Virus record (IMG/VR): IMGVR_UViG_3300000154_000005
DNA length: 20,000 nucleotides
Reading direction: 5' to 3' (one strand)
Source of the DNA: an uncultured virus (IMG/VR IMGVR_UViG_3300000154_000005)
Lineage: Duplodnaviria; Heunggongvirae; Uroviricota; Caudoviricetes
In this document: piece after piece, positions 1-20,000 of the stretch
Numbering within the stretch: position 1 is the stretch's first letter
How the letters are laid out: each line of letters starts with the position of its first letter
The notes under the pieces: model-generated
Database searches by the model: none
Seen by the model: the letters and a program-made list of their open reading frames with translations, nothing else
Told to the model about the DNA's origin: nothing
Program-made: the position numbers and the translations under genes

Positions 1-2248
1 AACCAGTATTATTACTATAATATCTATTCTTTAGACTTTTAGAATGTCTAATATCTTGTATTTTAATCATAAATCCATGAGTAGAGTTACAATCTTCTTC
101 TGCTATCTCGATGGGAGATAAGTTTAATACTAATGATCTTTCCAAGTATCCAGACCGGGGTGTTGCATCATGCTTGTCAACAATACCTTTACGACTTCCA
201 TATGATGTTCTGAAAAATTCTTCTTCAGTTAATCCACTAAGTAGAGCAGTCGTTACTGGTTCTGGTGAGATGATATTTCTATCATCTGCAATATATCCAA
301 TAGATACAAGAGATCTTGAAAATTGTACTTTATTATATTTAGACTTGGCTAATTTGGCAAGTTTAAACTCTTCCGGAATATTTTTATATGCATCATTTAC
401 AAAAGTTTGATGTACTTGATGCCCTATATGTGGATTAGATGGTAGATGTTGGAGAAGATGATTCTCACGTGCACTATGTACAATAGTAATTGCTTCGTTA
501 AAAGGTAAAGTTAATGTTTCCTTTGAATGAGTAGATACCAACCAACTTAACAATTGATTTACTTTATTTATTCTATTAAAGTAATCTTCATTAGACAAAC
601 TATCTTTATGTATTTCTTTCGAAAGATCATCAGATGATGATTCTTTAGTTAGTATAATATTATCAAATCCACACCATTTATTTAATAGACATACTCCATA
701 TGAATATCTCTTCTTATTAAATAGTACTAATTTATTTAACTCTGGTTCTTCATATATTGGTAGTGATTTTAAAGAATCTATAGTGATATATTCTAAATCA
801 TTATTTATCTTGGAGTAAGTTAGAAGAACAAAACTATATTTAGATTCCATTGATAAAGTATTAAGATATGCTGTATTATGATCATATTGAATATTATTTA
901 AAGTGTAAGCATTTTGCGATATTTCTTGAATAGCTCCTCTATCATGTAACCGATAAAGAGCATATGTATCACCATCAAAGTCAGCATTTAATGGTTGTGT
1001 GCTAATAGGGCTAATTTTAATTACATTCTCTTCTGTAATTCCAGATACAATAACTCCGGGCATACCGTATCGCCACAATGTCGGTTGTCTGTTTACGAGT
1101 ACAATTCGTTGTCTATAGTCACTTTCTCTAAAAAAGTATTCAATAAATTCATCAACATATTCTAATTCATTCGTATATGAATTTTCTGTCTTCGTAACTG
1201 ATGATAATATCTTCGCTGTCTGAAGAGTGGCCCATTCATCTTTAAGCATAGTTCTTAAATATCTATAGTATTCTATAAGCCATAGTTTTAAGAATATCTT
1301 ACGAGGAATTATTATTTCATGAGCTTTTAAAGTTGGATCTGGTACAATTACTGCTCTGCTACTAAAGTCAATAGATCTACCTAAAAATTGATCCCGAATC
1401 AACCCAGTCTTTCCACTAAGAGTTCCTGTAATATGAGAATATACATCATCGCAATAATAAGTAATTTTACTTGTTAATTGATCAAATGTAATTAAAATAT
1501 CATCAGTAATTGGAATCCCAATCTTATTATCTAATGATTGAATTATCATATCAGTATATTCTCGAATCTGTTGATATGTATCAAACTTAGTGCAATAATG
1601 CTTTAGTCTTAGAATTTTAATATAAATATTATCTAATTCATGAGTGATCATAGTCATCTTACTATCCTTCTCTACAAGTATAGACATACGTGTATTTGGA
1701 GGGACAACTAAAAGATCAAAAAAGAAATTAGATAATAGTTCTTCTGCTGATTTAGAAGTAAAGTATACTTGTGCAATATACAATCCTAAATATAATGTAA
1801 ATAAGCCAGTTATTACTAATGGTATACAGTTTCCAGCATCATAATCAGTAACTAATTCCAGTTTATCTGTATCTTTAATATATTGAATATAAAATGATGT
1901 AGTTGTTAGTCGATCTGACTGAACCGGATCTAATATGTGTGCATTCTTCCGCTTTACAAATTTGAGTAGTTTTTGTCTTTCGAGTTTTTTGAGTATTGGA
2001 AATGGTAAACTGATTTTAGCAAATCTAGTATACCTAGAAGCATTATCAATACATTCCACTTTACACTTAATACATCTTTGATTCTCATGAATAACTTTGG
2101 AATTAAGATTACCACATGAGCATTTATAAGATTTAACCGGTCCAAAGGCAATTTCAGAAATTAAACCGGCTTGATCTACTTGCGACTTCTTACTATCTAA
2201 ATATAATTTTGATGATGTAATTTCAGGTAGATCTTGTTTATTAATCAT
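1..2248 (-). CDS. rpoC: DNA-directed RNA polymerase beta-prime-like subunit, 3' end beyond the window (at least 749 aa)
   Basis: Manual translation from ATG at 2248: MINKQDLPEITSSKLY...GLISEIAFGPVKSYKCSCG...RCIKCKVEC (Zn-binding), DLLVVPPNTR, LSGKTGLIRDQFLGRSIDFSSRAVIVPDP, VLVNRQPTLWR, PLNADFDGD (NADFDGD at 988-968) and GLTEEEFFRTSYGSRKGIVDKHDATPRSGYLERSL (bridge helix). All motifs are in one frame and in RpoC order. The ORF track lacks it because no stop falls inside the window. Confidence 0.96.
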   Translation of the reverse strand, partial: MINKQDLPEITSSKLYLDSKKSQVDQAGLISEIAFGPVKSYKCSCGNLNSKVIHENQRCIKCKVECIDNASRYTRFAKISLPFPILKKLERQKLLKFVKRKNAHILDPVQSDRLTTTSFYIQYIKDTDKLELVTDYDAGNCIPLVITGLFTLYLGLYIAQVYFTSKSAEELLSNFFFDLLVVPPNTRMSILVEKDSKMTMITHELDNIYIKILRLKHYCTKFDTYQQIREYTDMIIQSLDNKIGIPITDDILITFDQLTSKITYYCDDVYSHITGTLSGKTGLIRDQFLGRSIDFSSRAVIVPDPTLKAHEIIIPRKIFLKLWLIEYYRYLRTMLKDEWATLQTAKILSSVTKTENSYTNELEYVDEFIEYFFRESDYRQRIVLVNRQPTLWRYGMPGVIVSGITEENVIKISPISTQPLNADFDGDTYALYRLHDRGAIQEISQNAYTLNNIQYDHNTAYLNTLSMESKYSFVLLTYSKINNDLEYITIDSLKSLPIYEEPELNKLVLFNKKRYSYGVCLLNKWCGFDNIILTKESSSDDLSKEIHKDSLSNEDYFNRINKVNQLLSWLVSTHSKETLTLPFNEAITIVHSARENHLLQHLPSNPHIGHQVHQTFVNDAYKNIPEEFKLAKLAKSKYNKVQFSRSLVSIGYIADDRNIISPEPVTTALLSGLTEEEFFRTSYGSRKGIVDKHDATPRSGYLERSLVLNLSPIEIAEEDCNSTHGFMIKIQDIRHSKSLKNRYYSNNTG

Positions 2249-2426
2249 TAGTCCCTATTTTTTTAATGGTTCCATCACTCACATCGTATATAATATCATC
2301 GATACTAATATTAAACCCTTTTCCAATAGGCTTTATTTTCAATAATTTTTTATCTCTAGTTTCTATAATAATAGTATCTGTAACATCTAAAAATTTTAAT
2401 TCTTTTTTTGTTACGTTCAGTTTCAT
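2241..2426 (-). CDS. hypothetical protein (61 aa); stop overlaps the rpoC-like start
   Basis: ORF track; AGGA upstream; 8-bp overlap with the rpoC-like gene. Confidence 0.7.
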   Translation of the reverse strand: MKLNVTKKELKFLDVTDTIIIETRDKKLLKIKPIGKGFNISIDDIIYDVSDGTIKKIGTND

Positions 2427-2442
2427 TACGAAATCCTAATAA

Positions 2443-2754
2443 TTAAATTACTTTTCCAATAACCATTTGATCTTTAAGTTTGGCAAGATGAACAATCGCT
2501 TCTATAACAATCATACCATCTCTAACATTTAAAATGTGTATTCTTTCGGAAATATCACCTTCTACTTTAATTACATGATAATCTTTATAATTAAGTTCTT
2601 TATTAGTGATGGGAATTTCATATAAGTGAGCTCTAGTTAGTAATAGTTCTTTACTTGTGAGAGCATGTACACTTTTTTGTCCATTAGTAGCAGATATAAC
2701 GTTAATTTTAGTACCAGGACTAAAATCAAGTATTAAACGAGTATCAATATCCAT
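2443..2754 (-). CDS. hypothetical protein (103 aa)
   Basis: ORF track; AAGGA RBS upstream of ATG; first gene of the rpoC-like unit. Confidence 0.75.
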   Translation of the reverse strand: MDIDTRLILDFSPGTKINVISATNGQKSVHALTSKELLLTRAHLYEIPITNKELNYKDYHVIKVEGDISERIHILNVRDGMIVIEAIVHLAKLKDQMVIGKVI

Positions 2755-2780
2755 ATTAATTATCCTTTTATGTAAAGTTG

Positions 2781-2826
2781 AAAAATTATAGGAAAGAACT
2801 GGGAGGAGCCCTAAGTTCTTCCTATA
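2781..2826 (-). terminator. stem-loop followed by a U-run (terminator or attenuator-like)
   Basis: Minus strand TATAGGAAGAACT...AGTTCTTTCCTATA followed by ATTTTT. Confidence 0.55.
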
Positions 2827-2867
2827 AAAATATAAATGTAAATAACAAAAAAATTACCTTTCAATAT

Positions 2868-2879
2868 ATTATATCTATA
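2868..2879 (-). promoter_or_regulatory. putative phage promoter TATAGATATAAT
   Basis: Exact copy of the recurrent intergenic motif. Confidence 0.7.
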
Positions 2880-2932
2880 GGAACATATTTCAAAACGTAG
2901 TTGTGGACTTTTTCTATGAACAAATATAATAA

Positions 2933-2964
2933 ATTGGACGACACTCTTTCGAATATCGTCCAAT
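2933..2964 (-). terminator. 14-bp hairpin with GAAA loop
   Basis: ATTGGACGATATTC-GAAA-GAGTGTCGTCCAAT. Two G-U pairs form only on the minus strand; followed by TTATTATATTT. Confidence 0.7.
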
Positions 2965-2974
2965 CTTTAATATA

Positions 2975-3025
2975 TCAGTCAGCCCCAACCCAGCCGCCTG
3001 ATCCTTCAGTTGATGCTTGAATCAA
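2975..3025 (-). CDS. putative 16-aa micro-peptide MIQASTEGSGGWVGAD (TTG start), or a small RNA
   Basis: AAGGA 8 nt upstream of TTG; lies between the promoter motif at 3076-3087 and the hairpin at 2933-2964. Confidence 0.4.
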   Translation of the reverse strand: MIQASTEGSGGWVGAD

Positions 3026-3075
3026 TTATTTAGTCCTTAATTTATTTTTAATAAGGATTCTTATTACTACAATTG

Positions 3076-3087
3076 ATTATATCTATA
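3076..3087 (-). promoter_or_regulatory. putative phage promoter TATAGATATAAT
   Basis: Exact motif copy. Confidence 0.7.
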
Positions 3088-3110
3088 TAAGATTGATGAA
3101 AACTTAAATT

Positions 3111-3362
3111 TTAATATAATATTCGTTCATTATCGTATTTTGGTTTGCGATCTTCTTTATACATCCATTCTTCAATCGCAGCTAGCCTTTCTATAATTGG
3201 TTTATTAGCCAATGCCAATAAATATTGAGATTTCTCTTTTGCCTTTGCTAGTTTCTCGCATTCATTACAAGTAGATGGATCTAGACCACAATATCCAAGT
3301 GAATAGGTAACATACTTTTCTTTTTTACATACTTTACAGATAATCATCTTCGATACTGCCAT
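3111..3362 (-). CDS. small putative Zn-finger protein
   Basis: CKVC...CNEC cysteine pairs; AAGGA RBS. Confidence 0.7.
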   Translation of the reverse strand: MAVSKMIICKVCKKEKYVTYSLGYCGLDPSTCNECEKLAKAKEKSQYLLALANKPIIERLAAIEEWMYKEDRKPKYDNERILY

Positions 3363-3373
3363 TATTTTATTCC

Positions 3374-3712
3374 TTATAAAAACATATTCAATACAAATAT
3401 GGCTTCTATTAATATTATAATTTCTATTATAATAAATGTGCCCCCATATGATTTAATCTTACTAATGATAGAATCATATGCCTCAAAATGTTTACCTTCT
3501 TTACCACAAGACTGATGTTCTAGTCTAGCAACATTACATGTCATATATTCTCCATTATTATATTTAGTCGTTCCTGTAGTATAATCCGTCTCATTTTGCG
3601 GTTCTACACGCCAACCGACATTCTTTATATTTTTACATATCATAGTTCGATATTTCATAATAAATAACTGCTTCTTACCAGCCCATCTACAATTTTTACA
3701 TGCTTTAATCAT
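3374..3712 (-). CDS. Cys-rich hypothetical protein with C-terminal hydrophobic helix
   Basis: CKNC...C...CNVAR...CGKEGKHFE pattern; terminal FIIIEIIILIEAIFVLNMFL. Confidence 0.75.
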   Translation of the reverse strand: MIKACKNCRWAGKKQLFIMKYRTMICKNIKNVGWRVEPQNETDYTTGTTKYNNGEYMTCNVARLEHQSCGKEGKHFEAYDSIISKIKSYGGTFIIIEIIILIEAIFVLNMFL

Positions 3713-3727
3713 TAGTAAATACCTTAT

Positions 3728-3844
3728 TTATGATAACGTTTGTATTAATACATATATGACCTGTATAAGACTAGCAGATCCCACAGTCAGAAATATGATA
3801 AGTGAGAATACAATTATCATATATTTAAATATTGAATATAGCAT
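3728..3844 (-). CDS. small hydrophobic protein (38 aa)
   Basis: Manual translation MLYSIFKYMIIVFSLIIFLTVGSASLIQVIYVLIQTLS; fills the gap between neighbouring operon genes. Confidence 0.55.
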   Translation of the reverse strand: MLYSIFKYMIIVFSLIIFLTVGSASLIQVIYVLIQTLS

Positions 3845-3847
3845 TAC

Positions 3848-4021
3848 TCAATCCCAGTCCTCAGCATCTTTTGGTATTTCAGCAAGCACATCTGCCATAT
3901 TACCAAATTGTTCTTCTAATGCATTTAAATATTGAATTATTTCATTAATTTTATCTGCTACTGCTTCTATATTATGTTCATTGTGAAATCCTTCGATTTC
4001 AAGTCTTAGTTCTTCAATCAT
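3848..4021 (-). CDS. acidic hypothetical protein (57 aa)
   Basis: ORF track 3848..4045; start moved to ATG 4021, which follows GAGG and avoids overlap. Confidence 0.65.
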   Translation of the reverse strand: MIEELRLEIEGFHNEHNIEAVADKINEIIQYLNALEEQFGNMADVLAEIPKDAEDWD

Positions 4022-4031
4022 TATAACCTCA

Positions 4032-5648
4032 TTAGTGAAATACATCTATGAACTGAGTTTGTCCATGCATATTATGAATATGTGGTATTACTACTTGATA
4101 TAATAAAAATAGGAGGGTATATGTACTTGTACTTTTACTTACAAATGGAATAATAAACTTTTTCATTAATAATAATGTACTAACATTAGTCTTTACTAGT
4201 TCTTGATTATTGTCAATTTCTTTAAATATCTTAGTTGTAATTATATCATAATATTTCGAGACAATCAAATTCATATTTTTTATCGCAAGATTCGTACCAC
4301 TTTGGCTAATTTTTAGTAATTGATTATATGACTGACTAATGACTTTGTGTCTAGGATTTTCAATAACTTCATATGCCAAAAGACGTTTATCATTTTTCCA
4401 ATCAATAGTAGTACCAAAATACTTAGTAATATCAATCACAGTAGGTGTATTAATCAAGGGTAATTCTAATTCTTCTTCAGTTGTTTTAGATGTTTTAACA
4501 TCCGCCAGTACACTATCGATAAATTCATCTTTATCAATTTTTAATAGATAATTGTATTTCTCAACTGATGAATTAATAGTCTTAATTTCTTCATCATAAT
4601 CTAATTCCAAATAATCTTTAAACTTAAAGAGGATTGAAGTCTGACTTTTGAATACATTAATCATAATTCTTTGAATTGAACCATTAATAATGTTCTCGAA
4701 GTTATCCGATTTAGTATTTGGCAATTTAATACGGTAAAGATAGATTAAGAATGAAACCACTTGTAATGCCGCCGTTAACAATAATGGTTTCACATTTTGC
4801 CGTTCATTAATTATATAATTTAAATGTTGACATGCTGTTTTAATCTTAATAATAATATCATCTTGATTAATATCAAAAGAATTAATAACATTATTCAAAT
4901 CACTAACATTAGATAGAGAATAACTATAAAGTTCAACATCTATAAGGGGGATTATCCCAATGGTGATATTATTCCCGTTCTCTTCTATGATACAGCTGTG
5001 ACTATTATTAATGATTTGCTTAGTTAAGTAGAAATTAACAATTTTATTAGGAGAAAGGGAAAAAGCCTCTTCTAAAATATCTGTTATTTCTCCGTTCTTC
5101 TCGGGCAACAGTGATTTATCAACTCTACTAGGAACAACAGGAACATCGTTACGAACATCGCCGGAAGTAGTAGATCTGCTAGCATTACTTACTTCCTCCT
5201 CTTTAGTATCTTCATTCTTTTTATTATTTCCTTCATTTTTTAAATTAGATAATATTATTTCATATTGTTCAGATACGGATTTAATAAATGTATATATTAA
5301 ATAGATTTGAGACTTTTGTAGATATAATTTTAAATTTGGTAAGTCAATCGGGATAAAATCTTTCGGATCTTTTAATTTATTCTCAAGATAAAAAACCAGA
5401 GATGCTGCTTGAGCCACAGAGATGTCATGTTTAAATAACATTTCTAGTGGTAGAGTATTAAATATATTATTAGCAGAGGGGTCCTCTAGAAAAGCTTTCT
5501 CCACAGTTTGTATTAGTTGTGGCTGTTTGAGGTCATGATAACTATACTCGATCCGTAGAGTATTTACCATTGGTTTAACGGTTATCTTAATAACTGCTCT
5601 AAAAGTTTGATAATTTATTGGAATATATCGTACTGGTAAATCCATCAT
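4032..5648 (-). CDS. large hypothetical protein (538 aa) with a low-complexity linker near aa 135-190
   Basis: Long ORF; ATGA coupling to the upstream gene; no motif recognised. Confidence 0.85.
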   Translation of the reverse strand: MMDLPVRYIPINYQTFRAVIKITVKPMVNTLRIEYSYHDLKQPQLIQTVEKAFLEDPSANNIFNTLPLEMLFKHDISVAQAASLVFYLENKLKDPKDFIPIDLPNLKLYLQKSQIYLIYTFIKSVSEQYEIILSNLKNEGNNKKNEDTKEEEVSNASRSTTSGDVRNDVPVVPSRVDKSLLPEKNGEITDILEEAFSLSPNKIVNFYLTKQIINNSHSCIIEENGNNITIGIIPLIDVELYSYSLSNVSDLNNVINSFDINQDDIIIKIKTACQHLNYIINERQNVKPLLLTAALQVVSFLIYLYRIKLPNTKSDNFENIINGSIQRIMINVFKSQTSILFKFKDYLELDYDEEIKTINSSVEKYNYLLKIDKDEFIDSVLADVKTSKTTEEELELPLINTPTVIDITKYFGTTIDWKNDKRLLAYEVIENPRHKVISQSYNQLLKISQSGTNLAIKNMNLIVSKYYDIITTKIFKEIDNNQELVKTNVSTLLLMKKFIIPFVSKSTSTYTLLFLLYQVVIPHIHNMHGQTQFIDVFH

Positions 5649-5884
5649 ACTTCTTTTAGTTTCCTATATAATTGTTCACGTTCCCAAAACTTAGTTACTT
5701 CTGGAGTTGGATTATTTAGATAACTCATTAAAGTACTTTGCATTAGGCCTCTATCAGATGCTAATATATTCAATACTTCAGTATTAGAAACTGGAACGTT
5801 TGTTGACCAATAAATAGTCCCAGGGTCATTTGGAGCATGTTTATTTTCAATCATCATACGATAGACCAATCGACTAACTGTCAT
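5645..5884 (-). CDS. hypothetical protein with a divergent family A-like tail (79 aa)
   Basis: Start moved to ATG 5884, just after the upstream stop; C-terminus YLNNPTPEVTKFWEREQLYRKLKEV. Confidence 0.65.
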   Translation of the reverse strand: MTVSRLVYRMMIENKHAPNDPGTIYWSTNVPVSNTEVLNILASDRGLMQSTLMSYLNNPTPEVTKFWEREQLYRKLKEV

Positions 5885-5888
5885 TTGT

Positions 5889-6095
5889 TTAGGACCAGAA
5901 GAGTTTGTGATAATTCCGAACATTATCCGTAGGGTTCTTAATAAATAACGGTATTGTGATTTCATAATGGCGACAAAATTCATAAGCATTCTCTTCAGTT
6001 GGATTATCATTAAAATTAAGTACTAAATGTTTAAGTTTACTATCTATATTAAATTTAGTTCTTGCAATATTTAATACTACTTTATTAACATGCAT
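5889..6095 (-). CDS. family A paralog (68 aa)
   Basis: TAATG coupling at 6095; NPTEENAY core; tail FIKNPTDNVRNYHKLFWS. Confidence 0.8.
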   Translation of the reverse strand: MHVNKVVLNIARTKFNIDSKLKHLVLNFNDNPTEENAYEFCRHYEITIPLFIKNPTDNVRNYHKLFWS

Positions 6096-6637
6096 TATAC
6101 TATCCATTTTAATTTATAATAATTTTGAATATCTATAGATGGTGATTCAATATAATGAATAGCATCCTCAGATTGAGTAATAGCCTTAAATATTAACTCA
6201 TTATTCCATGGTTTTGGGTACCAGAGAATATTCCGATAGTCATCTTCTACTATTCTACCTTTAATTGGAAAGTCTAATATATCACAAGTATGTCTATATG
6301 TAGTTGGTAATCGTCTTACCCATTCCATTACATCCATAATCTTCTCTGTAGGGATCCATCCGGCTACTTCATCATCTAATCCATTAGCAACTCTGCCAAA
6401 TGTCATCATATCGTTATTTTCATAGAATTTAATATCTTTATCTTGATGCAATATAGCAATTTCAGCATTTATTGATTTATGTGGTTTGTGATTTAAAGAT
6501 AAATAATCAACTGGCTTATCTAATGTCTGATCAACACTTCTATTCTCACAATAATTACCATATCCATATTGAATACTTAATATAAATTTATTATCAAATG
6601 TAAAATGGATACCACTAGCATCTTGAGTTGAAATCAT
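6095..6637 (-). CDS. hypothetical protein (180 aa): separate N-terminal domain plus family A tail
   Basis: N-terminal GIHFTFDN...SIQYGYGNYC...AEIAI...VAGW pattern; tail YIESPSIDIQNYYKLKWIV. Confidence 0.85.
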   Translation of the reverse strand: MISTQDASGIHFTFDNKFILSIQYGYGNYCENRSVDQTLDKPVDYLSLNHKPHKSINAEIAILHQDKDIKFYENNDMMTFGRVANGLDDEVAGWIPTEKIMDVMEWVRRLPTTYRHTCDILDFPIKGRIVEDDYRNILWYPKPWNNELIFKAITQSEDAIHYIESPSIDIQNYYKLKWIV

Positions 6638-6901
6638 TTAAACTTCCCATAATAGAGTATGATAATTAGTAACTGCAATTGTCGGTTCCTCAATATATTT
6701 AATTGTGAACTTCCACTTGCGGATTAATTCTAATGCTTCATCTTCATCAACTTCGACATAGTTTAAAAGTTCTATGCAGTCTTCCATTGACACAACATCT
6801 GGATTATTTTGTATTTGTTTATCAGACGGTAATCGACCAAGTTCAAATAGATCGAGATCATATACATGTAATACTCTTAAATCATTCTCATCAATCCACA
6901 T
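6638..6901 (-). CDS. acidic hypothetical protein with family A tail (87 aa)
   Basis: AGGA RBS; tail YIEEPTIAVTNYHTLLWEV. Confidence 0.8.
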   Translation of the reverse strand: MWIDENDLRVLHVYDLDLFELGRLPSDKQIQNNPDVVSMEDCIELLNYVEVDEDEALELIRKWKFTIKYIEEPTIAVTNYHTLLWEV

Positions 6902-6940
6902 ATTAAATTCCTATAATTCTTAAAAATTTATTTTCAATAT

Positions 6941-6952
6941 ATTATATCTATA
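6941..6952 (-). promoter_or_regulatory. putative phage promoter TATAGATATAAT
   Basis: Exact motif copy about 40 nt upstream of the 6901 start. Confidence 0.75.
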
Positions 6953-6970
6953 TATCTTTGGTCCAAAAAT

Positions 6971-6997
6971 AAAAGCCCCTAGGAAAGTCCTAGGAGC
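6971..6997 (-). terminator. intrinsic terminator
   Basis: GCTCCTAGG-ACTTT-CCTAGGGGC-TTTT on the minus strand, right after the stop at 7009. Confidence 0.75.
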
Positions 6998-7008
6998 AGT
7001 TGAAAAGA

Positions 7009-7506
7009 TTAACAAACGCCGGAGATCATCTTTAGAAATTCTTTGCGGGTAATATTAGAGCCACCTTCCCATAATTTTCTTAGAGTAATTGCCTTTCGTT
7101 TGGCTTTATCATTCCCGAATTTTTTAATAGAAAAAGATGCGCTTTTATGAGTAGATGTACTAGGTGTTCCAAAATAAGCTCGCCAGCTATTGTTATTTTT
7201 AGTAAAAAAAACCCCAGCAATCCCACTAGTATTTGTAGAATCTAATCCACTATATTCTAGATGTGATAATTCTTTATGGTTTCTTATAGTACTTTCAACA
7301 GTTGCATCTGGATTTCCAAATGATATATCCATTCGCAAGAATTTCCCTATCTTGAATGCATCTTTTTTATCATACCTTCCATCAAGAGGTATACGATGGT
7401 TTCTATAATTATCGTTTCCTCGTCTCCCATAAGTAACCGATATATAAGGAACCTTATTAATTACCACTTCATTAACTCCGCGCATATGCTGATCTTCAGT
7501 ATTCAT
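7009..7506 (-). CDS. AP2-domain DNA-binding protein (possibly two AP2-like modules, no HNH domain)
   Basis: NTSGIAGVFF...WRAYF...FSIKKFGNDKAKRKAITLR matches the phage/bacterial AP2 pattern. Confidence 0.75.
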   Translation of the reverse strand: MNTEDQHMRGVNEVVINKVPYISVTYGRRGNDNYRNHRIPLDGRYDKKDAFKIGKFLRMDISFGNPDATVESTIRNHKELSHLEYSGLDSTNTSGIAGVFFTKNNNSWRAYFGTPSTSTHKSASFSIKKFGNDKAKRKAITLRKLWEGGSNITRKEFLKMISGVC

Positions 7507-7564
7507 TTTGAGTATACTCCCTGTATTTAAGTTAAGTCTGAAAAATAACCCTATTCTTTACTTT

Positions 7565-7576
7565 ATAATATCTATA
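7565..7576 (-). promoter_or_regulatory. putative phage promoter, variant TATAGATATTAT
   Basis: One-mismatch motif copy upstream of the AP2 gene. Confidence 0.65.
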
Positions 7577-7814
7577 TATAAGTTTTAAAAAATACAGTAA
7601 AAATAAGGACTTATTAGGTCAAAGTGTGAAGAACCAAGAATATATATATATAATATTCCATAACCAAAAGAAATTGAACTAGATAGTATCTATTACTCAT
7701 TATATCTTTCTTAAAGATTTTAAAGTAAACTAAGACAATAAGTTAATTAAATTAAAAAATAAAATACTAAGAATTAATAGAAATAATAAACTTGTACTTA
7801 AGATAATTCAAAGT

Positions 7815-8027
7815 GAGTTGTCTTAACTCTTCCTATTCTAAGGAGCTAAGTAAAAGTAGCACTCTGGTCTCAGAAGTGAAACTACTTAATAGAAGTTAGA
7901 ATAGTTTTACGGGGCATTTTTTTCTAAAAATTTTTTAAGTGGGAGGTCTAACTCAGTATTTGATATAGTTAAAAACTTAACAGCTTTTGTTAGGGTTTCG
8001 CCGTCGCGCTGAAACTCTGTTTTTTTA
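7815..8027. other. structured non-coding element in the strand-switch gap
   Basis: CTATTCTAA (7833-41) and TTAGAATAG (7896-7904) enclose an inner hairpin at 7854-7887; further hairpins at 7815-7829 and 7992-8018, the last followed by a T-run. Confidence 0.45.
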
Positions 8028-8154
8028 AGTTAATAGTTAGATTTATAAAAATTATGTATAATTACATTAAAATTTATGATTTTTTATTGAATATACATAA
8101 AAAATAAAGGAAGAGAGGAATCCCCTGGCCGCTTCCAAGTTTTCAAAACTAATA

Positions 8155-8166
8155 TATAGATATTAT
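8155..8166 (+). promoter_or_regulatory. putative phage promoter, variant TATAGATATTAT
   Basis: Motif copy upstream of the rightward family A array. Confidence 0.65.
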
Positions 8167-8319
8167 TTTAATGAAAGGGTTTTAAATTTAATCTTTTCAT
8201 TTGCCGTGGGAGGCTCAACGACGTGTTTGATGTATCTTCGTTTATATTTTCTTCATCTTTGATAAAATATAGCGAAAATGTATTTTTACAGCTAAATAAA
8301 TTAACGAAGGAAAAATATA

Positions 8320-8559
8320 ATGAAACTAACTCATGATACAGAAAATACAGTAATGCATAGCTATTGGAAAACTGATCCAGAATGGAAAAATAGTTTTATA
8401 TTATTTATGAAAGAGCCTACACTTGAAAATGCTATAAATATATATCATTTAAAATCGAAACATTTTGAGAATAACGCATGGACTTCAATCGGCTTCCTCT
8501 CTTGGTTCGAAGACCCATCTCAAGAACTAATCAACTACGTAAAACTAATGGATTCCTAA
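8320..8559 (+). CDS. family A paralog (79 aa)
   Basis: AAGGA RBS; EPTLENAINIY core; tail WFEDPSQELINYVKLMDS. Confidence 0.85.
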   Translation: MKLTHDTENTVMHSYWKTDPEWKNSFILFMKEPTLENAINIYHLKSKHFENNAWTSIGFLSWFEDPSQELINYVKLMDS

Positions 8560-8797
8560 TGCAATTATCAAAAGAAGTACTTTGCGATTTAATAGATGTT
8601 GATGAAGATGTATGGAAACATGATGATTGGAAAGAAGTGTTTTTAATATTCCACAATAATCCAACATTCGAAAATGCCATAAATATATACCAATATAAAA
8701 TTAATAATTTCGATAATGATATATGGGATAAGGGTTCTTTCTTCACCTGGTTCGAAGACCCATCTCAAGAACTAATCAACTACGTAAAACTAATGGA
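8503..8797 (+). repeat. perfect 50-bp direct repeat (8503-8552 and 8748-8797) encoding the tails of two adjacent genes
   Basis: TGGTTCGAAGACCCATCTCAAGAACTAATCAACTACGTAAAACTAATGGA occurs twice. Confidence 0.95.
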
Positions 8798-8804
8798 GTC
8801 TTAA
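8559..8804 (+). CDS. family A paralog (81 aa)
   Basis: Start moved to the TAATG overlap at 8559; NPTFENAINIY core; tail WFEDPSQELINYVKLMES. Confidence 0.85.
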   Translation: MQLSKEVLCDLIDVDEDVWKHDDWKEVFLIFHNNPTFENAINIYQYKINNFDNDIWDKGSFFTWFEDPSQELINYVKLMES

Positions 8805-9043
8805 TGCACTTACGAGAAGACATAATTACTCAATCCTGGCACTCTACCACTCCAGATGAAATTGAATGGCGAGACGGATTCTTTAAGATGGCAGCCGATC
8901 CAACGTTCGAAAACGCTATAAATATATATCATATGTTTAGACAAAGACATTCAGAACAACAAACATGGAGCAACACATTCTATGCTTGGGTTATAAACCC
9001 TACTCAAGAACTAAAGACATATATAAAACTACAGGAGGTATAA
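8804..9043 (+). CDS. family A paralog (79 aa)
   Basis: TAATG overlap; DPTFENAINIY core; tail WVINPTQELKTYIKLQEV. Confidence 0.85.
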   Translation: MHLREDIITQSWHSTTPDEIEWRDGFFKMAADPTFENAINIYHMFRQRHSEQQTWSNTFYAWVINPTQELKTYIKLQEV

Positions 9044-9312
9044 TGCAAATAAATACAACGGTAAAAAAAGCGACTATTGAATGTCCTGTTGATTATATCC
9101 CCGATAGTCAAAATAGACTAACAGCATCTCTACATATTATGTTAAATTCACATGGTTATTATGAATGGTTTAAGAATAAAGAATCATATAAGTATGAAGA
9201 TATATCAATTTCTGATATAAATAAATTAATACAAGTATATCCAGATATATTGAAGTATTGTAAAGATGTCCCAGAAACAGTCATAACATATCATAAGATG
9301 TGGTGGTCTTAA
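9043..9312 (+). CDS. hypothetical protein with family A tail (89 aa)
   Basis: GGAGG RBS and TAATG overlap at 9043; tail YCKDVPETVITYHKMWWS. Confidence 0.8.
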   Translation: MQINTTVKKATIECPVDYIPDSQNRLTASLHIMLNSHGYYEWFKNKESYKYEDISISDINKLIQVYPDILKYCKDVPETVITYHKMWWS

Positions 9313-9524
9313 TGAAATTATCCGAAGAATCTATTAAGATTATAAATAAAAAATGGAGGAAGAAAAGAAATAATAGGGGGTATAAACAAGCTTTATTGAA
9401 TTTTCACAGAAAACCAAGTGAAGAGAATGCATGTATTGTTTGTAAATTTTTTCCTAAATCTATTAATAATATTAAAGATCCAACACCAGCAGTCGAAACT
9501 TATAATAAATTATATTGGAGTTAA
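9312..9524 (+). CDS. family A paralog, basic N-terminus (70 aa)
   Basis: TAATG overlap; KPSEENAC core; tail NIKDPTPAVETYNKLYWS. Confidence 0.85.
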   Translation: MKLSEESIKIINKKWRKKRNNRGYKQALLNFHRKPSEENACIVCKFFPKSINNIKDPTPAVETYNKLYWS

Positions 9525-9736
9525 TAGTGGAATTATCTGATAAATTTGTTCAAATGTTAAAAGAACCACCACATACTTCTTGGGATATTAAATGGAAATT
9601 ATTACTATTAGAATTTGAGAAAACACCAACTGAAGAGAATGCATATAAAATATGTAGAGTAGCAGACCATACTATAGAAGTAATTAAGAATCCAACAACA
9701 GCAGTCGAAAACTATAATAAATTATATTGGAGTTAA
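9478..9736 (+). repeat. 47-bp direct repeat, 44/47 identical (9478-9524 and 9690-9736), at the 3' ends of two genes
   Basis: ATCCAACA(C/A)CAGCAGTCGAAA(CT/AC)TATAATAAATTATATTGGAGTTAA. Confidence 0.9.
9527..9736 (+). CDS. family A paralog (69 aa, GTG start)
   Basis: GGAG RBS inside the previous tail; TPTEENAY core; tail VIKNPTTAVENYNKLYWS. Confidence 0.85.
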   Translation: MELSDKFVQMLKEPPHTSWDIKWKLLLLEFEKTPTEENAYKICRVADHTIEVIKNPTTAVENYNKLYWS

Positions 9737-9738
9737 AA

Positions 9739-9948
9739 ATGAGATTATCCTATGCATATACATTATTATTAGATAATAAGTCTTGGAGATATTGGGATAA
9801 TATTTGGGTAAATATATTAATAAAATTTAGAGATACCCCAATCGAAGAGAATGCATATGCTATTTGCAGACGTTCTCCTTATGCTATAGAAATGATTGGA
9901 GATCCAACAGAAAATGTAATTAGATATAATAAACTGTACTGGGCGTAA
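9739..9948 (+). CDS. family A paralog (69 aa)
   Basis: GGAG RBS; TPIEENAY core; tail MIGDPTENVIRYNKLYWA. Confidence 0.85.
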   Translation: MRLSYAYTLLLDNKSWRYWDNIWVNILIKFRDTPIEENAYAICRRSPYAIEMIGDPTENVIRYNKLYWA

Positions 9949-9978
9949 AAAACGTCCTTTATTTTTTAAAGGATTTGA

Positions 9979-9990
9979 TATAGATATAAT
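9979..9990 (+). promoter_or_regulatory. putative phage promoter TATAGATATAAT
   Basis: Exact motif copy; no long ORF downstream. Confidence 0.7.
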
Positions 9991-9996
9991 ATAATA

Positions 9997-10215
9997 TCAA
10001 GCTACCGCCACTATACTCTATAAGTCGGTGGCCCGCTATAGTTTAAGTATTATACTGGTGTGAGTTTTAACTTTACCCATGTTAACTTACGGCAGCATTG
10101 TCTCTATTATAAAGATAATGCTTAAAATTATGGTAGTATTTCATGGGGGTAGAGTTGTCCATGAAATGAAGTAATAACTCAGGTTTACTCGAGATAGTAA
10201 CCTGAGTTATTACTT
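9997..10215 (+). ncRNA. candidate ~220-nt structured non-coding RNA
   Basis: Promoter motif upstream. Hairpins at 10007-10032, 10037-10054, 10057-10077, 10094-10122 and 10138-10167, a possible closing stem 10001-10006/10132-10137, and a 17-bp terminal stem. Confidence 0.55.
10169..10215. terminator. perfect 17-bp inverted repeat between convergent units (probably bidirectional)
   Basis: AAGTAATAACTCAGGTT ... AACCTGAGTTATTACTT. Confidence 0.75.
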
Positions 10216-10233
10216 GTAAAATAAAAATATATT

Positions 10234-10584
10234 TTATTTCTTTTCTTGGCCCATCTTCTTGACATCTTTATCAAGATCAAGACCATTAACATAAGAAATA
10301 AGTGTAATAGCAGTATCTACGGCAACTCCGACTTTTTCTAGTCTCTTATTGCGAATAGCTAGATTCTTAGTTGGATCACTATTAATTCCACCGACACTTG
10401 ATGTTGTATTTGAAAAAATGCCAGCTAAAATTGTAGACGCAGACTGAACAATTTGATGTTTTAGTAAAGCTTCTTGTTGAGCTTTCATTTGCATCTTCTG
10501 CATAAATAATTGTTTTTGTTCTTCTGTGGGCTCTGTTTGAGTATCAGACTGTGCTTCGTGGGTAGGTGTATTTTCTTCAGACAT
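10234..10584 (-). CDS. hypothetical protein (116 aa), Q/E/T-rich N-terminus, monocistronic
   Basis: AAGGAG RBS; has its own promoter motif and terminator. Confidence 0.85.
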   Translation of the reverse strand: MSEENTPTHEAQSDTQTEPTEEQKQLFMQKMQMKAQQEALLKHQIVQSASTILAGIFSNTTSSVGGINSDPTKNLAIRNKRLEKVGVAVDTAITLISYVNGLDLDKDVKKMGQEKK

Positions 10585-10639
10585 AGGTTAGGCTCCTTAA
10601 AGGTAAAATGAAAAATCTAAAAATATTAGATTCTAATAT

Positions 10640-10693
10640 ATTATATCTATATATTTTTGATTCAAGCTTTCAATTATCTCATATAGATATAAT
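10640..10693. promoter_or_regulatory. back-to-back divergent promoters (10640-10651 minus; 10682-10693 plus)
   Basis: Two exact TATAGATATAAT copies in opposite orientation, 30 nt apart. Confidence 0.75.
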
Positions 10694-10724
10694 AGAATAT
10701 AATTTACTTATTGGAGTACTAATA

Positions 10725-10937
10725 ATGATCGACTGGAGTAACCCTTCTTTACTTAAAACAAAAACTGGATCTTGGATCCACTATATTACAAAGAAAGGAA
10801 GACATCCTTTCAGACATATTGGTTATATTGAAGATAATAATAAGTTACATGCTTGGGATGATGATGGTAATAGTGTTTATAATGTAGAAGATTATTCAAT
10901 TATAGAACCAATATTTGAAGGTATTCAAAATGAGTGA
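10725..10937 (+). CDS. hypothetical protein (70 aa), probable paralog of the next gene
   Basis: Start moved to ATG 10725 (GGAG RBS, downstream of the promoter); IGYI...LHAWDDDG. Confidence 0.75.
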   Translation: MIDWSNPSLLKTKTGSWIHYITKKGRHPFRHIGYIEDNNKLHAWDDDGNSVYNVEDYSIIEPIFEGIQNE

Positions 10938-11346
10938 TACTCCAATTACACAACCAAAGTTAAATGGATTACCATCTGCTTCAAAACGATTATTAAGACT
11001 AAAAGATCCAATGATGACAGCTAATGGAGAATATACAGCAGATATTATATCTACTCAAGGTAAACTTGGGTATCCATTAATAGGATATATAACAGATTCT
11101 ATTGATGATGGTACTGCACTACATCAGTGGTCATTAGATGGAGAACATAAAGAAGGCAATCCTGAATTAAATTTAGTAAATATTACATCTAATTCTTTTC
11201 ATGTTACCTTATATAGAAATAAGAAGACTGGGGAATTTATGACTGGGGAGAAAAAGGTTTCTATTCCAGTTGATGATGTATTTAATTCAACACATCAACT
11301 TGAGAAAGTTAAAACTATAGAGGTAGATATAGATGAAAGTTTCTAG
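10930..11346 (+). CDS. hypothetical protein (~138 aa)
   Basis: Probable start ATG 10930 after AAGGT; IGYI...LHQWSLDG. Confidence 0.8.
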   Translation: MSDTPITQPKLNGLPSASKRLLRLKDPMMTANGEYTADIISTQGKLGYPLIGYITDSIDDGTALHQWSLDGEHKEGNPELNLVNITSNSFHVTLYRNKKTGEFMTGEKKVSIPVDDVFNSTHQLEKVKTIEVDIDESF

Positions 11347-12817
11347 TATTCGATATGGATTTGCTACAAATAGTAGCAGTAGTCACTCAATTGTTTTTAA
11401 GAAAGATACTTTCTCTGATGATATTGGAGATAGTGATGTTGGTCAATATGGTTGGAATGATTTTACATTAGTTTCACCAATAGCAAAACAACATTATATG
11501 TTATCTTTAATTATAGGACAAACAGAAGAGAACTCTCTTGAACGACGAGCATTAAAAGATACTTTTCGTCGTGTTGGTAAAGAATGTGCTAAACAGTATA
11601 TTGAAGGTGATGAAGGTGAAGTAGAAGGTTTTAAGCCCTCTTATGTTGATCATCAGTCTAGTTTTACATTTCCATATTCACATAGGGATAATAAACCAAA
11701 CTCTAATTTTTTAGATGATGTTATTGCATATATTGGGAATAATGATCAAATTGTTATTCTTGGTGGAAATGATAATGGGGATGGTCATTATTTAAGCGCA
11801 GACACATATTCTGAATACTATGATGAAGATAAAGAAGAATATGTTACTGATGAGTATAAAACTCCTAATGCTTTAGATGCTATTCAACAATATGTTCCAT
11901 ATGGGGCTGCTAAATTAAAAGTAATAGCAAGAAAAGATAAAGGATATTGGGCTGTATTTAATCAAAGTAATGGAACTAAGATACGGTTTACATTAAATGG
12001 TTCACACCCTGATTATATCAAATCGACAACTCCTGAACTAGTAGATGTAAAGATTACAGACTATTGTGAAACTGGTTGTAGTTTTTGTTATCAAGGTAGT
12101 TCTACTAAAGGAAAACATGCTACTTTGGATAATATGTCTCATATTATTAAAACACTTGGAGATGCCAATATTTTTGAAGTAGCTATTGGAGGAGGTGAAC
12201 CAACAACACATCCAGACTTTATACAGATTCTTGAACAGTTTCGGAAACAAGACATTATTCCTAATTTCACTACTCGTAATATTGAATATGTTCGTAAGAA
12301 TTCAAAACAATTAGATGAATTAGGAGCTAATTATGCAGTTAGTATCTCTAATTCTGAAGATATATTAAACACTACTAAAGATGCTCCGCAATATTATAAA
12401 TTTAATTTTCAATATGTAATGGGAAGTAGCTCTATTCATGATTTTTATGATATAATTACACATATGCAAGGATTATCAAATGCAAGAATTACTTTACTCG
12501 ACTTTAAACCTGTTGGTAGAGGAGAATCTTTTGATCCTAATTATTATAATAATTGGCTAATTGGTTTAACTCTTAAATTAGCCGGTGATAAAATTAAAGA
12601 TATTGAGATTGGTATCGATACTGGTCTTGCCCGTAAATATGAAAAAGAATTATTGCATATTGGAATTGATGAAAAATTATTTGAGACAAAAGAAGGTTGT
12701 TTTAGTATGTATATTGATGCTGTAAATATGACAATGGCTAAAGATAGTTATAGTCAAGAAGATAATCAAATCTCACCATTTAATGATAAATGGATTTCAA
12801 CATTTCAAACTTATTAG
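11333..12817 (+). CDS. radical SAM protein with an N-terminal RxGFxTNSSS-motif domain (494 aa)
   Basis: CETGCSFC (CxxxCxxC) and AIGGGEPT motifs; N-terminus IRYGFATNSSSSHS. Confidence 0.9.
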   Translation: MKVSSIRYGFATNSSSSHSIVFKKDTFSDDIGDSDVGQYGWNDFTLVSPIAKQHYMLSLIIGQTEENSLERRALKDTFRRVGKECAKQYIEGDEGEVEGFKPSYVDHQSSFTFPYSHRDNKPNSNFLDDVIAYIGNNDQIVILGGNDNGDGHYLSADTYSEYYDEDKEEYVTDEYKTPNALDAIQQYVPYGAAKLKVIARKDKGYWAVFNQSNGTKIRFTLNGSHPDYIKSTTPELVDVKITDYCETGCSFCYQGSSTKGKHATLDNMSHIIKTLGDANIFEVAIGGGEPTTHPDFIQILEQFRKQDIIPNFTTRNIEYVRKNSKQLDELGANYAVSISNSEDILNTTKDAPQYYKFNFQYVMGSSSIHDFYDIITHMQGLSNARITLLDFKPVGRGESFDPNYYNNWLIGLTLKLAGDKIKDIEIGIDTGLARKYEKELLHIGIDEKLFETKEGCFSMYIDAVNMTMAKDSYSQEDNQISPFNDKWISTFQTY

Positions 12818-12828
12818 GGATTATAACT

Positions 12829-13284
12829 GTGAATTTGCTTTCTATTGATAAAGTATTAGATGTAGCAATGAAAAATTCAAAATCAGATTCCCGTCCAATT
12901 GAAAAACAAGATCAAGTTTATATTGCCGCACTCTGTAAAAAGGCTGGAGAGAACCCAGAAAATATTAAACCCGGAGCACCCATCTATATTGGTCGAACTA
13001 ATTCTGATAAGCAAATGAATATTGTCTTATCTCGATTGCGCCATGGTTTAATGATTTTAACTGGAGAAGAAGATATTCATTTTGTTGCTAAACTTCCAGT
13101 TGGAGATAAAGGAATTGGAGTATGTACTATTATACATTATGAATTGAATATGAATATGCATGATGGTAGCTTCTTTCCATATAATAACCCAATAGGCGAA
13201 GTAATACAAAAATTACAAAAACTTGGTCAAGACTGTTCTAAAAAACAATGGCCTGGCCGTAAAAAGGTCTGCAGAAGACCTTAA
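12829..13284 (+). CDS. hypothetical protein (~151 aa; start uncertain)
   Basis: ORF track 12790..13284; GTG at 12829 follows AGGGA and avoids overlap. Confidence 0.75.
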   Translation: MNLLSIDKVLDVAMKNSKSDSRPIEKQDQVYIAALCKKAGENPENIKPGAPIYIGRTNSDKQMNIVLSRLRHGLMILTGEEDIHFVAKLPVGDKGIGVCTIIHYELNMNMHDGSFFPYNNPIGEVIQKLQKLGQDCSKKQWPGRKKVCRRP

Positions 13285-13293
13285 CTTCCCACT

Positions 13294-13333
13294 AACGGCG
13301 CAGTCGGCTTATACTAGCGATTGCGTCTGTTTT
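13294..13333 (+). terminator. stem-loop with U-tail
   Basis: GGCGCAGTCG...CGATTGCGTC followed by TGTTTT; another short hairpin AAGGTCT/AGACCTT at 13264-13282. Confidence 0.6.
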
Positions 13334-13354
13334 AATTTAATAGGAAATTTTTAA

Positions 13355-14113
13355 ATGCCAGATTTTAATTATAGTGATCCATTATTAAAAGAATATATTG
13401 AAGTTATTACTAATGATTTTTCAAAAGATAAAACATCACTATCTTTAAATACTCTTGAACGATTTACTGGACAATCTCTACCGCCCTCAGCCAGAAGACA
13501 TAATCGCTGGTGGACAATAGAAGATCAACGTATGTCTATTACTTTATTCAGTATGGGGTATAAAGTACGAACTCCCAAAGATATATTTCCTAATACTAAT
13601 AAAGATAGAACCAAAGAAGAAACTATTATAAATGTTGACATTATTAAAAGGGGATCACATTACGATACACCTAAACAAAAAAGTAATCGCCCATCAGCAT
13701 GGATTAATGGTTGTACAGTTAAAGGCCGACCTGATGTTTTAGAAAAACCTTCAAGTGGTAAAAATTTTGGTGTTCGGTGGAATATTAATTATAATCCAGG
13801 TGTTGATCTATGTAAATTCTTCTCTATACATTCTTGTGGAACTATTGAAGCAGCAGAACATGAAGCATTGAAGTTTAAGAAATATCTATTCGACTATCTT
13901 GATAAACATGAATGTCTTTTGCCTCGTGATGAACAATTAGCAGATTACAATAACTATATTAATCCAATTATTCACGAACAAGAAGTAGTAACACATGAGC
14001 AAGAAGCTCAATATGCACCAGGGCAAGTATATGATATTATTATTAATGGGATTGATGCTTTAAATAAAGAAGAGAAAGTATCCTTGATTACACATATTGC
14101 GAGAACATTATAA
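13355..14113 (+). CDS. putative DNA-binding protein: DUF7662-like N-domain plus AP2-like domain (252 aa)
   Basis: LSLNTLERFTGQSLPPSARRHNRWW...GYKV; FGVRWN...KFFSIHSCGTIEAAEHEALKFK. Confidence 0.6.
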   Translation: MPDFNYSDPLLKEYIEVITNDFSKDKTSLSLNTLERFTGQSLPPSARRHNRWWTIEDQRMSITLFSMGYKVRTPKDIFPNTNKDRTKEETIINVDIIKRGSHYDTPKQKSNRPSAWINGCTVKGRPDVLEKPSSGKNFGVRWNINYNPGVDLCKFFSIHSCGTIEAAEHEALKFKKYLFDYLDKHECLLPRDEQLADYNNYINPIIHEQEVVTHEQEAQYAPGQVYDIIINGIDALNKEEKVSLITHIARTL

Positions 14114-14145
14114 ATATCAATTGGAGTGATATTATATTAGGTATA

Positions 14146-14406
14146 ATGGTTGCACTAACTATTATAGTTATGATAATATTTATGTATAAAAGTGATACAT
14201 CTGAAGATGTTCTTAGATATAAGCATGAAGAACAAAAATTACAACAAATAGAAAATATTAAAAAAGAAGCACTTAATTCAAACAGACCTATTAACGAAGT
14301 ATCATGTATACTTGGATTATTTAACAAAGAACCACTACTTCTAGAGCGTTATTGTTCTAGAGATACACCACAACCCCAAGGAGACTTATCAGATGACGAA
14401 GGTTAA
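14146..14406 (+). CDS. small protein with an N-terminal membrane anchor
   Basis: MVALTIIVMIIFMY hydrophobic start followed by a charged segment. Confidence 0.7.
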   Translation: MVALTIIVMIIFMYKSDTSEDVLRYKHEEQKLQQIENIKKEALNSNRPINEVSCILGLFNKEPLLLERYCSRDTPQPQGDLSDDEG

Positions 14407-14794
14407 ATCAAAATACAAACCATTACATACTTACCTTTCTGAAAAGACTACACAGCGTGTTAAATTATCAATGGAAGAACTAGAGAATATTCTAGGATTT
14501 ACATTGCCTAAGAGCGCTACTGATCATATGAACGCATTATTCTGGTCTAATGATCCACATCCAGATAAAGATGCTCCTGGAAAATATCATCATTACCATA
14601 CTCTAATGTGGTTGAGCTCTGGTTATATGGTATCCTCTGTAGATTTCTACAGTTCGAAACACTCAGTTACCTTTACTCGTATTGGTTCTAATTTTATTGA
14701 ACTTCTACCATATTTATCAGACACTGAGTTAGCAGAAACTAATTCAGGTATCGCTAAAGTCCTTAGCGATCGTCTATTGATGCGTGTCGCTTGA
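14393..14794 (+). CDS. DUF7662-like protein (133 aa)
   Basis: SKYKPLHTYL...LSMEELENILGFTLPKSA...FWSND...WLSSGYMV...VTFTR; family name recalled, not searched. Confidence 0.7.
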   Translation: MTKVKSKYKPLHTYLSEKTTQRVKLSMEELENILGFTLPKSATDHMNALFWSNDPHPDKDAPGKYHHYHTLMWLSSGYMVSSVDFYSSKHSVTFTRIGSNFIELLPYLSDTELAETNSGIAKVLSDRLLMRVA

Positions 14795-15036
14795 GCGGTT
14801 GTGTAAAGAAGGAAGTATTTGAATGGGTTTGTGATAAAACTCAACATACATTATATCATGAATTAAATACAACAGATGTTGTTTGTTTTGTCTATTATAG
14901 ATATAAAGAAACAGAATTATGGAAAGAAGCTTTTGATTGGGGTATCGATACTATTACTGAAGATAGTATTGAGATTACTCTTGATATGACTTCAACTCCA
15001 AAAAATACACAACTAAAACTAGTCGTTATCGGTTAG
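14791..15036 (+). CDS. hypothetical protein (81 aa, TTG start)
   Basis: TTGA overlap with the previous stop; followed by a terminator. Confidence 0.65.
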   Translation: MSGCVKKEVFEWVCDKTQHTLYHELNTTDVVCFVYYRYKETELWKEAFDWGIDTITEDSIEITLDMTSTPKNTQLKLVVIG

Positions 15037-15042
15037 TTTACC

Positions 15043-15074
15043 GTGGTGAGATCATCAAGGTCTCACCACTTTTT
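15043..15074 (+). terminator. intrinsic terminator
   Basis: GTGGTGAGA...TCTCACCAC-TTTTT. Confidence 0.85.
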
Positions 15075-15085
15075 ATTTCGTCTTA

Positions 15086-15097
15086 TATAGATATAAT
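15086..15097 (+). promoter_or_regulatory. putative phage promoter TATAGATATAAT
   Basis: Exact motif copy between the terminator and the family B array. Confidence 0.75.
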
Positions 15098-15131
15098 ACA
15101 ATATATTCACATTCTATATATAGGGGTTAAT

Positions 15132-15404
15132 ATGGATCGGGATGATATTACAGTAATAACTGAGATAGCAAGGATAACACTAGATATACAATATATTGAT
15201 CCTTTTGGTAATTGTTATTACAGAAAAGATAAGAAATTACATAGAGAAGAAGGCCCTGCTATTATAAGAGGAAATATTAATAAGGATGATCTATTTTACA
15301 TACATGGGAGGAGTCTTAGTAAAGAAGATTGGAGAAATTGGATTAAAAAACATTCAAAGTTGCCGTTAAATATAATTACTAAAGCATTACTGGAAAATAT
15401 ATGA
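15132..15404 (+). CDS. LHREDGPA-motif protein with family B tail
   Basis: LHREEGPAII; ends IITKALLENI. Confidence 0.8.
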   Translation: MDRDDITVITEIARITLDIQYIDPFGNCYYRKDKKLHREEGPAIIRGNINKDDLFYIHGRSLSKEDWRNWIKKHSKLPLNIITKALLENI

Positions 15405-15748
15405 TATCTTCTCAAAAAAGGGTTCACTTAGATACAATAAAGAATAGTATGTATTATATAATAGAAGTAATGACAAATACTAGATTATTTAAGATAAAGA
15501 AAAGTATAAAATATAATGAAGTAAAAATTAAAATATCTCATATAAATAAAGATTCAATATCAGTTGTTTTATTATACAATCTACAACAATTAATAAATAC
15601 TGGAATAACAGATAAAAGAGCAAGAGTAGAAGATATAACCATAAATAAATTGGGGAGGGAAGAAGCCCAATCTCTTCTTGATACTCTTTATGATATTACT
15701 AGTTATGAAAAGAATATATTAACTCGTATAATATTGGAGGATTCTTAG
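15401..15748 (+). CDS. family B 'RLF' paralog (115 aa)
   Basis: NTRLFKI; ends ITSYEKNILTRIILEDS; ATGA overlap. Confidence 0.8.
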   Translation: MISSQKRVHLDTIKNSMYYIIEVMTNTRLFKIKKSIKYNEVKIKISHINKDSISVVLLYNLQQLINTGITDKRARVEDITINKLGREEAQSLLDTLYDITSYEKNILTRIILEDS

Positions 15749-15749
15749 A

Positions 15750-16310
15750 ATGTTTAGTTTAAAATCGTTTCATGATATGTGGATAAAGTCTTATGAAGAA
15801 AATCCAATCATAGAACCAGGAATACCCGTATTCGCAATACCGGCTATGCCTCGTAGTATATCAACACCCCCTTTTATATCTCCTAGAGAGACTGGTGAAT
15901 TAGTATATAGATCTAGATTAAGTAGATTAAATAAGATAAAAAATGACGTAACTATGATAGCTAAAATGATACTGCCAAATAGATTATTTGCAATCGATTA
16001 TAACCATACAATACAATGGAACAGTATTAAACCATTTGATTGTTATATTCGAATATTTGTAGATCATGAAGCTAATACTTCTAATAATCGTATGTTTATT
16101 CAACGAAGAATGATGCAAAACTCTGTAAAATGGAAGATTCCAATTATGAGAGGTGCAATTGTTCAAACTGGAGATATGAGAGGGATTAGAATAAAGATAG
16201 TGTTTGAAGAATTAAATAAAGCAGCAGTTTTACATCTTTTAGATACTATCCCTTCTATTACAGTTAAAGAAACGATTAGATTAAATAGAGTGATATTGGA
16301 GCAATCATGA
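15750..16310 (+). CDS. family B 'RLF' paralog with Pro-rich N-terminal extension (186 aa)
   Basis: PNRLFAI; ends ITVKETIRLNRVILEQS. Confidence 0.8.
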   Translation: MFSLKSFHDMWIKSYEENPIIEPGIPVFAIPAMPRSISTPPFISPRETGELVYRSRLSRLNKIKNDVTMIAKMILPNRLFAIDYNHTIQWNSIKPFDCYIRIFVDHEANTSNNRMFIQRRMMQNSVKWKIPIMRGAIVQTGDMRGIRIKIVFEELNKAAVLHLLDTIPSITVKETIRLNRVILEQS

Positions 16311-16675
16311 CTGAAAAAGAGATAATTAGAAATACAAGAACTATATGTCGAAATATACTAGGCAACCGACTTTTCATATTAGATACTTCTAGAATTAATA
16401 ATACTATGTATTTAACTATATGGTATCTACAATCTGAAGTTATTACTATTATGAGAGGTAATATTCTACTTGGAACTATTCCAACTGATGAATATTTGAA
16501 ACATAAAATAGAAGATATGTTTAGAGATAGTAAAACATATAATAAAATTAAGCATTTAATTATTAATACTAATATATTAGAGAAAAAACAAATAATGGAT
16601 ATATTCCGAATAATACCAAATCTTTCCAATAAAGAAACTAATATGTTAAATAGACATCTATTGGAACAATCGTGA
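16307..16675 (+). CDS. family B 'RLF' paralog (122 aa)
   Basis: GNRLFIL; ends LSNKETNMLNRHLLEQS. Confidence 0.8.
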   Translation: MTEKEIIRNTRTICRNILGNRLFILDTSRINNTMYLTIWYLQSEVITIMRGNILLGTIPTDEYLKHKIEDMFRDSKTYNKIKHLIINTNILEKKQIMDIFRIIPNLSNKETNMLNRHLLEQS

Positions 16676-17034
16676 CAACTGATCAATTAATAAAAGAAGT
16701 TAAAAAACTAGTTCAGAAGACTATCGGATCTAATCTGTTTATAGTAAAATATACTACAACAACAGATTATAATATTACGGCTATTTCTATCCGGTATCTA
16801 CCGATTAAAGATTTGAATTTTGAATCCTATATTAATATATCAGAATATTGGTATAATATAATTAGGAGGGATATTCTAGACCCTGATGTATTTTTCGGTG
16901 CTGATATAATAAATATATCAGTTAGAGCAGATATATTGAATAATTGTCAAACTAGAGATATGTTAAATAGAAGTAAAAATCTTTCTTCAGAAGAAGAGAA
17001 TTCACTCAGAAGACATCTATTGGAGCAATCGTGA
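16672..17034 (+). CDS. family B 'RLF' paralog (120 aa)
   Basis: GSNLFIV; ends LSSEEENSLRRHLLEQS; GTGA overlap. Confidence 0.8.
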   Translation: MTTDQLIKEVKKLVQKTIGSNLFIVKYTTTTDYNITAISIRYLPIKDLNFESYINISEYWYNIIRRDILDPDVFFGADIINISVRADILNNCQTRDMLNRSKNLSSEEENSLRRHLLEQS

Positions 17035-17381
17035 TATCGAGACGAGAAGCGGCAGAAGAAAAAGTTATTACATATGTTACTAAAATGATCAAAATTACAC
17101 TAGAAACTGAATTATTTAGAGTATGTTTAGATGAGAATAAGTATTCTAGTAATATGGATATAACTATTTTTACAAATGAGTTTGATGATTATGATTTAGA
17201 TTTTAGAAAAATATTAGATATTATGCATGGATTATTAAATATTTGGGATAATGGAGTTGTTATAAATATAAAAACTTCAGAATTGAGGGGAGAAGATGCT
17301 AGGTATATTTTAGATAATATTAAAAATATAACAAGAAAAGAGCGAAATGAATTAATTGGATTAATATTGGAGGAATCATGA
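17031..17381 (+). CDS. family B 'RLF' paralog (116 aa)
   Basis: ETELFRV; ends ITRKERNELIGLILEES. Confidence 0.8.
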   Translation: MISRREAAEEKVITYVTKMIKITLETELFRVCLDENKYSSNMDITIFTNEFDDYDLDFRKILDIMHGLLNIWDNGVVINIKTSELRGEDARYILDNIKNITRKERNELIGLILEES

Positions 17382-17641
17382 CATTTAATGAAGATAGTAT
17401 AAAACATAGTCGTCGTAATGTACAAGGTGTCGCTACTGTAGATGGTGGTTTAATTTGGTGTGATGATAAAGGAGAACTACATCGAGAAGATGGCCCGGCT
17501 ATGATTACTAATAATAAATTCGAAATATATTACAATCACGGTAATATTATGACTAAGAAACAATGGATACAATGGCTTAAATCTGGTAATCCGAGTATTT
17601 CAATTGATAAAATTACTCGTCTAATATTGGAGAATTCATGA
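17378..17641 (+). CDS. LHREDGPA-motif protein with family B tail (87 aa)
   Basis: GELHREDGPAMI; ends KITRLILENS. Confidence 0.85.
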   Translation: MTFNEDSIKHSRRNVQGVATVDGGLIWCDDKGELHREDGPAMITNNKFEIYYNHGNIMTKKQWIQWLKSGNPSISIDKITRLILENS

Positions 17642-17946
17642 TGAAAATATATCTCGATGATGAAAGAACTCCATATGATAATACTTGGATACTATTAAAA
17701 ACCCCTAAAGAAGTAATAACATTACTAAAACATCCAGAAAGGATATCTGTAATTAGTTTAGATCATGACTTAGGAGACGATGAAGGTATTGGTACTGGTT
17801 ATGATGTTTTATTATACATTGAAGAACAAGTACACTTAAATAAAAGTTTTAAATGCCCCAAATTAAAAGTTCATAGTGCTAATTCTTCTGCCCGTCTAAA
17901 GATGGAAGCTGCTATTAAATCTATTAAGAAATGTCTTAATATATGA
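17638..17946 (+). CDS. cyclic-phosphate-processing receiver (REC)-like domain protein
   Basis: KIYLDDERTP...ISLDHDLG...TGYDVL...VHSAN signature. Confidence 0.8.
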   Translation: MMKIYLDDERTPYDNTWILLKTPKEVITLLKHPERISVISLDHDLGDDEGIGTGYDVLLYIEEQVHLNKSFKCPKLKVHSANSSARLKMEAAIKSIKKCLNI

Positions 17947-18263
17947 ATAATACAACTGTACGCACTAAACCCAATATTAAAGGTGAATTAGACCAAGATG
18001 GAGATATGATATGGACTGATTCTGAAGGTAGATGGCATCGTGAAGATGGTCCAGCTATTATATATCCAGATGGGCATGTTAATTGGTTCTATCATGGGTG
18101 GTTACATCGAGAAGATGGTCCAGCTGTTGATGAATCATATGATCTTAGATGGTATGTCTATGGAATAGATATTTCAAAAGATGAGTGGCTTCAATGGCTT
18201 AAAGAAGCTGCCTCTAGTTTAGGTCGAAATACAGAATTAAAACTCATACTGGAGCATAGTTAA
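17943..18263 (+). CDS. LHREDGPA-repeat protein (two repeats) with family B tail
   Basis: WHREDGPA and LHREDGPA; ends ELKLILEHS. Confidence 0.85.
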   Translation: MNNTTVRTKPNIKGELDQDGDMIWTDSEGRWHREDGPAIIYPDGHVNWFYHGWLHREDGPAVDESYDLRWYVYGIDISKDEWLQWLKEAASSLGRNTELKLILEHS

Positions 18264-18598
18264 TGCCAAATGACATATACGATGAAGAATTATTTATTCC
18301 CAATTTAAATGGGGATGAATGTAAATATGGTGATCGTGTATGGACTGATTCTGATGGATTATTTCATAGAGAAAATGGACCAGCAATTATTTATAAAACT
18401 GGTGCCGAATATTGGTATTGTAGAGGCGTGTTACATAGAGAAGATGGTCCTGCTTGCATTTGGAAAAGTGGAAATATTAATGAATGGTATATTGATGGTG
18501 AATATATAACGAAAGATGAATGGATTCAATACTTAAGAGATGGTAAATCCTCTCTGGATCAAAAGACAATCAACAGAATCATACTGGAGAATAGTTAA
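18263..18598 (+). CDS. LHREDGPA-repeat protein (two repeats) with family B tail
   Basis: FHRENGPA and LHREDGPA; ends TINRIILENS. Confidence 0.85.
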   Translation: MPNDIYDEELFIPNLNGDECKYGDRVWTDSDGLFHRENGPAIIYKTGAEYWYCRGVLHREDGPACIWKSGNINEWYIDGEYITKDEWIQYLRDGKSSLDQKTINRIILENS

Positions 18599-18600
18599 TA

Positions 18601-18939
18601 ATGAGTAAACATTATACAATTGACATATATCCACCTAATCTTAAAGGTGAAACTGATGAAGATGGTGACCATTTAATATGGACAAATACATACGGAGAAC
18701 TACATAGAGAAGATGGGTATGCTTTTGTAAATACAAGTACAGGAAATAAATATTGGTTTAATAATGGGTTATTACATAGAGAAGATGGACCAGCTATAAT
18801 ATTTAATAATGATAATCCAGATAGATGGTATATTATTGATAAAGAAATATCTAAAATTGAATGGATACAGAGGCTTAAAGATGGTAAATCATCTTTGGAT
18901 CAAAAAACAATAACAAAACTAATTTTAAAATGGTCATAA
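18601..18939 (+). CDS. LHREDGPA-repeat protein (two repeats), last gene of the array
   Basis: LHREDGYA and LHREDGPA; ends TITKLILKWS. Confidence 0.85.
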   Translation: MSKHYTIDIYPPNLKGETDEDGDHLIWTNTYGELHREDGYAFVNTSTGNKYWFNNGLLHREDGPAIIFNNDNPDRWYIIDKEISKIEWIQRLKDGKSSLDQKTITKLILKWS

Positions 18940-18944
18940 CAAAT

Positions 18945-18977
18945 AAAGAGTAACGTATATTATTACGATTACTCTTT
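18945..18977. terminator. hairpin between convergent genes (probably bidirectional)
   Basis: AAAGAGTAA-CGTA...TACG-A-TTACTCTTT with A/T flanks. Confidence 0.7.
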
Positions 18978-18992
18978 TATTTCTTTATTTCT

Positions 18993-19160
18993 TTATGTCT
19001 TTTTTCTACAAAAGAATATAACACCTTTCTTTGATGGTCTTTTAAATGGCATTTCTTGTTGAAATTTGAAATGTGGCGGTACTCCTTCTGAGTAAAATAG
19101 GTTTTGTATACAGCCTTCCAGGAACAAATAGTTGTTCTTCCGAATACGGAATGCTTTCAT
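18993..19160 (-). CDS. small basic protein (55 aa), below the ORF-track size cutoff
   Basis: MKAFRIRKNNYLFLEGCIQNLFYSEGVPPHFKFQQEMPFKRPSKKGVIFFCRKKT; AAGGA RBS; promoter motif at 19197-19208. Confidence 0.7.
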   Translation of the reverse strand: MKAFRIRKNNYLFLEGCIQNLFYSEGVPPHFKFQQEMPFKRPSKKGVIFFCRKKT

Positions 19161-19196
19161 AGTAAAAATCCTTTGTAAAAGAGGAAATAGTATTTT

Positions 19197-19278
19197 ATTA
19201 TATCTATATCAAAACTAGATAAAAGTAAAAAATAGCTTGTATGTTTTTATTTACGTAGCAGGAATATATAGATATAAT
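19197..19278. promoter_or_regulatory. divergent promoter pair (19197-19208 minus; 19267-19278 plus)
   Basis: Two exact TATAGATATAAT copies in opposite orientation. Confidence 0.75.
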
Positions 19279-19374
19279 ATATTGGGGCCTAAATATTAAT
19301 ATTATTTTTTAAAGTCTTATACACTATATAGGATTAGTAACATTCTTAAATGATATAAAAAGGTATATAATTTA

Positions 19375-19893
19375 ATGAAACAACTTATCACTGAAACTAA
19401 AACAAAAATTATTGAGTATGCTGGAGGTGGGGCTGCATATCAAGAATCACAAGATCTAGTATCATCAAGTGGAAAAACAATATTAACAAACCCAAAATAT
19501 CTATTAAGTGGGTCCATTGTTCTTCCAAGTAACGCTACTAAATTTACATTAATAAGAGCATATGCTGCTAGTTATGTAAATGTGATATCAAGAGATGGAT
19601 CTCCTACATTTCTAAAGATTATTGTTGATGATGATATGGACGCTACTAATGTTGAAGTAGTAGAAACAGCATTCACACTATATACTTCAATGTTTATGTA
19701 TTCTAATCCAGATCTTCCAATTATTATTGCACTTGGTAATGGAAATTTGGATGTAGATCCTATAACTGGAAATCTATTACCCACTCTTGGTGCACAAGAA
19801 CAATCAATTGAATATACTATTGCTTCACATAATTTAGAGTTCTCTGATGTTGACTTTAGTGCATTTAGTGCAGTAACTGGTAATTCTTTCTAA
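19375..19893 (+). CDS. hypothetical protein (172 aa), possibly a virion component
   Basis: AAGGT RBS; composition rich in Ser, Thr, Ala and Gly; no family recognised. Confidence 0.8.
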   Translation: MKQLITETKTKIIEYAGGGAAYQESQDLVSSSGKTILTNPKYLLSGSIVLPSNATKFTLIRAYAASYVNVISRDGSPTFLKIIVDDDMDATNVEVVETAFTLYTSMFMYSNPDLPIIIALGNGNLDVDPITGNLLPTLGAQEQSIEYTIASHNLEFSDVDFSAFSAVTGNSF

Positions 19894-19923
19894 TATAGAA
19901 TCACCACGTTTTCAAAGATTTGA

Positions 19924-19935
19924 TATAGATATTAT
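19924..19935 (+). promoter_or_regulatory. putative phage promoter, variant TATAGATATTAT
   Basis: Motif copy followed directly by two hairpins. Confidence 0.65.
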
Positions 19936-19941
19936 ATATAA

Positions 19942-20000
19942 AGAATTAGGACTTGTCCTAGTTCTCACAGATTTAACCTTCGGGTTAATCCCTGGAGTTT
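19942..20000 (+). other. start of a structured RNA or leader, truncated by the window edge
   Basis: Hairpins AGAATTAGGA-CTTG-TCCTAGTTCT (19942-19965) and GATTTAACC-TTCG-GGTTAATC (19970-19990, cUUCGg loop). Confidence 0.45.

Follow-up and report, generated by a model that had tools for sequence, protein, structure and literature searches.

The feature under study lies in a gap of 285 nt (9949 to 10233) between an operon of small ORFs, which ends at 9948, and a convergent gene for a 116-aa protein (10234 to 10584), in a window of 20,000 nt (the whole stretch of DNA that was analysed). The upstream operon is closed by an intrinsic terminator on the plus strand (9941 to 9966, from the terminator scan), in which a hairpin (9941-9957) is followed by TTTATTTTTT and the hairpin contains the stop codon of the ORF at 9727-9948. 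Nine bases separate the T-run of this terminator from a promoter motif of the phage, TGATATAGATATAAT, at 9976-9990. No ORF of 40 aa or more is found in any frame across the gap, and the only ORFs in it, of 11 and 31 codons, both come without a Shine-Dalgarno (SD) sequence. The downstream end of the unit is marked by a large hairpin (10169 to 10215). The gene that follows (10234-10584) lies on the other strand, which is not the arrangement of a riboswitch or cis-regulatory leader, and the next gene on the plus strand has its own copy of the promoter at 10679-10693. Because the terminator is reached ahead of any same-strand gene, and the plus-strand gene further on is served by its own promoter, the unit is not a leader or riboswitch. 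The segment from 9976 to 10215 is a real and clearly delimited feature of the sequence, not an artefact, and is credible as an orphan RNA gene.

The window corresponds to positions 44122-64121, read on the minus strand, of a 106,480-bp IMG/VR virus record with a GC content of 30% and a completeness judged to be 41%. The record encodes two RNA polymerase β'-like proteins and one β-like protein, together with an NAD-dependent ligase, gyrase/topoisomerase subunits, ThyX and a split ribonucleotide reductase; it also contains QueC, QueD-like and radical-SAM genes, one tRNA-Met and a tmRNA. The 116-aa protein next to the RNA unit has an identical copy on a separate contig of 284,614 bp, the longest of the seven contigs on which the identical protein is present. 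The DNA of the record is found in marine metagenomes. The record represents part of the genome of an uncultured marine jumbo phage, for which the searches of the phage, IMG/VR, JGI metagenome and GTDB collections found no close relative.

We turn to the promoter. The first-pass annotation of this DNA had placed an exact promoter motif ahead of the unit, and indeed the 15-nt TGATATAGATATAAT is matched at all 15 positions, this copy being one of five exact copies in the 106,480-bp record (28 copies are present with up to two mismatches). The 12-mer core of the motif, TATAGATATAAT, occurs 15 times in the window with up to one mismatch, as compared with 2.12 +/- 1.48 times in shuffled sequences, and none of 200 shuffles reaches 15. 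Across the record there are 35 such core matches. An SD and an ORF of at least 30 codons follow within 60 nt downstream of 20 of them, and for this reason the motif can be said to behave like a promoter. For eight of the others such an ORF is seen only at a greater distance, or by artefact, and the remaining seven, with the copy at 9976-9990 among them, have no such ORF within 200 nt. Most copies of the motif have GTTTT(C/T)A about 11 nt upstream; the copy at 9976-9990 has TTTTTTAAAGGATT at this place, within a T-rich upstream element (9960-9975). The copy therefore shows the arrangement that characterises the phage-specific promoter class of this lineage, namely a T-rich element, the TATAGATATAAT core some 11 nt after it, and then a gene. 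The closest copy to it in sequence is that at 19921 (a 90% identity match), which precedes another ORF-less unit. A scan for sigma-70 -35 and -10 elements calls no canonical site at 9976-9990. This result, combined with the presence of the phage's own polymerases, suggests that 9976-9990 is a phage-specific promoter.

One of the motif copies ends 7 nt before the 5' end of the tRNA-Met, which indicates that the motif also drives RNA genes. The same spacing (the tRNA-Met starts 8 nt after its copy) would put the start of transcription 7-8 nt past the motif, i.e., at about 9998 in the present unit, 3 nt ahead of its first helix. By this reasoning the transcript of the RNA unit probably begins at about 9997-9999.

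The hairpin at the other end (10169-10215) is made of a stem of 17 pairs (10169-85 / 10199-215) and three inner pairs, 20 bp in total, and lies between the RNA unit and the convergent gene. Its folding energy is -25 kcal/mol (z of -8.0 on the plus strand and -8.3 on the minus strand). The core of the stem is CTCAGGTT/AACCTGAG; of the arms that flank it, the 5' one is A-rich and the 3' one U-rich. The hairpin contains a bulge, and the U-rich tract UUAUUACUU belongs to the 3' arm, so that a clean U-run is not found on the plus strand. The simple terminator scan does not list this hairpin; this, and the missing clean U-run on the plus strand, leave room for some read-through past 10169-10215. The hairpin is common to both units, with the stop codon of the 116-aa gene 18 nt away from it, and it probably acts as a bidirectional terminator, a function that we infer from its position and stability. 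The 116-aa gene (10234-10584, minus strand) has its own promoter copy at 10640-10654 on the minus strand, with an SD 55 nt downstream of that copy. Its product belongs to no Pfam or PHROG family and has one homolog, at 69% identity (P0002, on two contigs). For an expression check, we examined the contigs from four of five runs that hold part of 9500-10700, all at low depth. Contigs of two RNA libraries cover 10317-10602, which is the 116-aa gene. No contig of the runs examined, with the source DNA run included, covers 10002-10271, so that the check is uninformative on the transcription of the RNA itself.

The structure that the RNA may take is considered next. The plus strand of 9995-10220 folds with an energy of -77.2 kcal/mol, as compared with -48.1 +/- 4.0 kcal/mol for its dinucleotide shuffles (z of -7.2), and none of 200 shuffles folds as well. 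When the terminal hairpin is removed, the core (10001-10167) still has a z of -4.06. The minus strand of 9995-10220 also folds well (-67.1 kcal/mol, z of -6.25), and for this reason much of the signal may come from inverted repeats of the kind possible in any convergent intergenic region. The strand bias, on the other hand, agrees with the direction of the promoter: the plus strand has the better energy (-77.2 vs -67.1 kcal/mol), its fold contains nine G-U pairs as against three in the fold of the minus strand, just as the first-pass annotation had it, and the junction domain alone (10001-10137) has a z of -3.61 on the plus strand vs -2.63 on the minus strand. In one calculation the plus-strand fold was threaded on the minus strand and beat the optimum of that strand; this result was discarded as an artefact of scoring non-canonical pairs. 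To place the unit among the rest of the record, we scanned both strands in 170-nt windows with a step of 50 (4254 windows) and regressed the energy on GC. The windows over the RNA unit rank 2, 3, 4, 6 and 10 among the 4254, and several other windows of the record reach 3-4 sd.

In the optimal (minimum free energy, MFE) fold of the plus strand, the segment from 10001 to 10137 is a multi-helix domain with a five-way junction. It is closed by P1 (GCTACC/GGTAGT, 10001-06 / 10132-37) and contains P2 (GCCACT/GGTGGC, 10007-12 / 10027-32), P3 (10033-42 / 10049-58, including TATAGT/ATTATA at 10037-42 / 10049-54), P4 (10059-71 / 10081-91) and P5 (AGCATTGTCT/AGATAATGCT, 10094-103 / 10113-22). The domain is followed by the P6 hairpin (ATTTCATGG/CCATGAAAT, 10138-46 / 10159-67, with a span of 10138-10167), which has a G-rich loop of 10-12 nt and a z of -3.9. 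Six of the seven stems proposed in the earlier reading of this sequence are present in this fold. The seventh, GGTG..GAGT/ACTT..TACC, can be found in the sequence but is out-competed by the pairing 10059-65/10085-91 (probability 0.8-0.99). P4 and P5 have pair probabilities of 0.6-0.99 and P6 of 0.91-1.0; taken with the terminal hairpin, these helices are robust, most of their pairs having a probability above 0.8. P1, P2 and P3 are each paired with a probability of only about 0.5, since all three are displaced in an alternative fold of -75.5 kcal/mol, 1.7 kcal/mol above the optimum. In that fold the 5' end forms a 7-bp hairpin (10001-07/10026-32), and the pairing 10035-44/10125-34 closes a three-way junction. 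The five-way junction is thus one of two candidate architectures given by the folding model, and is not secure. A Watson-Crick match of 6 nt is seen between the P2 loop (10015-20) and the P6 loop (10150-55). In shuffles of the loops, a match of that length has a p of 0.015 for the P2/P6 pair and 0.21 for any pair of loops, which is not significant after multiple testing; the match could form a kissing contact and is taken as a lead only.

Does the unit belong to any RNA family that is already known? With Rfam 15 (4227 models, including riboswitches, ribozymes, 6S, SRP, RNase P and marine metagenome motifs), no match in the window reaches the gathering score. At E<=10 only weak matches are seen, mostly on the terminal hairpin, the best of which, confined to that hairpin, has 24.7 bits vs a threshold of 67. 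ARAGORN finds no tRNA or tmRNA gene in the window. No tRNA-clan match is found in 9900-10300 even at E<=10, and for a tmRNA nothing is found at the unit by ARAGORN or by Rfam at E<=10. The silence of the two tools at the RNA unit is informative, since both of them detect the real RNA genes of the record, i.e., the tmRNA (114.6 bits) and the tRNA-Met (47.5 bits). The claim of the first-pass annotation that the unit is neither tRNA nor tmRNA is borne out by these searches, and so is the lack of a match to a known family; they do not support the status of a class.

Relatives of the unit were sought at several levels. With blastn, neither the unit nor the 5 kb around it has a match in 50,697 phage records. 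Using the radical-SAM neighbour as an anchor in IMG/VR, two loci are obtained at 28% identity, which are not relatives, and with the 538-aa protein, the RNA polymerase β' and an alignment of the small-ORF family as anchors no relatives are obtained in IMG/VR. An alignment of the 116-aa protein and its one homolog likewise retrieves none in IMG/VR, the JGI metagenome contigs or the GTDB genomes. A 24-mer of the unit has no match in IMG/VR. A 20-mer matches one metagenome locus, which was rejected as a chance match with no likeness outside the 20 bases, and a search by the stem pattern was set aside as non-specific, with at least 116 loci. A covariance model built from 10001-10167 finds only itself in the record, with no paralog seen, and finds nothing in 30 loci that carry the promoter pattern or in 80-83 other loci (80 of them from the stem pattern). 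The 30 loci come from a scan of IMG/VR with the promoter pattern, in which one record, G002, is the only relative; the same scan of the GTDB genomes gives 120 single, scattered matches. A published catalogue of 10,006 candidate viral structured RNAs requires at least three IMG/VR regions for each candidate and has lengths of 29-151 nt, according to the accessible part of the source (PMC10690425). In six of the nine supplementary files of this catalogue, four 16-nt words of the RNA are absent (PMC10690425). As judged from these comparisons of sequence and covariance models, the RNA unit is not a member of any curated family and is an orphan.

The unit is not the only one of its kind in the lineage. 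The top-ranked window of the record-wide fold scan starts at 19942 on the plus strand and has a promoter copy (19921-19935) ahead of it. The unit after this copy is made up of two hairpins plus a classic terminator that has a T-run; it contains no ORF, and the next promoter follows at 20063. A third unit is found on the minus strand, with its promoter at 3090-3076 and a terminator hairpin near 2960-2925; the largest ORF noted in it by eye starts with TTG and has at most 16 codons. The record therefore appears to hold at least three ORF-less units in addition to a tRNA and a tmRNA. The relative record, G002 (51,083 bp, 27% GC, 18% complete), matches four of the 44 large proteins of our record that were tested, at 38-53% identity, and contains six exact copies of the core motif and 16 with up to one mismatch. 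On its minus strand (38975-39975) there are five ORF-less units in tandem, each cassette consisting of a terminator, the promoter, a well-folding unit of 130-220 nt and a terminator. The GC of these units is 0.36-0.50 in a record of 27% GC, and no ORF is flagged behind four of the five promoters. None of the cassettes matches Rfam at the gathering score, and they have no detectable homology to the RNA unit (the best local alignment, with unit C, has a z of 2.57). The covariance model gives nothing convincing on G002, with a best score of 15.6 bits on the opposite strand. The cassettes are not syntenic with the RNA unit, and the equivalent interval in our record holds small protein genes. From these sequences, dedicated promoters appear to provide the lineage with many small non-coding RNAs. 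This habit makes the RNA unit more credible as a gene and is silent on the role of the RNA.

Combining these pieces, we favour with moderate confidence a reading in which 9976-10215 encodes a stand-alone structured sRNA of the phage, about 215 nt long, that acts in trans. What was observed is a promoter motif that is used across the genome, terminators on both sides, the lack of a credible ORF, the exceptional, plus-biased folding and the lack of a match to a known family. In the proposed mechanism, the phage-specific promoter (9976-9990) would start transcription at about 9998; the transcript would fold into the multi-helix 5' domain (10001-10137) and the stable hairpin (10138-10167), and would end at the 20-bp hairpin (10169-10215) that would also serve as the terminator of the convergent 116-aa gene. 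The folded RNA would then act in trans as a protein-binding partner, scaffold, sponge or decoy, and not as an mRNA or as a linear antisense seed. Protein binding is weakly preferred over base-pairing because the modeled RNA is almost all helical with short loops, and because a scan for duplexes between the RNA and 142 crudely defined translation-initiation regions of the record has no outlier (best -37.5 kcal/mol vs shuffled-RNA minima of -33.6 +/- 3.0). The suggestion in the first-pass annotation of a novel phage ncRNA thus stands as far as a discrete, ORF-poor unit from promoter to terminator and a strongly folding RNA of about 215 nt are concerned, but the specific decoy, anti-defence and RNAP-binding roles attached to it are unsupported. 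There is also a bolder version, on which we would place little weight, in which the RNA is the founder of a new family in the RNA suite of marine giant phages and uses a loop-locked junction (10015-20/10150-55) to neutralise a host protein, for example a defence sensor or a ribonuclease.

It is possible, though we consider it unlikely, that there is no dedicated RNA function at the locus. The segment would then be a strand-switch region with terminators for both flanking operons and with inverted repeats that act as DNA, for example in replication, packaging or recombination, or that are decayed, and the promoter copy would be spurious or vestigial. This would explain why both strands fold far better than shuffles, and it agrees with the failure to retrieve a homolog of the RNA, covariation or a transcript; AT-rich intergenic regions of phages are also rich in hairpins, as the several other windows of the record at 3-4 sd illustrate. 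A spurious promoter copy is difficult to reconcile with a match that is perfect over 15 nt and is joined by the upstream T-rich element, and whose nearest copy (90% identity) precedes another ORF-less unit. Nor would such a site account for G-U pairs that favour the strand of the promoter (nine vs three) or for the gene-like bracketing of the unit by terminators, and the lineage demonstrably puts the same promoter before RNA genes. A quite different use of the convergent layout is cis-antisense control of the 116-aa gene, which we regard as improbable. Here the shared 47-nt hairpin would pair with the 3' end of the mRNA, or transcription would read through across 10234-10584, and the folded 5' part would be a stabilising leader. 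A hairpin common to both units fits this proposal, as does the lack of a clean U-run after it on the plus strand and its absence from the terminator scan, and the 116-aa gene is a plausible target since it has its own strong promoter copy and contigs in two RNA libraries. However, the hairpin is very stable (-25 kcal/mol, z of -8) with a U-rich 3' arm (UUAUUACUU), which makes two-way termination plausible, and a simple antisense RNA needs no extra 170 nt of helices with a G-U bias to the plus strand.

The remaining alternative comes from the 31-codon ORF (MLTYGSIVSIIKIMLKIMVVFHGGRVVHEMK, 10079-10174, plus strand), which is present as the first-pass annotation described it. That annotation had offered a structurally repressed mRNA for a small hydrophobic peptide; in this case the 31-aa product would be made in the style of a type I toxin. 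The N-terminal 21 residues of the ORF are largely hydrophobic, and its start codon lies inside helix P4, where the ATG is paired with a probability above 0.9, i.e., buried as in translationally silent toxin mRNAs. The same pairing disfavours expression of the peptide, and no ribosome-binding site of the GGAG/AGGA/AAGG type is found in the 18 nt upstream (TGAGTTTTAACTTTACCC), as opposed to most genes behind the same promoter, which show one. In addition, two lysines break the hydrophobic stretch, and no minus-strand copy of the promoter motif is located between 9990 and 10640 from which an antitoxin RNA could be made. Lacking both the SD and a minus-strand promoter copy within the unit, the locus does not have the organisation of a type I toxin mRNA. 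The ORF is probably untranslated, judging from its sequence context, and the toxin-like mRNA is in our view very improbable.

With a clearly defined phage promoter followed by an ORF-less, terminator-bounded unit, candidate RNA genes of this lineage can be listed from sequence only. Should these units prove real, the investment of the lineage in non-coding RNAs would be unusually heavy, and the 215-nt RNA would offer a tractable start for probing the structure and pulling down partners. More unusual than the single RNA is that one promoter serves many ORF-less units across the lineage. Among giant phages, small RNAs of unknown function have been described in a few cultured models, with almost nothing for uncultured marine lineages.

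Finally, we compare the unit with systems that are already known, beginning with those of the lineage itself. The tRNA-Met of the record has the same promoter motif ahead of it, and the tmRNA has a promoter copy some 180 nt ahead of it, after which the initial transcribed bases, TATCAA, are the same as in the RNA unit. The unit differs from these two genes in that ARAGORN and Rfam miss it, and in its GC content of 0.37, which is far lower than that of the tRNA (0.58) and the tmRNA (0.47) and just modestly higher than that of the genome (0.30), a point against the reading as an RNA gene. The cassettes of G002 resemble it in having the same promoter motif and the same layout of terminator, promoter, structured unit and terminator. 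Among cultured phages, the pRNA of the phi29 family and the "species 1 and 2" RNAs of T4 are phage-encoded, promoter-driven and highly structured small RNAs that are not tRNAs, and the phi29-family pRNA uses loop-loop pairing. The likeness to pRNA is one of general description, and the 6-nt loop-loop complementarity of the RNA unit is not statistically significant. Unlike the pRNA and the T4 stable RNAs, the unit is not at a genome end and not in a tRNA cluster.

The giant phages provide the closer parallel. For the Pseudomonas phage PA5oct, the accessible part of the report describes four transcribed regions without ORFs, ncRNA001-004, of which ncRNA001 is 236 nt long (PMC7318152). Two of these ncRNAs are highly transcribed, without database similarity, and no known promoters are given for them in that part of the source (PMC7318152). 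For phage 201phi2-1, 11 sRNAs are described, three of them intergenic, again in the accessible part of the source (PMC11512511). As far as these portions of the two reports go, the RNA unit is like the ncRNAs of both phages in being ORF-less, in the class of about 200-600 nt, carried by a giant phage and without similarity to known RNAs (PMC7318152, PMC11512511). The ncRNAs of PA5oct and 201phi2-1 are defined by their transcripts, as described there, whereas the RNA unit is known from its promoter, terminator and fold alone and is likened to them by description. The unit also comes from another phage lineage and another habitat (marine, uncultured), and its promoter is much better defined than theirs. 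By analogy, then, the RNA unit belongs with a known kind, the intergenic ncRNAs of jumbo phages.

We begin by considering the second ORF-less unit that follows a copy of the phage's own promoter motif. This unit occupies 19921-20000 and runs for about 50 nt beyond the window end; from its promoter (TGATATAGATATTAT) it proceeds through two hairpins to a classic terminator with a T-run, after which the next promoter copy is found. When 170-nt windows across the whole record are ranked for structure, the unit at 19921 takes the top position. The third promoter-to-terminator unit lies on the minus strand at 3090-2925. Its copy of the promoter spans 3090-3076, its terminator hairpin has 16 bp, and its longest ORF, as judged by inspecting the sequence by eye, is at most a 16-codon frame with a TTG start. 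After this unit comes a further promoter copy (2882-2868), whose 113-nt leader contains a hairpin.

We turn our attention to the neighbours of the candidate RNA unit at 9976-10215. On the plus strand, at 8320-9948, is a tandem family of 73-108-aa proteins that have in common the motif P-[TS]-x-EN-A and a C-terminal Y-x-KL, and for which no Pfam or PHROG match is found. At 7009-7506 the minus strand encodes a protein of 165 aa that contains an AP2 DNA-binding domain (E 3.4e-10). On the other side are two divergent, back-to-back promoter copies 27 nt apart (10640-10693), of which one drives the convergent 116-aa gene on the minus strand and the other a plus-strand gene of 70 codons; the longer version of the ORF call, 10608-10937, probably has its start placed too early. 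Positions 10317-10602, at the 116-aa gene, are covered by contigs of two marine RNA libraries. One of these contigs carries 11 differences in 117 nt, suggesting that a variant strain co-occurs.

The remainder of the record is described here by extending the window numbering beyond the window. A tRNA-Met (-9000 to -9077) begins 8 nt downstream of one copy of the promoter. A full, one-piece tmRNA with the tag ANDEFYAPVALAA is located at -40232 to -40589, and on its 5' side lie another promoter copy and an ORF of 40 codons. The large subunit of ribonucleotide reductase is present as two ORFs with a LAGLIDADG endonuclease ORF between them (-8098 to -5124), and a split of this kind suggests an intron or an intein. 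The RNA polymerase beta-like gene is adjoined by a NUMOD/I-HmuI-like endonuclease gene. Rfam calls no group I intron at the gathering score. At about 49652-61692 there is a 7-deazaguanine-type gene cluster containing QueC, a 6-pyruvoyl-tetrahydropterin synthase-like gene, a glutamine amidotransferase and a radical-SAM gene.

Of the four proteins, among 44 large ones compared, that this record has in common with G002, a distantly related IMG/VR record of 51,083 bp, three come from this cluster: QueC, the amidotransferase and the radical-SAM protein. Five tandem cassettes are present on the minus strand of G002 at 38975-39975 (loci L165 and L134-L135). None of the five has an Rfam match at the gathering score, and behind four of the five promoters no ORF is flagged. 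The layout of the cassettes is a terminator, the same promoter motif as in our phage, a GC-enriched structured unit of 130-220 nt, and then a terminator.

Follow-up and report, generated by a model that had tools for sequence, protein, structure and literature searches.

A C-terminal helix that may host the ribosome site of the next gene in an 11-gene early-type operon of an uncultured marine jumbo phage

The window, a 20,000-nt stretch of DNA from an uncultured virus, contains a tightly packed operon on its plus strand between positions 15132 and 18939. A sequence-only reading had described ten genes here that end in similar tails, and all ten ORFs were confirmed with their endings, in order KALLENI, RIILEDS, RVILEQS, RHLLEQS, RHLLEQS, GLILEES, RLILENS, KLILEHS, RIILENS and KLILKWS. 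The array itself comprises 11 genes rather than ten: five LHREDGPA-repeat (LH) genes, five 'RLF' genes and one tail-less cREC gene that lies within. The preceding operon ends at a terminator-like hairpin with a T-run on the same strand (15043-15069; 11 pairs, 6 of them G-C, loop of 5, then TTTTTATTTC). An exact copy of the promoter-type motif ATATAGATATAATA follows at 15085-15098 (plus strand), 34 nt 5' of the first start codon. Seven exact copies of this motif occur in the window, none of them within the array, and 17 copies are found when up to two mismatches are allowed, compared with 4.2 expected.

The first gene, LH1 (15132-15404, 90 aa), has one LHREEGPA repeat and the tail ITKALLENI; GGAA at 15392-15395 lies 5 nt 5' of the next start, which the stop codon overlaps (ATGA). 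RLF1 (15401-15748, 115 aa, tail LTRIILEDS) carries GGAGG at 15736-15740, 9 nt 5' of the ATG at 15750. RLF2 (15750-16310, 186 aa, tail LNRVILEQS), has an N-terminal extension and an internal insertion, and its GGAG (16298-16301) is followed by an ATGA overlap. GTGA overlaps end both RLF3 (16307-16675, 122 aa, tail LNRHLLEQS, GGAA at 16663-16666) and RLF4 (16672-17034, 120 aa, GTG start, tail LRRHLLEQS, GGAG at 17022-17025), while RLF5 (17031-17381, 116 aa, GTG start, tail LIGLILEES) has GGAGG at 17369-17373 and an ATGA overlap. LH2 (17378-17641, 87 aa), the LH gene directly after the RLF block, has one LHREDGPA repeat, the tail ITRLILENS and GGAG at 17629-17632. The cREC_REC receiver-domain gene (17638-17946, 102 aa) ends without the tail in KKCLNI. 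It matches PF20274 (E 2.5e-23, 83 bits against a cut-off of 27) and phrog_1479 (E 1.4e-26), and has an ATGA overlap at both ends without a Shine-Dalgarno core.

Two-repeat proteins follow. LH3 (17943-18263, 106 aa, tail ELKLILEHS) ends at a TAATG junction with GGAG at 18251-18254, 8 nt 5' of the next start, and LH4 (18263-18598, 111 aa, tail INRIILENS) has GGAG at 18586-18589, 11 nt 5' of the ATG at 18601. The last operon gene, LH5 (18601-18939, 112 aa, tail ITKLILKWS), has Lys instead of Glu and no Shine-Dalgarno core (codons tta aaa tgg), and no same-strand gene follows for 435 nt. The array ends at a terminator-like hairpin with a T-rich tail on the plus strand (18941-18982; -13.4 kcal/mol, z -4.85). 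None of 200 shuffles folded equally well; the hairpin contains a bulge and was overlooked by a simple hairpin scan. Gaps of -4 to +2 nt were observed at all ten array junctions, and the hairpin scan, an exact ATATAGATATAATA search and the junction survey revealed no hairpin, promoter motif or intergenic DNA between array genes. The description of the array as having a single promoter motif, tight coupling and a single terminator was therefore borne out.

Codons -4/-3 contain a GGAG, GGAGG or GGAA core in 9 of the 10 tails, 4-11 nt 5' of the next start. Leu-Glu written as YTG-GAR yields TGGAG or TGGAA, the putative Shine-Dalgarno site of the following gene, and in the same proportion of tails (9/10) the stop codon overlaps or abuts the following start. 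As a coding junction of repeated form, the 'cassette junction' proposed earlier is thus supported. Codon use at the two positions is biased. Among 98 coupled genes, Leu -4 is encoded by TTG or CTG in 30 of 54 cases (TTG 21, CTG 9, TTA 13, CTA 10), compared with 12% genome-wide (TTG 9%, CTG 3%), and Glu -3 by GAG in 26 of 37 (GAA 11), compared with 18%. This shows selection at the nucleotide level. Of 168 sense TGGAG occurrences in called genes, 18 begin exactly 11 nt before a stop, and in 21 of 28 cases GGAG has its first G in the third position of a codon. Another LH paralog, the sixth, lies elsewhere on the contig; it is uncoupled (gap of 65) and likewise carries Lys -3 (ILKYN).

The bodies of the two protein types are unrelated, as had been proposed. 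When a profile of the 5 RLF proteins was compared with one of 7 LHREDGPA proteins, only the last 35 columns aligned (E 0.021, probability 2.2%), and the AlphaFold folds differ. In the RLF3 model (pLDDT 87), residues 1-92 form an alpha/beta body and two helices (93-102 and 108-121) come after it; the LH4 model (pLDDT 86) has repeated beta hairpins and then helices at 84-92 and 100-110. Both models end in a helix-loop-helix whose final helix stops at most one residue short of the C-terminus; block-mean pLDDT in the tails is 80-94. Fold matches of RLF3 are restricted to residues 1-92, which leaves its two tail helices outside as an appendage. The first C-terminal helix of the LH proteins was assigned to the LHREDGPA domain, because tail-less relatives have it too, behind their last repeat. 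LH relatives with 2-9 HR(E/D)DGPA repeats were found in phages and bacteria, and RLF bodies in this phage only. Within the LH family, the tail, SSLxxxxxx(R/K)(L/I)ILExS, is limited to a sub-family of the five window proteins and 11 others (P0002, P0003 and nine more); it is absent from 8 more distant LH relatives and one high-GC metagenome locus. In the 16 tailed LH proteins, the last 16 residues are 60% identical, compared with 37% for the bodies.

The similar amphipathic helix claimed for all tails was borne out only in part: both models end in helix-loop-helix, but similarity between the two types is confined to about the last 10 codons, and their DNA identity is elevated in the last ~30 nt only. 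Unmasked cross-type HMM matches reached E 0.07-0.64 over the last 8-13 residues only. The sequence-only reading had named loss of similarity after masking of the ribosome-site and stop-overlap codons as evidence against a shared tail, and this loss is what we found: with the last 4 residues masked, the RLF-tail HMM retrieved no LH protein among its top 22 matches, and the reverse search gave the same result. A short ending of this kind arises independently. ILE(E/K/N/Q)S-stop with an ATGA start matched 62 IMG/VR loci. In 17 of them, the ORFs on either side reach 40 codons or more; about 10 of the 17 are distinct, and the residues that precede the ending are unrelated.

Rather than being confined to the array, the tail is a single genome-wide format with local dialects. 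The three-position motif [ILMFV]x[KR]xxLxxx-stop ends 58 of the 212 ORFs of the 106-kb contig, compared with 0.7 expected from the motif's internal rate; 1000 shuffles of the last 30 residues gave a mean of 1.2 and a maximum of 6 motif endings. The tailed genes, about a quarter of the phage's genes, are all ORFans, and the motif occurs on none of the 29 Pfam-recognisable proteins of the contig. It was found in 0 of 86 T4 ORFs, 0 of 61 AR9 ORFs and 1 of 496 from other viral loci. At least ten other arrays of this genome have genes that end in the stop-anchored pattern. Family A had been taken to have the same architecture with a different tail. Its tails (LYWS, LMES, LQEV) are indeed a local dialect, with TGGAG or GGAGG one codon later or in another frame, but they share the core and stop-anchored format and keep Leu -4. 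The idea that this phage uses more than one C-terminal address tag is therefore not upheld; the tail is a genome-wide gene-junction format, for which a role as protein label is only putative.

The register of the tail is set by the stop codon and not by the next start. Counted from the C-terminus, 58 motif occurrences have offset 0, and offsets 1, 2 and 3 have 0, 1 and 0. Leu -4 is kept across gaps (26/46 at -4, 17/21 at -1, 8/19 at 0 to 2), and therefore the spacer from core to next start varies from 5 to 11 nt. Most of the tail is also independent of the Shine-Dalgarno core. At coupled junctions without versus with a 4-nt core, Leu -4 was present in 22/40 versus 32/58, Lys/Arg -7 in 22/40 versus 29/58 and Ile/Leu -9 in 23/40 versus 32/58; only Glu -3 differed (9/40 versus 28/58). 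Moreover, the core begins in the Leu -4 codon in just 17 of the 54 coupled genes with Leu -4. Given this independence, the absence of the motif from AR9 and the presence of Leu -4 in only 2 of the 32 coupled genes in 50 kb of T4, the Shine-Dalgarno site by itself does not force the tail.

The helix upstream of the core is selected as protein, because positions with the same residue share a codon between arrays at roughly the rate expected from genome codon usage, and the codons of Arg -7 vary (AGA, CGT, AGG and others). Similarity between arrays decays to background by -14, giving a motif of ~12 residues. Of 84 genes with Leu -4, 43 have Glu/Asp -3, and 40 of these also have Lys/Arg -7, compared with 24 of the other 41 (Fisher p 2.4e-4, kinship ignored).

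Protein-level conservation and a stop-anchored register fit a tail with its own function equally well. The stop-anchored helix could be a protein tag read in trans, with the Shine-Dalgarno site merely riding in the last codons. One phage or host component would then recognise dozens of otherwise unrelated small early proteins; examples would be a hub, a protease or adaptor that removes them on schedule, and a factor for packaging or localisation. We regard this as possible but rather unlikely. Exact C-terminal anchoring irrespective of next-start distance, conservation between arrays of amino acids rather than codons, and attachment to at least two unrelated folds all argue for a tag. The same is true of the tail being common among the ORFs yet absent from Pfam-recognisable proteins, its near-absence from T4, AR9 and other viral loci, its stronger conservation, relative to the body, among LH proteins of other phages, and the position of the RLF3 tail helices outside the known-fold match. 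On the other hand, ssrA-type degrons have non-polar ends, unlike the polar E-x-S end of the tail, which is modelled as an ordered helix and not as a free peptide. Pfam listed no peptide-binding or protease family among 67 proteins of at least 140 aa and 11 array proteins on this contig, which covers about 106 kb of the ~285-kb genome. In addition, the motif is much commoner in coupled genes (41/86 with gaps of -4 to +2) than in uncoupled ones (10/80 with gaps of at least 13 or no downstream gene), which would not be required of a pure tag. A precedent for a tag is the T4 capsid targeting sequence (PMC3012670), a conserved short peptide that is carried by diverse phage proteins.

Sharing of the tail by unrelated bodies might also reflect descent of boundary DNA, if the junction were chiefly a recombination site and tail, ribosome site and start formed a standard cassette boundary for in-frame duplication, swap and capture. 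The last 54 nt of LH2 (repeat family D3, which excludes RLF4) resemble RLF1 (70%) as closely as do the three further RLF tails listed in that family (61-69%). Within the final 30 nt, 16-24 positions of LH2 agree with RLF tails, compared with 14-19 for other LH tails. However, the LH2-RLF1 match (14/18 nt, -30 to -12) is marginal given 25 cross pairs. RLF1 (NILTRIILEDS) resembles the LH-subfamily consensus of other phages (NEVTRLILEWS), even though RLF bodies occur in this phage only, and the uniformity of the format in one genome, with none in T4, suggests copying. In four runs from a single marine study, summed depth over the 48 nt of the LH4 tail at 18551-18598 was 6-7 times that of the adjacent sequence, an excess that stems from short contigs with differing flanks. 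Nevertheless, the array was identical in three runs with full-length contigs and in pieces of a fourth, with no cassette gain or loss seen; the listed joints in these data, with sides of 22-52 nt, fit paralogs, and the exact junction pattern never occurred twice within any of the 62 IMG/VR loci. Codon identity between arrays is no higher than usage predicts and thus gives no hint of recent DNA exchange. We consider recombination as the main role of the junction improbable.

Our preferred reading, to which we assign a probability of about 0.5, is that the tail is a standard C-terminal helix hosting the ribosome site of the next gene. Each of the ten tailed proteins would end in an alpha-helix whose last four codons double as a hand-over signal. 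A ribosome terminating on gene n, with its anti-Shine-Dalgarno paired 6 nt behind the stop, could restart on gene n+1 (termination-reinitiation), as the stop two codons after YTG GAR would overlap or abut the next ATG or GTG. Glu -3, the choice of TTG or CTG and part of the final Ser (via TCATGA or TCGTGA) would be explained by this use of the codons, and the lack of Glu in the last operon gene by the lack of a downstream cistron to hand over to. The rest of the tail ([I/L]-9, [T/N]-8, [K/R]-7, [I/L]-5, Leu -4) would form an amphipathic helix around the fixed Leu-Glu, with Lys/Arg -7 positioned to pair with Glu -3. The array tail would then be the local form of the stop-anchored helix that ends about a quarter of the phage's genes. 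From the sequence facts, codon bias, register and genome-wide spread, which are direct observations, we infer actual coupling, a Lys/Arg-Glu salt bridge and a helix that has no reader of its own.

Hand-over could instead involve the peptide itself, with the last 10-12 residues acting in cis in the exit tunnel to delay or modify termination and so keep the ribosome in place to restart on the next gene. The upper ribosomal tunnel is ~12 residues long, matching the motif, which is also anchored to the stop, enriched in tightly coupled genes and conserved as amino acids. Known arrest peptides, however, have sequences quite unlike the tail. Furthermore, last operon genes retain most of the motif (e.g., LH5), and the tail-less cREC gene is ATGA-coupled too. 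Such a role seems very improbable.

Several known systems resemble parts of the array. The LH bodies share the LHREDGPA motif with HR(E/D)DGPA repeat proteins of phages and bacteria, of which a sub-family only has the tail. Like MORN-type repeat proteins, they consist of tandem beta-hairpin repeats. MORN1 chains (6t68, 6t69) were their best structural matches, though weak ones (Foldseek E 0.19, TM 0.35), and no Pfam MORN model scored on the array proteins at E up to 1. The promoter-early stem-loop (PeSL) mobile cassettes of T4-type phages, for which Arbiol and colleagues reportedly proposed modular shuffling in 2010, likewise have repeated boundary sequences between small early genes. These are said to be intergenic promoter and hairpin units, whereas the repeated boundary of the array is coding.

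According to Huber et al. (2019, Nat Commun, PMC6728339), intragenic Shine-Dalgarno sites at overlapping gene pairs constrain the C-terminus of the upstream protein and aid reinitiation. The array resembles the pairs described there in its ATGA, GTGA and TAATG overlaps and in having the core inside the upstream ORF, a few nucleotides before the restart codon. In contrast to those pairs, the core here is uniform, encoded as Leu-Glu -4/-3 in the same codons and frame within a conserved, stop-anchored helix, and the protein-level pattern extends ~8 residues further upstream and recurs across the genome. T4 is likewise rich in overlaps, yet has nothing like this tail format. The T4 capsid targeting sequence is N-terminal and is removed by the prohead protease, whereas the array tail is C-terminal and helical, overlaps the next ribosome site and is found on presumed early genes. 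What the two have in common, given the description by Rao and Black (2010, PMC3012670), is a short conserved peptide that forms the sole common part of diverse, fast-evolving small phage proteins.

The family B array (15132-18939, plus strand) comprises 11 same-strand ORFs, namely five LHREDGPA-repeat proteins (LH1-LH5), five 'RLF' proteins (RLF1-RLF5) and a cREC_REC receiver-domain gene between LH2 and LH3 (17638-17946, plus strand; PF20274, E 2.5e-23; phrog_1479). The sequence-only reading had described a ten-gene array; its ten tailed genes stand, with (I/L)LExS ends exactly as it listed them, and the receiver gene has to be added. The latter scored 83 bits against a Pfam gathering cut-off of 27 and covered profile positions 1-87 of 88. 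It is coupled through ATGA on both sides and carries neither the tail nor a Shine-Dalgarno core for LH3. The proposed organization with one promoter, tight coupling and one terminator was also borne out: a promoter-type motif, ATATAGATATAATA, lies at 15085-15098 (plus strand), the ten gaps between a stop and the next start range from -4 to +2 nt, and a hairpin with a T-run is found at 18941-18982. Another hairpin with a T-run is located at 15043-15069. Between 15132 and 18939, there was no exact promoter motif, no terminator-like hairpin and no intergenic DNA longer than 2 nt, while sigma-70-like promoters were uninformative (32 within the array vs 35.5 expected). In the window, ATATAGATATAATA occurs on both strands between 2867 and 19936, in seven exact copies, at 6940, 10639 and 19196 on the minus strand and at 9978, 10681, 15085 and 19266 on the plus strand, and in 17 copies at up to two mismatches vs 4.2 expected. 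At least three copies (15085, 19196, 19266) lie directly upstream of first genes, and the motif is probably the early or middle promoter of the phage.

RLF4 (16672) and RLF5 (17031) start with GTG within TCGTGA; both starts look real, because the N-terminal helices align with those of ATG-started paralogs. An alternative genetic code or read-through was rejected, as the frame past the RLF2 TGA reaches a stop after only 4 codons. Over 46 nt, an RLF2-specific insertion, IPIMRGAIVQTGDMRG (16139-16185), and the motif conserved at the N-terminus of LH3, PNIKGELDQDGDMIW (17969-18015), share 72% identity, a similarity that may reflect a mosaic or mere chance.

Profile-profile comparison confirmed that the two body types are unrelated. 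The alignment covered the last 35 columns only (E 0.021, probability 2.2%), and full-length homology of LH and RLF bodies was rejected since the hhalign match is confined to the tail. AlphaFold models were built from shallow alignments of 5 sequences for RLF3 (pLDDT 87) and 7 for LH4 (pLDDT 86). The former was predicted as a helix, four strands, a helix and a strand, followed by helices at residues 93-102 and 108-121, and the latter as beta-hairpin repeats followed by helices at 84-92 and 100-110. For the RLF3 fold, Foldseek returned no match at E <=0.001 in PDB or BFVD, and all ESM Atlas matches were below 0.9. Its best VIA-align match (Z 8.2) scored no higher than common alpha/beta arrangements do, and the matches span residues 1-92 only. 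None of the ten tailed proteins scored above cut-off in Pfam or PHROGs; the top Pfam match of any kind for the LH proteins was DUF6745 (E 4.3e-4, 20.1 bits, under its cut-off of 27). The best Foldseek rows for LH4 were MORN1 chains, albeit weak ones (E 0.19-0.8, TM 0.28-0.35), whereas Pfam MORN models gave no match to the five LH sequences at E <=1.

No relatives of the RLF proteins or of a G-array protein were found outside this phage: the RLF profile retrieved only proteins of the window from 5.8 billion proteins, and the G-array protein retrieved only itself. A profile of the ten tails, searched against 1.84 billion representative proteins, matched 20 at E <=0.001, eight being the window's own and nine being other LHREDGPA proteins. 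The other three were discounted, P0031 as repetitive and P0028 and P0029 as long proteins with a partial match, and no further body type was present among the matches at this threshold. The nine relatives end in SSL(S/D/N)xxx(V/I)x(R/K)(L/I)ILE(W/N/H)S or in something close to it, with ILENI in one case. Eight more distant LHREDGPA proteins and one unrelated high-GC locus (L007), the sole result of a metagenome scan with LH4, are tail-less. In these, the last repeat is still followed by the first helix, which therefore belongs to the repeat domain. Conservation rises toward the stop, with pairwise identities among the 16 tailed LH proteins of 37% in the body, 51% at residues -29 to -17 (counted back from the stop codon) and 60% in the last 16 residues. 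A sixth LHREDGPA paralog outside the window (136 aa; 15378-15785, minus strand, of locus L001 on the same contig) is isolated, with 65 nt separating it from the next gene, and ends in ITYNILKYN, in which the tail Ile-Leu is kept and Lys takes the place of Glu. The term 'LHREDGPA' was not mentioned in the article texts searched.

The last four codons of the tails coincide with the signals for starting the next gene. Among the ten array junctions, the gap is -4 in seven (five ATGA, two GTGA), -1 in one (TAATG), +1 in one and +2 in one. In nine of the ten tails, the codons of Leu -4 and Glu -3 read YTG GAR, giving GGAG, GGAGG or GGAA 4-11 nt upstream of the next start, and in five of these nine the final Ser codon, TCA or TCG, is part of TCATGA or TCGTGA. 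The only junction of the ten without a Shine-Dalgarno-like core is that from the receiver gene to LH3. LH5, which closes the operon, ends tta aaa tgg tca taa, with Lys replacing Glu. The same codon preference was observed over the 98 coupled genes of the contig, where Leu -4 is TTG or CTG in 30/54 cases vs 12% genome-wide and Glu -3 is GAG in 26/37 vs 18% genome-wide. Furthermore, called genes contain 168 sense TGGAG, 18 of which begin exactly 11 nt before a stop.

Unmasked tail HMMs of one body type matched the other type weakly (E 0.07-0.64, last 8-13 residues), and DNA identity between LH and RLF genes was elevated in the last ~30 nt only. The sequence-only reading had named a loss of tail similarity upon masking of the ribosome-binding and stop-overlap codons as speaking against a shared tag, and with the last four residues masked no cross-type HMM match was left. 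Its alternative wording, a cassette junction, agrees with the YTG GAR core in 9/10 tails and the stop-start overlap or abutment. The pattern ATATTGGAGNANTCATGA was present in 62 IMG/VR loci, never twice per locus, and included about ten distinct real gene ends with ILE(E/K/N/Q)S and an overlapping start. The pentapeptide end also arises independently. Judged from sequence, the family B tail is primarily a translational-coupling junction, which each protein carries encoded in its last residues.

The small proteins of family A (8320-9948, plus strand; 6095-6901, minus strand) end in LMDS, LMES, LQEV, MWWS, LYWS, LYWS and LYWA; from the difference between the tails of the two families, more than one C-terminal tag or cassette junction had been proposed. 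A second tag was not supported, as family A has the same TGGAG/GGAGG, either shifted downstream by one codon or read in a different frame. Its codons cta atg gag tct (LMES), cta cag gag gta (LQEV) and tta tat tgg agt (LYWS) read the core as ATG GAG, CAG GAG G and TGG AGT, respectively, with Leu (once Met) constant at -4 and Lys at -5. The coupling junction thus explains LExS as well as what had looked like a second tag.

The Shine-Dalgarno site leaves several features of the tail unexplained. Leu -4 was found in 26/46 genes at gap -4, 17/21 at gap -1 and 8/19 at gaps 0 to 2; this same register at every gap class indicates that the tail is positioned relative to the stop and not to the next start. 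Leu -4, Lys/Arg -7 and Ile/Leu -9 were equally frequent at junctions with and without a 4-nt core, and only Glu -3 fell without it (9/40 vs 28/58), although many of these 'core-less' junctions nonetheless read TTGGAA, TTGAG or TTAGAG. Where arrays have the same residue at a position, codon sharing was about as predicted from genome codon usage, and Arg -7 is written with several kinds of codons, so that residues -12 to -5 are kept as protein. A nucleotide motif upstream of the Shine-Dalgarno site as the cause of Lys/Arg -7 was rejected on these grounds, since genome usage predicts both the choice of Arg codons and the codon identity between arrays. Lys/Arg -7 accompanied Glu/Asp -3 in 40/43 cases vs 24/41 otherwise (nominal p 2.4e-4), as would be expected from either an i/i+4 salt bridge or co-inheritance. 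The reading we prefer, with a probability of roughly 0.5, is that the helix serves as a structural host for the ribosome site. An effect exerted by the helix as a nascent chain is in our view highly improbable.

The window is the minus strand, positions 44122-64121, of one 106,480-bp contig with 30% G+C. The contig was contained in four sequencing runs, all from one marine metagenome study, and no RNA runs were listed among the runs containing the stretch. In the protein collection, window proteins also occur on contigs as long as 284,614 bp, and the contig therefore represents a fragment of a ~285-kb jumbo phage. A Pfam scan of its 67 proteins of at least 140 aa revealed genes for replication and nucleotide metabolism and parts of a multisubunit RNA polymerase, but no structural genes. 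Within the window are an unsplit RNA polymerase beta' gene extending beyond the window edge (2-2248, minus strand; 1017 aa), an AP2-domain protein (7009-7506, minus strand; PF00847, E 3.4e-10), a 494-aa radical-SAM protein (11333-12817, plus strand) and no tRNAs. Elsewhere on the contig are two more beta' fragments and one beta subunit, together with a ribonucleotide reductase large subunit in two parts, separated by a LAGLIDADG endonuclease gene (L004:15108-18217, plus strand). QueC, a PTPS/QueD-like protein, a radical-SAM protein and an amidotransferase (L001:2433-14470, outside the window) suggest 7-deazaguanine DNA modification. There was no DNA match to the contig among 50,697 phage records, the beta' protein shares 24% identity with its best phage match, and queries with LH4, RLF3 and beta' found no relatives in viral contigs.

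At least ten other arrays, distributed over both strands, contain numerous small proteins with the same type of end, for example ALTKLILERS, SITKRILELL, QITRQILEKS, ALTKYILETS, AINKVILEDS and DMLKFKLSLL. The 98 coupled genes have Leu at -4 in 54, Glu at -3 in 37, Lys/Arg at -7 in 51, Ile/Leu at -9 in 55 and Asn at -11 in 25, counts which, like all genome-wide counts here, include related family members, making p-values nominal. ORFs were mapped by a greedy longest-ORF procedure and not a gene finder, yielding 212 ORFs that cover 93% of the contig, of which 34 with a gap below -4 may include wrong starts. The motif [ILMFV]x[KR]xxLxxx-stop closes 58/212 ORFs vs 0.7 expected from its internal rate (104 in 31,303 positions). 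RLF3 is outside these 58, as the map called an antisense ORF in its place (16276-16686, minus strand); at 136 aa, this ORF exceeds RLF3 in length and covers it. When the last 30 residues were shuffled 1000 times, the count averaged 1.2 and never exceeded 6, and the motif followed by 1, 2 or 3 extra residues was found in 0, 1 and 0 ORFs. The same pipeline detected it in 0/86 ORFs of the first 50 kb of T4, 0/61 of the first 50 kb of AR9 and 1/496 in the 62 IMG/VR loci; Leu -4 occurs in 2/32 coupled genes of T4. This phage uses a stop-anchored amphipathic helix, kept at the protein level, on about a quarter of its ORFs.

A stop-anchored, C-terminal 10-12-residue helix on more than a quarter of the genes may be a proteome-wide label, either read in trans or acting in ribosome hand-over at the exit tunnel, with the Shine-Dalgarno site a mere passenger; we consider this possible but doubtful. 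The label would take the form [I/L]-[T/N]-[K/R]-x-[I/L/K]-L-E-x-S plus dialects, and its carriers all appear to be ORFans, putatively of several unrelated folds. The motif closes 0/29 Pfam-matched proteins of at least 140 aa, 9/38 unmatched proteins of this size and 49/145 smaller ORFs. Candidate trans roles would be a hub, timed proteolysis, or localisation or packaging of early proteins, and taken by itself a tag read in trans is a somewhat unlikely explanation. No description of a phage-wide C-terminal label or of such a motif was found in the article texts searched.

Alternatively, the tails could mark a recombination boundary. The last 54 nt of LH2 group with the RLF1, 2, 3 and 5 tails (70% to RLF1), and 48 nt of the LH4 tail (18551-18598) had 6-7x the summed contig depth of their surroundings in the four runs of the marine study. 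However, the array is identical in all four runs with no cassette gain or loss seen, and joints within the sequencing runs have short sides that fit paralogs, not cassette variants. We rate a recombination boundary as improbable. The contigs responsible for the excess depth over the LH4 tail are short (49-286 nt and 1272 nt) and differ on both flanks, which implies that the marine community contains several further LH genes whose tail DNA is almost identical.

The array clearly illustrates how dual coding shapes protein ends, with TGGAG and the stop-start overlap writing Leu-Glu-x-Ser onto unrelated proteins. Such a junction signal can be mistaken for a sorting tag when reading sequence only, and searches of phage 'dark matter' for common C-terminal motifs should mask junction codons first. 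What remains after masking, a stop-anchored and protein-selected helix, is unusual. Should the helix have a reader, dozens of function-unassigned early proteins of an uncultured jumbo phage could be approached through a single handle; without one, the helix would show the extent to which selection for tight coupling standardises the ends of young genes.

Among known systems, the portable CTS peptide of T4 is N-terminal and removed by the prohead protease. The helix is alike in being a short conserved peptide on unrelated proteins (two folds; 58/212 ORFs), and differs in its position at the extreme C-terminus. Degrons of the ssrA/ClpX type have non-polar last residues such as LAA, whereas the array tails end in ENI, EDS, EQS, EQS, EQS, EES, ENS, EHS, ENS and KWS. 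PeSL cassettes carry an intergenic promoter and stem-loop between neighbouring small genes, while the array has no intergenic DNA longer than 2 nt, no internal exact promoter motif and no terminator-like hairpin. With overlapping gene pairs that have an intragenic Shine-Dalgarno site and are coupled by termination-reinitiation, the array shares both the stop-start overlap or abutment and a core at initiation distance. For such sites, passages in Huber et al. 2019 (PMC6728339) describe a constraint on the C-terminus of the upstream protein.
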